Below the pieces are notes generated by a model. That model was not told the origin of the DNA, did not search any database, and worked only from the letters and a program-made list of their open reading frames with translations. DNA of 64,000 bases from Arenivirga flava (GTDB lineage Bacteria > Actinomycetota > Actinomycetes > Actinomycetales > Microbacteriaceae), in assembly GCF_030161575.1 (NCBI RefSeq), contig NZ_BSUL01000001.1, forward strand, positions 1,591,809 to 1,655,808, in the 5' to 3' direction. Within the stretch, counting starts at the first letter, position 1; every line of letters starts with the position of its first letter. Below are positions 1-64,000 of this stretch, piece after piece. A program made the translations under genes and the position numbers.

Positions 1-506
1 AGCTCACCCACGAGGGCAGCGCCGTCGCGATCTCGATGGTCGACATGCCGGCGCTCAACACGATCCAGTTCAGCTGGGTCAAGTCGAAGCTGGACGCGCA
101 CCCGCAGCCGGTGCCCACCATCTTCGAGCCGGAGGCGGGCGCCCGCGCCGTCGTGCAGGTGGCGCGCACCCCGCGCCGGCGCACGTGGGTCGGCGAGCCG
201 ACCGTCATGACCGTGCTCGGCAACATGTTCCTGCCGCGCTTCATGGACTGGTACCTGTCGAAGGCCGCCTGGGACGGCCAGTTCGCGCCGGACAAGGACG
301 GGCCCCGGCTGCCGGAGAACCTCTACGAGCCCGCGCCCGGCGACCACGGCGCACGCGGCGCGTTCAGCGACCGTGCGAAGGAGGACTCGGTGCAGCTCTG
401 GGGCATCCGCAACCGCCGGCTCGCGGCGGGTGCCGGCGCGGCGCTCGGCGCGGCGCTCGGCGCGGGCGCTGCCGCGCTCGCCGTCGGGCTGCTGCGCCGA
501 CGCTGA
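1..506 (+). CDS. C-terminal fragment of a hypothetical protein with a hydrophobic Ala/Gly-rich C-terminal tail (possible tail-anchored oxidoreductase-like protein); 5' end lies outside the window
   Basis: The reading frame is open from base 3 (LTHEGSAVAISMVDMPALNT...) to the TGA at 504-506. The composition is protein-like (W, F, Y, K, D present), unlike the overlapping Arg-rich frames. The C-terminus AGAGAALGAALGAGAAALAVGLL is a hydrophobic tail. Confidence 0.45.
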   Translation, partial: LTHEGSAVAISMVDMPALNTIQFSWVKSKLDAHPQPVPTIFEPEAGARAVVQVARTPRRRTWVGEPTVMTVLGNMFLPRFMDWYLSKAAWDGQFAPDKDGPRLPENLYEPAPGDHGARGAFSDRAKEDSVQLWGIRNRRLAAGAGAALGAALGAGAAALAVGLLRRR

Positions 507-596
507 GGCTCGGGCCCGGCTTCTGGGCACCGCGGGCTCGGCTCCGGCCTGCGCGGATCGCGGGCTCGGGTCGGGGTCGCGTGCACGGACTGTGCA

Positions 597-792
597 GTAC
601 CGCGACGACAGCGGAGTACGCGGAATCATGCTGCGCTGTCGTCGCGGTACTTCGTCTCGTGCGTGCCGACCGCTCCGGAGGAGCAACGTCCTGCGCGAGT
701 CCGAAGCATGCCCGCTGCTCCGCCGACCCGGTCGGCCGTACGCGAACGACGCTGCGGTATCGGAACGGATGCTGCGCTGTCGTCGCGATACT
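597..792. repeat. Cluster of 17-bp motif GTA(C/T)CGCGACGACAGCG: a perfect inverted pair (597-613 / 634-650) plus a further reverse copy (776-792) with a degenerate partner near 741-760
   Basis: Direct reading: gtaccgcgacgacagcg ... cgctgtcgtcgcggtac, and cgctgtcgtcgcgatac at 776-792. The cluster sits in a convergent intergenic region. Confidence 0.6.
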
Positions 793-996
793 GCGCCGTG
801 AGGAAGGTGTGCCAGGCCGGATGGGCGGAGCGGCACGCTCGGCCGGGCCGGCGCGGCGCGGCGCGGCGGCTCGGCTCCGCGCGGCGGCTCAGCGCGGCGG
901 CTCGGCGGCTCGGCGCGGCGGCTCCGCGCGGGCGCACGGGCACCGCAGGGCGCACCGAGCCGTCGCCCTGCGCTCAGCCGTGCCGTCGCGCTGCGC

Positions 997-1929
997 TCAG
1001 CCGAGCGGCTTCAGGCCCTCACGGGTCTCGACGAGGAACTCGAGCTGGGCGGGCGTCGGCCAACCCGGCAGCTCCTGCACGTCGCGGCCCTGCTCGAACC
1101 ACTCGAGGTGCTGCTGCTCGGTCCAGTCCGCTGCGGGCTGCACGAAGAGGTTCGCGAGGCGGCCGTCCAGCACGGTGACGGCCACGTCGAAGCTGCGGTC
1201 GTCGAGCGCCGTGTACCGCCCGACCACCGGGAAGTTCGCGTTCCCCGGCACCGCCAGCGGCGAGCCCTCGGGGATGGCGAAGCCGATGCCCGGGTAGAAC
1301 GCTTCCTCGTCCTCCCCCAGGTACTCGACGGCGCGGGCGAGCTTCAACTGGGCACGCAGCTCGTACGAGCCGTGGTCCTCGCTGCGCTCGAGCAGCGCCT
1401 CGACGAGGGCGCGCGCGGGTGCCGGGATGTCGACGAGCTGCTCCTCGAGGGCGGGCTGCTCGTCGTCGAAGAGCCGTTCCAGCTCCTCCAGCTCGCGCTG
1501 GTCGGCGCTGCGCTTCGAGAACCACCAGCTGGCCGCGGTGGCCGCGACGGCGCCGAGGGCCATCGCGAGGCGCGGGGCGGGAACGCCCGCGCGCTGGAGG
1601 CGCTGCTGGAACCGTGCATCCGCCGCCTCGCCCAGCTCGGCCGCTGCGAGGGTGAGGCCGGCGGCTCCGGCGGTGAGACCGCCGCGCAGGCCGGGCTGGT
1701 CCTGCAGCTGCGGCTCGTCGCGCAGGCTCGCCCAGACGACGGCCGCACCGAGACCGGCGTTCGCCAGGCGCAGCGCGAAGCGCGCCCGCGGGCCGAGCGA
1801 GGCCGGGTCGATGAGCGCGAGCGCACCGGTCGCGGCGCTCGTGACGACTCCGTGCTCGACGCTTCGAGCGTCGCCCAGGCGGCGGAGGGAGGTGAGCAGG
1901 CAGTGCTGGATGTCGTCGCGGGTCGGCAT
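997..1929 (-). CDS. hypothetical protein (about 310 aa; Ala-rich helical N-terminal half, conserved-looking C-terminal half)
   Basis: ORF with protein-like composition (…FYPGIGFAIPEGSPLAVPGNANFPVVGRYTALDDRSFDV…WTEQQHLEWFEQGRDVQELPGWPTPAQLEFLVETREGLKPLG). The overlapping frames are Arg/Pro-rich junk. I do not recognise a family. Confidence 0.5.
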   Translation of the reverse strand: MPTRDDIQHCLLTSLRRLGDARSVEHGVVTSAATGALALIDPASLGPRARFALRLANAGLGAAVVWASLRDEPQLQDQPGLRGGLTAGAAGLTLAAAELGEAADARFQQRLQRAGVPAPRLAMALGAVAATAASWWFSKRSADQRELEELERLFDDEQPALEEQLVDIPAPARALVEALLERSEDHGSYELRAQLKLARAVEYLGEDEEAFYPGIGFAIPEGSPLAVPGNANFPVVGRYTALDDRSFDVAVTVLDGRLANLFVQPAADWTEQQHLEWFEQGRDVQELPGWPTPAQLEFLVETREGLKPLG

Positions 1930-1986
1930 GCGCCAACGCTAGCGCCGGCCGCTGGCAGAACCCAGGCCGCGTCCTAGGCTGGAGGC

Positions 1987-2400
1987 ATGACCCCGCGCGT
2001 GCCCGGCCTCACCGACCTGCAGCCCACCGACGCCCCCGAGGGCGTGACCGCCTGGCTCGGGTGGGCCGGCGACCTGCCGGTCACGATCGTCGTCGAGGAG
2101 CCCGCCACCGAGGAGCAGCTCGACACGTCCTTCATCGCCGGCGTCCTCGCCGACGCCGACGCGTGGATCGTGCGCGCCGGCGACGCGGTCGAGGAGTTCT
2201 ACCGCGCCGAGGCCGGCACCGCGACCGGGTGGTCGCCTGAGGCGACCTTCTGGGCAGGGCAGGAGTGGAGCATCCGCTTCGCCGAGTGCCCGCTGCCGGA
2301 GGTGGGCGACCTCGGCGTCGCGGTGCTGTTCTCGGGTGAGACGCTCGACTCGGTCGAGGACCTGTCGGCGGACGACGCCGACGACGCGCACGGACGCTGA
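1987..2400 (+). CDS. small acidic hypothetical protein (137 aa)
   Basis: ATG ORF, strongly acidic (D/E-rich), with W/F/Y residues and no Arg-rich bias. It is divergent from the 997-1929 gene. Confidence 0.45.
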   Translation: MTPRVPGLTDLQPTDAPEGVTAWLGWAGDLPVTIVVEEPATEEQLDTSFIAGVLADADAWIVRAGDAVEEFYRAEAGTATGWSPEATFWAGQEWSIRFAECPLPEVGDLGVAVLFSGETLDSVEDLSADDADDAHGR

Positions 2401-2437
2401 CCGATGCTGACGGCCCGTCGCCCGAAGCGGACCACCG

Positions 2438-2701
2438 TCAGCCCTGCGCGGCGCGCACCCGGTCGACGAGCTCGCGCCAGGGCCCCTCGAGCGCCGACTC
2501 CCCCACGCGCACCTCGTGCGTGGACGAGCGGATGCGGTACACGTAGCGGTCCGGACGGCCGTCCTCCGCGGGCGGCGCCTCCCACGGCACGTGCTCGAGC
2601 AGCTCGCGCCACGCATCGGCGTCGGGCTGCTGTTCGACGACCACGGTCCACTCCCGCGAGAGGCCCGCGACACCGCCGCTGCGCACCACCGTGATCCTCA
2701 T
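2438..2701 (-). CDS. emfourin-like small protein (putative protealysin/M4 metallopeptidase inhibitor family), 87 aa
   Basis: ATG at 2701 (revcomp). Sequence: MRITVVRSGGVAGLSREWTVVVEQQ…PDRYVYRIRSSTHEVRVGESALEGPWRELVDRVRAAQG. The RSGG(F/V)AG(L/I) N-terminal motif and the PDR(F/Y)xYRI…REL(V/I)xRV C-terminal pattern match my memory of the emfourin family. The upstream part of the listed 243-aa ORF is Arg/Gly junk. Confidence 0.5.
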   Translation of the reverse strand: MRITVVRSGGVAGLSREWTVVVEQQPDADAWRELLEHVPWEAPPAEDGRPDRYVYRIRSSTHEVRVGESALEGPWRELVDRVRAAQG

Positions 2702-2747
2702 GCGGCCGATGGTACGCCGCGCGCCGGGACGTCGCCCGATCGTGCTC

Positions 2748-2808
2748 GCAGCGGTGCGAGTCCTGGCGCCCGGGGCCGCGCCGCGGGCGCCAGGACTCGC
2801 ACCGCTGC
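2748..2808. terminator. Very strong hairpin (25-bp perfect stem, about 11-nt loop) 3' of the racemase/permease operon, followed by three 15-bp tandem repeats (2817-2860)
   Basis: gcagcggtgcgagtcctggcgcccg / cgggcgccaggactcgcaccgctgc are exact reverse complements. It lies 50 bp past the racemase stop on the transcribed strand. There is no clear U-tract. Confidence 0.4.
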
Positions 2809-2856
2809 CGCTCGGGTCGGACGCGCTCAGATCGAACGCGCTCGGATCGAACGCGC

Positions 2857-3576
2857 TCAGACCCGCAGCAGCTCGCCCGGGCGGCGCGGTGGGGGCGCGT
2901 ACTCCTCCCGCCGCGACGTGCTGGCGCCCATGCGCACCAGCGCGCTCGCCAGGCCCACCGCGGCGGCCACGCCGTCGATGACGGGCACGCCGAGGCGCAC
3001 CTCGAGGGCGGTGCAGAGATCCGTCATGCCCGCGCAGCCGAGCACGATCGACTCGGCCCCGTCCTCGTGCACGGCCCGCTCGGCGAGGGCGCCGATGCGC
3101 TCGACCGCGGCGGGCGACGCCTCCTCGAGGTCGAGCACCGGGATGTCGGCGGCGTAGGCCGCCGCGCACGCCTCGCCGAAGCCGTAACGCCGGGTGAGGT
3201 CGCGGGTATGGCCGAGCGTGCGGGCCAGCGTGGTGACGACCGCGAAACGGCGGCTCACCAGCGCGGCGGCGTGCATGCCCGCCTCGGCGATGCCGATCAC
3301 GGGCCCGCGGGCGAGCTCGCGCGCCGCGTCGAGGCCGGGATCGCCGAAGCAGGCGATGACGTGCGCGTCGGCGCCGCCCGCATCCGCTCGTTCGATCGCC
3401 CGCAGCAGGCCGGGCAGGGCCAGTGCGTCGTCGGTGTGGCTCTCGAGGGCGGCGGGCCCCTCGTCGTTCGTGACGGCGTCGATCTCGACGCCGGGCCCGG
3501 CGACCGCCCGGGCCGTGACCGCGATCTTCGCGGTCATGGCCCGCGACGCGTTGGGGTTGACCAGCTGGATCCTCAC
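2857..3576 (-). CDS. Asp/Glu/hydantoin racemase family protein (hydantoin racemase-like)
   Basis: GTG start overlaps the permease stop (GTGA). Sequence (V/M)RIQLVNPNASRAMTAKI…AHVIACFGDPGLDAARE…IVLGCAGMTDL is typical of the Asp/Glu/hydantoin racemase fold, with two conserved Cys-containing motifs. Confidence 0.75.
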   Translation of the reverse strand: MRIQLVNPNASRAMTAKIAVTARAVAGPGVEIDAVTNDEGPAALESHTDDALALPGLLRAIERADAGGADAHVIACFGDPGLDAARELARGPVIGIAEAGMHAAALVSRRFAVVTTLARTLGHTRDLTRRYGFGEACAAAYAADIPVLDLEEASPAAVERIGALAERAVHEDGAESIVLGCAGMTDLCTALEVRLGVPVIDGVAAAVGLASALVRMGASTSRREEYAPPPRRPGELLRV

Positions 3577-5135
3577 GCGGCGTCCTCCGATACCGAACCG
3601 TCGTCGACGCCCTCGGTCTCGCCCTCGAAGGACGGCACGCGCGGGCGCATCCGCTCGAGCAGCACGAACAGCGCGAAGCCGATGCCGCAGCCGATGAACC
3701 AGCTGAAGTTGCCGAGCCAGGTGAGGTCGACCAGGCCGAGGTCGGCGAGCGGGCGGGTGAGCACCGCCGCGGCGACCGACGGCAGGCCGGCTCCGACCAT
3801 CGCCCAGATCGCGTTGGGGTTGACGCCCTTGCGGTACCAGTACGCGCCGTTCTCGGCCATCGTGTACATCGCGTCGACCTTGATGCGCTGGCGGGCGACC
3901 ACGTAGTAGCCGGCGATGAGGATGCCGAACAGCGGTCCGATCAGCGCACCGAGGAAGCCGAGGGTGTACTGGATCGCCTGGTCGTTGTTGTACCAGTTCC
4001 AGGGGGTCAGCAGCACCGAGCCGACGGCGGCGATCATGCCGCCCATCCGCCAGCTGATCTTCGACGGGGCGACGTTCGAGAAGTCGAAGGCCGGGGCGAT
4101 GAAGTTGGCGACGATGTTGATGCCGACGGTCGCGGTGACGAAGGTGAGGCCGCCGAGCAGGATCGCGAAGGGCGTGTCGATGCGCTCGACCGTGTGGATC
4201 GGGTCGGTGATGAGCTCGCCGAACACCGGCACGGTGGCGGATGCGGTGAGCACGGTCAGGATCGAGAAGAACAGGAAGTTGACGGGCAGGCCGAGCAGGT
4301 TGCCCTGCTTCACGGCCTTGAACGACCTGCCGTAGCGCGAGAAGTCGCCGAAGTTGAGCATCGGGCCCGAGAAGTACGACACGACGATCGCGATGGCCGC
4401 GAACATGACGGGGATCGACGCCCAGAGGTCGAGGGGCTCGCCGACGGAGAGGTCGAGGCTGATGTTCTCCCACCCCGCCCGGCTGACCAGGTAGACGGCC
4501 AGCACGATCATGACGACGTAGACGGCGGGCCCGGCGAAGTCGATGAAGCGGCGGATGCGCTCCATGCCGCCCCAGAACAGCGCGGCCTGGGCGAACCACA
4601 GGATCGCGTACGAGATCCAGCCGAGCGCCGAGAGCCCGAGGAAGGAGTAGTCGGTCGCGAGCGCCGCGGAGCCGGGGATGAACTTGAGGAACACGATGTT
4701 CAGCGACTCGGCGGCGAGGAAGGTCTGCACGCCGTACCAGGCGATGGCGATGAGACCGCGGATGATCGCGGGCACGTTGGCGCCGCGGATGCCGAAGATC
4801 GCCCGGTTGACGACCGGGTAGGGCACGCCGGTGCGCTGGCTCGGCTTCGCGACGAGGTTGGTGAAGACCTGCACGATGACGATGCCGACGATGAGCGAGA
4901 CGAGCACCTGCCAGCTGGCGATGCCGAGCGCGAAGAGACTGCCCGCGGTGACGTAGCCGCCGACGCTGTGCACGTCGCTCATCCAGAACGCGAAGATGTT
5001 GTAGCTGCCCCAGCGTTGCTTGCGCAGCGGGGCGAGGTCCTCGTTGGCGAGGCGCGGATCGTAGCCCGGGCGCAGGTTGGTCTCGACGGGGGTCGCCGTC
5101 GCGGGGGCGGCGTCGCGCTCCAGTTGGTCGGTCAT
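3573..5135 (-). CDS. NCS1 family nucleobase:cation symporter (allantoin/hydantoin/cytosine permease-like), 520 aa
   Basis: 12-TM-like protein: …RWGSYNIFAFWMSDVHSVGGYV…NWYNNDQ…. It is translationally coupled to the downstream racemase. Confidence 0.85.
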   Translation of the reverse strand: MTDQLERDAAPATATPVETNLRPGYDPRLANEDLAPLRKQRWGSYNIFAFWMSDVHSVGGYVTAGSLFALGIASWQVLVSLIVGIVIVQVFTNLVAKPSQRTGVPYPVVNRAIFGIRGANVPAIIRGLIAIAWYGVQTFLAAESLNIVFLKFIPGSAALATDYSFLGLSALGWISYAILWFAQAALFWGGMERIRRFIDFAGPAVYVVMIVLAVYLVSRAGWENISLDLSVGEPLDLWASIPVMFAAIAIVVSYFSGPMLNFGDFSRYGRSFKAVKQGNLLGLPVNFLFFSILTVLTASATVPVFGELITDPIHTVERIDTPFAILLGGLTFVTATVGINIVANFIAPAFDFSNVAPSKISWRMGGMIAAVGSVLLTPWNWYNNDQAIQYTLGFLGALIGPLFGILIAGYYVVARQRIKVDAMYTMAENGAYWYRKGVNPNAIWAMVGAGLPSVAAAVLTRPLADLGLVDLTWLGNFSWFIGCGIGFALFVLLERMRPRVPSFEGETEGVDDGSVSEDAA

Positions 5136-5205
5136 GGGTGGCCTTTCGTCCTGCGGCGTTCGCCGCTCGTCGGTGACGGGGATGGAGCCGGTGATGCGAT
5201 GACCT

Positions 5206-5219
5206 GAAGTTATGACTTC
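5206..5219. promoter_or_regulatory. Candidate operator palindrome GAAGT-TATG-ACTTC in the divergent promoter region between the NCS1 permease and the XRE-cupin regulator
   Basis: AT-rich inverted repeat in an otherwise GC-rich 188-bp divergent intergenic region. Confidence 0.3.
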
Positions 5220-5323
5220 GCGATTCGGGCGGCGTTTCCGCGATGTGAACGGCGTGTAACGCCTGCTGGGCTGCGCGAGCTTGCAGTTCGGACTTCACGA
5301 CGGGCGGTGCATATCATCGAGGC

Positions 5324-5923
5324 GTGGACGAACCCGACGCCCCGGCCTCCCTCGGCGCCCGCCTGCGCGCGGTGCGCGAGTCGCGCGGCCTGAGCGCCTC
5401 AGCGCTCGCGCGAGCACTCGGCATCTCGGCGAGCGCCGTCTCGCAGATCGAGCGCGACGTCATGCAGCCCTCGGTGTCGCGGCTCATCGCCATCACCGAT
5501 GCCCTCGGCGTGCCGCTCGCGACCGTCTTCGGCGACGGCGGCCCGGTCGACGCCGAGCCGAACTCGGTCGCCTCGCTGGCGGGTCACGACTTCGCGCTGA
5601 CGCGCGCCGGCCAGGCGCCGGCCGTGGAGCTCACCGGCGGCGTGCTGTTCCGCCGGCTCTCACCGCTGCCGACCCCCGGGGTCGACTTCTTCGAGTCGAC
5701 CTACCCGCCCGGCACGGCGGCGACGCCGGACGCGGAACGCATCCGTCACGAGGGCCACGAGATCGGCACGGTGCTCTCCGGCGAGCTCACCATCGATTTC
5801 GACGACGAGCGCGTGGTCCTGCGGGCCGGGGATGCGATCAGCTACGAGTGCTCGCGCCCGCACCGCATCCACAACGCCGGCACGGCGCCGGCGGTGGCCA
5901 CCTGGCTGATCGTGCATCCGTAG
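5324..5923 (+). CDS. XRE-family HTH transcriptional regulator with C-terminal cupin domain
   Basis: N-terminal HTH (LRAVRESRGLSASALARALGISASAVSQIERD) and C-terminal cupin (…HEGHEIGTVLSGELTIDFDDERVVLRAGDAISYECSRPHRIHN). It is divergent from the permease operon. Confidence 0.85.
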   Translation: MDEPDAPASLGARLRAVRESRGLSASALARALGISASAVSQIERDVMQPSVSRLIAITDALGVPLATVFGDGGPVDAEPNSVASLAGHDFALTRAGQAPAVELTGGVLFRRLSPLPTPGVDFFESTYPPGTAATPDAERIRHEGHEIGTVLSGELTIDFDDERVVLRAGDAISYECSRPHRIHNAGTAPAVATWLIVHP

Positions 5924-5931
5924 GGTTCGGC

Positions 5932-6212
5932 GCATCCGCGGGGGTCGGTGCGTCCGCGGGGTCAGGGCGTCCACGGGGGTCAGCGCGTCCACGGGGTCAG
6001 CGCGTCCACGGGGTCAGGGCGTCCGCGGGGATCAGGGCGTCCGCGGGGATCAGGGCGTCCGCGGGGTCAGCGCGTCCGCGGGGATCAGGGCGTCCGCGGG
6101 GATCAGGGCGTCCGCGGGGATCAGGGCGTCCGCGGGGATCAGGGCGTCCGCGGGGATCAGGGCGTCCGCGGGGATCAGGGCGTCCGCGGGGTCAGCGCGT
6201 CCGCGGGGGTCA
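5932..6212. repeat. About 15 tandem copies of a 17-18-bp G-rich unit (GGGGATCAGGGCGTCCGC and variants)
   Basis: Direct reading: gtccgcggggatcagggc repeated with point variants (gtccacggggtcagcgc). The array fills the whole convergent intergenic gap from the regulator stop (5923) to the protease stop (6210-6212). Confidence 0.9.
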
Positions 6213-7268
6213 GCCCAGGACCAGCCCCACACCCTCCCAGGCCTCGATGACCGCGGCGGCCTCGCCGGAGCCGTCGCCGTACTGCTCGGCGGCGGTCGCG
6301 ACCGTGGCGACGGCGAAGGCCGAGAAGTCCATGGTCGGCGTGACGCGACCGCTCGTGAGCGTGTCGTACCAGATGCGGCCCGCCGTCTCCCAGGCCCGCC
6401 CGCCGAGCTTCGTCGCTGCGAGGAAGAAGGCGCGGTTCGGGATGCCCGAGTTGATGTGCACCCCGCCGTTGTCGTCGCTCGTGGCGACGTAGTCGTCCAT
6501 GTGGCCGGGCTGCGGGTCCTTGCCGAGCACGTCGTCGTCGTAGGCGGTGCCCGGGGCGCTCATCGAGCGCAGCGCCGACCCCTGCACCTCCGCGGTGAAG
6601 AGGCCCTCGCCCACGAGCCAGCTGGCGTCGGCCGCGTTCTGCCCGCGGGAGTACTGCTCGACGAGCACGCCGATCACGTCGGCGATGGACTCGTTCAGCG
6701 CTCCGGACTGGCCCTGGTAGACGAGGTCGCCGGAGTGCTGGATCACGCCGTGCGCGAGCTCGTGGCCGATGACGCTCAGCGAGGCGGTGAAGCGGTTGAA
6801 GACCTCGCCGTCGCCGTCGCCGAACACCATGCGCTCGCCGTCCCAGAAGGCGTTGTCGTAGTCGCGCCCGAAGTGCACGGTCGCGTCGAGCGGCAGCTCA
6901 GCGTCGTCGATCGAGCGGCGGCCGAACACCTCCGCGAAGAACGCGTAGGTCTCGCCGAGGCCGTCGTAGGCCTCGTCGACGGCCACGTCGCCGTTAGACG
7001 GCTGGCCCTCGGAGCGCACCAGCACCCCGGGCAGCTGCTCCGCGCCCTGCGCGTCGCCGATGCTGCGCGCGGGCCCGGCCGGCTCGTCGGTGCCGGGCTC
7101 GGCGACGAGCGTCGACCGCGGCCGCAGCGGCGCCACGCGTCGCGCCGCGCGGAAGTCGGCCGCCTCCTGCAGCGAGAACCGCGCGGCGGCGGACGCTCGG
7201 CCGAAACGGGGGTCGTCGGTCTCGGCCAGGCGGTGCAGCAGGTACGGGGGGACGATGAAGCGAGCCAT
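6210..7268 (-). CDS. M4 family (thermolysin/protealysin-like) zinc metallopeptidase, no signal peptide
   Basis: HEXXH (VIGHELAHGV) plus the downstream GALNESIADV zinc-ligand motif. PPYLL in the short N-terminal propeptide region resembles protealysin-like proteases. 352 aa. Confidence 0.85.
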   Translation of the reverse strand: MARFIVPPYLLHRLAETDDPRFGRASAAARFSLQEAADFRAARRVAPLRPRSTLVAEPGTDEPAGPARSIGDAQGAEQLPGVLVRSEGQPSNGDVAVDEAYDGLGETYAFFAEVFGRRSIDDAELPLDATVHFGRDYDNAFWDGERMVFGDGDGEVFNRFTASLSVIGHELAHGVIQHSGDLVYQGQSGALNESIADVIGVLVEQYSRGQNAADASWLVGEGLFTAEVQGSALRSMSAPGTAYDDDVLGKDPQPGHMDDYVATSDDNGGVHINSGIPNRAFFLAATKLGGRAWETAGRIWYDTLTSGRVTPTMDFSAFAVATVATAAEQYGDGSGEAAAVIEAWEGVGLVLG

Positions 7269-7319
7269 GGGACGACTCTCCCAGCGACCACTGACACCCG
7301 TCCAGGGGGCGGGCGGATG

Positions 7320-8199
7320 CTCAGCCCGCGTTCGCGAACCCGAAACCTGCCGCGCGGCTCACGTCGGCGCGCGGCCACGCCCGACGCGGCGACGCGCCCG
7401 ATGCGGCGATGCGGCGACGCGGCGACGCGGCTGCGCGGCTGCGCGGCGACGCGGCTGCGCGGCTGCGCGGCTGCGACTCAGCGCCGAGACGACGACTCAG
7501 CACCGCATCCGCTGCTGACATGTCGCGAACGCACTGAGTCATAGCGTGGCCCGGCGTCACGACGCTGGCTCCGCGCGACACCGACCGTGAGCGGCACCAG
7601 GCCCGCGCGGCGCCGGCTCCGCGCGGCAACGCCAGTCGCGCGCGGCAACGCGGGCGCGCGCGGCAACGCGGGCGCGCGCGGCAACGCGGGCGCGCGGCGA
7701 CTCAGCACCGAAACGACGACTCAGCACCGCATCCGCTGCTGACATGTCGCGAACGCACTGAGTCATCCGCGAGGCGCGGCAGCGGCGAGTGCAGCGCGGC
7801 GGCAGCGGCGCGGCGCGTACGGCGGGTGCTGCGCGGGGCGGCGCGGTGCGGCGACGCAAGCGCGCGGCCACTCAGCACCCAAGCGACGACTCAGCACCGC
7901 ATCCGCTGCTGACATGTCGCGAACGCACTGAGTCATGCGCGAGGCGCGGCAGCGCGGCGCGGCAGCGCGGCGCGGCAGTGCGGCGCGGCAGCGCGGCGCG
8001 GCAGCGCGGCGCGGCAGCGCGGCGCGGCAGCGCGGCGCGGCAGCGCGGCGCGGCAGCGCGGCGCGGCAGCGCGGCGCGGCAGCGCGGCGCGGCAGCGCGG
8101 CGCGGCAGCGCGGCGCGGCAGCGCGGCGCGGCAGCGCGGCGCGGCAGCGCGGCGGCAGCGCGGCGCGGCAGCGCGGCGGCAGCGCGGCCGCCGCGCGGG
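7320..8199. repeat. Complex repeat region of about 880 bp: three copies of a 65-68-bp element (7475-7542, 7699-7766, 7870-7936) interleaved with simple tandem arrays (8-bp CGCGGCTG, 16-bp GCGGCAACGCGGGCGC, and 15-bp GCGGCAGCGCGGCGC x about 17)
   Basis: Direct reading: gactcagcacc…cgacgactcagcaccgcatccgctgctgacatgtcgcgaacgcactgagtcat recurs three times. It occupies the entire gap between the desaturase stop and the protease start. Confidence 0.9.
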
Positions 8200-9291
8200 T
8201 CACCAGCGTTTGAGGGACATCGCCGTCGGGCAGTCGAAGGGGTCGCGAGCGGAGAGCCCGACCCGGTTGAGGTAGCCGATGACGATGCGGTAGGAGCGCA
8301 CCAGGTTCGTCTCGGTGTACGGCACCGACTGCTGCTGGCAGTGCTCCTTGACGATCTCGCGGGCGCGGGCCAGGGCGGGCCGCGGCATGCTCGGGAAGAG
8401 GTGGTGCTCGATCTGGTAGTTCAGGCCGCCCATGAGCGCGGTCACCGGCACGCCGCCGGTGATGTTGCGGGAGGTGAGCACCTGCTTGCGCAGGAAATCC
8501 ATCTTGCTCTCGCGCGGCACGATCGCCATGCCCTTGTGGTTCGGGGCGAACGAGGCGCCCATGTAGATGCCGAACACGGCCAGCTGCACGCCGAGGAAGG
8601 CGAAAGCCATGCCGAGGGGCAGCAGCCAGAATACGGCGCCGACGACCACGACGAAGCGCGCGGCGATGAGGCCGAGCTCGATCCAACGACCCGGCGTGGT
8701 GGCATCCGTGGCCCGGTCCTTGATGGAGCGCAGGTGCAGGTTGATGCCCTCGAACGCCAGCAGCGGGAAGAACAGGTAGCCCTGGCGGCGGGTGATCCAG
8801 GCGACGATGCCCTTCGCCTTCTCGGCGTCCTCCTCGAGGAAGGAGATCGTGTCGACCTCGATGTCCGGGTCCTTGCCGACCTTGTTCGGGTTGGCGTGGT
8901 GCCGGGTGTGCTTGGTCATCCACCACGAGTACGAGATGCCGACGACTCCGGCGGCGAGGGCGCGGCCGAGCCGGTCGTTGGCCTTGCCCGACTCGAGCAC
9001 GGCGCGGTGCGAGGCCTCGTGGGCCAGGAAGGCCACCTGCGTGAAGACGATGCCGAGGGCGGCCGCCATGAGCAGCTGCAGCCAGGAGTCGCCGAGCAGG
9101 ATCATGCCCGTGATCGTGCCGCCGAGCGCGAGGGCCAGCACCGACATGAGGGTGATGTAGAAGCCGTAGCGGCGGCGCAGCAGTCCGGCGTCGCGGATGG
9201 TGCGCGAGAGCGCCGAGAACGTGCTCGTGATGGCGTCGCCGGGCTCGCGGCGCGGGCGCGTGGGGATAATTCGGGGTGCAGCGAAACTCAT
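8200..9291 (-). CDS. fatty acid desaturase family protein (membrane acyl-lipid/acyl-CoA desaturase)
   Basis: Three His boxes (HEASH, HTRHH, HHLFP) and multiple TM segments. 363 aa. Confidence 0.85.
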   Translation of the reverse strand: MSFAAPRIIPTRPRREPGDAITSTFSALSRTIRDAGLLRRRYGFYITLMSVLALALGGTITGMILLGDSWLQLLMAAALGIVFTQVAFLAHEASHRAVLESGKANDRLGRALAAGVVGISYSWWMTKHTRHHANPNKVGKDPDIEVDTISFLEEDAEKAKGIVAWITRRQGYLFFPLLAFEGINLHLRSIKDRATDATTPGRWIELGLIAARFVVVVGAVFWLLPLGMAFAFLGVQLAVFGIYMGASFAPNHKGMAIVPRESKMDFLRKQVLTSRNITGGVPVTALMGGLNYQIEHHLFPSMPRPALARAREIVKEHCQQQSVPYTETNLVRSYRIVIGYLNRVGLSARDPFDCPTAMSLKRW

Positions 9292-9417
9292 GACGCGGCT
9301 TTCGGGTGGGGTCCGACTTCACAGCCGCGGGGGTGGGAGCGTGCGCTCCATCGTGCAGATGGTCCAAGGCTAACCGCCGCCCGCCGGGGTCCGGTCCGCC
9401 GCGGCGGATTCGGAGCC

Positions 9418-9442
9418 GCCGCGCTGAGCCCTCTCAGCGCAG
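9418..9442. terminator. Hairpin gcgctgag-aggg-ctcagcgc spanning the stop codon of the PutA C-terminal frame
   Basis: 8-bp stem with a 4-nt loop at the end of the gene. Confidence 0.35.
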
Positions 9443-12400
9443 CGGCGTGCCGAAGCGGTGGTTCGTGATGCTCAGCGACTGCTCCCGCAGGTACGGCAGC
9501 AGCGCCGCGCGCGGGTGCGGCGCCGGACCGACCGCGAGGTGGATCGCCGGCGAGCCGAGCGCCCACGCGATGCTCTTCGCATAGACCGGGTCGACGAGGC
9601 GGATGCGGGAGGGCCGCCGCTTCGACACCGCCCCGATCCACTGCTGGTCCGTCTCGACGAGCGCGAAGTCCGCGAACGGCACCTCCGCCTCCGACCACGC
9701 CCGCGCGACGGTCGGAGGCAGGGAGAGGGTGAGGATCGCGCCGGTGCGCAGGGCCGCGGCGATCTCGCGCAGCACGGCGACCGGGTCGGCGGCCTCGTTC
9801 ATCCGCAGCTCGATGGTGGCCGGTCGGTAGCGCAGCTCGTTGCGCTCGACGCCGAGACCCGAGGGTCTTGCGGCTCGGCGTAGCGCTCGCGCCAGGCGAG
9901 CTCGTCGCCGATGACGGCGGCGCGCAGCCCGAGCATCGCGTCGGTGGACGAGGGGTCGCCGCCGATGATCCGCTCGGCCGCCGCGAGCACCCGGGCGACG
10001 CGTTCGTGCACCTCGCCGCGCAGCGACGCCGCATCGAGGTCGAAGGGCGCGAGGTCGCCGAAGCCGAGCAGGTAGTTCGGGCCGCCGGCCTTGGCACCGG
10101 GGCCGACCGACGAGCGCTTCCAGCCGCCGAAGGGCTGGCGCCGCACGATCGCGCCCGTGATGCCGCGGTTGACGTAGAGGTTGCCGGCGCGCACCTCCTC
10201 GAGCCACAGCTCCTGCTCCTCGACGTCGAGGCTGTGCAGGCCCGCGGTGAGCCCGAAGTCCGTGGCGTTCTGCAGCTCGATGGCCTCCTCAAGGCTGCCG
10301 GCCGCCATGATGCCGAGCACCGGGCCGAACGCCTCGGTGCGGTGGAACGGGCTGCCGGGCTGCACGCCGGCCTTGATGCCGGGGCTCCACAGACGGCCCT
10401 CGTCGTCGAGTCGGCGCGGTTCGAGCAGCCAGCGCTCCCCCGGCTGCAGCACGGTGAGCGCGTCGAGCAGCTTGCCGGCGGCCGGCTCGATGAGCGGACC
10501 CATCTGGGCGCGCGGGTCCTGCGGCAGGGCCACCACGAGCGAGGCGGCCGCATCGACGAGCTGCCGCTCGAAGCGCTCGGACTCGGCGACGCTGCCCACG
10601 AGGATCGCCAGCGATGCCGCCGAGCACTTCTGGCCGGCGTGCCCGAAGGCGCTGCGCACGAGGTCGGCGACCGCGAGGTCGAGGTCGGCGCTGGGGGTCA
10701 CGACGAGGGCGTTCTTGCCGCTGGTCTCGGCGAGCAGCGGCAGCTCGGGCTTCCACGAGCGGAACAGCTCCGCCGTCTCGTAGGCGCCGGTCAGCACGAC
10801 ACGGTCGATGCCCGCGTGCGTGACGAGCCGCTTGCCGAGGTCGCCCTCGGCGACGTCCGCGAGGCGCAGCACGGACCTCGGCACGCCCGCGTCCCACAGC
10901 GCCTGCACGACGACGGCCGCCGAGCGGCGCACCTGCGGGGCGGGTTTGAGGATGACGGACGCCCCCGCGGCGAGCGCCGCGAGCACACCGCCGGCGGGGA
11001 TCGCGACGGGGAAGTTCCAGGGCGGCACGACGAGCACGAGCGTCGCCGGGGTGAAGCCGAGGTCGTCGAGCTCGGGCGCCAGGGAGGCGTAGTACTCGGC
11101 GAAGTCGGCGGCCTCGCTGACCTCCGCGTCGCCCTCGGAGAGGGTCTTGCCCGCCTCGCTCGCCATGACCTCGAGCAGCTCCTCGCGCGCCGCGCGCAGC
11201 GAGGCGGCGGCGACCCGCAGGACGCGGGCGCGCTCCTGGGCGCTCAGCCCGCCCCACTCCGGCTGGGCGGCGCGCGTCGCGGCGACGAGCCCGTCGACCG
11301 ACTCGGGCTTGGTGATCGCCGAGTCGGCCACGAGCTGCCGCCCCAGGTCGGAGTCGGCGGAGCGCTCGAGGATCGCCCGCCCCCAGGTGCGGTTCGCCGC
11401 GACGGCGGTGTCGGTGTCCGGGGTGTTCACGAAGTGCTCGTGCGCCTCCGGCTGCTCGGTCGCGCGGTCCTGCACCCGGTTCGGGCCGACCCGCGGCGAG
11501 ACGGTGAGCGCTCGGGCGGCGCGGTAGCGCTCCGCCTCCCGCTCGAAGAGCGAGTGCTCGCCGGTGAGCCGGTAGAGCGCGCTCATGAAGTTCTCGGGGC
11601 TGCCGTTCTCCTCGAGGCGGCGCACCAGGTAGGCGATGGCCGCGTCGAAGTGCTGGGGGTCGACGACCGGCGTGTAGAGCAGCAGCCCGCCGACGTCCTC
11701 GCGGATCCGCTCGCCCAGCTCGTCGGCCATGCCCAGCAGCATCTCGACGTCGACGTGCTCGCTGAGGCCGCGCCGCTCGGCGAGCAGGTGCGTGTGCGCG
11801 ATGTCGAAGACGTTCTGACCGGCGGCGCCCAGGTGCACCCAGCGCATCCGCTCGGGGTGCAGCATGCGGTCGATGACGGCGCGGTAGTTCGCATCCGTCT
11901 CCGCCTTGCTGCCGAAGGTGGCCAGCGGCCAACCGTGGATCGCCGCGTCGACGCGCTCCATCGACAGGTTGGCGCCCTTGACCACGCGGATCTTGATGGG
12001 CGCCCCGCCGGCGCGCACCCGGTCGCGCGCCCATCCGGTCAGCTCGTCGACGGCGCCCAGGGCGTCGGGCAGGTACGCCTGCACGACGATGCCGGCGCGC
12101 AGGCCGAGCAGCTCCTCGTGGTCGAGCAGCCGCCGGAACACCGCGATGGTGAGGCCGAGGTCGCGGTACTCCTCCATGTCGAGGTTGATGAACTTCGGCG
12201 TCGGGCTGGCGGCGGCGTACCGGTAGAGCGGCAGCACCCGCTCCACGACGCGCTCCACCGTCTCGTCGAAGGCCCAGAGGCCCAGGTTGCTGACGATGTT
12301 GCTGATCTTGATCGACACGTAGTCGACGTCGTCGCGCCGCAGCAGCCGGTCGATGCCCTCGAGCCGGCGCTGCGCCTCCGTCTCGCCCAGCACGGCCTCG

Positions 12401-12918
12401 CCGAGCAGGTTGATGTTCAGCCGCACCCCGGGGGTGCGCAGCTTCGCCATCGCCGCGCCGAAGGCCTCGGGCGTCGCGTCGACGATGAGGTGGCCGACCA
12501 GCTCGCGCAGCACCCGCCGCGCGATGTGCACGACCGGCCGGGGCAGGATGCGGGCACTCGGCCCGCCCGCGCCCAGCACGGCCTGCAGGCCCAGCGGCAG
12601 GAAGCGGGGCGGCGGGCTCGCCAGACGGGCGAGCTCGCGCGCCGCGGCCCTGGAGTCCTCCGGCCGCACGACCCGGTCGACGAAGTCGATGGTGAAGCGC
12701 AGGCCCTCCGGGTCCTCGAGCGCGCGGGCGAGCAGCGCGGCCGATCCGCGCGGCTTGTGCGCGGCCGCCTCCTCGCTCCATCGCCTGGCGAGCGCGACGA
12801 CCTCCTCGGTGAAGGCGTCGTCGACGATCGCCGGTCGCTCGACGGTGGCGTCGTCGAGCGGATGGGCGGCGGCGGTGCGCTCGGTCGGGGGCTCCTCGGG
12901 TGCGGCGCGATCCTGCAT
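9434..12918 (-). CDS. putA: bifunctional proline dehydrogenase / L-glutamate gamma-semialdehyde (P5C) dehydrogenase PutA, with an apparent -1 frameshift about 140 codons before the C-terminus (near 9840-9860)
   Basis: PRODH and ALDH domains (…QAYLPDALGA…, …VLKPAPQ…GQKCSAAS…). The main frame ends at 9799, but a protein-like C-terminal continuation (GVERNELRYRPATIELRMNE…REQSLSITNHRFGTPLR) runs in another frame to 9434. The likely start is ATG at 12918 (MQDRAAPEEP), preceded by gggaggg. Confidence 0.8.
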
Positions 12919-13060
12919 CCGCTCAGCATCGCCCTCCCGCCTGGGGGAGCGCAGGGCGGCGCGCCGTCGCCCAGCGGTCCCCAGGACTTCGCGTCGCGGT
13001 CGGCTGGGTGCCGGCCCCGCGCATCCGCCCGCCACGCGGCGATGCCGGTAGAACGGTGCG

Positions 13061-13900
13061 ATGGCGGATGAGCGGATGCAGGACCTCGGCGCGGGCCCGG
13101 ACCCCGGAGCGGAGGGCGAGCTGCGGCAGGACCGGCGGATCGGCACCGTCGAGCTGACCCACTGGTACACCCCGTGGGGGCGGGCGCTGGCCGCGCTCGC
13201 GCACCGGATCGGCGAGCGGCTGGGCCCGTACGCGGCCCTCATCATCACGCTGCTCGTCGGCGCCGGCATCGCGTTCGCGCTCAGCGCCGTCGCCGTCCAG
13301 GTCTACGACGCCGTCACGGACGAGGACGGCGTCGCCGGCGTCGACCAGCCGCTGCTCGACCTCGCACTCGGCCTCAGGAGCCCGACCGCCGAGACCGTCG
13401 TCACCCTCTTCACCGACCTCGCGGGCACCACCGTCATGCCGATCATCGCGGTGGGCACGGCGCTCATCCTGGGCGTGCACCGCCGCTCCTGGACCCCCGT
13501 CGTCCTGATCGTCGCCTCGGGCGGCGGATCGCTGCTCATGACGATCGCGGGCAAGGAGCTGATCCAGCGCGAGCGCCCGCCGCTCGCCGACGCCGTGCCG
13601 CCGTTCGAGCACTCCCCGTCGTTCCCGAGCGGCCACACGCTCAACGCCGTGGCGGTCGTCGGCATCATCGCCTACCTGCTCATGCTGCGCCGCAGCACGA
13701 CGCGGGCCCGTGTCGCGCTCGCCATCGGCGCCGTGCTCGTCGCCGCGTTCGTCGGGCTCAGCCGCGTGTACCTCGGCCACCACTGGTTCACCGATGTGCT
13801 GAGCGGATGGGCGCTCGGCGCCGCCTGGCTGTCGCTCGTGATCACGGCGCACCGCCTGTACCTGACGGCCCGGGAGCGGTCGCGCAGCAGCGCCTCCTAG
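13061..13900 (+). CDS. PAP2 superfamily phosphatase (phosphatidic acid phosphatase type 2 / undecaprenyl-diphosphatase-like), membrane protein
   Basis: KxxxxxxRP…PSGH…SRxxxxxHxxxD motifs (KELIQRERPP, PSGHTL, SRVYLGHHWFTD) and multiple TM helices. Confidence 0.8.
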   Translation: MADERMQDLGAGPDPGAEGELRQDRRIGTVELTHWYTPWGRALAALAHRIGERLGPYAALIITLLVGAGIAFALSAVAVQVYDAVTDEDGVAGVDQPLLDLALGLRSPTAETVVTLFTDLAGTTVMPIIAVGTALILGVHRRSWTPVVLIVASGGGSLLMTIAGKELIQRERPPLADAVPPFEHSPSFPSGHTLNAVAVVGIIAYLLMLRRSTTRARVALAIGAVLVAAFVGLSRVYLGHHWFTDVLSGWALGAAWLSLVITAHRLYLTARERSRSSAS

Positions 13901-14086
13901 GGTGACCGGACGAGGATCGCCACCACCGGGGGCACCGGGTTCGTCGGACGGCACCTGGCCGAGCGCCTCGGACCGGAGGATGCGGTCGTCGTCTCGCGGC
14001 GCACCGGCACCGCGGTCGACGACGTCGCGGCGCCGCCGCCGCGCGGCGGGTCCACGCTCGCCGACCTCCGACTCGGGCGGCGCTGA
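13901..14086 (+). pseudogene. N-terminal remnant of an NAD-dependent epimerase/dehydratase (about 60 codons, no start codon, abuts the PAP2 stop)
   Basis: In-frame continuation after the PAP2 TAG reads RIATTGGTGFVGRHLAERLGPEDAVVVSRRTG… (a Rossmann GxxGxxG), then terminates at a TGA at 14084-14086. There is no ATG/GTG in frame. Confidence 0.35.
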
Positions 14087-14089
14087 GCC

Positions 14090-14833
14090 TCAGCGTCCGG
14101 CGTCCTCCTCCAGCCAGCCGCGCTGCAGTGCGACGACCTCGGGCAGCGCCCGGCCGTTGACCGGCGCGACCCAGCGGGCCCCGTTGGCGAGCACGCGGCG
14201 CACCTCGGGCTGGTGGTAGACGGGGTACTCCTGGTCGCCCGGCGAGAAGTAGAAGATGCGCCCGCGACCGCGCGTGAAGGTGACGCCGGAACGGAACACC
14301 TCGCCGCCTGCGAAGGTCGACAGGAAGATGACGTCGTCGGGCTTCGGGATGTCGAAGTACTCCGAGTAGACCTCCTGCGCGGGGATCGTGAAGCGCGGCG
14401 GCACGTCCGCGGCGATGGGATGGCCGGGGTCGACCGTCCACACCCGCTCCTGATCGCCGTCGTTGCGCCAGCCCAGCGAGCAGGTGGTGCCGAGCAGGCG
14501 GATGAACGGCTTCGCGAAGTGCCCGGAGTGCAGCACCACGAGGCCCATGCCCGCCTGCACCGAGCGCTGCACGCGGTCGACGACCTCGTCCGAGACCTCG
14601 TCGTGCGCGATGTGGCCCCACCAGAGCAGCACGTCCGTGTCGTCGAGGCGCTCCTGCGACAGGCCGTGCTCGGGGTCGGCCAGCGTGGCGGTCTCGACCC
14701 GTGCATCCGGCAGCAGCTCGCGCAGGCCGTCGGCGATCGCCGTGTGGATGCCGTGCGGGTAGTGGCCGAGCACCGTGGCGTCGCCGCGGGTCTCGTGCAC
14801 GTTCTCGTTCCAGACCAGGATGCGCAGGCTCAC
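14090..14833 (-). CDS. ThuA domain-containing protein (trehalose-utilisation ThuA-like)
   Basis: GTG start overlaps the upstream stop (GTGA). 247 aa: …ILVWNENVHE…LLWWGHIAHDEV…GLVVLHSGHFAKPF…. Confidence 0.75.
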   Translation of the reverse strand: MSLRILVWNENVHETRGDATVLGHYPHGIHTAIADGLRELLPDARVETATLADPEHGLSQERLDDTDVLLWWGHIAHDEVSDEVVDRVQRSVQAGMGLVVLHSGHFAKPFIRLLGTTCSLGWRNDGDQERVWTVDPGHPIAADVPPRFTIPAQEVYSEYFDIPKPDDVIFLSTFAGGEVFRSGVTFTRGRGRIFYFSPGDQEYPVYHQPEVRRVLANGARWVAPVNGRALPEVVALQRGWLEEDAGR

Positions 14834-15924
14834 AGCGCGATCTCCTTGCCCTCGGCGGCGGAGCGGTAGCAGGCGTCGATGATGCGGGCCCGGGTGAGCG
14901 CGTGGCTGCCGTCGTGCCGCGCCCACCGCTGCGGGTCGCGCACGGTCGCCACGAACTCCTCGACGACGGCCTCGTGGCCGCGACCGGCGACCGCGGGCGG
15001 CGAGTAGTCGGAGCCCTCGCCCTCGCGGAACACCCGGATCTCGCCGACGGGGGTCTCGGTGGCGCCGCGGATGACCAGCTCGGCACCGCCCTCCGTGCCG
15101 AAGACCGCGAAATCGATGAGGTCGACCGGGTCGCGGTAGGCGGCCCAGGACGACTCGACGACGAGGGTGCCCCCGCCCTCGAGGCGCAGGAACGCCGAGA
15201 CGAGGTCCTCCACCTCGAAGGGCGAGGTGAGCTCGTCGACGGGCACGCCGACCGCACCGCCGAGGCCGCGCGGGCCGAGCTCCGAATGGGTGGCCGCGCT
15301 CACGGCGATCACCTCCGGCTCGCCGAGCAGGTGCAGCGCGTAGTCGAGCACGTGCACGCCCAGGTCGGCCATGGGGCCGCCGCCCGACATCTCGTGGTTC
15401 GTGAACCAGCTGCCGAGCCGCGGGATGCCGCTGCGCCGCATCCAACTGGCCTTCGCGTGGTAGGCCCGGCCGATCTCGCCGGCGTCGATCACCTGCTTGA
15501 GCGCCTGCACGTCGCCGCGGCGGCGGTGGTTGAAGGCCACGTCGAGCACGCGACCGGCCTCGCGGGCGGCGGCGACCATCCGACCGCCCTCCTCCGCGTT
15601 GCGGGCGATCGGCTTCTCGCTGAGCACGTGCAGGCCGCGCTCGAGGGCGGCGATCGCGATGGGCGCGTGCAGGAAGGTGGGCACGGCGACGCTGACGGCG
15701 TCGAGCTCGTCGAGCGCGACGAGGTCCTCCCAGTCGGCGAGGACCAGCGGCACCTCGAACTCCTGACCGAGGGCGAGGCCGAGCTCGGCCTCCTTGCCGG
15801 CGATCGCGACGACCTCCACGCCCGGCATGCCGCTGTACGCGGCGAGATGCTGCTGCCCCGCCCAGCCGAGGCCGACCACCCCCACCCGCAGCGGCTGTTC
15901 GGTATCGATCGCGGTGATGGTCAT
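14830..15924 (-). CDS. Gfo/Idh/MocA family NAD(P)-binding oxidoreductase
   Basis: MTITAIDTEQPLRVGVVGLGWAGQQH… Rossmann N-terminus with the EKP motif (SEKPIA). ATG at 15924 with a gaagggg RBS. It is coupled to the ThuA gene, a common pairing. Confidence 0.85.
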   Translation of the reverse strand: MTITAIDTEQPLRVGVVGLGWAGQQHLAAYSGMPGVEVVAIAGKEAELGLALGQEFEVPLVLADWEDLVALDELDAVSVAVPTFLHAPIAIAALERGLHVLSEKPIARNAEEGGRMVAAAREAGRVLDVAFNHRRRGDVQALKQVIDAGEIGRAYHAKASWMRRSGIPRLGSWFTNHEMSGGGPMADLGVHVLDYALHLLGEPEVIAVSAATHSELGPRGLGGAVGVPVDELTSPFEVEDLVSAFLRLEGGGTLVVESSWAAYRDPVDLIDFAVFGTEGGAELVIRGATETPVGEIRVFREGEGSDYSPPAVAGRGHEAVVEEFVATVRDPQRWARHDGSHALTRARIIDACYRSAAEGKEIAL

Positions 15925-16208
15925 CGGGGCCCCTTCGCTCGGCGGGCGCGGGAGAGCGCACGCGCACGCGGCGACCCTATCGAACGGGGGTGGGGCGCCC
16001 CTCCATCCGACGGGATCCGGCGCTCGACCGCCCGGCGCGCGCTCGTCGCAGGGCGGAAACGCGGCTGAAACAGGCCCCCCGTAGCGTGCGGTGCAGCGGA
16101 TGCGCGCACCGGCGGGAGTCCGCCCGGATCGCCCCGTCCGGACGGCTGGACAGCGCCGGCCGCTCGCCGCATCCGCTCGTTCCATCCGCTCCGACCGTCA
16201 GGACCCCC

Positions 16209-16823
16209 ATGCGCACCGCCGACCTCGCCCACCAGTTCACGATCGCCCTGCCCGCGTGGATCGACGAGGAGCTCGCCGAGGTTCCCGAGGCGCTGCCGGA
16301 CCGCGACGAGCGGATGCGGCTGGTCAACCGGCTGGCGGCCCGCAACTTCCGCGAGGGCAACGGCGGCCCGTTCGCCGCCATCGTGGTCGAGACGGAGACG
16401 GGGCGGATCGTCTCGGTCGGCGTCAACGTGGTGCTCGGCACCGGCATCTCCTCCGGCCACGCCGAGGTCACCGCGCTCGGCCTCGCGCAGGCGCGGCTCG
16501 ACAGCTGGGACCTCGGCGCCGAAGGGCTGCCGGAGCACGAGCTCGTCGTCAACTGGCGGCCCTGCGTGCAGTGCTACGGCGCCACGATGTGGTCCGGCGT
16601 GCGCACCCTGGTGATCGCCGGCTCGGGCCCCGAGCTCGAGGAGATCAGCACCTTCGACGAGGGCCCGATGCACGAGCAGTGGCACGCGCAGTTCGAGGAG
16701 CGCGGCATCGCGGTGGTCACCGACGTGCTGCGCGACGAGGCGATCGAGGTCTTCCGCGCGTACCGCGAGGCCGTCGACGCGGATGCGGTGGTCGTCTACA
16801 ACGCGCGCGGCGCCGCGAGCTGA
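16209..16823 (+). CDS. nucleoside deaminase (cytidine/deoxycytidylate deaminase zinc-binding family; guanine/tRNA-adenosine deaminase-like)
   Basis: HAE…PCxxC zinc motifs (SGHAEVTALG; WRPCVQCYGA). ATG at 16209. The upstream part of the listed ORF is Arg-rich junk. Confidence 0.8.
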   Translation: MRTADLAHQFTIALPAWIDEELAEVPEALPDRDERMRLVNRLAARNFREGNGGPFAAIVVETETGRIVSVGVNVVLGTGISSGHAEVTALGLAQARLDSWDLGAEGLPEHELVVNWRPCVQCYGATMWSGVRTLVIAGSGPELEEISTFDEGPMHEQWHAQFEERGIAVVTDVLRDEAIEVFRAYREAVDADAVVVYNARGAAS

Positions 16824-16919
16824 CCCGCCCGGCGCTGCTGCGCCCCGCGGCTGCGCTCCCCCGGCCCTGCGCTCCCTCGGCCTGCGCTCCCCCGGCCGAA
16901 CCCTCGGCCCGCCCCGGTG

Positions 16920-16999
16920 CCGAATGCAGCGGGTTCCGCCACCGGCCCCGGAGTCACGCGGGCCAGGCCCGGCGTTGCGCGACGATCCACTGCATTCGG
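16920..16999. repeat. Palindromic element CCGAATGCAG…CTGCATTCGG (10-bp perfect IR, about 60-bp spacer), preceded by 3 x 16-bp tandem repeats (16847-16896)
   Basis: Direct reading. It sits in a convergent intergenic region and its core resembles the CCGAATGACGG element family. Confidence 0.6.
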
Positions 17000-17030
17000 C
17001 ATCGGGGGGCGGGCCGGAGGGCGTGGGGGC

Positions 17031-17894
17031 TCAGCTGCGGGCGTCGAGCACGGCCTGGTAGAGCTCGCGCTTCGACAGGCCGGTCGCGTCCGCGATCTCG
17101 GCGGCGGCGTCCTTCGTGCGGGCGCCGCCGGCGATGAGGCTCAGGGCCCGGCGCACGCCCTCCGCCAGGTCGGCGACCGCGGGCTGCGCGCCCTCGACGA
17201 CGACGCAGATCTCGCCGCGCACGCCGCCCTCGGCCCAGGCGGCGAGCTCCGACGCGGTGCCGCGGCGCACCTCCTCGTGCAGCTTGGTCAGCTCGCGGCA
17301 CACGGCGACGCGGCGCTCGGCGCCCATCGTCAGCGCGAGGTCGGCGAGCGACTCGGCGAGGCGGTGCGGCGATTCGAAGAAGACGAGCGTGCGCTGCTCG
17401 GCGGCGAGCGCCTCGAGCGCGCTGCGGCGCTCCCCCTGCTTGCGTGGCAGGAAGCCCTCGAAGCAGAAGCGGTCGGTCGGGAGTCCGCTCAGGGCCAACG
17501 CGGTGAGCACGGCGCTCGGGCCGGGCAGGGCGGTCACCGTGATCCCGGCCGCGGCGGCCGCAGCCACGAGCGGGAAGCCGGGGTCGCTGATCGCGGGCAT
17601 GCCCGCATCCGTGAGCACCAGCAGATCGCGCTCGCGGGCGAGCTCGACGAGCTCGTCCGCCTTCGCGTCCTCGTTGTGCTCGTGCAACGCGATCAGGCGC
17701 GGGCGCGACTCGACGCCGAGCGCGCGCAGCAGCTGGATCGTCGTGCGGGTGTCCTCCGCCGCGATGACCTCGGCGTTCTGCAGCGCCTCGACGAGGCGCC
17801 GGCTCGCGTCGCCGAGGTTGCCGATCGGGGTCGCGGCGAGGATGATCACCGCCCCATCCTCCCATCCGCTCGTCCGGGGCGCCGCCGGACGCAT
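17031..17894 (-). CDS. rsmI: 16S rRNA (cytidine1402-2'-O)-methyltransferase RsmI
   Basis: IILAATPIGNLGDAS… tetrapyrrole-methylase fold with the typical RsmI N-terminus. The exact start is uncertain. Confidence 0.85.
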   Translation of the reverse strand: MRPAAPRTSGWEDGAVIILAATPIGNLGDASRRLVEALQNAEVIAAEDTRTTIQLLRALGVESRPRLIALHEHNEDAKADELVELARERDLLVLTDAGMPAISDPGFPLVAAAAAAGITVTALPGPSAVLTALALSGLPTDRFCFEGFLPRKQGERRSALEALAAEQRTLVFFESPHRLAESLADLALTMGAERRVAVCRELTKLHEEVRRGTASELAAWAEGGVRGEICVVVEGAQPAVADLAEGVRRALSLIAGGARTKDAAAEIADATGLSKRELYQAVLDARS

Positions 17895-17962
17895 CCGCTG
17901 GTCCGGGGCGCCGCCCCGCCGACGTGCTTCGGCGGAACGACGGAGATCCTCCTGACCCGAAA

Positions 17963-18046
17963 TCCCGAATGACGGAAATCCTTCGGCACGCGGTGCCCCG
18001 ATCCCCGAGACCTCGGCATTCTCATCGGTGACTCCGTCATTCGGGC
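17963..18046. repeat. REP/MITE-like palindromic element, copy 1 (TCCCGAATGACGGAA…TCCGTCATTCGGG)
   Basis: Inverted arms of about 13-15 bp with a spacer of about 55 bp. The same arms recur at 20857-20942 and 60083-60164. Confidence 0.8.
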
Positions 18047-18140
18047 TCGCCGCCGGCTGAAGGGCCCCGCAGATCTCCGTCGTTCGGCGACGCGCTCATG
18101 TGCGAGCGGATGCGGACGGGCGCCGGATGCGAGCGGCCGC

Positions 18141-18911
18141 TCAGTGCATGTGCAGGCCGCCGTCGATGGAGATCGACGCGCCGTTGACGTAGCCGGCGTG
18201 CTCGGAGACGAGGAAGGACACGATCGCCCCGATCTCGTGGGGCGCGCCGACGCGCCCGACGGGCACGCGGGCCGACATGCCGTCCTTGCGCTCGTCGCTG
18301 AGCGTGCCGCCCATGATGTCGGTGTCGAACGGGCCGGGCAGCAGCACGTTGCAGGTGATCCCGTGCGGGCCCAGCTCGCGGGCGCCGCCGCGGGTGAGGC
18401 CCTGCACCGCGGCCTTCGCCGCCGCGTAGCCGGCCTTCGAGAAGGTGCCGCCGCCGTCGAGGGCCGTCACGGACGAGGTGTTGACGATCCGTCCGCCGAG
18501 ACCGTGGGCGATCATCCGCTCGCCCGCAGCCTGCATCATGAGCAGCGTGCCCTTGGCGTTGACCGCCATGACCTCGTCGAAGAGCTCGCCGGTGATCTCG
18601 AAGAACGACGCGGGGCTGGGGATGCCGGCGAGGTTGACCTCGGCGAGCACGGGCGGCAGCGCGGCGTCGACCTCGGCGAAGGCCGCATCGACGGCGGCCT
18701 TGTCGGTGATGTCGACGACGGCGCCGAGCGTCTTCGCGCCGGTCTCGGCGGCGAGCTCGGCGGCGAAGTCGACGACGCCGGGCTGCACGTCGAAGAGGGC
18801 CAGGCTCCAGCCCTCGGCGGCCAGGGCGCGGGCGACGTGGCGGCCCATGCCGCGCTCGCCGCCGGCTCCGGTGACGACGGCGGTGCGCTCGCTCGGGAAG
18901 GTGGTGCTCAT
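18141..18911 (-). CDS. SDR family NAD(P)-dependent oxidoreductase
   Basis: TGAGGERGMG glycine motif, NAG, and the Y…K catalytic pair (YAAAK). ATG (MSTTFPSE) at 18911. Confidence 0.85.
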   Translation of the reverse strand: MSTTFPSERTAVVTGAGGERGMGRHVARALAAEGWSLALFDVQPGVVDFAAELAAETGAKTLGAVVDITDKAAVDAAFAEVDAALPPVLAEVNLAGIPSPASFFEITGELFDEVMAVNAKGTLLMMQAAGERMIAHGLGGRIVNTSSVTALDGGGTFSKAGYAAAKAAVQGLTRGGARELGPHGITCNVLLPGPFDTDIMGGTLSDERKDGMSARVPVGRVGAPHEIGAIVSFLVSEHAGYVNGASISIDGGLHMH

Positions 18912-19021
18912 TGTGGGGTGGTCCTCTCGTCGTCGAGTGCCGGCTCTCCGGCCGCGCGGTGCCACGGTCGGCCGCAGCAGTCATCCTATAGGAAATATGG
19001 AGCTCGGATGAAGACGAGCGG

Positions 19022-20664
19022 ATGCGGGCACCGGGCAGCTCCGCACGGTCGGCCGAACCCCGCGCATCCGCTCGCCGGGCCCAACCCGAACAGCTCCCGT
19101 ACCATCGACCCGTGACCGCCGCGCCGCCGCTCGGGCTCGCCCCGACCGCGCCCGCCACCCTGCTCGACCGCCTGCGTGCCGACCCGCGCCGCCGTCGCGT
19201 GCTGCGCTGGGCGGCCCCCGCCGCCGTGCTGCTGCTCGCCGCCGTCGCCCGGCTCTGGAACCTCGGCGAGCCGCACGCGCTCGTCTTCGACGAGACCTTC
19301 TACGTCAAGGACGCCTGGACCCTGCTGCACCTCGGCTACGAGGGCGAATGGCCGGACGGGGCGAACGACGCCTTCGAAGCGGGCGACGTCGACGGCTACT
19401 CGACGGATCCCAGCTACGTGGCGCATCCGCCGCTCGGCAAGTGGTTCATCGCGCTCGGTCTCGCCGCCTTCGGTGCCGAGTACCCGGTCGGCTGGCGCAT
19501 CGGCACGGCGGTCGCCGGGGTGCTGCTCGTCGCGCTCACGATGATCGTGGCGAAGCTGCTCTGGCGCAGCACCGTGCTCGCCTGCGTCGCCGGCCTCGTG
19601 CTCGCTGTGGACGGCGGTGCCATCGTGCTGTCGCGGGTCGGCCTGCTCGACGTCTTCCTGGCGCTGCTCGGGCTGCTCGGCGCCGCCTTCGCACTGCTCG
19701 ACCGCCGCTGGGCCCGGCACCGCCTCGAGCGCTGGCTGGCACGCCGCGACGGACGCAGCACCGACTGGGGCCCGTCCTTCTGGTGGCGCCCCTGGCTGCT
19801 GGCCGCCGGCCTCGCCTTCGGCCTCGCGAGCGGCGTCAAGTGGTCCGGGCTCTACCTGCTGGCCGTGTTCGCCGTCTACTCGCTCGTCAGCGACATGCTC
19901 GACCGCCGCCGGGCCGGCGTGCACTTCTGGTTCACCGGCACGGTCGCCGGCCAGGGCGTGCCGAGCTTCCTGCTCACCGTGCCGCCGGCGCTGGTCGCCT
20001 ACCTCGCGACGTGGAGCGGATGGCTCGCCACGAGCGGCGGCTACTTCCGAGGCTGGGCGGCCGAGCCGGGGAACGCCTGGACCGGAGCCCTGTCGTGGGT
20101 TCCGCTGCCGCTGCAGAGCCTCTGGCACTACCAGGACAGCGTGTACCGCTTCCACGTGGGCCTCGCGGCCGAGCACGCCTACGCCTCCCCCGCGTGGCAG
20201 TGGCCGCTGCTGCTGCGCCCGACGAGCATGTACTACGAGGCGGACGGGAGCACCGGCGCGCTCATCACCTCGCTGCCAAACCCGCTGCTGTGGTGGGGCG
20301 GTTTCGCGGCGATGGGCTGGCTGGTCTATCGGCTGATCCGCACCCGCGACTGGACGCTCGGCCTGCCGCTCGTCGGGCTCGCCGCCGCGTGGCTGCCCTG
20401 GCTGCTCTACCCCGAGCGCACCATGTTCCAGTTCTACGGCATCGCCTTCCAGCCGTACCTGGCCCTGGCGCTCGCGGCCGCTGTGGGCGCGATGCTGGCG
20501 ACGCCTTCCCATCCGACCTGGCGACGCCAGACGGGCGAGCGGATCGTGGTGGTGCTGCTGATCGCGGCCGTCGCGATCAGCGCGTTCTTCACCCCCTGTG
20601 GACCGGCATCGAGGTGCCGATCACCTTCCTGCGCATGCACTACTGGCTGCCCGGCTGGATCTGA
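19022..20664 (+). CDS. pmt: dolichyl-phosphate-mannose-protein mannosyltransferase (GT39, Pmt), disrupted by a 1-nt deletion in a C5 run at 20592-20596
   Basis: RLWNLGEPHALVFDETFYVKDAWTLLHLGYE is a hallmark Pmt N-terminal loop, followed by many TM helices. The conserved C-terminus HPLWTGIEVPITFLRMHYWLPGWI is in the -1 frame and is restored by adding one C. The start is uncertain (19022 or GTG 19112). Confidence 0.8.
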
Positions 20665-20736
20665 CGGGGACCGCTCCGACCGATCCAGCAGCGCCGACTC
20701 CGGCATACGCGGATCCGGCAGGAACGCGATCCGTCC

Positions 20737-20856
20737 GATCCGGTCCGACGGTCCTCTGCCCGAGCCGCCTCCCTCCGATCCGGTCCGACGGTCCTCGGCC
20801 CGAGCCGCCTCCCTCCGATCCGGTCCGACGGTCCTCCGCCCGAGCCGCCTCCCTCC
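20737..20856. repeat. 3 x 40-bp tandem repeat (GATCCGGTCCGACGGTCCTCNGCCCGAGCCGCCTCCCTCC), apparently derived from the left arm of the adjacent palindromic element
   Basis: Direct reading. Only the N position varies (t/g/c). Confidence 0.85.
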
Positions 20857-20942
20857 GATCCCGAATGACGGAACTCCGCCGCGGGATCGACTGTCGGCTC
20901 GCAGGCCGGCTGGCTCCCCGACCAGGACGCCGTCATTCGGGA
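20857..20942. repeat. REP/MITE-like palindromic element, copy 2 (GATCCCGAATGACGGAACTCC…CCGTCATTCGGG)
   Basis: Same arms as the copies at 17963 and 60083. Convergent intergenic location. Confidence 0.8.
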
Positions 20943-21001
20943 CCGGGACGACGAGCGGATGCACGGCGCGGGTCGGGTACGGGTGCGTACGCCAGCCCAG
21001 G

Positions 21002-22222
21002 TCAGCTGCGGTCGCGCGGCCCGTACGTCAGCCGACGCAGCAGGCGCTCGGCCGGCCCGGGGACGCCGCGGCGCTCGAGCAGCACCGCACCGAGCAGGGT
21101 GAGCGCCCAGACCGCGACGGCGACGAGGTCGGCGACCGCGGTGCCGACCGTCGCGCCGAGCCCGCCCGCGTAGGGCGCGAAGACGAGCACGAAGAGCAGC
21201 GACTGCGCGAGGTAGCCGCTCAGCGAGCGGCGGCCGAGCGCGGCGAGCGCATCGGCGACAGGGCCGCGGCGCACCGCATCCGCTCCCCCGCGGGCCAGCA
21301 CCAGCCCGATCAGCGCGAGCACGCCGACGGCGCCGACGAGGCCGGTCACACCGTGCAGGGTCGCGGCGCCGAGCTCGGCGAAGGGGTTCAGCGAGGTCGC
21401 GCCACCGAGGTCGAGCGCCACCGGCAGCGCGCCGAGCAGCGAGACGCCGATGCCGACGACCGCGGCGAGGCGCAGCTGCGGACGGAACCGCCACGGCTCG
21501 TCCAGCACGCGCTTGCGCGCCAGCAGGGAGCCGAGCAGGGCGGGGCCGAGCAGCGCCGGGCCCAGGAACGGGAACGAGAGCTGCGCGAGCACCCACTCGC
21601 CGGCGCGCGCCAGCACGGCCCAGCCGAAGGCGTCGGCGCCGGCGGAGAGCAGCGGGTCGCCGACGCTGCCGGCCCCGAACGACGCGGTGAGGCCCATGAG
21701 CCCGTCCATCGCGGCGAACGGCACGTAGAGCGCGACGCCGACCCACATGAGCACCTTCACGAGCTGGTCGCTCGCCCGCACCAGCAGCACGAGCACCAGG
21801 CCGAGCAGCGCGTAGGTGCCCAGGATGTCGCCCGAGAACAGCAGCACGCCGTGCACCGCGCCGAAGCCGAGCAGCCAGAGGTTGCGGCGCACCAGCACGC
21901 CGCGCGCCTGCGGCCAGGGCGTGCCGAGCCGCTGCTGGCGCAGCACGAGCTGCGTCACGCCGTAGCCGAAGAGCAACGCGAACAGCGGCATGCTCCGGTT
22001 GTCGGCGAGCATCGCCACGAGCACGTCGGCGACGCGGTCGATCGGCGTCGGGTCCTCGGGCCGCATGAGCACGCCGCGCTCGCGGCCGTACAGGTGGAAG
22101 GCGACGTTCGCGAGCGCGATGCCCAGCAGCATGAGACCGCGGGCGACGTCCGGTCCGAGCGAGCGCTCGCTGCCCGGGGTGGCGGATGAGCGGATGGGCG
22201 GGGTCGGGATCGGCGCCGTCAT
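21002..22222 (-). CDS. DUF418 (YeiB-like) family membrane protein
   Basis: 406 aa polytopic membrane protein (…LLFGYGVTQLV…). ATG at 22222. The upstream part of the listed 818-aa ORF is junk. Confidence 0.65.
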   Translation of the reverse strand: MTAPIPTPPIRSSATPGSERSLGPDVARGLMLLGIALANVAFHLYGRERGVLMRPEDPTPIDRVADVLVAMLADNRSMPLFALLFGYGVTQLVLRQQRLGTPWPQARGVLVRRNLWLLGFGAVHGVLLFSGDILGTYALLGLVLVLLVRASDQLVKVLMWVGVALYVPFAAMDGLMGLTASFGAGSVGDPLLSAGADAFGWAVLARAGEWVLAQLSFPFLGPALLGPALLGSLLARKRVLDEPWRFRPQLRLAAVVGIGVSLLGALPVALDLGGATSLNPFAELGAATLHGVTGLVGAVGVLALIGLVLARGGADAVRRGPVADALAALGRRSLSGYLAQSLLFVLVFAPYAGGLGATVGTAVADLVAVAVWALTLLGAVLLERRGVPGPAERLLRRLTYGPRDRS

Positions 22223-22303
22223 GCCCGCGACGCTAGCAGCGCCGCCGGTAACGCGGCGTCGCAGCGGACGATCGCCCGCCCCTGCTCGGGTACCGTTCAC
22301 TGC

Positions 22304-23596
22304 ATGGCAGACCGCGAATACGGCTTCAAGACCAGGGCGATCCACGCCGGCAACATCCCGGATGCGGTGAGCGGCTCCCGCGCCCTGCCCATCTACCAGT
22401 CGAGCGCCTTCGTCTTCGACGACACCGCGGATGCGGCGGCCCGCTTCGCGCTGCAGAAGTACGGCAACATCTACAGCCGCCTCGCCAACCCGACGGTGGC
22501 GAGCTTCGAGGAGCGCGTCGCCTCGCTGGAGGGCGGCCTCGGCGCCGTGGCGACCGCATCCGGTCTCGGCGCGCAGTTCATCACCTTCGTGGCCCTCGCC
22601 GGCGCCGGCGACCACATCGTCGCCTCCGCGAACCTCTACGGCGGGTCGATCACGCAGCTGGACGTCACGCTGCGCCGGCTCGGCATCGAGACGACCTTCG
22701 TGCGCTCCTCCGACCCCGTCGACTACGCCGCGGCGATCACCGACCGCACCAGGGCGGTGTTCGCCGAGACGATCGCGAACCCGTCCGGTGAGATCGCCGA
22801 CATCGAGGGCCTCGCCGACGTCGCGCACGCGGCCGGCGTGCCGCTCATCATCGACTCGACGATCGCGACGCCCTACCTCAACCGTCCGATCGAGTGGGGC
22901 GCCGACATCGTCACGCACTCGGCCACCAAGTTCCTGGGCGGCCACGGCACCACCCTCGGCGGCGTCGTCGTCGAGAGCGGGCGCTTCCACTGGGCCAGCG
23001 ACCGCTTCCCGCTCTTCGACACCGAGGTGCCGAGCTACGGCGGCCTCAACTGGCACGGCAACTTCGGCGAGTACGCGTTCCTCACCCGGCTGCGCGCCGA
23101 GCAGCTGCGCGACATCGGCCCGGCCCTCGCCCCGCACTCCGCATGGCTGCTGGCGCAGGGCGTCGAGACCCTGCCGTACCGCATCCAGGCGCACGTCGAC
23201 AACGCGCGCAAGGTCGCCGAGTGGCTCGACGCGGACGACCGCATCGAAGCCGTCTACTGGCCCGGCCTCGAGAACCACCCCCACCACGAGCGCGCGCTCA
23301 AGTACCTGCCCAAGGGCCCGGGCTCGGTCTTCAGCTTCGTCGTCAAGGGCGGCCGCGCGGTGGGCCAGCAGTTCATCGAGTCGGTCGAGCTCGCCAGCCA
23401 CCTGGCCAACATCGGCGACGCCAAGACGCTGGTCATCCACCCCGCCTCGACCACCCACGCCCAGCTCACCGAGCAGCAGCTCGTCGACGCGGGCGTGCTG
23501 CCCGGCGTGGTCCGCATCAGCGTCGGCATCGAGGACGCGGACGACATCATCTACGATCTCGATCAGGCCCTCGCCCAGGCCGTGAAGGAGTCCTGA
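22304..23596 (+). CDS. metY: O-acetylhomoserine aminocarboxypropyltransferase / sulfhydrylase (PLP-dependent)
   Basis: Cys/Met-metabolism PLP enzyme fold. Contains [14 protein letters not shown] (PLP lysine) and the N-terminal FKTRAIHAG. Confidence 0.9.
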
Positions 23597-24162
23597 TGAG
23601 CACCACGGAGACCGTCACCCTCGCGAACGGGCTCACCTGCGGGATCCCCTCCGATTCCCCGCTGGCGAAGCTGCTCAAGTCGCAGCGCACCTGGGTGGGC
23701 CCGGGTGCGAAGGACCGCCTCGGCATCCTGCGCGCCGCGAAGAGCATCGCGATCGTCGGCGCGTCGCCGAAGCCCGAGCGCGCCAGCTACTTCGTCGGCA
23801 CGTACCTGCTGCAGTCGACCGACTACACCGTCTACTTCGTCAACCCGAACGCCGACGAGATCCTCGGCCAGCCGGTCTACAGGTCGCTCGCCGACCTGCC
23901 CGAGGTGCCGGACATCGTGGACGTGTTCCGCAAGGCCAGCGACATCCCCTCCGTCATCGACGAGGTCGTCGCCATCGGCGCGAAGACGATCTGGGTGCAG
24001 CTCGGCATCTGGAACCAAGAGGCGGCGATCTCCGGCGAGCAGCAGGGCCTGACGGTGGTCATGGACCGCTGCATCAAGGTCGAGCACGCCCGCTTCCACG
24101 GCGGCCTGCACCTCATGGGCTTCGACACGGGCCACATCAGTTCGCGCAAGCTCGCGCGCTGA
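23596..24162 (+). CDS. CoA-binding domain protein
   Basis: ATGA overlap with metY. …SIAIVGASPKPERASYFV…VDVFRKASDIP… is a CoA-binding Rossmann-like fold. Confidence 0.75.
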   Translation: MSTTETVTLANGLTCGIPSDSPLAKLLKSQRTWVGPGAKDRLGILRAAKSIAIVGASPKPERASYFVGTYLLQSTDYTVYFVNPNADEILGQPVYRSLADLPEVPDIVDVFRKASDIPSVIDEVVAIGAKTIWVQLGIWNQEAAISGEQQGLTVVMDRCIKVEHARFHGGLHLMGFDTGHISSRKLAR

Positions 24163-24171
24163 GCGACGACG

Positions 24172-24208
24172 AGGGCCCGGGAGCTGCCGCGCGGCGCACG
24201 GGCCCTCG
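24172..24208. terminator. Hairpin (9-bp GC stem gagggcccg/cgggccctc) between convergent genes
   Basis: Direct reading. The loop is long (19 nt). Confidence 0.3.
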
Positions 24209-24222
24209 CTCGTGCACGCGGC

Positions 24223-25755
24223 TCAGCGGGCCCCGACGCGCTGCCGCGCATCGCGTCGCGCGTGCCGCAGGTGCTGCACGGCGCTGATCGCGACGGCGGC
24301 CGCCATGACGGCGTAGAGCACCACCGTGATCGGCGAGCCGACGAGCACCGAGGGGTCGCCCTCCGAGACCGCGAGGGCCCGGCGCAGCTCCGTCTCGGCG
24401 AGCGGGCCGAGGATCGCGGCGATGAGCACGGGTGCGAGCGGGATCTCGAAGCGACGCATGACCACCCCGATGACGCCGATCGCGAGCAGCAGCCACAGGT
24501 CGAGCGTGGACGACGCGATCGCGTAGACGCCGAGCATGGCCACCACGGTGATGCCCGCGTAGAGGTAGTGACGGGGGATGACGAGCAGCTTGGCCCAGAC
24601 CGCCGCGAACGGCAGGTTCAGCACGAGCAGGATCACCAGCCCCAGGAACAGGCTGGCGATGAGCGGCCAGACGAGGTCGGCGCTGCGCTCGAAGAGCAGC
24701 GGCCCCGGCTGCATGCCGTACTGCTGGAACGCGGCGAGCATCATGGCCGCGGTCGCCGAGGTCGGCAGCCCGAGGGCGAGCAGCGCCCCCATCGCCGTGC
24801 CGGCCGTCGCGTTGCCCGCCGCCTCGGGACCGGCGACGCCCTGGATCGCGCCTCGGGTTCCGAAGTCGGGGTCGCGACGGCGCTGCGCGAGCCGCTTCTC
24901 CGTGCCGTACGCGAGGAAGGTGGGCACCTCCGATCCGCCCACGGGGATCACGCCGAACGGCAGACCGAACGAGGTGCCGCGCAGGAAGGCCGGCAGCGCC
25001 TTGCGCCACTCGGCGCCGCGCAAGAAGGGCGAGCCCCCGCCGATCGCGAGGGTGCCCGTCCGCGAGCGCTCCCGGCGGATGCGGGAGCCGACGTACAGCA
25101 CCTCGCCGATCGCGAGCAGCCCGAGCGTCACCACGATGATCGAGATGCCATCGAAGAGCGCGGGCGCCCCCATGGTGAAGCGCTGGGCGCCGCTCGCCTG
25201 GTCGATGCCGACGAGCGTGATCAGGAGCCCCAGGCCGAGCGCGGTGAGCCCGCGCACCACGGATTCCGCGACCACGGACGAGATCGCCACGAAGGCGAAG
25301 GCCGCGAGCGCGAAGTACTCGGCGGGGCCGAACAGCGAGGCCACGGTGGCGAGGTAGGGCGCGAGGAAGACGACCGCGGTGGTGGCGATGGTGCCGCCGA
25401 TGAAGGCACCGATGGCGCTCGTGCCGAGGGCCTTCGCCGCGCGGCCGTCGCGCGCCATCCGGTGCCCTTCGAAGGTCGTCGCGATCGCCGAGGAGTTGCC
25501 GGGGGTGTTCAGCAGGATGCCCGCGGTGGAGTCGCCGAACAACCCGCCGAAGTAGATGCTCGCGAACATGATGAACGCGCCGGTCGGGTCGAGGGCGAAC
25601 GTGACCGGCAGCAGCAGCGCCACCGCCATGGCCGAGCCGAGGCCGGGCAGCACCCCGACCGCGGTTCCGAGCACGGCGCCGATCAGCAGCCAGAGCAGGT
25701 TGATCGGCTCGAGCGCGACGCTGAATCCGCCGAGCAGGCTGGTCAGCTGATCCAT
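24223..25755 (-). CDS. tctA: tripartite tricarboxylate transporter permease TctA
   Basis: 510 aa polytopic. MDQLTSLLGGFSVALEPINLLWLLIGAVLGTAVGVLPGLG… is the typical TctA N-terminus. Confidence 0.85.
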   Translation of the reverse strand: MDQLTSLLGGFSVALEPINLLWLLIGAVLGTAVGVLPGLGSAMAVALLLPVTFALDPTGAFIMFASIYFGGLFGDSTAGILLNTPGNSSAIATTFEGHRMARDGRAAKALGTSAIGAFIGGTIATTAVVFLAPYLATVASLFGPAEYFALAAFAFVAISSVVAESVVRGLTALGLGLLITLVGIDQASGAQRFTMGAPALFDGISIIVVTLGLLAIGEVLYVGSRIRRERSRTGTLAIGGGSPFLRGAEWRKALPAFLRGTSFGLPFGVIPVGGSEVPTFLAYGTEKRLAQRRRDPDFGTRGAIQGVAGPEAAGNATAGTAMGALLALGLPTSATAAMMLAAFQQYGMQPGPLLFERSADLVWPLIASLFLGLVILLVLNLPFAAVWAKLLVIPRHYLYAGITVVAMLGVYAIASSTLDLWLLLAIGVIGVVMRRFEIPLAPVLIAAILGPLAETELRRALAVSEGDPSVLVGSPITVVLYAVMAAAVAISAVQHLRHARRDARQRVGAR

Positions 25756-26423
25756 GCGAAGACCCCCTCGAAGATGCCCGAGGGCAGCGACAGACCGAGC
25801 CCCGCCGAGAAGGCGAGCTGCACAGTGCCGGCGACGAGGGCGGATACGCCGATGTCGAAGAGCGGACGGCGGCTGCCGAAGATGCGGCAGACGGTCCAGA
25901 ACAGGGCCGCCGAGCTCAGCAGCCATCCGACCGGCTCGAGCACCAGCACGAACCCGGCCAGCGCGCCGACGAGCAGCAGCAGGTTGCGCCAGTCGAGCCC
26001 CGGCCGCTCCACGATCGCCGCATCGGCGGCCCGGGCGGCGGCCGCTGCACGGGCGCGCGGATGCTCCGGGTCGACGACGCCGATCTCGCTCGTGGCGTCG
26101 AGCCGACCCAGGTCCTCGAGCAGGTCGGCGGAGAGCTCGCCGGGACGGGAGTCCTCCGGGAGCTCGCGCGGATTGCGGACCACCGAGATCGCGTAGGCGA
26201 CCGCGAGCACGCCCAGCAGCAGCGCGACGATGGTCGGGAAGAAGCGCGGCCCGGGCGCCGCGGTGTTCGGCGGCACCTCCATGGCCGCGGTGCCGATACC
26301 GAGGCCGACGGCGAGGATCAGCACCGCCACGGGCACGACCAGTTCGACGCGGCGGCGGAGCCATCGGCTGCGATCCGTGCCCTGGGTGCTCCCGGTTCCC
26401 CGCTCGTGCTCGGTGGCGGTCAC
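25743..26423 (-). CDS. tctB: tripartite tricarboxylate transporter small membrane subunit TctB
   Basis: Small 4-TM protein immediately upstream of TctA and overlapping it. Typical operon arrangement. Confidence 0.65.
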   Translation of the reverse strand: MTATEHERGTGSTQGTDRSRWLRRRVELVVPVAVLILAVGLGIGTAAMEVPPNTAAPGPRFFPTIVALLLGVLAVAYAISVVRNPRELPEDSRPGELSADLLEDLGRLDATSEIGVVDPEHPRARAAAAARAADAAIVERPGLDWRNLLLLVGALAGFVLVLEPVGWLLSSAALFWTVCRIFGSRRPLFDIGVSALVAGTVQLAFSAGLGLSLPSGIFEGVFAWIS

Positions 26424-27400
26424 AGGCCCAGCTCCTCGATGATCGTCTCGATGCGGGTGCTCTCCGCCTCGAGGAAGGCGCCGAACTCGTCCCCCACGAG
26501 CATCGAGTCGGTCCAGTTGTTGCGGTCGAGGGTCGCGCGCCAGGCGTCGGAGGCCTGCATCTCCTCGACGATCGCGATGAGCTCGGCCCGCGTCTCGTCG
26601 CTGATGTCCGGCGGCGCCACGAGGCCGCGCCAGTTCGACATCGCCACGTCGACGCCCGCCTCGCGGAAGGTCGGGATGCCGAGGCCCTCCTGCGGCTCCT
26701 CCGCCGAGACGGCCAGTGCGCGGATGTTGCCGACCTCGATCTGGTCGCGGAACTCGTTGAGCCCCGAGATGCCCGCCGCGGCCGAGTTGGAGAGCATGGA
26801 GGAGACCACCTCGCCGCCACCCGGGTAGGCGATGTAGTTCACGTCGCGCGGATCGATCCCCACCTCCGCGCCGGCGAGCCCCGCCACCAGATGGTCGATG
26901 CCGCCCAGCGAACCGCCGGCGATGGCCGTGCCCCCGGGGTCCTCCTGCCAGGCCGCGACGAAGTCGTCGAGGGTCTCGTACGGGGAGTCGGCGGGCACCA
27001 CGAGCACCGCGTAGTCGTCGGCGATGCGGGCGATCGGCGTCGTGTGCTCGAGCGTCTCGCCCGAGGTCGCCATCGCGACGCCGCCGATCATCACGGTGCC
27101 GGTGACGAGCATGATGTCGTGCCGGTCGCCCATCTGGGCGACCTGGCCGAGCCCGATCGTGCCGGCCGCGCCCGGCACGTTGACGACCTGCACGGTGCTC
27201 GAGGCGCCCTCGTCGCGGATCACCTGCTGCGCCTCACGCGCGAAGGCGTCCCAGCCGCCGCCGGGGGCCGCCGGGGCGACGAGCGTGAGCGCGGTGCGGG
27301 GCGTGGCGCCGGCACCCCCTCCGCTCGCATCCACGGCCGCCAGGCCGAAGACGGCGGCGCTCGCTGCCGAGAACAGGATGAGCGGTATGCGTCGTCGCAT
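26420..27400 (-). CDS. tctC: tripartite tricarboxylate transporter substrate-binding protein TctC (signal peptide)
   Basis: N-terminal signal peptide. Bug/TctC-family periplasmic binding fold (…IVLVTGTVMIGG…). It comes first in the tctCBA order. Confidence 0.8.
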   Translation of the reverse strand: MRRRIPLILFSAASAAVFGLAAVDASGGGAGATPRTALTLVAPAAPGGGWDAFAREAQQVIRDEGASSTVQVVNVPGAAGTIGLGQVAQMGDRHDIMLVTGTVMIGGVAMATSGETLEHTTPIARIADDYAVLVVPADSPYETLDDFVAAWQEDPGGTAIAGGSLGGIDHLVAGLAGAEVGIDPRDVNYIAYPGGGEVVSSMLSNSAAAGISGLNEFRDQIEVGNIRALAVSAEEPQEGLGIPTFREAGVDVAMSNWRGLVAPPDISDETRAELIAIVEEMQASDAWRATLDRNNWTDSMLVGDEFGAFLEAESTRIETIIEELGL

Positions 27401-27490
27401 GCACGTCCTTCACGTCGGGGCGACATCGTCGTGGCCGCCGGGGTGCTGCCACCACCTTGCCACAGCCGGAACCGATGGTGTGACCCGAAC

Positions 27491-27528
27491 GAGGGAGGGC
27501 CCGGGAGCATCGCTCCCGGGCCCTCGTC
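27491..27528. terminator. Strong hairpin (12-bp GC stem gggcccgggagc/gctcccgggccc, 3-nt loop) downstream of the aldo/keto reductase
   Basis: Direct reading. Confidence 0.5.
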
Positions 27529-27559
27529 GTCGCGCTGCGCGGACTCGTTGATCTCGGCG

Positions 27560-28390
27560 TCAGTTGATCTCGTCAGGGTGCCCGCCGACGCGGCGGTTCT
27601 GATCGGCCGAGCGGATGGCGTCCATCTCCTCCGCCGACAGCTCGAAGTCGAAGACGTCGGCGTTCTGCGCCATCCGCTCCTTGGAGTTCGACTTCGGGAA
27701 GACGATGAGGCCCTCCTGCAGGTGCCAGCGGATCGCGATCTGCTGCACGCTCTTGCCGTGCGCATCCGCGATCGCCTGGAAGCCGGTCAGCTCGCCGAGG
27801 TCGTACTTGCCCTGGCCGAGGGGGCCCCAGCTCTCGACGTGGATGCCCTTCGGCGCGAGGTAGCCGCGCAGCTCGCGCTGCTGGAACGCTGGGTGCAGCT
27901 CGATCTGGTTGACGGCCGGCGCGATGCCGCCCTCGGCGAGGATCGCGTCGAGGTGCTTCGTCTGGAAGTTGGAGACGCCGACGCTGCGCGCGCGGCCGCT
28001 CTCGGCGATGGCCTGCAGGCCCTTCCAGGCGTCGACGTAGGTGCCGCGCTCGGCGACGGGCCAGTGGATCAGGTAGAGGTCGACGTGCTCGAGGCCGAGC
28101 TCGTCGAGGCTGCGCTGGAAGGCGCCCTCGGGGTCGCCCTGGTCGTCGTTCCAGAGCTTGGTGGTGACGAAGAGCTCGTCGCGGGCGATGCCGCTCTCGG
28201 CGATGGCGCGGCCGACGCCGGCCTCGTTGCCGTAGATCTTCGCGGTGTCGAGGTGCCGGTAGCCGACCTCGAGCGCATCCGCGACGATGCGCTGCGTCTC
28301 GACGGGGTCGACCTGGAAGACGCCGAAGCCGAGCTGCGGGATCTCGTGACCGGAGTTGAGCTGGATGGTGGGGCTGGGAATCGCAGTCAT
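27560..28390 (-). CDS. aldo/keto reductase (AKR) family oxidoreductase
   Basis: MTAIPSPTIQLNSGHEIPQLGFGVFQV…IDTAKIYGNE…LWNDDQ…GVSNF…IVFPKS… are canonical AKR motifs. ATG at 28390. Confidence 0.85.
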   Translation of the reverse strand: MTAIPSPTIQLNSGHEIPQLGFGVFQVDPVETQRIVADALEVGYRHLDTAKIYGNEAGVGRAIAESGIARDELFVTTKLWNDDQGDPEGAFQRSLDELGLEHVDLYLIHWPVAERGTYVDAWKGLQAIAESGRARSVGVSNFQTKHLDAILAEGGIAPAVNQIELHPAFQQRELRGYLAPKGIHVESWGPLGQGKYDLGELTGFQAIADAHGKSVQQIAIRWHLQEGLIVFPKSNSKERMAQNADVFDFELSAEEMDAIRSADQNRRVGGHPDEIN

Positions 28391-28517
28391 GCCGACAGCC
28401 TGCCACCCGCGCACCGGATGCGCCCGGCATGTCCGCTGGGTGCGAACAGGACGCCGGCTGGAACGGCGCGGCACGTCACGAGCGGATGCGGGCTGCGCGC
28501 GTGCGCTCCCCCGCCGC

Positions 28518-29810
28518 TCAGAAGTGCGACTGGAAGTAGGCGCCGCCCGGCACCGCGAACAGCCCGTCCGCCAGTGCGACGGCACCGGGCTCGAGTTCGT
28601 CGATGCGGCCCGCGGCGGCCAGCGTGGTCGCCGCGTTGCCGAAGAGCAGCGAGCCCAGATCGCTGACGTCGAGCTCGAGCTGCGCGCCGCCCTCCACCCG
28701 CTCGGCGTCGACGCCGTCCGCGTGCGGACGAACGGCGAACACGCCCTCGGCGTGCCCGAGCACGTCGCGCACCCGCAGGCGCAGCTCGAGTCCGGCCGCG
28801 CGGGCCAGCGGTCCGTACCCGCGCGAACGCAGCACGGCGACGGGGTCGAGCACGCGCGCCCAGAGGTCGTCGTAGACCTCGGTCGTGCGCACGACCCGCT
28901 GGTCGACGAGGGCGAACTGCAGCGGCCCGTTCAGCGGCGCGGCCTCCAGGCTCGCGGTCGCCGCCAGATCGATCGCGGCGAGGTGCTGCCACAGGCCGAG
29001 GTAGGCGTCGTCGCTGCCGGCGACCAGCTCGTGCACCTCGAGCTCGCGCGCCTCGAACTCGCCCTTGGCGGTGTACGCGACGTAGCCGTCGATCGCGCCG
29101 GCGTCGTCGAGGTGCACGGCGGCACGCACGCCGCGGGCGCGGGTCTCGCCGTCCGACTCGACGAAGTAGCGCGACCACCCGGCCCGCCGGGTCACCGAGC
29201 CGATCGTGCGCGCGTGGAAGCGCTCGAAGAGCGCGCCGATGCGGGGCTCGAGCCACGCGCCGTCGACGGACTCGACGCGCCCCGCGGGCTGCCGGTGCAG
29301 GGCGAAGCGCGGGCCAGTGTCCACCGTCACGGAGCGGCTGCGCACGGCGGTGCCGAAGCCGAAGCGCTGGTAGATGGAGCCCTCGGTGACGGTCAGCAGC
29401 GCGAGCGGGGCGCCGGCGTCGACCGCGTCCTGCAGCTCCGCCTCCATCATCGCCCGCAGGATGCCGCGACGGCGGTGGGCCGGCCGCACGGTCACCGAGG
29501 TGATCATGCGCGTCGGGACGAGCTCGGGGCCGCCGAGGTTGACGGAGCCCTCGGTGCGCACGAAGGTCGCCACCGGGCGGCCGAGACCATCGACGCCCTC
29601 GCGTCCCTCGACGGGGTGCACGGCGCGCAGCACGGCGCCCTCCTCGACGAGCCACGCCGCTCGCCGACGCGATGCGGCGGCCGTCGGCGCCTCGGCGTTG
29701 AAGCCCTGGGCGACGGTCTGCATCCAGGCCTCGGTGCGCTCGTCGGGCGCGCCGTCCTGCTGCAGGCCGGCGGGGAAGGTCTCGTGGACGTAGGCGGGGG
29801 TGGTGCTCAC
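28518..29810 (-). CDS. GNAT family N-acetyltransferase, Eis-like (enhanced intracellular survival protein family)
   Basis: …VRPAHRRRGILRAMMEAELQDAVDAGAPLALLTVTEGSIYQRFGFG… followed by the long C-terminal domains typical of Eis. The start is uncertain (GTG 29810 assumed). Confidence 0.65.
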   Translation of the reverse strand: MSTTPAYVHETFPAGLQQDGAPDERTEAWMQTVAQGFNAEAPTAAASRRRAAWLVEEGAVLRAVHPVEGREGVDGLGRPVATFVRTEGSVNLGGPELVPTRMITSVTVRPAHRRRGILRAMMEAELQDAVDAGAPLALLTVTEGSIYQRFGFGTAVRSRSVTVDTGPRFALHRQPAGRVESVDGAWLEPRIGALFERFHARTIGSVTRRAGWSRYFVESDGETRARGVRAAVHLDDAGAIDGYVAYTAKGEFEARELEVHELVAGSDDAYLGLWQHLAAIDLAATASLEAAPLNGPLQFALVDQRVVRTTEVYDDLWARVLDPVAVLRSRGYGPLARAAGLELRLRVRDVLGHAEGVFAVRPHADGVDAERVEGGAQLELDVSDLGSLLFGNAATTLAAAGRIDELEPGAVALADGLFAVPGGAYFQSHF

Positions 29811-29998
29811 AGGATCACGGTACCGGCGAGCGGATGCGCGGTCACCGAGTGCCTCGCCCGGCGAAGCACCTGCGACGACCTTATGAGGTGCCTGGGAGCG
29901 GATGCGACGACCCCCGTCCGCGGGGCACGATACTGGAGCGTTCAAGCAGATAGCCGGCATTCGTCGGACACCCCACTCCTTACGGAAGGCGCTCCCCC

Positions 29999-30445
29999 AT
30001 GCCCAACCTCCCCGCATCCGCCGGCCTCCTCGTGCTCCGCGTCGCCGTCGGCGTCATCGCCATCGCCCACGGCTGGCAGAAGATCTGGACGAACGGCATC
30101 GAGGGCACCACGCAGGGCTTCGCCGGGATGGGCGTGCCCCTGCCGCAGCTCGCCGCACCGCTCGTGGCCTGGACCGAGGTCGTCGGCGGCGCGCTGCTCA
30201 TCGTCGGCCTCGCCGCACGTCTCGCCGGAGCGGCGATCGGCGTGGCCATGCTCGTCGCCATGCTGCTCGTGCACCTGCCCGGCGGGTTCTTCGCCGCCGA
30301 GGGCGGCATCGAGTTCACGCTGCTGCTGACCGCCGCCTCCTTCGCGATCGCGCTGACCGGCAGCGGCGCGCTCTCGGTCGACGCGCTGTTCTCGCGAGCC
30401 CGCGTGGCGCGCCGGGACCGGCGGCTCGAGGCGTCGCCTGCCTGA
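29999..30445 (+). CDS. DoxX family membrane protein
   Basis: 148 aa, 4 TM. …AHGWQKI… DoxX signature. Confidence 0.75.
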   Translation: MPNLPASAGLLVLRVAVGVIAIAHGWQKIWTNGIEGTTQGFAGMGVPLPQLAAPLVAWTEVVGGALLIVGLAARLAGAAIGVAMLVAMLLVHLPGGFFAAEGGIEFTLLLTAASFAIALTGSGALSVDALFSRARVARRDRRLEASPA

Positions 30446-30504
30446 TCCCCGTGCGCGACGTCCTCGTGCTTCGCAGCGGCCGCCCCGGATGCTTGACTGG
30501 GCGC

Positions 30505-31347
30505 ATGAGGATCGCAGTGACGGGATCGACGGGCAAGCTGGGCACGGTCGTGGCGCGGGAGCTCCGCGCCGCAGGCCACGAGGTGATCGGCCTCGACGTG
30601 CAGGGACGGCGCGGGCCGGGCTTCGTGCAGGTGGAGCTGACCGACTACGGGCAGGTGATCGACGCGCTCGGCGGTGTCGGGGACCAGCATGACGGCCTCG
30701 ACGCCGTCGTCCACCTGGCGGCGATCCCGGCACCGGGCATCCGCTCGGACGTCGCGACCTTCCAGAACAACATCGCCGCCACCTTCAACGTGCTGTGGGC
30801 CGCGACCCGCCTCGGCATCGACCGGATCGTCACGGCCTCGAGCGAGACGCTGCAGGGGCTGCCGCTCGAGACGCCGCCGCCCTACATCCCCGTCGACGAG
30901 GACTACCCGGCGCGGCCCGAGTCCACGTACTCGCTCTCGAAGCACCTCGAGGAGCATCTGGCGATCGAGCTGGTGCGCTGGAACCCCGGGCTGTCGCTCA
31001 CGGCGCTGCGCTTCTCGAACGTCATGAACCCCGAGGACTACGCCGAGTTCCCCTCGTTCGACGCCGACGCGAGCGTGCGGCGCTGGAACCTGTGGGGCTA
31101 CATCGACGCGCGCGACGGAGCACAGGCCGTGCAGCTGGCCCTCGAGGCGGGCCGTCCCGGCTTCGAGCGCTACCTCATCGCCGCCGCCGACACCGTGATG
31201 AGCCGACCGAACGCCGAGCTCGTGGCCGAGCAGTTCCCGGAGGTGCCCGTGCGAGGCGACCTCGGAGTGAACGACACGCTGCTCTCCATCGAGAAGGCCC
31301 GCCGCGAGCTCGGCTACGAGCCCCGGCACAGCTGGCGGGACGTCTGA
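30505..31347 (+). CDS. NAD-dependent epimerase/dehydratase family protein
   Basis: MRIAVTGSTGKLGTVVARELRAAGHEV… Rossmann N-terminus with the YxxxK motif (YSLSKHLEE). Confidence 0.8.
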   Translation: MRIAVTGSTGKLGTVVARELRAAGHEVIGLDVQGRRGPGFVQVELTDYGQVIDALGGVGDQHDGLDAVVHLAAIPAPGIRSDVATFQNNIAATFNVLWAATRLGIDRIVTASSETLQGLPLETPPPYIPVDEDYPARPESTYSLSKHLEEHLAIELVRWNPGLSLTALRFSNVMNPEDYAEFPSFDADASVRRWNLWGYIDARDGAQAVQLALEAGRPGFERYLIAAADTVMSRPNAELVAEQFPEVPVRGDLGVNDTLLSIEKARRELGYEPRHSWRDV

Positions 31348-31353
31348 CGGGCT

Positions 31354-31392
31354 CCGCATCCCGCCCGTGCGCAGCGCCGGGGCGGGATGCGG
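31354..31392. terminator. Bidirectional hairpin (about 14-bp stem ccgcatcccgcccg/cgggcgggatgcgg) between the epimerase (+) and flotillin (-) 3' ends
   Basis: Direct reading. Confidence 0.45.
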
Positions 31393-31409
31393 AACCCGTC
31401 GGGTGACGG

Positions 31410-32827
31410 CTACTCGGTCGCCGGCGCCTGCTTCGGAGCGGATGCGGGCGCATCCCGCTGGGCGGGCGGGGCCGGCGGGGCCCAGTTCGCCTTCACCGCG
31501 CCGCCGATGCCCTCGCCGACCGCGCGGCCCTGGATGATCGCGCCCAGGTCGATGCCGGTCGCGGCCTTGACGGCCTCGAAGGTCGAGCGCATGCCCGTGG
31601 CGGACTCGGACGCAAGGTGGCTGCTGGCCCCCTCCCCGCCGAGCACCGTGACGTTGCCGACCTTGTCGTAGCCTTTCGCGAACTCGGCCATCATCGGCAC
31701 GAGCGCCTCGAGGGCGCGCTGGGCGAGCAGCGCCTCCTGGTTCTTCGCGAGCGCGTCCGCCTCGGCGCTGATCGCCGCGGCGCGGGCCTCACCGGCGAGG
31801 CGCACGGCCTCGGCGTCGGCCTCGGCCTTGAGGCGCACGGCCTGCGCCTCCTGCTCGGCTATCTGGGCCCTCGCCTGAGCCGCCTTGACCTGCGCGTACG
31901 CCTGCGCGTCCGCATCCTTCTGGCTCTTGTAGAGGTTCGCGTCGGCCACGCGGCTGACCTCGGACTCGAGGCGGGCCTGCGTGTTCTGCGCCTCCTGCTC
32001 GAGCACCGCCTGCTGCCGCTCGGCGCGGGCCAGCGCCTCCGCCTGCTCGGCCTCGGCGTTCGCGCGGCCGACCTCGGCCTTGGCCGCGGCGCTGTTCTTG
32101 TCGAGCTGGGTCTGCTCGATGAGGTTCGCCTCGTCCGTGGCGATCTGGCGGGCGCGGATCTCGCGGTCGGCGTTGATCTTGGCGACCTCGGCCTCGCGCT
32201 TGACGCGCTCGACCTCGGTGGCGCCGAGCGCGGAGATGTAGTTGTTCTGGTCGGTGATGCCCTGGATCTGGAACGAGTCGAGGATGAGGCCCTGCGACGA
32301 GAGGTCGTTCTTGATGCCCTCGGCGATCTGGTCGCTCAGGCGCTGGCGGTCGCGCATGAGCTCCTCGACCGTCAGGGTCGCGACGACGCCGCGGAGCGCG
32401 CCCTCGAGCTGTTCGGTCGTGAACTGCTCGATCGCCTTGTCCTGCGAGGCGAAGCGCTCGGCGGCGCGGCGCACCGACTCCGGGTCGGAGCCGATCTTCA
32501 CGAGCGCGACGCCGCTGACGTTCACCGTGACGCCGGTCGACGACTGCGCGGTCGGCTCCATCTTGATCTGGCGGGCGCGCAGCGAGATCATCTCGGCGCG
32601 CTGCGTCAGGGGTTCACGATCGCGCCGCCGCCGGTGATGACGGTAATGCGCGAGGAGTCGCCCTGCGCGTTCTTCTGGCTCTTGCCGACGATGACCAGCG
32701 CCTCGTCGGCCTTGGCCACGCGGTACCAGGCCCGGATGAGGACGATGACGATGATGAGCGCGATGACGGCCGCGCCGATGGCGAAGATCACGGCGATGCC
32801 GATGCCTCCCGCTGCGAGCAGATCCAT
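31410..32827 (-). CDS. flotillin-like SPFH/band-7 family protein (YqiK/FloA-like), disrupted by a 1-nt deletion in a C4 (G4 on top strand) run at 32609-32612
   Basis: N-terminal TM (MDLLAAGGIGIAVIFAIGAAVIALIIVIVLI) plus SPFH domain plus long Ala/Glu/Gln-rich coiled coil. The two halves lie in different frames (32606-32827 and 31410-32620). Restoring one C gives …GGAIVNPLTQRAEMISLRARQIK…. Confidence 0.8.
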
Positions 32828-32927
32828 GCAGTTCCCCCTTGGTTCGGCAGCGCCGGCGGATGGACCGGGCCGGCGCGTGGTGTCCGTCCAACCTATCGGC
32901 TGGTGGCACCCGTACGGGGTGCGGCTT

Positions 32928-33878
32928 TCAGCGCGAGACCGGGTCGCGCCCCGCCTCGAGGAAGCGTTGCACCTGGCGCAGGGTCGGCGCCGACTCCCAG
33001 TCGCCCGGCACGGTGCAGAGCAGCGCACCGCAGGCGTTGCCGCGGCGCAGGCGCTCCTCGACGGGCTGCCCCTCGAGCTGGGCGCTGAGGTAGCCGGCGA
33101 CGAACGCGTCGCCGGCGCCGACCGTGTCGACGACCGCGACGCGGAAGCCGTCGTGCCGGGCGAGTCGGCCGTCCACGATCGCGAGCGCGCCGCGCTCCCC
33201 CAGCTTCGCCACCACGGAACGGCCGCGGCTCGCCAGCGACGCCGCGACCTCCGCCGCGTCGTCGCCGGTGCCGCCGACCAGCCGCAGCTCTTCCTCGCCG
33301 CCGATGAGCACATCCGCTCGCTCGGCGAGCTCGCGCAGCACCGGCCCCGCCGCATCCGCCGCGCCCAGTGCGGTGCGGTGGTTGACGTCGAAGCTCACGG
33401 GCACGCCGGCCGCGCGGGCGCGGTCGACGGCCGCGTGCGCGACCGCCAGGCAGGAGGCGGAGAGCAGCGGTGTGATGCCGGTGAGGTGCAGCAGCGCCGC
33501 GCCGTCGAGGACGTCGGCGGGCAGGTCGTCGGCGTCGAGGCGCGAGCCCGCGGAGCCGGTGCGGTAGTAGTGCACGGAGGTGGCGTCGCCGCTCGGGCGC
33601 TCCTTGAGCATGAGGCCGGTGCGGGCTCCTCCATCGACGATCACCCGCGCGTCGACGCCCTCGGCGCGGAGTTCGCGAGCGACCCGCACGCCGAGGCTGT
33701 CGTCGCCGACCCGACCGACCCAGGTCGCCTCGACGCCGAGGCGGCGCAGGCCGATGGCCACGTTGCTCTCCGAGCCGCCGACCCCGATCGACAGGGCGCC
33801 GAGGTGGGCGAGCGAGCCGACCGCATCCGCTCGCAGCAGCGCCATCGTCTCGCCGAGGGTGACGACGCGTGCGCTCAT
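32928..33878 (-). CDS. kdgK: PfkB family sugar kinase (2-dehydro-3-deoxygluconokinase-like)
   Basis: Ribokinase-fold motifs (…LSIGVGGSESNVA…, DTVGAGDAFVAG). ATG at 33878. Confidence 0.75.
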   Translation of the reverse strand: MSARVVTLGETMALLRADAVGSLAHLGALSIGVGGSESNVAIGLRRLGVEATWVGRVGDDSLGVRVARELRAEGVDARVIVDGGARTGLMLKERPSGDATSVHYYRTGSAGSRLDADDLPADVLDGAALLHLTGITPLLSASCLAVAHAAVDRARAAGVPVSFDVNHRTALGAADAAGPVLRELAERADVLIGGEEELRLVGGTGDDAAEVAASLASRGRSVVAKLGERGALAIVDGRLARHDGFRVAVVDTVGAGDAFVAGYLSAQLEGQPVEERLRRGNACGALLCTVPGDWESAPTLRQVQRFLEAGRDPVSR

Positions 33879-34522
33879 CGCGGCACCGCGTCGCAGCGCT
33901 CGACGAAGGCCCGGGTGCGCCGGCCGAGCTCGCCGAGGTCGCCACCGGCGAAGGCGTCGCCGAGCAGCGGCCCGCCCACGCTGACGGCCGCGGCGCCGGC
34001 GCGCAGCCACGCCTCGGCGCCGTCGAGGTCGATGCCGCCGGAGGGCACGACCTGCATGCCGGGGAACGGCCCGCGCAGGTCCTTGACGTACCCGGGGCTC
34101 ACCTGGCTGGCGGGGAACACCTTGACCGCGGCCGCGCCGCGCGACCAGGAGGCGAAGAGCTCGGTGGGCGTCAGGCCGCCCGGCACGATGGCGGTGCCGG
34201 ATGCGACGGCCGACTCGACGAGGCCCGAGTCCGTCACCGGCGTGACCAGGTAGGCGGCCCCGCCGTCGACCGCGCGCCGCAGCGCATCCGGTCGCAGGAC
34301 GGTGCCGACGCCGACGTCGACGCCCTCGTAGCGCTCGACGAGCGCGGGCAGCGCCTCCAGCGTGCCCGGCGTCGTGAGGGTCAGCTCGATGCTGCGGATG
34401 CCGTGCTCGACGAGCACGTCGAGCACGGGCGCGTAGGCCTCCGCGCTCGGCGCTCGCACCACGACGAGCAGGCGCGCCTCGGCGGTGCGGGCGGGGACGG
34501 GGATGCGGTGCTCACCAGTCAT
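33875..34522 (-). CDS. eda: bifunctional KHG/KDPG aldolase (Eda)
   Basis: About 215 aa TIM-barrel aldolase (…[13 protein letters not shown]…KVFPA…). Overlaps kdgK (ATGA). Confidence 0.75.
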
Positions 34523-35753
34523 GGACGGTCCCGTCGATCAGGCGGTTCACGGGCAGGTACGCGGCGGTGTAGTCGAAGCGCGCCGCGGCCTCCTCGTCGA
34601 GCTCGACGCCGAGCCCCGGCGCGTCGCCGGGGTGCAGGAAGCCGCGCTCGAAGCGGTAGGAGGTGCGGAACACGTCGAGGGTGTCGTCGTTGTGCGGCAT
34701 GTACTCCTGGATGCCGAAGTTGTGGATCGCGAGACCGAGGTGCATCGCGGCGGCCATGCCGACCGGCGAGATGTCGGTCGGCCCGTGCATGCCCGAGCGG
34801 ATGCCGTAGATCGCCGCGAAGTCGAGCAGCTTGCGGGTGGCCGTGATGCCGCCGGTGTGGGTGACCGCCGAGCGCACGTAGTCGATGAGGCGCTCCGTGA
34901 TGAGCGTCTGGTAGTCGTGCACCGAGTTGAAGATCTCGCCGATCGCGAGCGGCGTGGTCGAGTGCTGGCGCACCGTGCGCAGGGCGGTCTGGTCCTCCGC
35001 CGGGGTGACGTCCTCGAGCCAGAACAGGCCGTAGGGCTCGAGCGACTTCGCCAACCGGGCCGCCTCGATCGGCGACATGCGGTGGTGCGCGTCGTGCAGC
35101 AGCCGCAGACCGGTGCCGAACTCGCCCCGGAGCTCCTCGAACACGCCGGGCACGTGCGCCAGGTAGGCGGGCGTGTCCCAGATCTCCTCCGAGGGCCGCA
35201 CGGCGCCGCTGCCGTCGGCGGCGCGCTTCGCCGGCTCGTAGTTGTACTTCGTGCCGGGGGTGTTCGACGAGACGCCGTAGATCTGGCCGAGGCCGGGCAC
35301 GCCGGTCTGCACCCGCACCGCGGTGAACCCCTCCTCCACCAGGCCCGTGACGGTGTCCTTGAGCGCCGCGATGTCGGTGCCGGAGGCGTGGTAGTAGGTG
35401 CGCAGGCTGTCGCGGCTCGCGCCGCCGAGCAGCTGGTAGAGCGGCACGCCGGCCCGCTTGGCCTTGATGTCCCACAACGCCATGTCGACCGCGGCGATGG
35501 CGCTCATGGTCACCGGCCCGCGCCGCCAGTAGGCGCCGCGGTAGAGGTACTGCCAGGTGTCCTCGATGCGCTCCTCGTCGCGCCCGACGAGCATGGGCGC
35601 GAGGTGGTCGCGCAGGTAGGAGGCCACCGAGAGCTCGCGGCCGTTGAGGGTGGCGTCGCCCCAGCCGACGATGCCGTCGCTCGTGACGATCTTGAGGGTG
35701 ACGAAGTTGCGGCCGGGGCTGGTGACGTTGACGCTGATCTGCTCGATGCTCAT
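34512..35753 (-). CDS. enolase-superfamily D-mannonate/D-galactonate dehydratase family protein (ManD/RspA-like)
   Basis: [40 protein letters not shown]… N-terminal capping domain, followed by a barrel with conserved acid/His residues. Confidence 0.8.
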
Positions 35754-35828
35754 GGTTGCTCCTGGATGGGGTGGGGCCGGGCTCCTCGTCGAGGAGGAGC
35801 CCGGCGGATGCTCGATCCGCTCAGCCGG

Positions 35829-37217
35829 TCACATGGCGTCGCGCGGGTCGGTCAGGTCGCGGCCGGCGACCTCGGGCATCCACAGCGCCGCGATGAGCGC
35901 GCAGACGGTGAAGACGCCGAGCATGATGACGATCGGGATGAACGAGCCGGTGACCGCCGCCACCCAGGCGGCTGCGACCACGGGGCCGATGCCGGTGGCG
36001 ATGATCGCCGCGATCTCGCGCGCCATCGCCGTGTAGGTGTAGCGGTTCCGCGAGCCGAAGATCTCCGGCAGCGTCAGGTTCTCCAGCGAGGCCAGGGTCA
36101 TGACGGCGAGGTTGTGGATGATGATGTACCCGGCGAAGACCAGCGGGGTGTCGCCGGTCGAGATCATGAGGATCGACGGGTAGATCGCGATCAGCGCGAC
36201 GACCGTCCAGACGATGTACATCGTGCGCCGGCCGAAGCGGTCGCCGAGCAGGCCCGACAGCGGCACCGTGATGAACGCGACGAGCGACGAGACGATGACG
36301 ACGTTGGCGCCGATCGAGCGGTCGAGCAGCAGCACGACCGTGAGGTACGAGATCAGGTAGGTCTGGATCATGCCGGAGTTGCCGGCCTGGCCGAAGCGCA
36401 GCAGCAGGGCCACGACGAACGCCTTGATCGGCTTGCGGTTCAGCGCGTCGAGCGTGCGCTGATCGCCCTGCTCGGTCGCCCGGATGACGATCTGCTCCTT
36501 GGTGAGCGCGGCGCCGTCGACGACGTCGTCGCGCTCCTCGAAGACCGGGCTCTCCTTGAGGTTGGCCCGCACCCAGACCGCGAAGAGCATGATGACGGCG
36601 CTGGCGAGGAACGGGATGCGCCATGCCCAGTCGATGACCTCCTGCTCGCTGAAGGTCACCAGCAGCACCGCCCAGATCGCGGAGGCGAGCAGGGTGCCGC
36701 AGTTAGTGCCGAGCGCGACGAGCGAGGCGATGATGCCGCGGCGGCGCGCCGGAGCGTACTCGGCCAGCATCACGCCGGCGCCGGAGATCTCCGCGCCGGC
36801 ACCGAAGCCCTGGGCGAGGCGCAGGATGACCAGCAGGATGGGCGCGAGCACGCCGACCTGCGCGTAGGTGGGCAGCACGCCGATGAGGGTCGTGGCGGCG
36901 CCCATGAGCAGGATCGTGTAGAACAGCACCTTCTTGCGGCCGGTGCGGTCGCCGAGCCGGGCGAAGAAAAACGCGCCGACTGGACGGGCGACGTAGCCGA
37001 CGCCGTAGGTCGCCATCGAGGCGACCACCGCGACGGCGGGGTTCTCGCTCGAGAAGAACAGGTCGGCGAAGACGAGCGCCGCGGCCAGCGAGTAGAGCTG
37101 GTAGTCCATGAACTCGAGCGCCGTGCCGAGCCAGCCGGAGATCGCGGCGCGCACGAGATCGCGCATCGAGCGCTTGGTGGTCGGATCCGGCTGCGCGGCC
37201 CGTGCCGATGCGGTCAT
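35829..37217 (-). CDS. MFS transporter (metabolite:H+ symporter family)
   Basis: 12 TM. Contains …RLGDRTGRKKVL… (MFS motif A) and the ALEFMDYQLYS N-terminus typical of the MHS family. Confidence 0.85.
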   Translation of the reverse strand: MTASARAAQPDPTTKRSMRDLVRAAISGWLGTALEFMDYQLYSLAAALVFADLFFSSENPAVAVVASMATYGVGYVARPVGAFFFARLGDRTGRKKVLFYTILLMGAATTLIGVLPTYAQVGVLAPILLVILRLAQGFGAGAEISGAGVMLAEYAPARRRGIIASLVALGTNCGTLLASAIWAVLLVTFSEQEVIDWAWRIPFLASAVIMLFAVWVRANLKESPVFEERDDVVDGAALTKEQIVIRATEQGDQRTLDALNRKPIKAFVVALLLRFGQAGNSGMIQTYLISYLTVVLLLDRSIGANVVIVSSLVAFITVPLSGLLGDRFGRRTMYIVWTVVALIAIYPSILMISTGDTPLVFAGYIIIHNLAVMTLASLENLTLPEIFGSRNRYTYTAMAREIAAIIATGIGPVVAAAWVAAVTGSFIPIVIMLGVFTVCALIAALWMPEVAGRDLTDPRDAM

Positions 37218-37266
37218 GGGGGACTCCTTCGTCAGGTGATGCAGTGCGGGGTGGCGTGGGGTGGGG

Positions 37267-38271
37267 TCAGAGTTCGAGCAGGACCTTGCCGGAGACGGAT
37301 GCGTCGCGCGCGGTCGCGAAGGCCGCCGCGGCGTCCTGCGCCGGCAGGGTGTGGGTGATGACCGCGTCGAGCGCGGGCGTCTCGGCGAGCATGGCGACGG
37401 CGTCGTCGATCTCGTCGGAGAACCGGAAGGCGCCGCGCAGCTGCAGCTCCTTCGCGAGCATGGGCGCGAGGTTCACGGGGACGGCCTCGTTCGGCAGCAT
37501 GCCGACCTGCACGATGACCCCGGTGCGCGCCGCCGAACGCACCGCCTGGGTCAGCGCCGGGGCGGCGCCCGAGCACTCGAGCACGATGTCGAAGGCCGTG
37601 TCGGCCACGGCGTCCTCGCCGACGACGAGCAGCTCGTCCGCTCCCTGCGTGCGAGCCCGGTCGAGCGCCTCGCGGCGCAGGTCGGCGACGGCGATCGCGC
37701 CGGCGCCGGCTCGGCGCAGCGCGGCCACGACGAGCAGGCCGATCGGCCCCGCGCCCAGCACGAGCACGCGGCGACCCGCGACGTCGCCGGCCAGCGACAC
37801 CGCGTGCAGGGCGACGGCGAGCGGCTCGGCGAGCGCGGCCCGCGGCAGCGGCAGCGACTCGGGCAGCACGCGCACCATGGCGCGCTCGACGATCACCTGC
37901 TCCGCCGCCGCACCCTGACGGTGCGGGTCGGCGGCGGCGCTGCCGAGGTAGTCGCCACCGGGTCGGAGGTGCGGATGCGCCTCCAGCCCCGCGACGGACG
38001 GCCCGAAGCGCGCGGGATGCACCGTCACCGGCGTGCCCGCGGCGAGCTCGCCCGAGGGATCGAGGTCGACGACCGCCGAGAGCTCGTGCCCGGGGGTGAG
38101 CGGCTCGCGGATCGTGTACTCGCCGTTGGCGCCGTGGAAGTAGTAGTGCAGGTCGGAGCCGCAGATGCCGACGTAGCGCACGCGCAGGCGCACCTCGCCG
38201 TCGCGCGGCTCGGGCAGGGGTCGGTCCTCCCAGCGGATGTCCTCCGCCGCGTGGATGGCGAGCTGCTTCAA
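37267..38271 (-). CDS. zinc-binding alcohol dehydrogenase family protein (L-idonate 5-dehydrogenase/sorbitol dehydrogenase-like)
   Basis: GICGSDLHYY… zinc motif and GAGPIGL Rossmann motif. TTG start overlaps the upstream stop, with ggaggagg 5 nt upstream. Confidence 0.75.
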   Translation of the reverse strand: MKQLAIHAAEDIRWEDRPLPEPRDGEVRLRVRYVGICGSDLHYYFHGANGEYTIREPLTPGHELSAVVDLDPSGELAAGTPVTVHPARFGPSVAGLEAHPHLRPGGDYLGSAAADPHRQGAAAEQVIVERAMVRVLPESLPLPRAALAEPLAVALHAVSLAGDVAGRRVLVLGAGPIGLLVVAALRRAGAGAIAVADLRREALDRARTQGADELLVVGEDAVADTAFDIVLECSGAAPALTQAVRSAARTGVIVQVGMLPNEAVPVNLAPMLAKELQLRGAFRFSDEIDDAVAMLAETPALDAVITHTLPAQDAAAAFATARDASVSGKVLLEL

Positions 38272-39752
38272 CGTGCCTCCTCCGCGCTCGCTCGGAGCGC
38301 CTCCTCCGCTGCTGCGCGCGCCCCGTGGCGCGCGATGATCTCGACGAGCTCGGCGACGCGCTCCCGGAAGGGAGCGCGAGCCGCGAGCGATGCCGGCAGC
38401 ACACCGGCGTCGAGCGCGGCGAGCGCGTGCTCCCGGGCGGTGACCGCGCCCCGGGTCGCCGCCGCGAGCTGCTCGCGCGCCGGCTCGACCATCTCGGCGG
38501 CGACGGGGCCGGGTTCGAGGCCCGCGGGCGGGGCGACGCAGGCGATCCAGGCCGCGGTGGTGAGGGCGAGCAGGTGCGGCGTGCGCCCTGCGTCGAGGGT
38601 CTGCGCGGCCGGCTCGGGCACGCGCTGGAGCAGCTTGGTCGACCCGCCCGAGCCCACGCGTGCGGTGAGGTCGCGCAGCGGGGCGTTCGACCAGCGGGCG
38701 ATGAGGGAGGCGACGTAGTCCTCGACGTCGAGGCCCTCGGGCAGGGTGATCGTGGGCAGGTAGTCGCGTCGGATGAGCTCGAGCACGGCATCGCGCACCC
38801 ACGGCTGGGCGAACGACTCGACGATCGTCGGCGCACCGGAGAGCCCGCCGAGGTAGGCGATGAGCGAGTGCGATCCGTTGAGCAGCCGCAGCTTCACGAG
38901 CTCGTAGGCCTCGACCTCGTCGCTCATGGTCGCGCCCGCGGCGTGCCAGGCGGGGCGACCGGCCGCGAAGCGGTCCTCCAGCACCCACATCGAGAAGGCC
39001 TCGGCGGGCACCGGCGCGGCGTCGTGCACGCCGAGCAGGCGCTCGACGTCGGCGACCGTCTGCGGCGTCGTCGCGGGCACGATGCGGTCGACCATCGCGT
39101 TCGGGAAGGCGACGTGGCGGGCGACGTAGCGCAGCGCATCCGCATCCGCTCCGCTCGCCTGCAGGAAGTCGGTGACCGCGCGCTCCGTGGTGCGGCCGGA
39201 GGACTGCAGGTTGTCGCAGGAGAGCACGGTGATGGGCGCGCCGGACGCCGAGCGCTCCACGAGGCCGCGCGCGATGAGCCCGATCGCCGTGCGCGGCTCG
39301 TGCGGCGCGGCGAGGTCGGCGCGGATGCCCGGGTCGTCGAGGTCGAGGCCGCCGCCGACCGCCAGGCTGTAGCCGACCTCGGAGACGGTGAGGCTGAGGA
39401 TGCGGTGCTCCGGCCGGGTGAGCGAGCGGATGAACGCCCGCGGCTCCTGCGCCAGCACCCCCGTCGCGCGGTGCACGTCGACGACCCCCGCGCTCGTGCC
39501 CTCCTGCGAGAGCTGCAGCACGGCGTAGCGGTGGTCCTGCGCCTGCAGCGCCTCGACGACGCGCGCCGACCGGTTGGCGAAGCCGTGGATGCCCCACTCG
39601 CCCTGCTCGACCGCGAGGGCTCGCGCGGTGTGCACCGCGAGGTGGGCGCGGTGGAAGCTGCCCAGGCCGAGGTGGACGATGCCGGTGCCGTCGGGCGCCG
39701 ATGCGCCGATGAGGGTGCCTGCCGGGGTGGTCCCGGCGGTGAGTCGCTCCAT
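38268..39752 (-). CDS. mannitol dehydrogenase family oxidoreductase (fructuronate reductase / D-mannonate oxidoreductase UxuB-like)
   Basis: …IVHLGLGSFHRAHLAV…TVLSCDNL…VAFPNAMVDRIVP… signatures of the long-chain mannitol DH family. ATG (MERLTAG) at 39752. Confidence 0.8.
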   Translation of the reverse strand: MERLTAGTTPAGTLIGASAPDGTGIVHLGLGSFHRAHLAVHTARALAVEQGEWGIHGFANRSARVVEALQAQDHRYAVLQLSQEGTSAGVVDVHRATGVLAQEPRAFIRSLTRPEHRILSLTVSEVGYSLAVGGGLDLDDPGIRADLAAPHEPRTAIGLIARGLVERSASGAPITVLSCDNLQSSGRTTERAVTDFLQASGADADALRYVARHVAFPNAMVDRIVPATTPQTVADVERLLGVHDAAPVPAEAFSMWVLEDRFAAGRPAWHAAGATMSDEVEAYELVKLRLLNGSHSLIAYLGGLSGAPTIVESFAQPWVRDAVLELIRRDYLPTITLPEGLDVEDYVASLIARWSNAPLRDLTARVGSGGSTKLLQRVPEPAAQTLDAGRTPHLLALTTAAWIACVAPPAGLEPGPVAAEMVEPAREQLAAATRGAVTAREHALAALDAGVLPASLAARAPFRERVAELVEIIARHGARAAAEEALRASAEEAR

Positions 39753-39882
39753 TGCCGCTCCTGATCGGGTGCGCGGTCCGCGCGCCGTCGTCGCTGTTCG
39801 ACACCGTGTCATCACGGTTGCGTTCCGCATCGCGCAACGCTAGTGTCGCTATGCGGACCACGGTAGCACGGCGCTGCCGCCG

Positions 39883-40670
39883 ATGCCACGAGAGGGGACG
39901 TCGCCGATGACGATCGAGCACTCCGGGGCCTCCCCCGTCGGCAGCGTCGACAAGGCGCTGCACGTGATCGAGCTGCTCGCCGAGGCGGGCTCCGACGGCG
40001 TCACGCTCGCTGCCCTGGCCACGGCCTCCGGCTACACCAAGACGTCGGTGCACCGCGCGCTGCAGGCGCTGCGGCACCGCGGCTTCGCCGAGCAGGCCGG
40101 CGACCAGCGCTACCGGCTCGGCTCCCGCCCGGGCGCGCTCGTCGAGCGCTTCCAGCGCGGGCAGAACCTGCCCGCCCTCTTCCGCACGGCGCTGCTCAGG
40201 ATCTGCGAGCGCACGGAGGAGCTCGTGCACCTCGGCGTGCTCGACGGACGGTCGGTGCTCTACCTCGACAAGGTCGAGCCGGATCGCGCGATGCGCGTGT
40301 GGTCGCGGATCGGCCGGCACGCCCCGGTCGCGACGACCGCGCTCGGCCGGGCGATCATGGCCGCCGAGCGGGTGCAGGACGAGGGCCTCGACGCCTACCT
40401 CGGCGACGCACCGGACGAGGAGCTGCCGCGCTTCCGCGCAGCCGTCGGCGACGCCCGGCGCCTCGGCTGGGCCATCGAGCGCGAGGAGAACGAGGCCGGC
40501 ATCTGCTGCGTGGGCGTCGCGCTCGTGCGCCCGCAGGGCCGCCGGTGGCGGTCAGCGTCACCGGCCCGACCTCGCGCATCGACGTGGCGCGGCAGGCTCG
40601 GTTCGGCGAGCTGCTCGTCGAGGAGCTCGAGCGCTCGGCGCCGCAGGGCTTCACGGTCGCGCGCCCCTGA
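39883..40670 (+). CDS. IclR family transcriptional regulator, disrupted by a 1-nt deletion near 40542 (CC where CCC is expected)
   Basis: N-terminal wHTH (VDKALHVIELLAEAGSDGVTLAALATASGYTKTSVHRALQAL) and an IclR effector domain. The conserved C-terminal …PVAVSVTGPTSRIDVARQARFGELLVEEL… is in the -1 frame after …ICCVGVALVRPQGR. Confidence 0.75.
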
Positions 40671-40682
40671 TCGGGCGGGCGG

Positions 40683-42554
40683 TCAGCGCAGCGCGCCGAG
40701 CGCGTCCGCGAGCGCCTCGGGATCGGTCGTCGGCAGGGCGCAGACGAGGTCGCGGCAGAGGTAGGCGGTGGCACGGCCGTCCTGCGCCGGCCGGTGCTCG
40801 AGCAGTGCGAGGCCCGCCTCCGCCAGGGCGCGCATCCGACCCTCCGGTTGCACGACGACGACGACGCCGGCGCGGTGCCACGCGCGCCCCAGTCCGGCCA
40901 TCGCCGCCGGCGCGGTGGCCGCATCCGCCTCGGTGACGACCAGCTGCAGGCTCGGCTCGGCGAGGCGCGCCGCGACCGCGAGCATGGCGCCGGAGGCGAG
41001 CGGACGCTGCAGCGCCGCCTGGCCGAAGCACGCCACCACGGCCTCCGCCGCGGCGCGGTACTCGGCGCGGCCGGTGAGCTGGTGGGCGAGCAGCGCGGCA
41101 TCGGCGATCGCGCTGAGCCCGGACGGGTAGGCGCCCTCCGAGGGATCGGCCGGCAGGGCGACGCCGGCGGCGGCGAGCACCGGGTCGGCACCGCCCGGCG
41201 CGACCGGCAGGCCGCCGGGCACCAGGCAGGCGTCGAGCAGCCGCAGCGCCGCACGCGCGTAGCGCGGCTCGCCGACCGCGGTCGCCAGGCGCAGCAGTCC
41301 GGTGGCCAGCAGCCCGTGGTCCTCGAGGGTCGCGACCGCGTCCGACGGCTCGCCGTCGAGGCTCGCCCGCACCAGGCGTCCGTCCGGCAGCACGTGCAGC
41401 TCGAGCAGGTGGTCGGCGGCCTGCCGGGCGGCGACGAGCCATCCCGGCCGCTGCCAGAGCGAGCCCGCCTGCGCCAGCGCGGCGATCGCCAGCCCGTTCC
41501 AGCCGGCGAGCACCTTGCCGTCGACCGCCGGCTGCGGCTGGGTCGCCCGGGCCGCGGCGTCGAGCGCGTAGTAGCCGCCCTCGCTGCGCACGCCGTCGAC
41601 CGGGCTCTCGCTGTCCTGCGCGCTGCCGAAGCCGCCGTCCGGCCGCTGCAGCGAGCGGATGAGGAACTCGGCGACGCCCAGCGCCAGCGGCATCACCGCG
41701 GCGCCGTTGAGCTGCCCGACCGCGGCGAACGCCTGCAGCAGCAGGGCGTTGTCGGTGAGCATCCGCTCGTAGTGCGGCTCGCCCCAGTCGCGCTGCGTCG
41801 CGTACCGGAAGAAGCCGCCCTCGACCGGGTCGCGCAGCGGGGAGTCGGCCATGGCGAGCAGGCCGCGCTCGGCCAGGGCGAGCGCCTCGGCGTCGCCGGT
41901 CGAGCCGCGCTCGAGCAGGAACTGCAGCGCGGGCACGGAGGGGAACTTCGGCGCCGTGCCGAAGCCGCCGAACTCGCGGTCCTCCTGCGCGGCGAGGTCG
42001 CGCACGGCGACGGTCAGCTGCTCGCGGGTCGGCAGCGGCGAGGGCTCCGGCGCGGCGGAAGCGGCGAGCGCCCCCGCGATGCCGGCGGCGTTGGCGCGCA
42101 CCTCGTCCCTCCGCTCGGTCCACGCGTCGTGGACCGCCTCGAGCACCTGTCGGAACGACGGATGCGAGCCCACCGGCTGCGGCGGCGAATAGGTGCCCGC
42201 GTAGAACGGACGGCCGTCCGGCGTCGCGAAGGCGTTGAGCGGCCAGCCGAGGTGATCGGTGAAGGCCCCGGCCGCGGCGAGGTAGCTCGCGTCGACGTCG
42301 GGGTGCTCCTCGCGGTCGACCTTGACGGCGACGAAGCGCGCGTTGAGGTACTCGGCGAGCGCCGGGTCGGCGAAGCTCTCGCGAGCCATGACGTGGCACC
42401 AGTGGCAGGTGGCGTAGCCGATCGAGACGAGCACCGGCAGGTCGCGGCGGGCCGCCTCGGCGAAGGCCTCCGCGCCCCACGGCCACCAGTCGACGGGCTG
42501 GTCGGCGTGGGCCCGCAGGTACGGGCTCACGGAGTCGCTGAGGCGGGAGGGCAT
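40683..42554 (-). CDS. thioredoxin domain-containing protein (DUF255/YyaL-like; N-terminal thioredoxin fold plus six-hairpin glycosidase-like domain)
   Basis: [49 protein letters not shown]… is the hallmark N-terminus. 623 aa. Confidence 0.8.
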
Positions 42555-42651
42555 CCCTCCACTCTCCCACGTGCGCCGCGCGTCGGCGACGGGGGAGCAT
42601 CCAGGGCGACCTCCGACCGGCCGTCCAGGCCGTTCGCCCTACGCTCCTGGG

Positions 42652-43494
42652 GTGGACATCGACCGCCCTCCCCGAGATCTCGTGCGCGCCGCGGCGCCCG
42701 TCGCCGTCGACCCGCAGGTGGTGGGCGAGATCACCCGGCTGCGCGACGAGTTCACGGCGTTCATGCTCGAGTACAAGTTCGGCATTGACGAGATCCTCAC
42801 CAAGGTGGGCATCCTGCGGGAGGAGTTCGGGCTGCGGCACGACTACAACCCGATCGAGCACGTGGGATCGCGCCTGAAGAGCCCCGAGAGCATCATCGCG
42901 AAGGTGCAGCGCAAGGGCGTCGAGCCCACCTTCGAGGGCATCCGCGCGGCGATCCACGACATCGCCGGCGTGCGGATCACCTGCAGCTTCGTCTCGGACA
43001 CCTACCGCGTCTTCGAGCTGCTGACCCAGCAGAGCGACATCACCGTGGTCTCGGTGAAGGACTACATCGCCGAGCCCAAGGAGAACGGCTACAAGAGCCT
43101 GCACGTGGTGCTGTCGGTGCCGGTGTTCCTGTCGAAGGGTCCCGTGCAGGTGCTGGTCGAGGTGCAGATCCGCACCATCGCCATGGACTTCTGGGCCAGC
43201 CTCGAGCACAAGATCTACTACAAGTACGACAGGCAGGTGCCCCAGGCGCTGCTCGACGACCTCACCGAGGCCGCGCTGACCGCGAGCCGGCTCGACGCCA
43301 CGATGGAGCGGCTGCATCAGGAGGTGCGGCAGCTCGACGAACCCGCCGCCGCGCCCTCCGCCGACGGTAGCCTGGTGCCCGACGACGCTGCGATCTGGCA
43401 GTTCCAGGCGGTGCGTCAGCACCTGAGCGGACGGATGCGGGCGGATGCGGCGGTCGATGCCGAGGGCGGGCCGCCGCGGCGGAGCCACGTGTGA
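42652..43494 (+). CDS. GTP pyrophosphokinase family small alarmone synthetase (RelQ/RelP-like)
   Basis: …YNPIEHVGSRLKSPESIIAKVQRKG…HDIAGVRITCSFVSD…YKSLHVV…VEVQIRTIAMDFWASLEHKIYYKY… aligns along its length with B. subtilis RelQ/YwaC as I remember it. The start is uncertain (GTG 42652 assumed; the ORF opens at 42571). Confidence 0.8.
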   Translation: MDIDRPPRDLVRAAAPVAVDPQVVGEITRLRDEFTAFMLEYKFGIDEILTKVGILREEFGLRHDYNPIEHVGSRLKSPESIIAKVQRKGVEPTFEGIRAAIHDIAGVRITCSFVSDTYRVFELLTQQSDITVVSVKDYIAEPKENGYKSLHVVLSVPVFLSKGPVQVLVEVQIRTIAMDFWASLEHKIYYKYDRQVPQALLDDLTEAALTASRLDATMERLHQEVRQLDEPAAAPSADGSLVPDDAAIWQFQAVRQHLSGRMRADAAVDAEGGPPRRSHV

Positions 43495-43653
43495 CCCCGG
43501 CGTCCCCCGCTCCGCAGCGACCGCGCACCGGCGCCCTTCGGGTGTAGCGTCGCAGCACCACCCCGAGGAGACCCGACTCCATGACGCCGACGTCCGCGCT
43601 TCCGCACCGAGAGCGCTCCCCCATCCGCAGCCGGCGAGACGGCTGAGCCGGCC

Positions 43654-44277
43654 GTGCCCATCCGCATCGAGACCGCGACCCGTCGCGACCTGCACGAGGT
43701 GGCCGCGCTGCTCGCGACCGCCATGGAGACCGATCCGGTCTTCCTCGACGTCGTCCCGCCACGTCAGGGACGCGCCGAGGCGCTGCGCGGCTTCTTCGAA
43801 GCCTACGTGCTCACGTACACCGGGTCGGAGCGCACGATCGATGTCGCCCGCCGCGACGACGGCACGGTCATCGGGGCCGCCACCTGGGCGGTGAACCGGG
43901 TCGGCCGCGACAGCCGCTTCGGCGAGCAGCTCGCCCTCGCGCCCCGCTACCTCCGCGCGCTCGGTCCGCTCGGAGTGATCCCCCCGTACCGAGTGCAGAA
44001 GGTGCTCGAGCGGCACCGCCCGCTCGACACGCACTGGTTCCTGTCAGCGGTCGGCGTGCTCGGCGCGAACCGCGACGCCGGCGTGGGCACGGCCCTCGTG
44101 CAGTCGCGGTTGGATGCGATCGACGACGCGCAGGAGGACGCCTACGTCGAGTCGTCGACCGTGCACGACCGGCGGTTCTTCGAGCGGCTCGGCTTCGTGC
44201 CGGGGGCCCTCATCCAGGGCCTCGACCATGCGCGACCCGTCGGCATGTTCCGGCCGCCGGCCCGCCGGCGGCGCTGA
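43654..44277 (+). CDS. GNAT family N-acetyltransferase (paralog 1)
   Basis: 207 aa. Acetyl-CoA site (…ANRDAGVGTALV…). C-terminal …MFRPPARRRR. Confidence 0.65.
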   Translation: MPIRIETATRRDLHEVAALLATAMETDPVFLDVVPPRQGRAEALRGFFEAYVLTYTGSERTIDVARRDDGTVIGAATWAVNRVGRDSRFGEQLALAPRYLRALGPLGVIPPYRVQKVLERHRPLDTHWFLSAVGVLGANRDAGVGTALVQSRLDAIDDAQEDAYVESSTVHDRRFFERLGFVPGALIQGLDHARPVGMFRPPARRRR

Positions 44278-44348
44278 GCCGCTCGGCGGCACCTTCCGGT
44301 CGCCGCGTTCCGCTACGGTGTCCCCACCCGATCCCCCGGAGGAACCCC

Positions 44349-45017
44349 ATGACCGATGCCGCCGAGCGACCGGACCTGCGTCGCGCGCCGCTGAGCGTGC
44401 GCATCGAGACGGCCTCGCGCGAGGACTTCGAGGAGATCGCCGCGGTGCTGGCCGTGGCCTTCGCCGACGATCCGGTGCATCGCGACATGATCGGCCCGCA
44501 CCCGCACCGCGACCGTCGGCTCTGGCGCTACTTCGACACCCTCCTGCGGGCGACCGCGAACGACCGGCTCGAGGTCACGGTGGCCCGCGGCCACGAGGGC
44601 AGGATCCTCGGCGTCAGCGTGTGGCAGTACATGCCGGTCGGGCACGAGGGCGAGATGCCCGCCCTGCTGCCCTACCTCTCCGGGCTCGTGCGCGCGCTCG
44701 GCGCGGGGAACGCGCTGCGCGCCCTCCGCGTGCAGCGCGCGCTGCAGCGGCACCGGCCCGTCGACGAGCACTGGTACCTGCCCTTCGTGGGCGTCCTGCC
44801 CGAGGCCCGCCGCGGTCGGGTCGCGTCGGCGCTGCTCGGCACCAAGCTCTCCCAGCTCGACGAGCAGGGCGTGCCGGGCTACCTGTACTCGCGCTCCGAC
44901 GCCGACCGCCGCTTCTTCCAGAACTTCGGCTTCGGCCACGGCGCGGTCGTCGGCGGCCTCCCCTCGGCCCGCCCCCTGGCGATGTTCCGCCCGCCGGCCC
45001 GCCGGCGCCGGAGCTGA
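44349..45017 (+). CDS. GNAT family N-acetyltransferase (paralog 2, tandem duplicate)
   Basis: 222 aa. Co-linear similarity to paralog 1, including the identical C-terminal MFRPPARRRR. Confidence 0.65.
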   Translation: MTDAAERPDLRRAPLSVRIETASREDFEEIAAVLAVAFADDPVHRDMIGPHPHRDRRLWRYFDTLLRATANDRLEVTVARGHEGRILGVSVWQYMPVGHEGEMPALLPYLSGLVRALGAGNALRALRVQRALQRHRPVDEHWYLPFVGVLPEARRGRVASALLGTKLSQLDEQGVPGYLYSRSDADRRFFQNFGFGHGAVVGGLPSARPLAMFRPPARRRRS

Positions 45018-45056
45018 ACGGCGCGGCCCGCCGGCGGAGGGACGAGCGCGGCCCGG

Positions 45057-46502
45057 CTACATGCCGATGAGCGTCTCCACCGGTCCGCGGGCGAAGTAGA
45101 GCACGAAGCCCGCCGCCACGACCCAGAGCAGCGGCTTGACCTCGCGGGCCTTGCCCGAGAGCGCGCGCAGCACGACCCACGACACGAAGCCCGCGCCGAT
45201 GCCGTTCGCGATCGAGTAGGTCAGCGGCATGACGATGACGGTGAGGAAGACCGGCAGCGACACCGAGAAGTCGCTCCAGTCGACGTCGCGGATCTGCGCG
45301 ATCATCATCGCGCCGACCACGACCAGCGCGGCGGACGCGACCTCGGAGGGCACCATCTGGGTCAGCGGCGTGAAGAACAGCGCGACGAGGAAGAGCGCGC
45401 CGGTCACGAGGTTCGCCAGGCCGGTGCGGGCCCCCTCGCCGACGCCGGCGCCCGACTCGACGAACACGGTGTTCGAGCTCGCGCTCGCGGCACCGCCGGC
45501 GACGGCGCCGATGCCCTCGACCACGAGGGCCGAGCGCAGCCGCGGGAACTCGCCCTTCGCATCCGCCAGCCCCGCCTCCTTCGACAGGCCGGTGAAGGTG
45601 CCCATCGCGTCGAAGAAGTTCGTGAAGACGAGGGTGAAGACGAGCATGAGCGCGGCGAGGGCGCCGATGCGCTCGAAGGAGCCGAAGGAGACCTGACCGA
45701 GCAGCGACAGGTCGGGCAGGCTGACGACCTGGGTCGGCAGCACGGGCACGTTGAGGTTCCAGCCGGCCGCGTTCTCGCCGCCGTTCGAGGCACCGACCTG
45801 GAAGACCGCCTCGGCGACGATCGCGAGGATCGTGCTCGCGACGATGCCGATGAGCAGGGCGCCGCGCACCCTGCGGGCCACCAGCACGCCCGTGACGAGC
45901 AGGGCGATCACGAAGACCAGGGTCGGGACGGTCGCCACCGAGCCGTCGATGCCGAGGTCGACGGGCGGCGAGCCGAGCCCCGTCGCCCGCACGAAGCCGG
46001 CGTTGACCAGGCCGATGAAGGCGATGAACACGCCGATGCCGACCGAGATGGCCACCTTGAGCTGCTGCGGCACCGCGGTGAAGATGGCGCGGCGCAGGCC
46101 GGTGGCCGCGAGCAGCACGATGACGAGGCCGTTGATGAGCACGAGGCCCATCGCCTCGGCCCAGGTGACCTCGCCCACGACCGTGACGGCCAGGAACGAG
46201 TTGATGCCGAGACCCGCCGCGAAGGCGAACGGCAGGCGCGCCACGAGGCCGAACAGGATCGTCATGACGCCGGCGACGAGCGAGGTGACGGCGGCCAGCT
46301 GCGTGAAGCCGAGCTGGGTTCCCTCGATGTCGACACCGCCCGACAGGATGATCGGGTTGAGCACGACGATGTAGGCCATGGCCACGAAGGTGACCAGGCC
46401 GCCGCGCAGCTCGTTGCCGATCGAGGAGCCGCGCTCCGTGATCGAGAAGAAGCGGTCGAGTCGGGAGCGGATGGGGGTGCTGGCGGCCACGGGGGTCCTC
46501 AC
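45057..46502 (-). CDS. NCS2 family permease (AzgA-like adenine/guanine/hypoxanthine permease)
   Basis: …FSITERGSSIGNELRGGLVTFVAMAYIVVLNP… is the hallmark AzgA N-terminus. 481 aa polytopic. Confidence 0.85.
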   Translation of the reverse strand: MRTPVAASTPIRSRLDRFFSITERGSSIGNELRGGLVTFVAMAYIVVLNPIILSGGVDIEGTQLGFTQLAAVTSLVAGVMTILFGLVARLPFAFAAGLGINSFLAVTVVGEVTWAEAMGLVLINGLVIVLLAATGLRRAIFTAVPQQLKVAISVGIGVFIAFIGLVNAGFVRATGLGSPPVDLGIDGSVATVPTLVFVIALLVTGVLVARRVRGALLIGIVASTILAIVAEAVFQVGASNGGENAAGWNLNVPVLPTQVVSLPDLSLLGQVSFGSFERIGALAALMLVFTLVFTNFFDAMGTFTGLSKEAGLADAKGEFPRLRSALVVEGIGAVAGGAASASSNTVFVESGAGVGEGARTGLANLVTGALFLVALFFTPLTQMVPSEVASAALVVVGAMMIAQIRDVDWSDFSVSLPVFLTVIVMPLTYSIANGIGAGFVSWVVLRALSGKAREVKPLLWVVAAGFVLYFARGPVETLIGM

Positions 46503-46617
46503 GTGTTGCGGGGTGGAACCGGAACAGCTTAGGCGGATGCGGAGCCGGGGCGGCGATCCCGGTACGCTCGACCCGGCCCCATCCCTCCCCGCTCCCCCTC
46601 AGTGAGGAACCCGTAAG

Positions 46618-47892
46618 ATGCCCCTGCCCTGGACCCAGCACGCCGACGGCAAGACCGTCGCCCCCGGCGCGATCGTCGCCCCGAGCGAGCGCCTCAGCTG
46701 GCCCCGCACGATCGGCCTCGGCGCGCAGCACGTGGTCGCCATGTTCGGCGCGACCTTCCTCGTGCCAGCGCTCACCGGCTTCGAGCCCACGACGACCCTG
46801 CTCTTCTCGGGTGTCGGCACGATCCTCTTCCTGCTGATCACGAAGAACCGGCTGCCCAGCTACCTGGGCTCCTCGTTCGCCTTCATCGCGCCCATCCAGG
46901 CCGCCGTGGCGGAGCAGGGCACCGGCAGCGCGCTGTTCGGCATCGTCGTGGTGGGGCTCAGCCTCGCCCTCGTCGGGGCGGTGGTGCAGCTCACCGGCAC
47001 GGGCTGGATCGACGCGCTCATGCCGCCGGTCGTCGCCGGCGCCATCGTCGCGCTCATCGGCTTCAACCTCGCGCCGGCGGCGTTCGACAACTTCGCGAAG
47101 GCGCCCCTCACGGCCGTGATCACCCTCGCCGCCGTCGTGATCAGCGCGGTGCTGTTCAAGGGCATCCTGGGCCGTCTGTCCATCTTCATCGGCGTGATCG
47201 TCGGCTACGTCGCCGCGCTGATCCAGGGCGAGATCGACTTCACGAGGGTGTCCGAGGCCGCGCCGCTCGGCCTGCCGCCGCTGGCGTTCCCGACGAACCC
47301 CTTCGCGACGCCCGAGGTCTGGGCCGTTCTGCCCGCGTTCCTGCCCGTGGTGCTCGTGCTCGTCGCCGAGAACGTCGGCCACATCCGCGGCGTCGGCCAG
47401 ATGACCGACCCGGCCGTCAACAGGCTCACCGGCCGCGCGCTCATCGCCGACGGCGTCGCCACCGTCATCGCCGGCAGCGGCGGCGGCTCGGGCACCACCA
47501 CCTACGGCGAGAACATCGGCGTCATGGCCGCAACCCGCGTCTACTCGACCGCCGCCTACTGGGTGGCCGGCATCGTCGCGGTGCTGCTCTCGCTCTCCCC
47601 CGTCGTCGGCGAGGTCATCAACTCGATCCCCGCCGGCGTGCTCGGCGGCGTCACCACCGCGCTGTACGGCCTCATCGGCATCATCGGCATCAAGATCTGG
47701 ACCGACAACGGGGTCGATTTCGCCAAGCCCGTCAACCAGTTCACGGCGGGCACCGCGCTCATCGTGGGCGCCGGCAACTACATCTGGTCGTCGGGTTCGC
47801 TCACCTTCAACGGCATCGCCCTCGGCACGATCGCCGCCATCGGCGTGTACCACCTGATGCGCGGCATCGCGAAGGTGCGCGGCACCGACTGA
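46618..47892 (+). CDS. NCS2 family uracil/xanthine permease
   Basis: …LGAQHVVAMFGATFLVPALTGF… and …TTYGENIGVMAATRVYS… nucleobase-transporter signatures. Divergent from the other NCS2 gene. Confidence 0.85.
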   Translation: MPLPWTQHADGKTVAPGAIVAPSERLSWPRTIGLGAQHVVAMFGATFLVPALTGFEPTTTLLFSGVGTILFLLITKNRLPSYLGSSFAFIAPIQAAVAEQGTGSALFGIVVVGLSLALVGAVVQLTGTGWIDALMPPVVAGAIVALIGFNLAPAAFDNFAKAPLTAVITLAAVVISAVLFKGILGRLSIFIGVIVGYVAALIQGEIDFTRVSEAAPLGLPPLAFPTNPFATPEVWAVLPAFLPVVLVLVAENVGHIRGVGQMTDPAVNRLTGRALIADGVATVIAGSGGGSGTTTYGENIGVMAATRVYSTAAYWVAGIVAVLLSLSPVVGEVINSIPAGVLGGVTTALYGLIGIIGIKIWTDNGVDFAKPVNQFTAGTALIVGAGNYIWSSGSLTFNGIALGTIAAIGVYHLMRGIAKVRGTD

Positions 47893-47910
47893 ACCGGCCA
47901 CGGCACGACC

Positions 47911-47942
47911 GGATGCCCCGCTCCCGAGGGAGCGGGGCATCC
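47911..47942. terminator. Strong bidirectional hairpin (about 13-15-bp stem ggatgccccgctccc/gggagcggggcatcc) between convergent genes
   Basis: Direct reading. Perfect complementarity. Confidence 0.55.
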
Positions 47943-47988
47943 GTCGTTCAGGCGGTCCCGCTCGAGAACGGTGCTGGAGGTCCGTCGT

Positions 47989-48471
47989 TCAGGCGGTCTC
48001 GAAGCGGGCCTCGCCGCGCTCCGGCAGGGCCGAGCGCAGTCGCGCGAGCATCCCCTCGCTCATCGGCGGCAGCGCGTCGAGCGCGAAGAAGCGCGCCTCG
48101 GTGTTCTCGCCGTCGACCGGATGCGGTTCGCCCGACACCCAGCGGAACCGGAACACGAGGTCGAGGTACTGCGACTCGTCGCCGTTGCCGTAGGTCATCG
48201 GCGGCAGGGTGTTGACCCAGGCGAGCCGCTCGGCCTCGGCCACGACGCCGGCCTCCTCGAGCACCTCGCGCGCGGCGGCGACCGCCGGTTGCTCGCCCGG
48301 GTCGATGATGCCCGTCACCGGCGTCCAGGCGCCGTTGTCGCTGCGGCGCACCAGCAGCACCTCGGTGCCTCCGCCGCCCTCGCGCAGCACCACCGCGGTG
48401 ACGCCGCTGAGCCAGAGCAGCTCGGTGCCGATCCGCGAGCGCAGCGAGAGGATGAAGTCGGGGGTGGCCAT
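47989..48471 (-). CDS. NUDIX hydrolase
   Basis: Nudix box GIIDPGEQPAVAAAREVLEEAGV (GX5EX7REVXEEXGU). Confidence 0.8.
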   Translation of the reverse strand: MATPDFILSLRSRIGTELLWLSGVTAVVLREGGGGTEVLLVRRSDNGAWTPVTGIIDPGEQPAVAAAREVLEEAGVVAEAERLAWVNTLPPMTYGNGDESQYLDLVFRFRWVSGEPHPVDGENTEARFFALDALPPMSEGMLARLRSALPERGEARFETA

Positions 48472-48546
48472 GCCTCCACCGTACGGGCGCCGTCGAGCCC
48501 GCGGTTACACTCGGCTCACCCGAGAGACCCCACCGTGGAGGACGCC

Positions 48547-49407
48547 GTGACCTGGTCCGCCCCGCAGGACGCCCCGCCGACGGTGCGCATCGCCGCGCAC
48601 CGATCGACCATGCTGCCCAGCGAGCGCCGCGTCGCCGATGCGATCGCCGCGCAACCGGCGACGCTCGTCGAACTGACCGCGCAGGAGCTGGCCGAGCGCA
48701 TCGGCGTCGCCCGCACCACCGTGATCCGCGCCAGTCAGAGCCTGGGCTACGCCGGCTACACGCAGCTGCGGCTCGCGCTCACCAAGGAGCTGGCGCGCTC
48801 GGTCCCGGCACCGCGCACGGTCGGCGAGGGGATGCTCGGCCGCCTCCGCGCGGACGTCGAGGAGCTGGCCTCCGGCCTGCACCGCCTCGCCTCGACGCTC
48901 GACGAGGCGTCGATGCAGCGGGCGGTCGAGCTCGTCGCCGCCGCCCCGCGGGTGCTCGTCTTCGGCTCGGGGCTCTCCGCGACCATCGCCGAGGACCTCT
49001 CCATGCGGCTCACCGGGATCGGACGCACCGCGGAGTACCTGCTCGATCCGATCAGCCAGCAGATCGCCGCGGTGCAGCTACGCGACGGGGACGTCGCCCT
49101 CCTGGTGAGCGGATCGGGCGCGACGCAGTCGAGCCTCGCGGCAGCGCGAGCGGTCGCCGAGTCGCAGGGCTCGCTGGTGCTGATCACCTCGTTCGCCCGC
49201 TCCCCGATCGCCGAGCTCGCCGACGTGCGGCTCGTCGTCGGCCCGGTGCAGCAGGGCTTCCGCGACGAGCTGGTGCGCCGCACCCGCGTGCCCCACTCGA
49301 TCCTGGTGGAGTTCCTCGTCGACCGCGTCGGCGAGGCGCTGGGCCCGGAGGCCGCGGCGATGCACCTGCGCGCGATCGGCATCCTCGCCGACAACATCGG
49401 CGAGTAA
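48547..49407 (+). CDS. MurR/RpiR family transcriptional regulator (HTH plus SIS domain)
   Basis: HTH (…AQELAERIGVARTTVIRASQSLGYAGY…) followed by a SIS domain (…VLVFGSGLSATIAED…). GTG start assumed at 48547. Confidence 0.8.
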   Translation: MTWSAPQDAPPTVRIAAHRSTMLPSERRVADAIAAQPATLVELTAQELAERIGVARTTVIRASQSLGYAGYTQLRLALTKELARSVPAPRTVGEGMLGRLRADVEELASGLHRLASTLDEASMQRAVELVAAAPRVLVFGSGLSATIAEDLSMRLTGIGRTAEYLLDPISQQIAAVQLRDGDVALLVSGSGATQSSLAAARAVAESQGSLVLITSFARSPIAELADVRLVVGPVQQGFRDELVRRTRVPHSILVEFLVDRVGEALGPEAAAMHLRAIGILADNIGE

Positions 49408-49410
49408 CCG

Positions 49411-50522
49411 CTACTCGGCCGGGGACTCGGCGGCGACCTTCTCGAGGTCGCCCTTCAGCACGGCGAGCGTCGGCCCGGCGGGGTTGAAGAGCAGCCCCTC
49501 GACGCTCGGCGCGCTGAGCACCGAGCGGGCGTGCTTCGGGAACGGCACCGGCACGGCGAGGTGCTTGGGCGACCACGCCCACACCTCGGCCGGTGAGGTG
49601 AAGGCGGCGGCGTAGCTGCGGCCGTCGGGCGCCTTCACGCCGGCGACGGAGAGGTCCTTCGCGGCGGGCGGCTGCCCGTCGACGACCTCGCCCTTGCGCT
49701 CGACGGCCAGGAACACGGTCTCGGTCTCGGCGAGCACGCCGAGCACCGCGCCGAGGCGGCCCTCCGGCTTCGTGGCGAGGGCCTCCTTGAGCGCCTCGTT
49801 CGCGCCCGGCTCGACGGGCAGGCCGCGCACGATCTGGTCCTTCGGGATCACGATCGACGCGGAGCCGGAGCCCGCGTCCACGATCACGCCGTCGTACTGG
49901 TCGCGTGTGGCGAGGCGCAGCGCGCCGAGCGCCGGCTGCACCATCGACCGGACGACCTCGCCGTCCTTGTGCGCCTTGCGCAGCTCGGCGTTCGAGGTGA
50001 AGAGGAGCAGGAAGTTGCGGCCGTCGTCGGACCGGCGGCTGGCGACGGCGATGGTGGAATCGCGCTGCACCTTGCCGTCCTCGATCTTGAGCTCGGAGGC
50101 GCTGATGTCGAGCAGCAGCTGGCCGCGAGCGCCCTGGCGCAGCACGTCGGCGAGCGCCTGCGGGCTGTTGCCCCTGGCCCAGCGCTGCAGCGCGGCCGCC
50201 ACGTCGGCGTGGTGCGGGCCGACGGGGCCTTCGGCGCCTCGGGCACCGGCGCGCTCGGCATGGCGAAGGAGAGGTTGGCGGGATCGGAGCGGCCGACCGT
50301 CGTGGTCGTGAAGGGCATGCTCGGCTCGGCGGGCGCCTGCGGCTGCGGAGCGGGCGCCTGCGGCTGCTCGGCCTCGGGGGCCTCCGGCTGCGCATCGGGT
50401 CGCGGCTGCTCGGCGGGCGCCTGCGGCTGCTCGGCGTCGGGGGCCTCGGCCTCGCTCGCGGCGGCTTCCTGCGACGTGGGCTGCGACTCGGGCTCGCGCC
50501 GCTTGCGGTTGAAGAGTGCCAT
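49411..50522 (-). CDS. SseB-like domain protein with Pro/Ala/Glu-rich N-terminal linker; apparent frameshift near 50205-50240
   Basis: N-terminal MALFNRKRREPESQP…(PEAPEAEQPQAPAPQPQ)…SAPVPEAPKAPSA in one frame. The C-terminal domain (…NFLLLFTSNAELRK…AAFTSPAEVWAWSP…) is in another frame beginning …ADVAAALQRW. I cannot pin the junction. Confidence 0.45.
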
Positions 50523-50590
50523 TCGATCGACGCTACAGGCAGTGGGTGAACAGCTGATGCGCCCACCGCGAACAGCCCGGCGTCGGCCCG

Positions 50591-50657
50591 TGACTCAGCA
50601 CCGTCGCGACGACTCAGCAGCGTTCACGGCACTGACTTGTCGCGAACATGATGAGTC
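50591..50657. repeat. Fourth, degenerate copy of the 65-bp element found 3x at 7475-7936
   Basis: tgactcagcaccgtcgcgacgactcagcagcgttcacggcactgacttgtcgcgaacatgatgagtc, versus gactcagcacc…cgacgactcagcaccgcatccgctgctgacatgtcgcgaacgcactgagtc. Confidence 0.7.
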
Positions 50658-50712
50658 GCGGCTCGGGGGCGCGAAGTGCGTCGCGGCTCGGCGGTGCGCG
50701 GCGCGTCGCGGC

Positions 50713-51882
50713 TCAGTCGCGCGCGAAGAGCGCGGCCCGGTTGGGCGAGAGGGCGCTCCAGGCGAGGTCCGCGGGCTCGCCGAGCCGTGCATCCGCCTCG
50801 ACGATCTCGGCCGCGGCCAGGCGCCCCGCCGCCGCGGAGGTCTGGATGCCGTAGCCCGACTGCGCCGCGAGCCAGAAGAACGTCTCGACGTCGCCGTCGC
50901 GCCCCATCACCGGCAGGTGGTCGGGGCTGTCGACGCGCAGCCCGGTCCAGGCGCGGCGCACCTCGAGCTCGAGCTCGGTGAGCGCCTCGACCCGGCGCAG
51001 GGTCTCGGCGACGAGCTCCTCGCGGGGCTGCGCGTCCTCGGCGGCACTCGGCGCGTCCTCCATCGGCGAGGCCAGCAGGCCCTCCTCGTGCGGGCGGAAG
51101 TACACGCCGTCGCGGTCGTCGACGAACATCGGGGCATCGACGGGGATCGTCCCCCGCAGCGGCGCCGCGATCGCCACGGTGCGGCGCAGCGCCCGCAGCC
51201 CCCGCGGCCGCAGCCCGGCGAGGGACGCCACCTCGTCGGCCCAGGCTCCGGCGGCGTTCACGAGGTGACCGGTCGAGACGTCGCCGCCCTCGGTCTCGAG
51301 CACCCAGCTCGACCCGCGGCGCTGGATCTCGCGCACGCGCCAGCCGGTGAGGATGCGGGCGTCGCGCTCGCGGGCCATCTCCTCGTAGGCGCGCAGCAGC
51401 AGCGGTACGCGCACCTCCCTCGAGGCGTCGTCGATGGCCGCGCCGCGCAGGACGTCGCGGCGCAGGAACGGCAGCAGCTCGTGCGCGTGCTCGGGGTCGA
51501 TGCGGCGGAAGCCGCGGCCCTGGGCGAGCAGCGCCTCGATCGGGTCGGCCGGCGCCTCCGCCTCGCCGCGGGCGATCGCCGCGAGCTCGGCGGCTTCCGG
51601 CGCGACCGCGCCGACGACGAGCGGCCGCGGGCTGAGGATGCGCTCCCCCATCCGATCCTCGATGGCGGGCATCAGCTCGAGCGTCGCCGCCGTCAGGGCG
51701 CGCACCGGATCGGGACCGTAGCTCGGCTGCAGCTGCTGCGCCGAGCGCGAGCTCGTGTGCTGCGCGAGGCCGCGCTCCGCCTCGACGACGATCACGCTGG
51801 CCTCCTCGGCGAGCGCCGCCGCCAGCGAGAGGCCGGCGATGCCGCCGCCGATGATCGTCACGTCCGCGGTCAGCCTCGCCAT
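50713..51882 (-). CDS. FAD-dependent oxidoreductase (DAO/glycine-oxidase-like)
   Basis: MARLTADVTIIGGGIAGLSLAAAL… FAD Rossmann motif. About 390 aa DAO-family layout. ATG at 51882. Confidence 0.8.
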   Translation of the reverse strand: MARLTADVTIIGGGIAGLSLAAALAEEASVIVVEAERGLAQHTSSRSAQQLQPSYGPDPVRALTAATLELMPAIEDRMGERILSPRPLVVGAVAPEAAELAAIARGEAEAPADPIEALLAQGRGFRRIDPEHAHELLPFLRRDVLRGAAIDDASREVRVPLLLRAYEEMARERDARILTGWRVREIQRRGSSWVLETEGGDVSTGHLVNAAGAWADEVASLAGLRPRGLRALRRTVAIAAPLRGTIPVDAPMFVDDRDGVYFRPHEEGLLASPMEDAPSAAEDAQPREELVAETLRRVEALTELELEVRRAWTGLRVDSPDHLPVMGRDGDVETFFWLAAQSGYGIQTSAAAGRLAAAEIVEADARLGEPADLAWSALSPNRAALFARD

Positions 51883-52193
51883 GCCGCAACGGTACCGGCG
51901 CCGCCGGACGCTCCCGCGCATCCGCTCGCCGCGCCGCTCCGCGCCGACTCGCGTCGACCGGCACCGTGTCGAGGGGACGGCAGCTGCTCATCCCGCCCTC
52001 CCGAAGAGCGTCTACCGTCCCCTCGACCTCGGTCGACGCGGTGCGAGCGAGGATGGACGCGGTGCGAGCGGGAGTCGACGCGCTCGGGGTCGGGACGAGG
52101 AGCGCGAGGCCCGGGACGAGCGGCGCCCGGCACGAAGCGCCGGTACGCTCCCGGACGAGCGGACGCCCCCGCCGAACTACGATTGACGGGCCC

Positions 52194-55100
52194 ATGAGCG
52201 ACCTGACGATCACCTACCCGCCCGAGCTGCCCGTCAGCGCGCGCAAGGACGACATCGCCCGCGCGATCCGCGACCACCAGGTCGTGATCATCGCCGGCGC
52301 CACCGGGTCGGGCAAGACCACGCAGATCCCCAAGATCTGCCTCGAGCTGGGCCGGGAGTCGATCGGCCACACGCAGCCGCGCCGCATCGCCGCGCGCACG
52401 ATCGCCGAGCGCGTGGCGGAGGAGCTCGGCAGCGAGCTCGGCGGCCTCGTGGGCTACCAGGTGCGCTTCACCGACCAGGTGAGCGCCGACACGCGCATCA
52501 AGCTCATGACCGACGGCATCCTGCTCGCCGAGCTGCAGCGCGACCGCGACCTCAAGAAGTACGACACGATCATCATCGACGAGGCGCACGAGCGCAGCCT
52601 CACCGTCGACTTCTTGCTCGGCTACCTGCAGCGCCTGCTGCGCCGGCGCCCCGAGCTCAAGGTGATCGTGACGAGCGCGACGATCGACCCCGAGAGCTTC
52701 GCGCGCCACTTCGCCGACGCGAGCGGCGAGCCCGCCCCGATCATCGAGGTCTCCGGCCGCACCTTCCCCGTGGAGGTGCGCTACCGCCCGCTCGTCGCCG
52801 ACGCGGTCGAAAGCGACGATCCGGATGAGGACGGCAGCGCCGGCCAGGACCGCGACCTGAACGAGGCGGTCGCCGAGGCGATCGCCGAGCTCGGCGCCGA
52901 GGAGCCCGGCGACGTGCTCGTGTTCTTCAGCGGCGAGAACGAGATCAAGGATGCCGAGGAGCACCTGCGCGGGCGCCTGCCCGCCGGCACCGAGGTGCTG
53001 CCGCTCTACGGCCGCCTCTCCGCCGCCGAGCAGCACCGCGTCTTCGAGCGACGCGGGGCGACGGTGCGCCGCCGGATCGTGCTGTCGACCAACGTCGCCG
53101 AGACCTCCCTGACCGTGCCGGGCATCCGCTACGTCGTCGACACCGGCACCGCCCGCATCAGCCGCTACTCGACCCGCGCGAAGGTGCAGCGGCTGCCGAT
53201 CGAGGCGATCAGCCAGGCCAGCGCGAACCAGCGCTCGGGGCGGTCCGGGCGCACCAGCCCGGGCATCGCCATCCGCCTCTACTCGGAGGAGGACTTCGGC
53301 AAGCGCCCCGAGTACACCGAGCCGGAGATCCTGCGCACGAACCTCGCCGCGGTGATCCTGCAGATGATCTCGCTGGGCCTCGGCGAGATCGAGCAGTTCC
53401 CGTTCCTCACCCCGCCCGACTCGCGCGGCGTGCGGGACGGCCTCGGTCTGCTCACCGAGCTCGGCGCGATCGACAAGGATGCGCGCATCACCCGCATCGG
53501 CCGCGACCTGTCGCGCCTGCCGATCGATCCCCGCTTCGGGCGGATGGTCGTCGAGAGCCGCAAGCACGGCGTCAGCCGCGAGGTGCTCGCCATCGTCGCG
53601 GGGCTCAGCGTGCAGGACGTGCGCGAGCGGCCCGCCGAGCGCCGCGGCCATGCCGACCAGCTGCACGCGCGCTTCACGGACACGACGAGCGACTTCGTCA
53701 CGATGCTGAACCTCTGGAACCACCTGCAGGAGCGCCAGCGCGAGCTCGGCAGCAGCGCCTTCCGCCGCGAGGTGCGGGCCGAGTACCTGAACTACCTGCG
53801 CATCCGCGAGTGGCAGGACGTCTACCGCCAGCTCGCGCGCATGGCCCGGTCGTTGCAGCTCGAGGTCGGCGAGCCCAGCACCGACGCCGACGGCATCCAC
53901 AAGTCGCTGCTCGCCGGCCTCCTCGGCCAGATCGGCCTGCGCGACCAGGGCAAGAAGGACTACGCCGGGGCGCGCGGCACCCGCTTCGTGCTGTTCCCGG
54001 GCAGCGCGCTGTCGAAGGCGCAGCCGGCGGCGATCATGAGCGCCGAGCTCGTCGAGACGAGCCGCCTCTTCGCCCGGATGAACGCCGCCATCGACCCCGC
54101 CTGGGCCGAACCGATCGCGGGCGACCTGGTCAAGCGCACCTACAGCGAGCCGCGCTGGGAGCGCAGGCAGGGTGCCGTGATCGCGGACGAGCGGATCACC
54201 CTGTTCGGGGTGCCGATCGTGCCCCGCCGCAAGATCCAGTTCCGCCGGGTCGACCTCGACTACTCTCGCGACCTCTTCATCCGCCACGCCCTCGTGCAGG
54301 GCGAGTGGGACGAGCGCTACCCCTTCGAGCGGTCCAACGCGAAGCTGCGCCGCGAGCTCGAGCAGCTGGAGGAGCGCACCCGCCGCCGCGATCTGCTCTA
54401 CGACGACGAGGCCGTGTTCGCGTTCTTCGACGCGCGCATCCCGGCGGACGTGGCGACCGTGCGCGACTTCCAGGGCTGGTGGAAGACGCTGCCCGACCAG
54501 TCCATCCTCACCATGACGATGGACGACCTCGTCGAGCGGGAGGAGATCGACGAGCTCGCCGACGAGCGCGAGGCCTACCCCGAGCAGTGGCGCCAGGACG
54601 ACCAGGTGCTGCGGCTGCACTACCACTTCGAGCCCGGCGCCGACGACGACGGTGTGACCGTGATGGTGCCGCTCGCGCTGCTGCCGGGGCTGCGCGCCGA
54701 GGGCTTCGACTGGCAGGTGCCAGGGCTGCGCGAGGAGCTCGTGACCGCGCTCATCAAGACGCTGCCGAAGGGGATCCGCCGCAACGTGGTGCCCGCCGGC
54801 GACTGGGCGCGGCGCCTCCTCGCCGAGCACGTGCCCGCGGAGCCCGACGGGCGCGAGCTCGTGCAGGTGCTCGCCACCGCCATCCGCGCCGCCGCGCACA
54901 CCCCCGTCGAGCCGGGCGACTTCGACGTCGAACGGCTGCCCGCGCACCTGCGGGTCACGTTCCGCGCGGTCGACCAGCGCGGCCGCGCGGTGCGGAACGA
55001 GAAGGACCTCGCGGCGCTGCAGGCTGCGCTCGCCGAGCGCAGCCGCAGCAGCGTGGCGAAGGTCGCCGCCGCGGCGCCGAAGAACGACCTCGAGCGCAGC

Positions 55101-55958
55101 GGCATCGAGCGCTGGGACCTCGACGCGCTGCCGCAGGTGCTCGACACGAAGCAGCCCGGCGGCGTCGTGCGCGCCTACCCCTCGCTCGAGGACGACGGCC
55201 GGTCGGTCTCCATCCGGCTGCAGTCCACCCCCGAGGCGCAGCAGCGGGCGCACCGCCGCGGCGTGCTGCGCCTGCTGCAGCTGGCCACGCCGAGCCCCGC
55301 GGGCTACGTGCTCGAGCACCTGACCTCCAAGGAGAAGCTGCTGCTCGCGGCCGGGCCGTACCCCTCCGCCCGCGCGCTGATCGACGACGCGCTGGCTGCG
55401 TCCATCCGCTTCCTGGTCGATGAGCGGATGCAGGGCGCGCTCCCCTGGGACCGCGCCGCCTTCGACACCCTCCGCGAGCAGGTGAGCCAGGGCGTGCTGC
55501 CCACGCTCGACGCGACCATCGAGGTCGTGCTGCGCGTGCTCGGCGAGGCGCAGGCCGCCGAGAAGGCGCTCAAGGGCGGCACCAGCCTGGCGCTGCTGCC
55601 CGCGCTGAACGACGCGCGAGCGCAGCTGGCGGGCCTCGTGCATCCCGGCTTCGTCTCGGCCATCGGCGCCTCGCAGCTGCGGGAGGTGCCGCGCTACCTG
55701 CGCGGGCTGCAGCAGCGCCTGCAGCGGCTGGCGGAGAACCCGGGCCGGGATCGCGTCGGGCAGAACGAGGTCGAGTCGGCGACGCGGCTGTTCACCGAGG
55801 CCGGCGGCACGGTGCCGGTGCCAGCGGATGCGCCGGGACGCCTCGTGCGCACGCGCTGGCTGCTCGAGGAGCTGCGCGTGAGCGTCTTCGCGCAGACGCT
55901 CGGCACCGCCGAGCCGGCGTCGCTCAAGCGCGTGCGCCAGGCGCTGGACGGCAGGTGA
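52194..55958 (+). CDS. hrpA: ATP-dependent RNA helicase HrpA (DEAH-box)
   Basis: GATGSGKTTQ (Walker A), DEAH (IIIDEAHERS), HA2/OB domains and a long C-terminal extension. 1254 aa from the ATG at 52194. Confidence 0.9.
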   Translation: MSDLTITYPPELPVSARKDDIARAIRDHQVVIIAGATGSGKTTQIPKICLELGRESIGHTQPRRIAARTIAERVAEELGSELGGLVGYQVRFTDQVSADTRIKLMTDGILLAELQRDRDLKKYDTIIIDEAHERSLTVDFLLGYLQRLLRRRPELKVIVTSATIDPESFARHFADASGEPAPIIEVSGRTFPVEVRYRPLVADAVESDDPDEDGSAGQDRDLNEAVAEAIAELGAEEPGDVLVFFSGENEIKDAEEHLRGRLPAGTEVLPLYGRLSAAEQHRVFERRGATVRRRIVLSTNVAETSLTVPGIRYVVDTGTARISRYSTRAKVQRLPIEAISQASANQRSGRSGRTSPGIAIRLYSEEDFGKRPEYTEPEILRTNLAAVILQMISLGLGEIEQFPFLTPPDSRGVRDGLGLLTELGAIDKDARITRIGRDLSRLPIDPRFGRMVVESRKHGVSREVLAIVAGLSVQDVRERPAERRGHADQLHARFTDTTSDFVTMLNLWNHLQERQRELGSSAFRREVRAEYLNYLRIREWQDVYRQLARMARSLQLEVGEPSTDADGIHKSLLAGLLGQIGLRDQGKKDYAGARGTRFVLFPGSALSKAQPAAIMSAELVETSRLFARMNAAIDPAWAEPIAGDLVKRTYSEPRWERRQGAVIADERITLFGVPIVPRRKIQFRRVDLDYSRDLFIRHALVQGEWDERYPFERSNAKLRRELEQLEERTRRRDLLYDDEAVFAFFDARIPADVATVRDFQGWWKTLPDQSILTMTMDDLVEREEIDELADEREAYPEQWRQDDQVLRLHYHFEPGADDDGVTVMVPLALLPGLRAEGFDWQVPGLREELVTALIKTLPKGIRRNVVPAGDWARRLLAEHVPAEPDGRELVQVLATAIRAAAHTPVEPGDFDVERLPAHLRVTFRAVDQRGRAVRNEKDLAALQAALAERSRSSVAKVAAAAPKNDLERSGIERWDLDALPQVLDTKQPGGVVRAYPSLEDDGRSVSIRLQSTPEAQQRAHRRGVLRLLQLATPSPAGYVLEHLTSKEKLLLAAGPYPSARALIDDALAASIRFLVDERMQGALPWDRAAFDTLREQVSQGVLPTLDATIEVVLRVLGEAQAAEKALKGGTSLALLPALNDARAQLAGLVHPGFVSAIGASQLREVPRYLRGLQQRLQRLAENPGRDRVGQNEVESATRLFTEAGGTVPVPADAPGRLVRTRWLLEELRVSVFAQTLGTAEPASLKRVRQALDGR

Positions 55959-56100
55959 CCGAGCTGCGCACGGGCTGACGGCCGTCCGTCCCGGCGGTCC
56001 GCCGTCGAACCCCCTCGCGCTCCGCCCCGCCGTGTCCGCCGGCGCGGAGCGACTCGAGCAGCGCGCGCCGTCGCGGGATCACCGCGCTCTCCGGACAGCC

Positions 56101-56124
56101 CCGGGAACGAGGCCGCCGGTTCCC
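56101..56124. terminator. Candidate hrpA terminator hairpin (ccgggaacgaggccgccggttccc) followed by ttgtgg
   Basis: Direct reading. Modest stem. Confidence 0.3.
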
Positions 56125-56254
56125 TTGTGGCCGTCGGAAACGCGATTTATCCTCATGTCGCTCGGGCTCGGGAACCCGCGCATCCCCCGTCAGCTACCGA
56201 GGGCGGCTCGCGCCGTGCCCCGCCGAGCCGCGCTCGGAATCCAGGAGAACAGCC

Positions 56255-56746
56255 ATGTCCAACAGCGCTCACCGCGGCACGCCGCGCCGCCGCCCGGCGA
56301 TCATCGCCCTCATCAGCCTCGTCTCGGTCGTCGGCATCGGCACCGCGGCGTACGCGTACTGGACCACGACCGGCGGCGGCTCGGGTTCCGCTGCCACCGG
56401 TGCGGTCTCGACGGTCGAGATCGTGCAGACCAGTCAGGTGACCGACCTCGCGCCCGGCTCGGGCACGCAGGCGCTCTCGGGCACCTTCAACAACCCGAAC
56501 GATGCCGCCGTCGCGGTCGGCGCCGTCGAGGCCGAGGTCGTCGTCACCGGCGCCGGGGACTGCTCGGCGGACGACTACGTCATCACCGGCACCGGCGCGG
56601 TGACCGGCGACAGCGTCCCGGCGGGCACGGGCGTCGGTTCCTGGAGCGGCCTCGACATCGCCTTCGACAACGATCCCGTCCGCAACCAGGACGACTGCCA
56701 GGGCGCCACCATCACCATCGAGTACACCCTGACGCCGGGCAGCTGA
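56255..56746 (+). CDS. small secreted protein with SipW-cognate (TasA-class) signal peptide; TasA/camelysin-like core with a Cys pair
   Basis: N-terminal basic residues, hydrophobic core, and …GTAAYAYWTTTG (compare TasA GGTWAAFND). Early mature motif VEIVQTSQVTDLAPG (compare TasA FASGTLDL). The C-terminal WSGLDIAF…DCQGATITIEYTL is shared with the paralog at 58303. RBS ggagaa. Confidence 0.5.
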   Translation: MSNSAHRGTPRRRPAIIALISLVSVVGIGTAAYAYWTTTGGGSGSAATGAVSTVEIVQTSQVTDLAPGSGTQALSGTFNNPNDAAVAVGAVEAEVVVTGAGDCSADDYVITGTGAVTGDSVPAGTGVGSWSGLDIAFDNDPVRNQDDCQGATITIEYTLTPGS

Positions 56747-56789
56747 TCGAGGCGTCGTCGCCGGAGGACCCGGGCGCACACCGGCTCGC

Positions 56790-58306
56790 ATGATGAGGCA
56801 CTCGACATCGCGCCGCCGGCACGGTCGCCGAGCGGCGTCGTCGGGGAACCGTGTGCGACTCCTCCTCGTTCCGGCCGTGCTGCTGAGCCTCGCGCTGGGG
56901 CTGCCGAGCGGAGCGCTCGCCCACTGGACGGCCGAGGGCAGCGGCACCGGGACGGGTACCACCTCGGCTCTCGGAGCGCCGGTCGCCGAGGCCGCGCGCA
57001 TCGCCGGCACGAACACGATCGTCATCAGGTGGAGCCCGCCGGTCGCGAGCGTCGGCCACACGGCGTTCCATGTTCAGCGCTCGCCGGCGGGCGGTGCGAC
57101 GTGGGTCGACGCGTGCGGCTCCGACGCCGCGCCGATCCCGGGCACGTCCTGCTCGGACACCCCGACGTCGACGGGCACCTGGACCTACCGCGTCATCGCC
57201 CAGCAGGGCACCTGTCGCACGCCCAGCGACGAGACCGCGCCCATCGCCACCGACCACGTGCGCCCGACCGTCACCATCGAGCAGGCGACCGGACAGGCGG
57301 ACCCCACCCGCGCGCTCCCCATCCGCTTCGCCGTCGAGTTCAGCGAGGCCGTGACGGGATTCGACACCGGCGACGTCGCCATCGCCGGCACGGCCGACGT
57401 GACCGGGGCGACGGCGACGGTGACTCCGCAGACGGCGACGCGCTTCTCCGTCGAGGTCACCGGCGTCACGTCCAGTGCCCCCGCAGGGGCACGGTCGTGG
57501 CGTCCATCGCCGAAGGACGGGCTCGGGATGGCTTCGGCAACGGCAACGTCGCCTCCACGAGCGCAGACGCCACCGTGCTCTACGACCCCAGTCCTCCCGC
57601 GGTCCCGATCGCTCCCGATCTCACCGCAGCGACGGACACGAGCGCGCCATCGCTCATCGCGACGAACGGGCGCGCGGACGACATCACCCGTTCCGAGACC
57701 CTGACGTTCACCTCAGCCGAGGCCGTCCCCGCGACGACGCTGCCCGCCGACACGGCCGGGGGCAGCGTCCGCCTCTACCGGTCGACCACCGCGACCGGCG
57801 CGAGCGATCCCGCGCAGCCGGTAGCGATCGCCGAGATCGTGGGCGGGGGTTACACGCTGAGCGACCCCGGCTCGGCCGGGCTCGCCGACGGCACGTACCA
57901 CTACTCGGTCCGCCTCCTCGATCGAGCCGGCAACACGAGCGCGGAGAGCCCGCGGCTCGCCGTCACCCTGGACCGCAGCGCACCGGTGCCGTCGATGGCC
58001 TACACGCGGTCCATCGTCACCCTCGTCCCGCTGCTGGGCAGTGTGACGGTGGCGGGAACGGCACCGCACGCCCCGGGCGATCTGCTGCCGCTCGACATCC
58101 GCGTCTGCAGTGGCTCCTCCACCGGCTGCGCGACGGCGAGCACCGCGACCGTCATGGCCGATGCGTCGACCGGGTCGTACAGCTACACCACGGGATCCCT
58201 GCTCGGCGGCATCCTGTCGAGCAGCACGGCCCAGGTCTCGCAGTACGACCGAGCCGGCAATCGCGGCTCCAGCGCGCCGGTCACGTTGCCCGGCCTGCTC
58301 GGATGA
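56790..58306 (+). CDS. large secreted Ig-like/FN3-like repeat surface protein with SipW-cognate-type signal peptide; disrupted by a 1-nt deletion in a G4 run at 57486-57489
   Basis: Signal region …LLSLALGLPSGALAHWTAEGSGTG…. FN3-like segment (IVIRWSPP…TWTYRVIAQQ) and bacterial Ig-like repeats (…DHVRPTVTIEQATGQADPTRALPIRFAVEFSEAVTGFDTGDV…). The reading continues in the -1 frame after …TSSAPAG; adding one G restores the frame. ATGA overlap with the next gene. Confidence 0.55.
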
Positions 58307-58707
58307 TCCCCCTCCGCTGGTGGGGCGTCGTCGGCGCCGTCGTCCTGCTCGCGCTGCTGCTCCTCAGCGTCCCCGGGCCGCCGGGTCCGCTCCAGGTGCG
58401 CCAGACGGGCGACGTGAGCGACCTGATGCCCGGTGAGCGGCGCGAGCTCGTCGGCGTGATCGACAACCCGGGCGGCGTCCCGCGCACCACCTCCCAGCTG
58501 AGCGCCGCGGTCACCGGGACCAGCCACCCGGCCTGCGGCCCGGAGTTCTTCGTCATCGAGGGCTCGCCGCTCGCCGTCGACCTCACCGTGCCCCCGGGCC
58601 CGGACCAGGCCGCCTGGTCGGGGCTGCTGATCGCGCTGCTGCCCGAGGCGGCGGCCCGCGAGGCGTGCCAGGGTGTCGAGGCCACCATCGACTACGCGCT
58701 GCGCTGA
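58303..58707 (+). CDS. small membrane-anchored/secreted protein, paralog of 56255-56746 (TasA/camelysin-like core)
   Basis: N-terminal TM (WWGVVGAVVLLALLLLSV), then LQVRQTGDVSDLMPGE…, …CGPEFFVIEGS…AAWSGLLIAL…ACQGVEATIDYAL. It aligns with protein 56255 at VxQTxxVxDLxPG / C / VIxG / WSGLxIA / CQGxxxTIxY. Confidence 0.5.
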   Translation: MIPLRWWGVVGAVVLLALLLLSVPGPPGPLQVRQTGDVSDLMPGERRELVGVIDNPGGVPRTTSQLSAAVTGTSHPACGPEFFVIEGSPLAVDLTVPPGPDQAAWSGLLIALLPEAAAREACQGVEATIDYALR

Positions 58708-58811
58708 CGACCCCGCGTCGCCCGACGTCACGCGCCGTCACTCCCCGTCACGAACCCCGCGGAGGACGACGCCGCGCGGGAAGGTGGTCCCACCGATCGG
58801 AGGGAGGCGGC

Positions 58812-59996
58812 ATGGCACGTCGACGGCGCACGCTGCACCTGCTGCTGGGCGTCCCTCCCCTCGGCGGGCATCGCGCCGCGTGGCGCCGCGCCGAGCTGCC
58901 CGCTGGCGCGCAGGCCGACCCCTCGCACTACGCCGAGCTGGCCGGCCTCGCCGAGGCCGCCAAGCTCGACGCCGTCGTGCTGCCGGACGCGGCGGCGCTC
59001 GCCGAGGATCCCGCATCCGCTCCCCCGGCCCGCCTCGACCCCTCCGTGCTGCTCGGCGCCCTCGCGACGGCGACCACCCGCATCGGTCTCGTGGCCGCCA
59101 CGGGCACGAGCACCGCGCATCCCTTCGAGGTGGCCCGGCGCATCGCCTCGCTCGACCTCGTCTCGGGTGGTCGGGCAGCGCTGCTCGCCACGAGCGACTT
59201 CCCCGAGGCCGCGGCGCTCAACGTGGGCGACGACCCCGCCGCGCTGCGCGGGGAACGGCACCGCCGGGCCGCCGAGTTCCTGCATGTCGTGCAGCGGCTC
59301 TGGGACAGCTGGCACCCCTCCGCCGTCGTCGGCGACACCGCGCGGGGCCTCTTCGTCGATCCCGAGCGCATCGCCCCCATCGACCACGACGGCGAGTTCT
59401 TCGCCGTGCGGGGACCGCTACCGGTGCCGCGCGGTCCGCAGGGTCGGCCTCCGGTGCTCGTCGCCGCGTCGAGCGATGCGGAGCGAGCGCTCGCCGCCCG
59501 CCACGGCGAGATCGTGCTGGGCGGGGAGGGGCTGCTCGAGCGCGCGGTCACCGCGTACAACGAGGTGAAGGCCCGCGCGGCGGCCATCGGGCGCAGCCCC
59601 GACCGCATCCGCGTCCTCGGCCGCGTGGCGACCGTCGTCGGTGCGACCGAAGCGGATGCGCGGGCCCGGCTCCGCGAGCTCGACGCGTACCTGCGCGACG
59701 ACGGCGAACCGCTCGGCGCCGCCGGATGGGCCGAGGAGGGCCGCGGCGGCGTGCTGCTGGTCGGGGCCCCCGAGCAGGTGGCCGAGGAGCTGGCGCGTCG
59801 CTTCAGGGCCGGCGCCGCGGACGGCTTCGTGCTCACCCCCGACGTCTTCCCGTCGGGCGCGCGCGACCTGCTCGAGCAGGTCGTGCCGATCCTGCGGCAG
59901 CGGGAGCTCTTCCGACGCGACTACGAGGGCGTCACGCTGCGCGACCACCTCGGCCTGCCGCAGCCGGTGCTGCGCCGCGGCGCGTCCGCGACCTGA
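58812..59996 (+). CDS. LLM class flavin-dependent oxidoreductase (luciferase-like monooxygenase)
   Basis: …HYAELAGLAEAAKLDAVVLPD…RIGLVAATGTSTAHPFEVARRIASLDLVSGGRA… TIM-barrel LLM signatures. ATG at 58812 with a ggagggagg RBS. Confidence 0.8.
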   Translation: MARRRRTLHLLLGVPPLGGHRAAWRRAELPAGAQADPSHYAELAGLAEAAKLDAVVLPDAAALAEDPASAPPARLDPSVLLGALATATTRIGLVAATGTSTAHPFEVARRIASLDLVSGGRAALLATSDFPEAAALNVGDDPAALRGERHRRAAEFLHVVQRLWDSWHPSAVVGDTARGLFVDPERIAPIDHDGEFFAVRGPLPVPRGPQGRPPVLVAASSDAERALAARHGEIVLGGEGLLERAVTAYNEVKARAAAIGRSPDRIRVLGRVATVVGATEADARARLRELDAYLRDDGEPLGAAGWAEEGRGGVLLVGAPEQVAEELARRFRAGAADGFVLTPDVFPSGARDLLEQVVPILRQRELFRRDYEGVTLRDHLGLPQPVLRRGASAT

Positions 59997-60082
59997 GCGG
60001 GTCACGAGCCGCACCGGTGACGAGCCGCGCCGGTCACGAGCTGCGTCGCTTCCAGCCGCTGCCGACCGCTGCCGACCGCTGC

Positions 60083-60164
60083 TCATCAGCAGTCCCGAAT
60101 GACGGAACTCCGGCAGAACCGGTGCCGCCCGGCCCGACACGGCGGGGGACGACACCAGGACTCC
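60083..60164. repeat. REP/MITE-like palindromic element, copy 3 (TCCCGAATGACGGAACTCC…GGACTCCGTCATTCGGG)
   Basis: Direct reading. Convergent intergenic location. Confidence 0.8.
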
Positions 60165-60265
60165 GTCATTCGGGATCGGACGGCGCATCCGCTGTCCCGG
60201 TCCCCGCACGGAAGAAGGGGCCGGGCCCGCAGTCCCGACCCCCTCGCGGTGCGCTCCGCGCCCCC

Positions 60266-60901
60266 TCAGCTGTACAGACGCACCGGTGCGCGGGGGTCGC
60301 GCTCCGGCGTGACCTCCGCGACTCCCTCGGCGAGGGCGGCGCGGATCGCGCGCTTCTCCTCGACGTTGCCGCGCACGAGCGGCAGCGCCCGGGCGATGGA
60401 CTTCTCGATGCGGTCGGCAAGCAGCCGGCTCGAGACCCGGTAGTCCGTGAAGTCGGAGTCGTGGGCGTAGACGCCCAACGGCAGCGTGAGCGCCTGGAAG
60501 AAGGCGAACAGCGGCCGGAACTGGTGCTCGATGATGAGCGCGTGGCGCTCGCTGCCACCCGAGGCGGCGAGCAGCACCGGGGTGTCGACGAGCGCGTACT
60601 GGTCGACGAAGTCGAACAGGTGCTTGAAGAGCCCGGTGAAGCTGGCCCGGTAGACCGGGCTGGCGACGACCAGCAGGTCGGCCGTCTCGATAGCCTGCAG
60701 CTCCTCCTCGACGACGGCGGGGAGTTCGGCGCGGCTGAGCGCCCCGGCGAAGTGCGGCCCGATCTCGGTGAGCTTGATGAGCCGGGCCTCGATCGGATGC
60801 ACCTGCGCGAGACGGTCCAGGATCTCCTGGAGCAGCACGGTGGTCTTGGAAGGGTCGTGCAACGAGCCGGAGACGGCGACGACCTTGATCGGGGTGGACA
60901 T
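60266..60901 (-). CDS. NADPH-dependent FMN reductase (SsuE/MsuE-like)
   Basis: …IKVVAVSGSLHDPSKT… flavodoxin-like NADPH-FMN reductase. Convergent with the LLM oxidoreductase, its likely partner. Confidence 0.8.
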   Translation of the reverse strand: MSTPIKVVAVSGSLHDPSKTTVLLQEILDRLAQVHPIEARLIKLTEIGPHFAGALSRAELPAVVEEELQAIETADLLVVASPVYRASFTGLFKHLFDFVDQYALVDTPVLLAASGGSERHALIIEHQFRPLFAFFQALTLPLGVYAHDSDFTDYRVSSRLLADRIEKSIARALPLVRGNVEEKRAIRAALAEGVAEVTPERDPRAPVRLYS

Positions 60902-61139
60902 GCGCACCAGTGTGCTCCGGCCTACGACGGGCGTCGAACGGGTGCGTCACACTTCGACGCGGGGCGTCGTCGTCCCCTCGACCGCGAGGACGCGGGTGAC
61001 GCGATCGGAGCTCGCCGGAGCCTGCACGGGGGTGGAGGCCGTCGTGGAGCGACCGTCCCATCCGGCGGACGGGGGCCGCGGGGGCCGCGTCGGCCGTGCC
61101 CACAGCCTGCCGGTTCCGGGCGGGTCTAGAGTCCGTTCC

Positions 61140-61625
61140 ATGACCGCGCTCGCCAGCATCCCCCTCACGACCATCGACGGCCGCACGACCAGCCTCGACG
61201 AGTACGAGGGCAAGGTGCTGCTGATCGTCAACGTCGCCTCGCGCTGCGGTCTCGCGCCCCAGTACGAGACGCTCGAGGAGCTGCAGAGGACCTACGGTGA
61301 GCGCGGCTTCACGGTGCTCGGCTTCCCGAGCAACCAGTTCCTGCAGGAGCTCGGCTCGGAGGACGCCATCGCCGAGTACTGCTCGATGACCTGGGGCGTC
61401 ACCTTCCCCATGTTCGAGAAGGTGAAGGTGAACGGTCGCTCGCAGCATCCGCTCTACGCCGAGCTGACGAAGGCGCAGGACGACGCGGGCAAGGCCGGCC
61501 GTGTCAAGTGGAACTTCGAGAAGTTCGTGGTCGCCCCGAGCGGCGAGATCCGCCGCTTCCGGCCGACCACGCTGCCGGACGCGCCCGAGGTGATCGCGTT
61601 CATCGAGGCGAACCTGCCCGCCTGA
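61140..61625 (+). CDS. glutathione peroxidase
   Basis: …GKVLLIVNVASRCGLAPQYETLEEL…LGFPSNQFLQE…WNFEKF… are canonical GPx motifs. Confidence 0.9.
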   Translation: MTALASIPLTTIDGRTTSLDEYEGKVLLIVNVASRCGLAPQYETLEELQRTYGERGFTVLGFPSNQFLQELGSEDAIAEYCSMTWGVTFPMFEKVKVNGRSQHPLYAELTKAQDDAGKAGRVKWNFEKFVVAPSGEIRRFRPTTLPDAPEVIAFIEANLPA

Positions 61626-61663
61626 GCCGGAATGCAGCGGTCCGGCCGCCGGTTCGAACGGGT

Positions 61664-62026
61664 ATGAGCGACTACTTCGACCGCGAGGACGACAAGAAGC
61701 ACGTGCGGGTCTACAAGGAGCAGACCCCGGACATCCTGCAGGCGTTCGGCGCCTTCGACAAGGCGGTGTTCGCCGCCGAGGGTCGCGAGATCCCGCTGAA
61801 GTACCGCGAGCTGATCGCGCTCGCCGTCGCCGAGACCACGCAGTGCGTCTACTGCATCGAGGCGCACGCGAAGCGGGCGGCGGATGCGGGCGCCACCGAG
61901 GGCGAGCTCGCCGAGACCGCCTGGGTCGCCACGGCGATCCGCGCCGGCGGCGGCTACACGCACGGCCGCCTCGGCTTCAAGTTCAGCGGCCTGCGCAACG
62001 AGGACGGCACGCCGCACGAGCACTGA
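61664..62026 (+). CDS. carboxymuconolactone decarboxylase family protein (AhpD-like)
   Basis: AhpD-core CxxC-H motif (ETTQCVYCIEAH). 120 aa. ATG at 61664. Confidence 0.8.
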   Translation: MSDYFDREDDKKHVRVYKEQTPDILQAFGAFDKAVFAAEGREIPLKYRELIALAVAETTQCVYCIEAHAKRAADAGATEGELAETAWVATAIRAGGGYTHGRLGFKFSGLRNEDGTPHEH

Positions 62027-62194
62027 GCCCGTCCAGCACCTGCGACTTCGCGTCGGGGCGCCTCGGCGACGCTGGGGCATGCGCCCGCGCGCCCCGTTGC
62101 CGTCGAAGCGCCCCGAAGCGGAGTGAACCAATCGGCGGGTGAGCGCAACCGGTGGCGAGACGGCCGGCGATCGAGCCCCGACCGGGCGTCACAC

Positions 62195-62221
62195 GATTAA
62201 CTGGACGCCGTGCAGTTAATC
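62195..62221. promoter_or_regulatory. AT-rich perfect palindrome GATTAACTG-N9-CAGTTAATC immediately upstream of lipB
   Basis: 9-bp perfect inverted repeat with a 9-bp spacer. It is strikingly AT-rich for this genome and overlaps the GTG at 62210, the upstream-most lipB start. Confidence 0.45.
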
Positions 62222-62236
62222 GGCGAGGCTCGTGGC

Positions 62237-62923
62237 ATGACGCTGCTCGCCGCTCCTCCGCCGCCCTCCGCAGCGGGCGACCGCATCCGCTCCACCGTCG
62301 TCGGCCTCGTGCCCCACGCCGTGCCCTACGCCCGCGGGCTCGCGCTGCAGGCCGAGTCGACCGCGCGGCTCGAGGCCGGGGACGACCGCGGCGAGCTGCT
62401 GCTGCTCGAGCACGAGCCGGTCTACACGGCCGGCCGGCGCTCGCTGCCGGAAGAGCATCCGACCGACGGCACCCCCGTCGTACCGGTGAGCCGCGGCGGC
62501 AAGGTCACCTGGCACGGGCCGGGCCAGCTGGTGGGCTACCCGATCGTGCGGCTACGGCGACCGCAGGCGGTGGTCGACTTCGTGCGCGTGCTCGAGCGCA
62601 CGCTCATCGACGCCGCCCGCGAGCTCGGCGCCGACGCGGTCGCGGTGCCCGAGCGCAGCGGCGTGTGGGCGGTGGCGCAGGGCGGCGATCTGGTCAAGGT
62701 CGGGCAGATCGGCCTCAGCGCGCGGCGCGGCGTCATCGGGCACGGTTTCGCGCTCAACTGCAGCAACGCGCTCGAGCCGTTCGCCGCCATCGTGCCCTGC
62801 GGCATCACGGATGCGGGCGTCGGCTCCCTGAGCACGGTGCTCGGCCGCCGCGTCGATCCGGTCGACGTGCTGCCCGTGCTGCTGCCGCGGCTGCAGCGGA
62901 TGCTCGAGGAGCAGGCCGCGTGA
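62237..62923 (+). CDS. lipB: lipoyl(octanoyl) transferase LipB
   Basis: …[15 protein letters not shown]…[21 protein letters not shown]…HGFALNC…IVPCGI… ATG 62237 is preferred over GTG 62210 because of the palindrome. GTGA overlap with lipA. Confidence 0.85.
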
Positions 62924-64000
62924 GCCCGGCGCGCATGCTGCCGTCCACGGGCACGCGGCCGGAGGAGCGGACGGTCGGATCGAGCGGCGCGCCCGCGGGG
63001 TCCGGGCGCGAGCAGGCCGGCGGTCCGACGGGACCGCTCGCCGCGGCGGACGGCGCGACCGCCTCGCCCGGCGGGCCGTCGCAGGCGGCCGGCTCCGCGC
63101 ATCCGCTGCCCTTCCCCACCACGGTGCGACCCGCCGCCGAACACCCGACCGCACCCGACGGCCGCCCGCTGCTGCGGGTCGAGCAGCGCAACCGCGAGAC
63201 GCCCATCGAGCGCAAGCCCGAGTGGATCAGGACCGTCGCGAAGCAGGGCCCCGAGTACCGGCAGCTGCAGGGCCTCGTGAAGGACGAGGGCCTGCACACC
63301 GTGTGCCAGGAGGCCGGCTGCCCCAACATCTTCGAGTGCTGGGAGGACCGCGAGGCCACGTTCCTGATCGGCGGCGCCATCTGCACGCGGCGCTGCGACT
63401 TCTGCCAGATCACCTCCGGCAAGCCGCTGCCGCTCGACCTCGACGAGCCGCGCCGCGTCGCCGACTCGGTCGCCACGATGGGCCTGCGCTACGCCACGAT
63501 CACGGGCGTCACCCGCGACGACCTGCCCGACACCGGCGCGTGGCTGTACGCCGAGACCGTGCGGCGCATCCACGAGCGCAACCCGGGCGCCGGCGTCGAG
63601 GTGCTCGCGGACGATCTCGGCGGACGCCCGGAGCACCTGCAGCTGGTCTTCGACGCGGCGCCGGAGGTGTTCGCGCACAACCTCGAGACGGTTCCGCGCA
63701 TCTTCAAGCGCATCCGCCCGGCGTTCCGGTACGACCGGTCGCTCGACGTCATCGCGCAGGGCAAGGCCGCGGGCATGATCACGAAGTCGAACCTCATCCT
63801 GGGCATGGGCGAGACCGACGACGAGGTGCGCAGCGCGATGCGCGATCTGCGCGACGCCGGCACCGACATCCTCACGCTCACCCAGTACCTGCGCCCCTCG
63901 CCGCTGCACCTGCCGGTGGACCGCTGGGTGAAGCCGCAGGTCTTCGTCGAGCTGCGCGAGGAGGCCGAGCGGATGGGCTTCGCCGGCGTGCTCGCGGGCC
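62920..64000 (+). CDS. lipA: lipoyl synthase LipA (3' end beyond window)
   Basis: …[36 protein letters not shown]… two Cys clusters, and …[11 protein letters not shown]…. The frame is open to the window end. Confidence 0.9.

Follow-up and report, generated by a model that had tools for sequence, protein, structure and literature searches.

Assembly by donor strands has been described for the TasA fibre of Bacillus subtilis, in which the donor strand consists of the first 11 mature residues (PMC9674648), and for its accessory protein TapA, which donates its N-terminus only, ahead of a complete Ig fold (PMC10151520). The archaeal bundling pilus proteins AbpA and AbpB of Pyrobaculum calidifontis do so without a dedicated peptidase, and AbpB has been proposed as initiator and adhesin (PMC9245690). 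The TasA/TapA/SipW system is represented by the models PF12389 (Peptidase_M73), TIGR04088 and NF046066. Within the Actinomycetota, a close known family is TIGR04089 (exp_by_SipW_III, "alternate-type signal peptide domain-containing proteins"), with members of about 170 aa whose genes adjoin archaeal-type (SipW-type) peptidases. The classical covalent surface fibres of Actinobacteria are the sortase-linked pili.

The three genes of the Arenivirga flava locus belong to a large actinobacterial operon family without a name, of which they are a small representative that carries a frameshift. The locus corresponds to a minimal version, in the order A-D-B, of an operon that is widespread in Actinomycetota and whose Sec-exported products share a TasA-class N-terminus. 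The locus was analysed within a 64 kb stretch of DNA (the window), and all its features are on the + strand. Gene 1 (class A, GMA28374.1/WP_284231725.1) is an intact ORF of 163 aa at 56255-56746, as the sequence-only reading had proposed, and its translation is an exact match to a hypothetical protein of A. flava. A Shine-Dalgarno-like sequence, AGGAGA (56243-56248), is found 6 nt before the ATG. The leader had been described as AT-richer; there is a slight dip (GC 0.65 over 56130-56200), only mild against the 0.73 of the window. A possible promoter at 56125-56153 (TTGTGG, 17-nt spacer, TATCCT), picked out by eye, sits in the sole AT-richer stretch between HrpA and gene 1. It is a weak candidate because the consensus scan, which returned no promoters or terminators, did not pick it up.

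Comparison of gene 1 with 117 homologues defined a signal peptide (aa 1-34) ending in A-x-A, a conserved mature N-terminal extension, YWTTTGGGSGSA (aa 35 to about 54), and an Ig-like beta-sandwich (aa 55-163) with a Cys103-Cys148 pair. Both the A-x-A and a G-x-G-x-G are invariant across these homologues, all of which are named "hypothetical" and carry no Pfam domains. The AF2 model of gene 1 has a pLDDT of 82.7, with values above 90 in the sandwich and low ones over aa 1-45; the putative donor segment is disordered in it (pLDDT about 53). Gene 3 (class B, GMA28377.1/WP_284231728.1; 58303-58707, 134 aa) has the predicted coordinates, and its start codon shares an ATGA with the stop codon of the frame before it. 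Its ORF, the profile comparison and its AF2 model (pLDDT 85.4, helix 11-22 plus sandwich) agree on an N-terminal hydrophobic helix (aa about 6-23) with no AxA site, followed by PGPPGP and by the same beta-sandwich (aa 26-133, which align with aa 50-159 of gene 1). There is no YWT extension, and gene 3 is probably a membrane-anchored paralogue. The proposed paralogy of genes 1 and 3 was borne out by BLASTP (32% identity, E 2e-14) and by hhalign (98.5%, E 2e-15 over 108 columns). The motifs VxQTxxV(T/S)DLxPG, WSGLxIA and CQGxxxTIxY are indeed common to both proteins, as is the Cys pair (C103/C148 in gene 1, C78/C122 in gene 3).

At E<=1e-3 the family comprises 6432 clusters at 50% identity. In GTDB species genomes 227 stretches were confirmed, and 78 loci were retrieved, almost all from Actinomycetota. 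As no Pfam or NCBIfam model exists for the family, its members are annotated only as hypothetical proteins. The recurrent operon order is A-B-(C)-D, with C optional: class A proteins have a signal, the AxA↓YWT extension (the arrow marks the predicted cleavage site) and the sandwich; class B proteins have a membrane anchor and the sandwich, without the extension; and class D proteins have the extension and Ig repeats, with adhesin-type modules such as Big_7, discoidin and CHB_HEX_C in other genomes. Among 184 sandwich-bearing ORFs in 87 loci, 120 have the hydrophobic segment with the motif and 51 the segment without it. Beyond the operon's own family, gene families reach 19 of the 87 loci at most, and the recurrent ones are mainly antisense-shadow ORFs lying over the operon; ATPases, sortases and ushers do not recur beside it in these loci. 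PIP synthase and PdxS are found upstream in ten loci and represent ordinary lineage synteny. A fourth weak HMM match in the window (43979-45067, E 0.019) proved to be an off-frame ORF over two GNAT genes.

The TasA-like character suggested for these proteins held for the N-termini of genes 1 and 2, which resemble the SipW-cognate/TasA class and carry the expected motif straight after a basic and hydrophobic segment ("AYAYWTTTG" and "ALAHWTAEG", respectively). It did not extend to any curated threshold, and the three window proteins fail the cut-offs of PF12389, TIGR04088 and TIGR04089. With PF12389 (gathering score 22.5 bits), genes 1-3 gave no match at E<=1, and gene 1 none even at E<=10. Sub-threshold matches at E<=10 appear in 36 of the 117 gene-1 homologues (best E 9.8e-5), while the runner-up Pfam family is matched by 5; in the homologue P0104, the match (18.1 bits) covers residues 10-65 only, at HMM positions 10-63. 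With TIGR04088, an N-terminal model of 34 positions (cut-off 19 bits), genes 1 and 2 gave no match at E<=1 and seven of the 117 homologues match below threshold (best E 0.026); positive controls from loci L025 and L085 score 23-34 bits. With TIGR04089 (full-length cut-off 60 bits), the window proteins gave no match and 11 of the 117 homologues match weakly, compared with 127.9 bits for the control L025:1960-2481. The NCBIfam models matched by most family members are TIGR04089, TIGR04090 and TIGR04088. Comparison of the gene-1 family profile with a bona fide TIGR04089 family alignment (hhalign 84%, E 7e-6) gave a match of only 43 N-terminal columns, comprising the signal peptide and the mature N-terminus, and a body-only profile of the sandwich found nothing in TIGR04089 bodies. 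Overall, the likeness to TasA-class sequences is confined to the signal peptide and about 10-30 residues.

In this region the A-x-A↓Y-W-T is invariant or nearly so in class A, its core is kept in C and D, and it aligns with LA↓YWTD of TIGR04089. At -3, A is found in 83-100% of sequences, and -1 is taken by A, G or S; classes A, C and D have Y, F, H or W at +1 and W or F (once Y) at +2, so that a conserved segment with an aromatic residue at +2 directly follows the site; G occupies +6, +8 and +10 in classes A and C. The putative donor segment is rich in Gly, Ser and Thr and lacks alternating hydrophobic residues. A body-only HMM aligns the TasA "L.PGD...V.N.G" segment, with one of 500 shuffles equalling the real score, and against five TasA-like bodies the likeness is marginal at best or absent. 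A profile search of PDB sequences found nothing. Using Foldseek, the best PDB match of the AlphaFold models of genes 1 and 3 is the TasA fibre 8AUR, a weak one (E 5e-3 and 3.5e-3, respectively); TM values are 0.41-0.45 and no match reaches E<=1e-3. The Pyrobaculum bundling pilus 7UEG ranks 24th in the gene 1 list, and CFA/I and Saf pilins and chaperones turn up among the weak fold matches.

Set beside TasA, gene 1 has the same long-hydrophobic Sec signal with a small-x-small end and an aromatic-polar start of the mature protein (TWA↓AFND in TasA, AYA↓YWTT here), conserved first mature residues, which in TasA are the donor strand, and a beta-sandwich body with an "L.PGD...N.G" segment and a last strand "N..QG.T.T..F/Y". 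Gene 2 is comparable to TapA in that it shares only the N-terminal segment before its Ig folds. In contrast to TasA, the body is roughly half as long (about 110 aa, compared with 230 aa) and has a conserved disulfide, the donor-like segment is Gly-rich, the operon has no SipW and an extra membrane-anchored paralogue without the segment, no curated model threshold is met, and the host phylum is Actinomycetota. The family TIGR04089 shares the host phylum, a similar protein length and a nearly identical N-terminus (GTLA↓YWTDTG, compared with AAYA↓YWTTTG here), and both kinds lie side by side in one Nocardioides locus. However, its bodies show no detectable profile similarity to those of the family described here, which almost never adjoins an archaeal-type peptidase and which is organised in A/B/C/D operons that include a large Ig-repeat protein. 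The parallel with AbpA/AbpB lies in a divergent TasA relative seen only by sensitive methods, in an operon with no dedicated peptidase nearby and an AxA site cut, here putatively, by a generic enzyme, and in a larger downstream protein proposed as first-strand donor and adhesin. Apart from being archaeal, AbpA differs in that its HHpred match to PF12389 (97% probability) extends through both the signal peptide and the body (PMC9245690), whereas only the N-terminal part matches here, and the ABP filaments have been seen by cryo-EM, whereas those of the present family are only proposed.

Gene 2 (class D) had been read as a single gene of about 505 aa at 56790-58306. This interval measures 1517 nt, not a multiple of 3, and contains two ORFs in different frames, the first at 56790-57704 and the second ending at 58306. 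Orthologues begin at the second ATG (56793). From the ORF, domain search, tblastn and GC3, the 5' part (56793-57488, frame 3) opens with a signal peptide (aa 1-43; ...GALA↓HWTAEGSGTG), continues with the N-terminal extension common to both proteins and an fn3-like domain, and stops two thirds of the way through a Big_12-like Ig domain. Domain search and tblastn assign to the 3' part (57488-58306, frame 2) the remainder of that Big_12-like domain, then Big_13 and a further Ig-like region at the C-terminus, with no LPXTG motif and no C-terminal anchor. The richness in Ig-like domains that had been proposed was recovered: Big_13 (PF19077) scores 35.3 bits in the 3' ORF, above its gathering score of 27 (29.5 bits in the repaired protein, 43.8-54.3 bits in orthologues), and Big_12 remains sub-threshold. 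The frameshift site, CCCCC GCA GGGG (57478-57489), has one base fewer than in intact orthologues of 470 and 477 aa, the lost base being in the G-run near 57486-57489. Using tblastn with these orthologues, the break falls at about 57488, after ...VTGVTSSAPAG and before GTVVASIAEG.... With the fifth G restored, the protein, now 504 aa long, reads ...SSAPAGGTVVASI... and aligns without gaps to ...SSATGGGTVIVSI... of an orthologue, and Big_12 HMM positions 1-99 span the junction. Across the break GC3 falls from 0.92 to 0.64 in the first frame and rises from 0.67 to 0.89 in the second. Programmed -1 frameshifting was rejected because there is no slippery heptamer and the orthologues are in one frame, and a tract of no more than 4-5 bases makes phase variation unlikely.

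The one-base deletion interrupts D in the assembly, and the putative tip protein is therefore either broken or mis-sequenced. If the deletion is real, the module would be a pseudogenised remnant with no current function in this strain, a possibility that we place somewhat short of even. The frame break falls within a conserved Ig domain, exact translations of the first ORF are not found in the protein collection, and the numbering of GMA28374 (gene 1) and GMA28377 (gene 3), by itself, suggests that two CDSs were called between them in the deposited annotation. A decaying locus is harder to reconcile with a single lesion on both sides of which GC3 stays at 0.89-0.92 in the correct frame, with intact genes 1 and 3, with an intact gene in close relatives, and with the C5/G4 homopolymer context of the break, which is typical of sequencing error. 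As gene 2 is frameshifted, the module may be inactive in the A. flava strain.

Taking the family as a whole, we propose that the locus encodes a TasA/ABP-like donor-strand fibre with base, shaft and tip and no dedicated peptidase nearby, a proposal we regard as evenly balanced. Its starting points are the gene structures, the paralogy, the family size, the operon architecture, the SipW-cognate-like N-terminus and the lack of a linked peptidase; from these we infer that the proteins are cleaved and polymerise, and what part each of A, B and D plays. In this model, cleavage of gene 1 (A) after the invariant A-x-A, by a type I signal peptidase, would expose a Y-W-T-x-x-G-x-G-x-G-x-A segment ahead of the disulfide-bonded Ig-like sandwich. 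Gene 2 (D) would be cut at the same site and begin with the same residues, but go on into fn3/Ig domains with no A-type sandwich, and gene 3 (B) would display the sandwich behind an uncleaved membrane anchor, without the N-terminal segment. By donor-strand complementation, as in TasA/TapA and AbpA/AbpB, the exposed segment may dock into the sandwich of the next subunit. B would then be the membrane-anchored base, an acceptor only; A the shaft, both donor and acceptor; and D a distal adhesin or initiator, a donor only. Cleavage could be performed by the housekeeping SPase I or by an unlinked SipW-type enzyme, with no dedicated peptidase needed nearby.

Alternatively, A, B and D could form a non-polymerising surface complex, their hydrophobic segments being uncleaved anchors of tethered Ig-like envelope proteins or adhesins, with no fibre; the Y-W pair would sit at the membrane interface as an aromatic belt, with the Gly/Ser/Thr stretch serving as a flexible stalk. 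The hydrophobic stretch of gene 1 (aa 15-34, about 20 residues) is enough to span the membrane, the segment after it is of low complexity and predicted to be disordered, and gene 3 is clearly without a cleavage site. Nevertheless, we consider this arrangement unlikely: with few or no exceptions, A, C and D keep the small residues at -3 and -1 that a type I signal peptidase recognises, a conservation unnecessary for an anchor, and the hydrophobic region is just as long in the TasA signal peptide, which is cleaved nonetheless (PMC9674648). Furthermore, the conserved G at +6, +8 and +10, on one strand face, is hard to square with a floppy stalk, and this arrangement leaves unexplained why one paralogue lacks the segment while a large protein has the segment alone.

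As the sequence-only reading had stated, no SipW is present near the locus, and no signal peptidase of either type was found in the 64 kb window, which takes in 56 kb before the locus and 5 kb after it, by motifs or by phmmer --max with four verified SipW-type queries and two Bacillus sequences. The absence had been set against Bacillus and the described actinobacterial loci, where a SipW-type peptidase is adjacent; it turned out to be the rule of the family, since only 3 of 86 related loci have a SipW-type peptidase (TIGR02228-verified) within 10 kb and the other 83 have none. Archaeal TasA homologues are a published precedent for the lack of an adjacent dedicated peptidase (PMC9245690). Taken together with this precedent, the 83 loci indicate that the absence is nothing peculiar to A. 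flava. In one Nocardioides locus the operon is directly downstream of a verified SipW/TIGR04089 cluster. It is quite unlikely that the locus is a divergent SipW-cognate member of a classical SipW-dependent system served by an unlinked TIGR02228 archaeal-type peptidase elsewhere in A. flava. In favour of this reading, the N-terminal profile matches the SipW-cognate TIGR04089 family, sub-threshold matches converge on TIGR04088, TIGR04089 and TIGR04090, and a verified peptidase within 10 kb in 3 of 86 loci, one of them directly upstream, is about 7 times the chance level of 0.5% (a rough figure that assumes one cluster per 4 Mb genome), but neither the 83 loci nor the window has such a gene, the window proteins miss the TIGR04088 and TIGR04089 cut-offs that the L025 positive controls pass, the specificity of the housekeeping SPase I is also AxA, and a generic enzyme serves the archaeal TasA homologues (PMC9245690). 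No LPXTG, lipobox, prepilin or HExxH motif occurs in the proteins of genes 1, 2 or 3, so the lipoprotein, LPXTG, prepilin and metalloprotease readings were dropped.

Sortase-assembled pili differ from the proposed fibre in that the locus proteins have no LPXTG-like motif and no sortase-like family recurs in the 87 loci, and type IV pilins and pseudopilins in that there is no G↓F(M)TLxE and the conserved motif follows the hydrophobic segment instead of preceding it. In chaperone-usher pili (Fim/Pap), as would hold for the proposed fibre, the position of a subunit is set by an N-terminal extension, an acceptor fold, or both; with no chaperone or usher here, a Gram-positive host and no evidence of homology, this is an analogy only. 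The family might constitute an unrecognised class of surface fibres in Actinomycetota and a few Chloroflexota, with no sortase, chaperone or dedicated peptidase and a B-A(+/-C)-D order set by segment and sandwich, a tentative and rather doubtful proposal. Hosts of the operon include soil- and plant-associated Arthrobacter, Nocardioides, Microbacterium and Cryobacterium. If the fibre model is correct, TasA/ABP-type donor-strand assembly would be found in a third major lineage, where the subunit is far smaller, and TasA-type N-termini could do without a dedicated SipW. The distribution of the N-terminal segment among the proteins yields a model of assembly that can be tested directly. A TasA-like self-assembling module would then be present in hundreds of actinobacterial species, as a new candidate for adhesion and biofilm structure.

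The three-gene locus of Arenivirga flava (Microbacteriaceae, Actinomycetota) follows the helicase gene hrpA (51966-55958). Downstream of the locus are genes for a luciferase-like monooxygenase, an FMN reductase, a glutathione peroxidase and a CMD-family protein, then lipB; neither hrpA nor any of these genes has a functional relation to the locus. An ORF check confirmed gene 1 at 56255-56746 (163 aa) and gene 3 at 58303-58707 (134 aa), and both the ATGA overlap at the start of gene 3 and the motifs common to the two genes were seen in the sequence. Their products are identical to GMA28374.1 and GMA28377.1, respectively, "hypothetical proteins" of A. flava from a 3.18 Mb contig. The paralogy claimed for them was borne out by BLASTP (32% identity, E 2e-14), and comparison of the two family profiles (98.5% probability, E 2e-15) pairs residues 50-159 of gene 1 with residues 26-133 of gene 3. 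The AlphaFold model of gene 1 is a confident six- to seven-strand sandwich, with pLDDT >90 from residue 50 and an ill-defined stretch over the first 45 residues; that of gene 3 is its equivalent, preceded by a helix (residues 11-22). The close relatives of gene 3 are few: eight homologues, which with it form a narrow clade of proteins of 134 aa. Its cytoplasmic first eight residues (58303-58326), ahead of the membrane helix, read M-(I/L)-P-x-R-W-W-G almost invariantly in 9/9 orthologues, and MAFFT placed this RWWG opposite the AYWT of gene-1-like proteins.

Gene 2 (about 56790-58306) had been read as one ORF, but its length of 1517 nt is not divisible by three, and the two ORFs found within it are in different frames; with gene 2 broken, the sequence-only reading of the locus is confirmed only in part. 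Intact orthologues of 470 and 477 aa occur at two loci, L007, with the same synteny as the window (hrpA-GNAT-gene 1-gene 2-gene 3), and L008 (from GCA_011800905.1). With these as tblastn queries, the frame switch falls at about 57488, where GC3 changes from 0.92 to 0.64 in the first frame and from 0.67 to 0.89 in the second. The context of the break is CCCCC GCA GGGG, and one added G gives ...SSAPAGGTVVASI..., which aligns without gaps to the orthologue ...SSATGGGTVIVSI.... In the repaired protein (504 aa) a Big_12 alignment (HMM positions 1-99) spans the junction, and Big_13 is found at 29.5 bits. The frameshift may be genuine or an artefact of sequencing through a homopolymer. If it is real, the locus may be decaying, a possibility of appreciable weight, somewhat short of even.

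Gene 1 typifies a large unmodelled family. A word-indexed search returned 117 homologues, all hypothetical and without Pfam domains, and an exhaustive profile search gave 6432 clusters (50% identity) at E<=1e-3 and 3026 at E<=1e-10. Matching stretches were confirmed 227 times in GTDB species genomes, from which 78 loci were taken; among the hosts are Microbacteriaceae, Arthrobacter, Nocardioides, Phycicoccus, Symbioplanes, Acidimicrobiia, Solirubrobacterales and two Chloroflexota. Conservation peaks not in the body but where the signal peptide ends and the mature protein begins, with the pattern A-x-A, then Y-W-T-x-x-G-x-G-x-G-x-A; the body is marked by a Cys pair that is almost invariant and by an 'NQDxCK' segment. 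Elsewhere in the window, two adjacent paralogous ORFs on the forward strand (43654-44277 and 44349-45017, about 207 and 222 aa), both ending in ...MFRPPARRRR, are taken from their sequence to be tandem GNAT-type acetyltransferases; a weak match of the gene 1 profile across this pair was spurious, arising from an off-frame ORF.

The TasA interpretation of the locus holds for the N-termini, which are TasA-class, but not for membership of the TasA, camelysin or TIGR0408x families. In HMM scans genes 1-3 all missed the curated thresholds of every TasA/SipW model in Pfam and NCBIfam, among them PF12389 (Peptidase_M73), TIGR04088 and TIGR04089 (actinobacterial alternate-type signal peptide proteins); bona fide members of these types in related loci, used as controls, passed their models easily. 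Scanned singly, 36/117 gene 1 homologues matched PF12389 (best E 9.8e-5) and five matched the next family; the NCBIfam models with most matching members were TIGR04089, TIGR04090 and TIGR04088, and the TasA model was also present. In one homologue, P0104, residues 10-65 align to HMM positions 10-63 of 196 in PF12389, that is, signal peptide, mature N-terminus and first strand as far as the PGD turn. Using a TIGR04089 alignment seeded with a verified member adjoining a SipW gene (locus L025), hhalign matched the two families over 43 N-terminal columns only (84% probability, E 7e-6), pairing AAYAYWTttGSG with AGTLAyWtDs, and a body-only comparison of the same families found no similarity. Foldseek ranked the TasA fibre 8AUR top for both models, with weak values (gene 1, E 5e-3, TM 0.41; gene 3, E 3.5e-3, TM 0.45). 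The body HMM aligned one 'L.PGD...V.N.G' segment in TasA (empirical support 1/500 shuffles) and in two actinobacterial TasA-like proteins (25/500 and 31/500), and gave no alignment with two further proteins tested. The N-terminal domain can thus credibly be assigned to the TasA/SipW-cognate class; for the body, homology to TasA is no more than a possibility.

Comparison of 87 loci showed an operon whose first gene encodes a gene-1-like protein (class A). Class B proteins, such as gene 3, have the A-type sandwich after a hydrophobic segment without the A-x-A|YW motif (51 sandwich ORFs, versus 120 with the motif). Class C, often present, combines the motif with a divergent sandwich, and class D (470-1700 aa), which includes gene 2, continues after the motif with modules such as fn3, Big_7, Big_13 and discoidin, usually without the A-type sandwich. 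In classes A, C and D the residues at -3 and -1 are small, +1 is Y, F, H or W, and +2 is W or F, with Y a rarity; G-x-G-x-G occurs in A and C only. The order in the window is A-D-B, and no other gene family recurs beside the operons in the 87 neighbourhoods.

Four uncultured Actinomycetota MAGs (L016, L038, L066 and L072) carry two separate A-B copies less than 10 kb apart (in L016, 9920-11112 and 16436-17563), so the module is duplicated in some genomes. At L006 (8878-9856) a Sigma70_ECF gene and a small downstream gene directly precede the A gene; this sigma factor, absent from the window, may be a dedicated regulator in that lineage. Much larger class D proteins (545-1583 aa; L004:11186-15937, L003:12183-13820, L006:10544-14902) bear carbohydrate-binding or adhesion modules, e.g. 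F5_F8_type_C, CHB_HEX_C, Fn3_assoc and Big_7, and at L004 a Kelch-repeat protein is encoded just downstream. In Arthrobacter (L029, L060, L062 and L084, about 10450-11340) class B has 280-330 aa and carries one more Ig-like domain (about 110 aa), inserted between membrane segment and sandwich, which suggests a longer stalk than in the 134-aa version of the window.

In TasA, the donor strand comprises residues 28-38, the first after SipW cleavage, with F29 among its hydrophobic contacts; TapA has this N-terminal segment in common with TasA and is the predicted supplier of the first strand (PMC9674648). What TapA donates is its N-terminus alone, which precedes a complete Ig fold (PMC10151520). 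By analogy, we infer donor/acceptor roles and assembly steps in which class A, both donor and acceptor, would form the shaft, class D, a donor only with Ig repeats, would be a TapA/AbpB-like initiator or distal adhesin, and class B, a membrane-anchored acceptor only, would be the base. The conserved W and G, being at alternate positions, would lie on one face of a strand, and the Gly-rich segment after the gene 1 signal peptide is predicted by AlphaFold to be disordered in the monomer. The proteins might instead be uncleaved, membrane-tethered and non-polymerising Ig-like envelope proteins, which we consider doubtful; the invariant A-x-A, the alternate W/G residues and the conserved disulfide are consistent with an exported, strand-forming segment.

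No SipW-type signal peptidase had been noticed near the locus, and the whole window proved to contain no signal peptidase, either in a motif search or with phmmer --max, for which the queries were four verified sequences of SipW type and two from Bacillus. Among related loci, a peptidase of the TIGR02228 (archaeal/SipW) type lies <=10 kb from the operon in 3/86 (L025, L071 and L085), a rate that is by a rough estimate somewhat above chance yet still makes a linked peptidase the exception. At L025 a TIGR04089 protein, a SipW-type peptidase, a TasA-like protein and a second SipW-type peptidase directly precede the operon. One peptidase of this Nocardioides sp. MAG (L025:3640-4599, NZ_JAOPXM010000173.1; TIGR02228, 70 bits) is extended at its C-terminus by about 150 aa that include a TasA-class motif, ...GWAAPWTDDVVISGTTVT..., and therefore has the look of a fusion between a peptidase and a substrate-like domain. 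That the window proteins are ordinary SipW substrates, with their peptidase encoded elsewhere in the genome, seems unlikely. The archaeal TasA homologues AbpA and AbpB have no dedicated peptidase and are cut at an AxA site by a generic enzyme (PMC9245690); the dedicated peptidase is missing there as it is near this locus. Sortase pili, type IV pilins, lipoproteins and metalloproteases were excluded at the motif level for the three window proteins. The most fitting place for the locus is as a variant of the TasA/ABP-like systems, from a large uncharacterised actinobacterial family, and this family of gene 1 merits its own profile models and experimental test.
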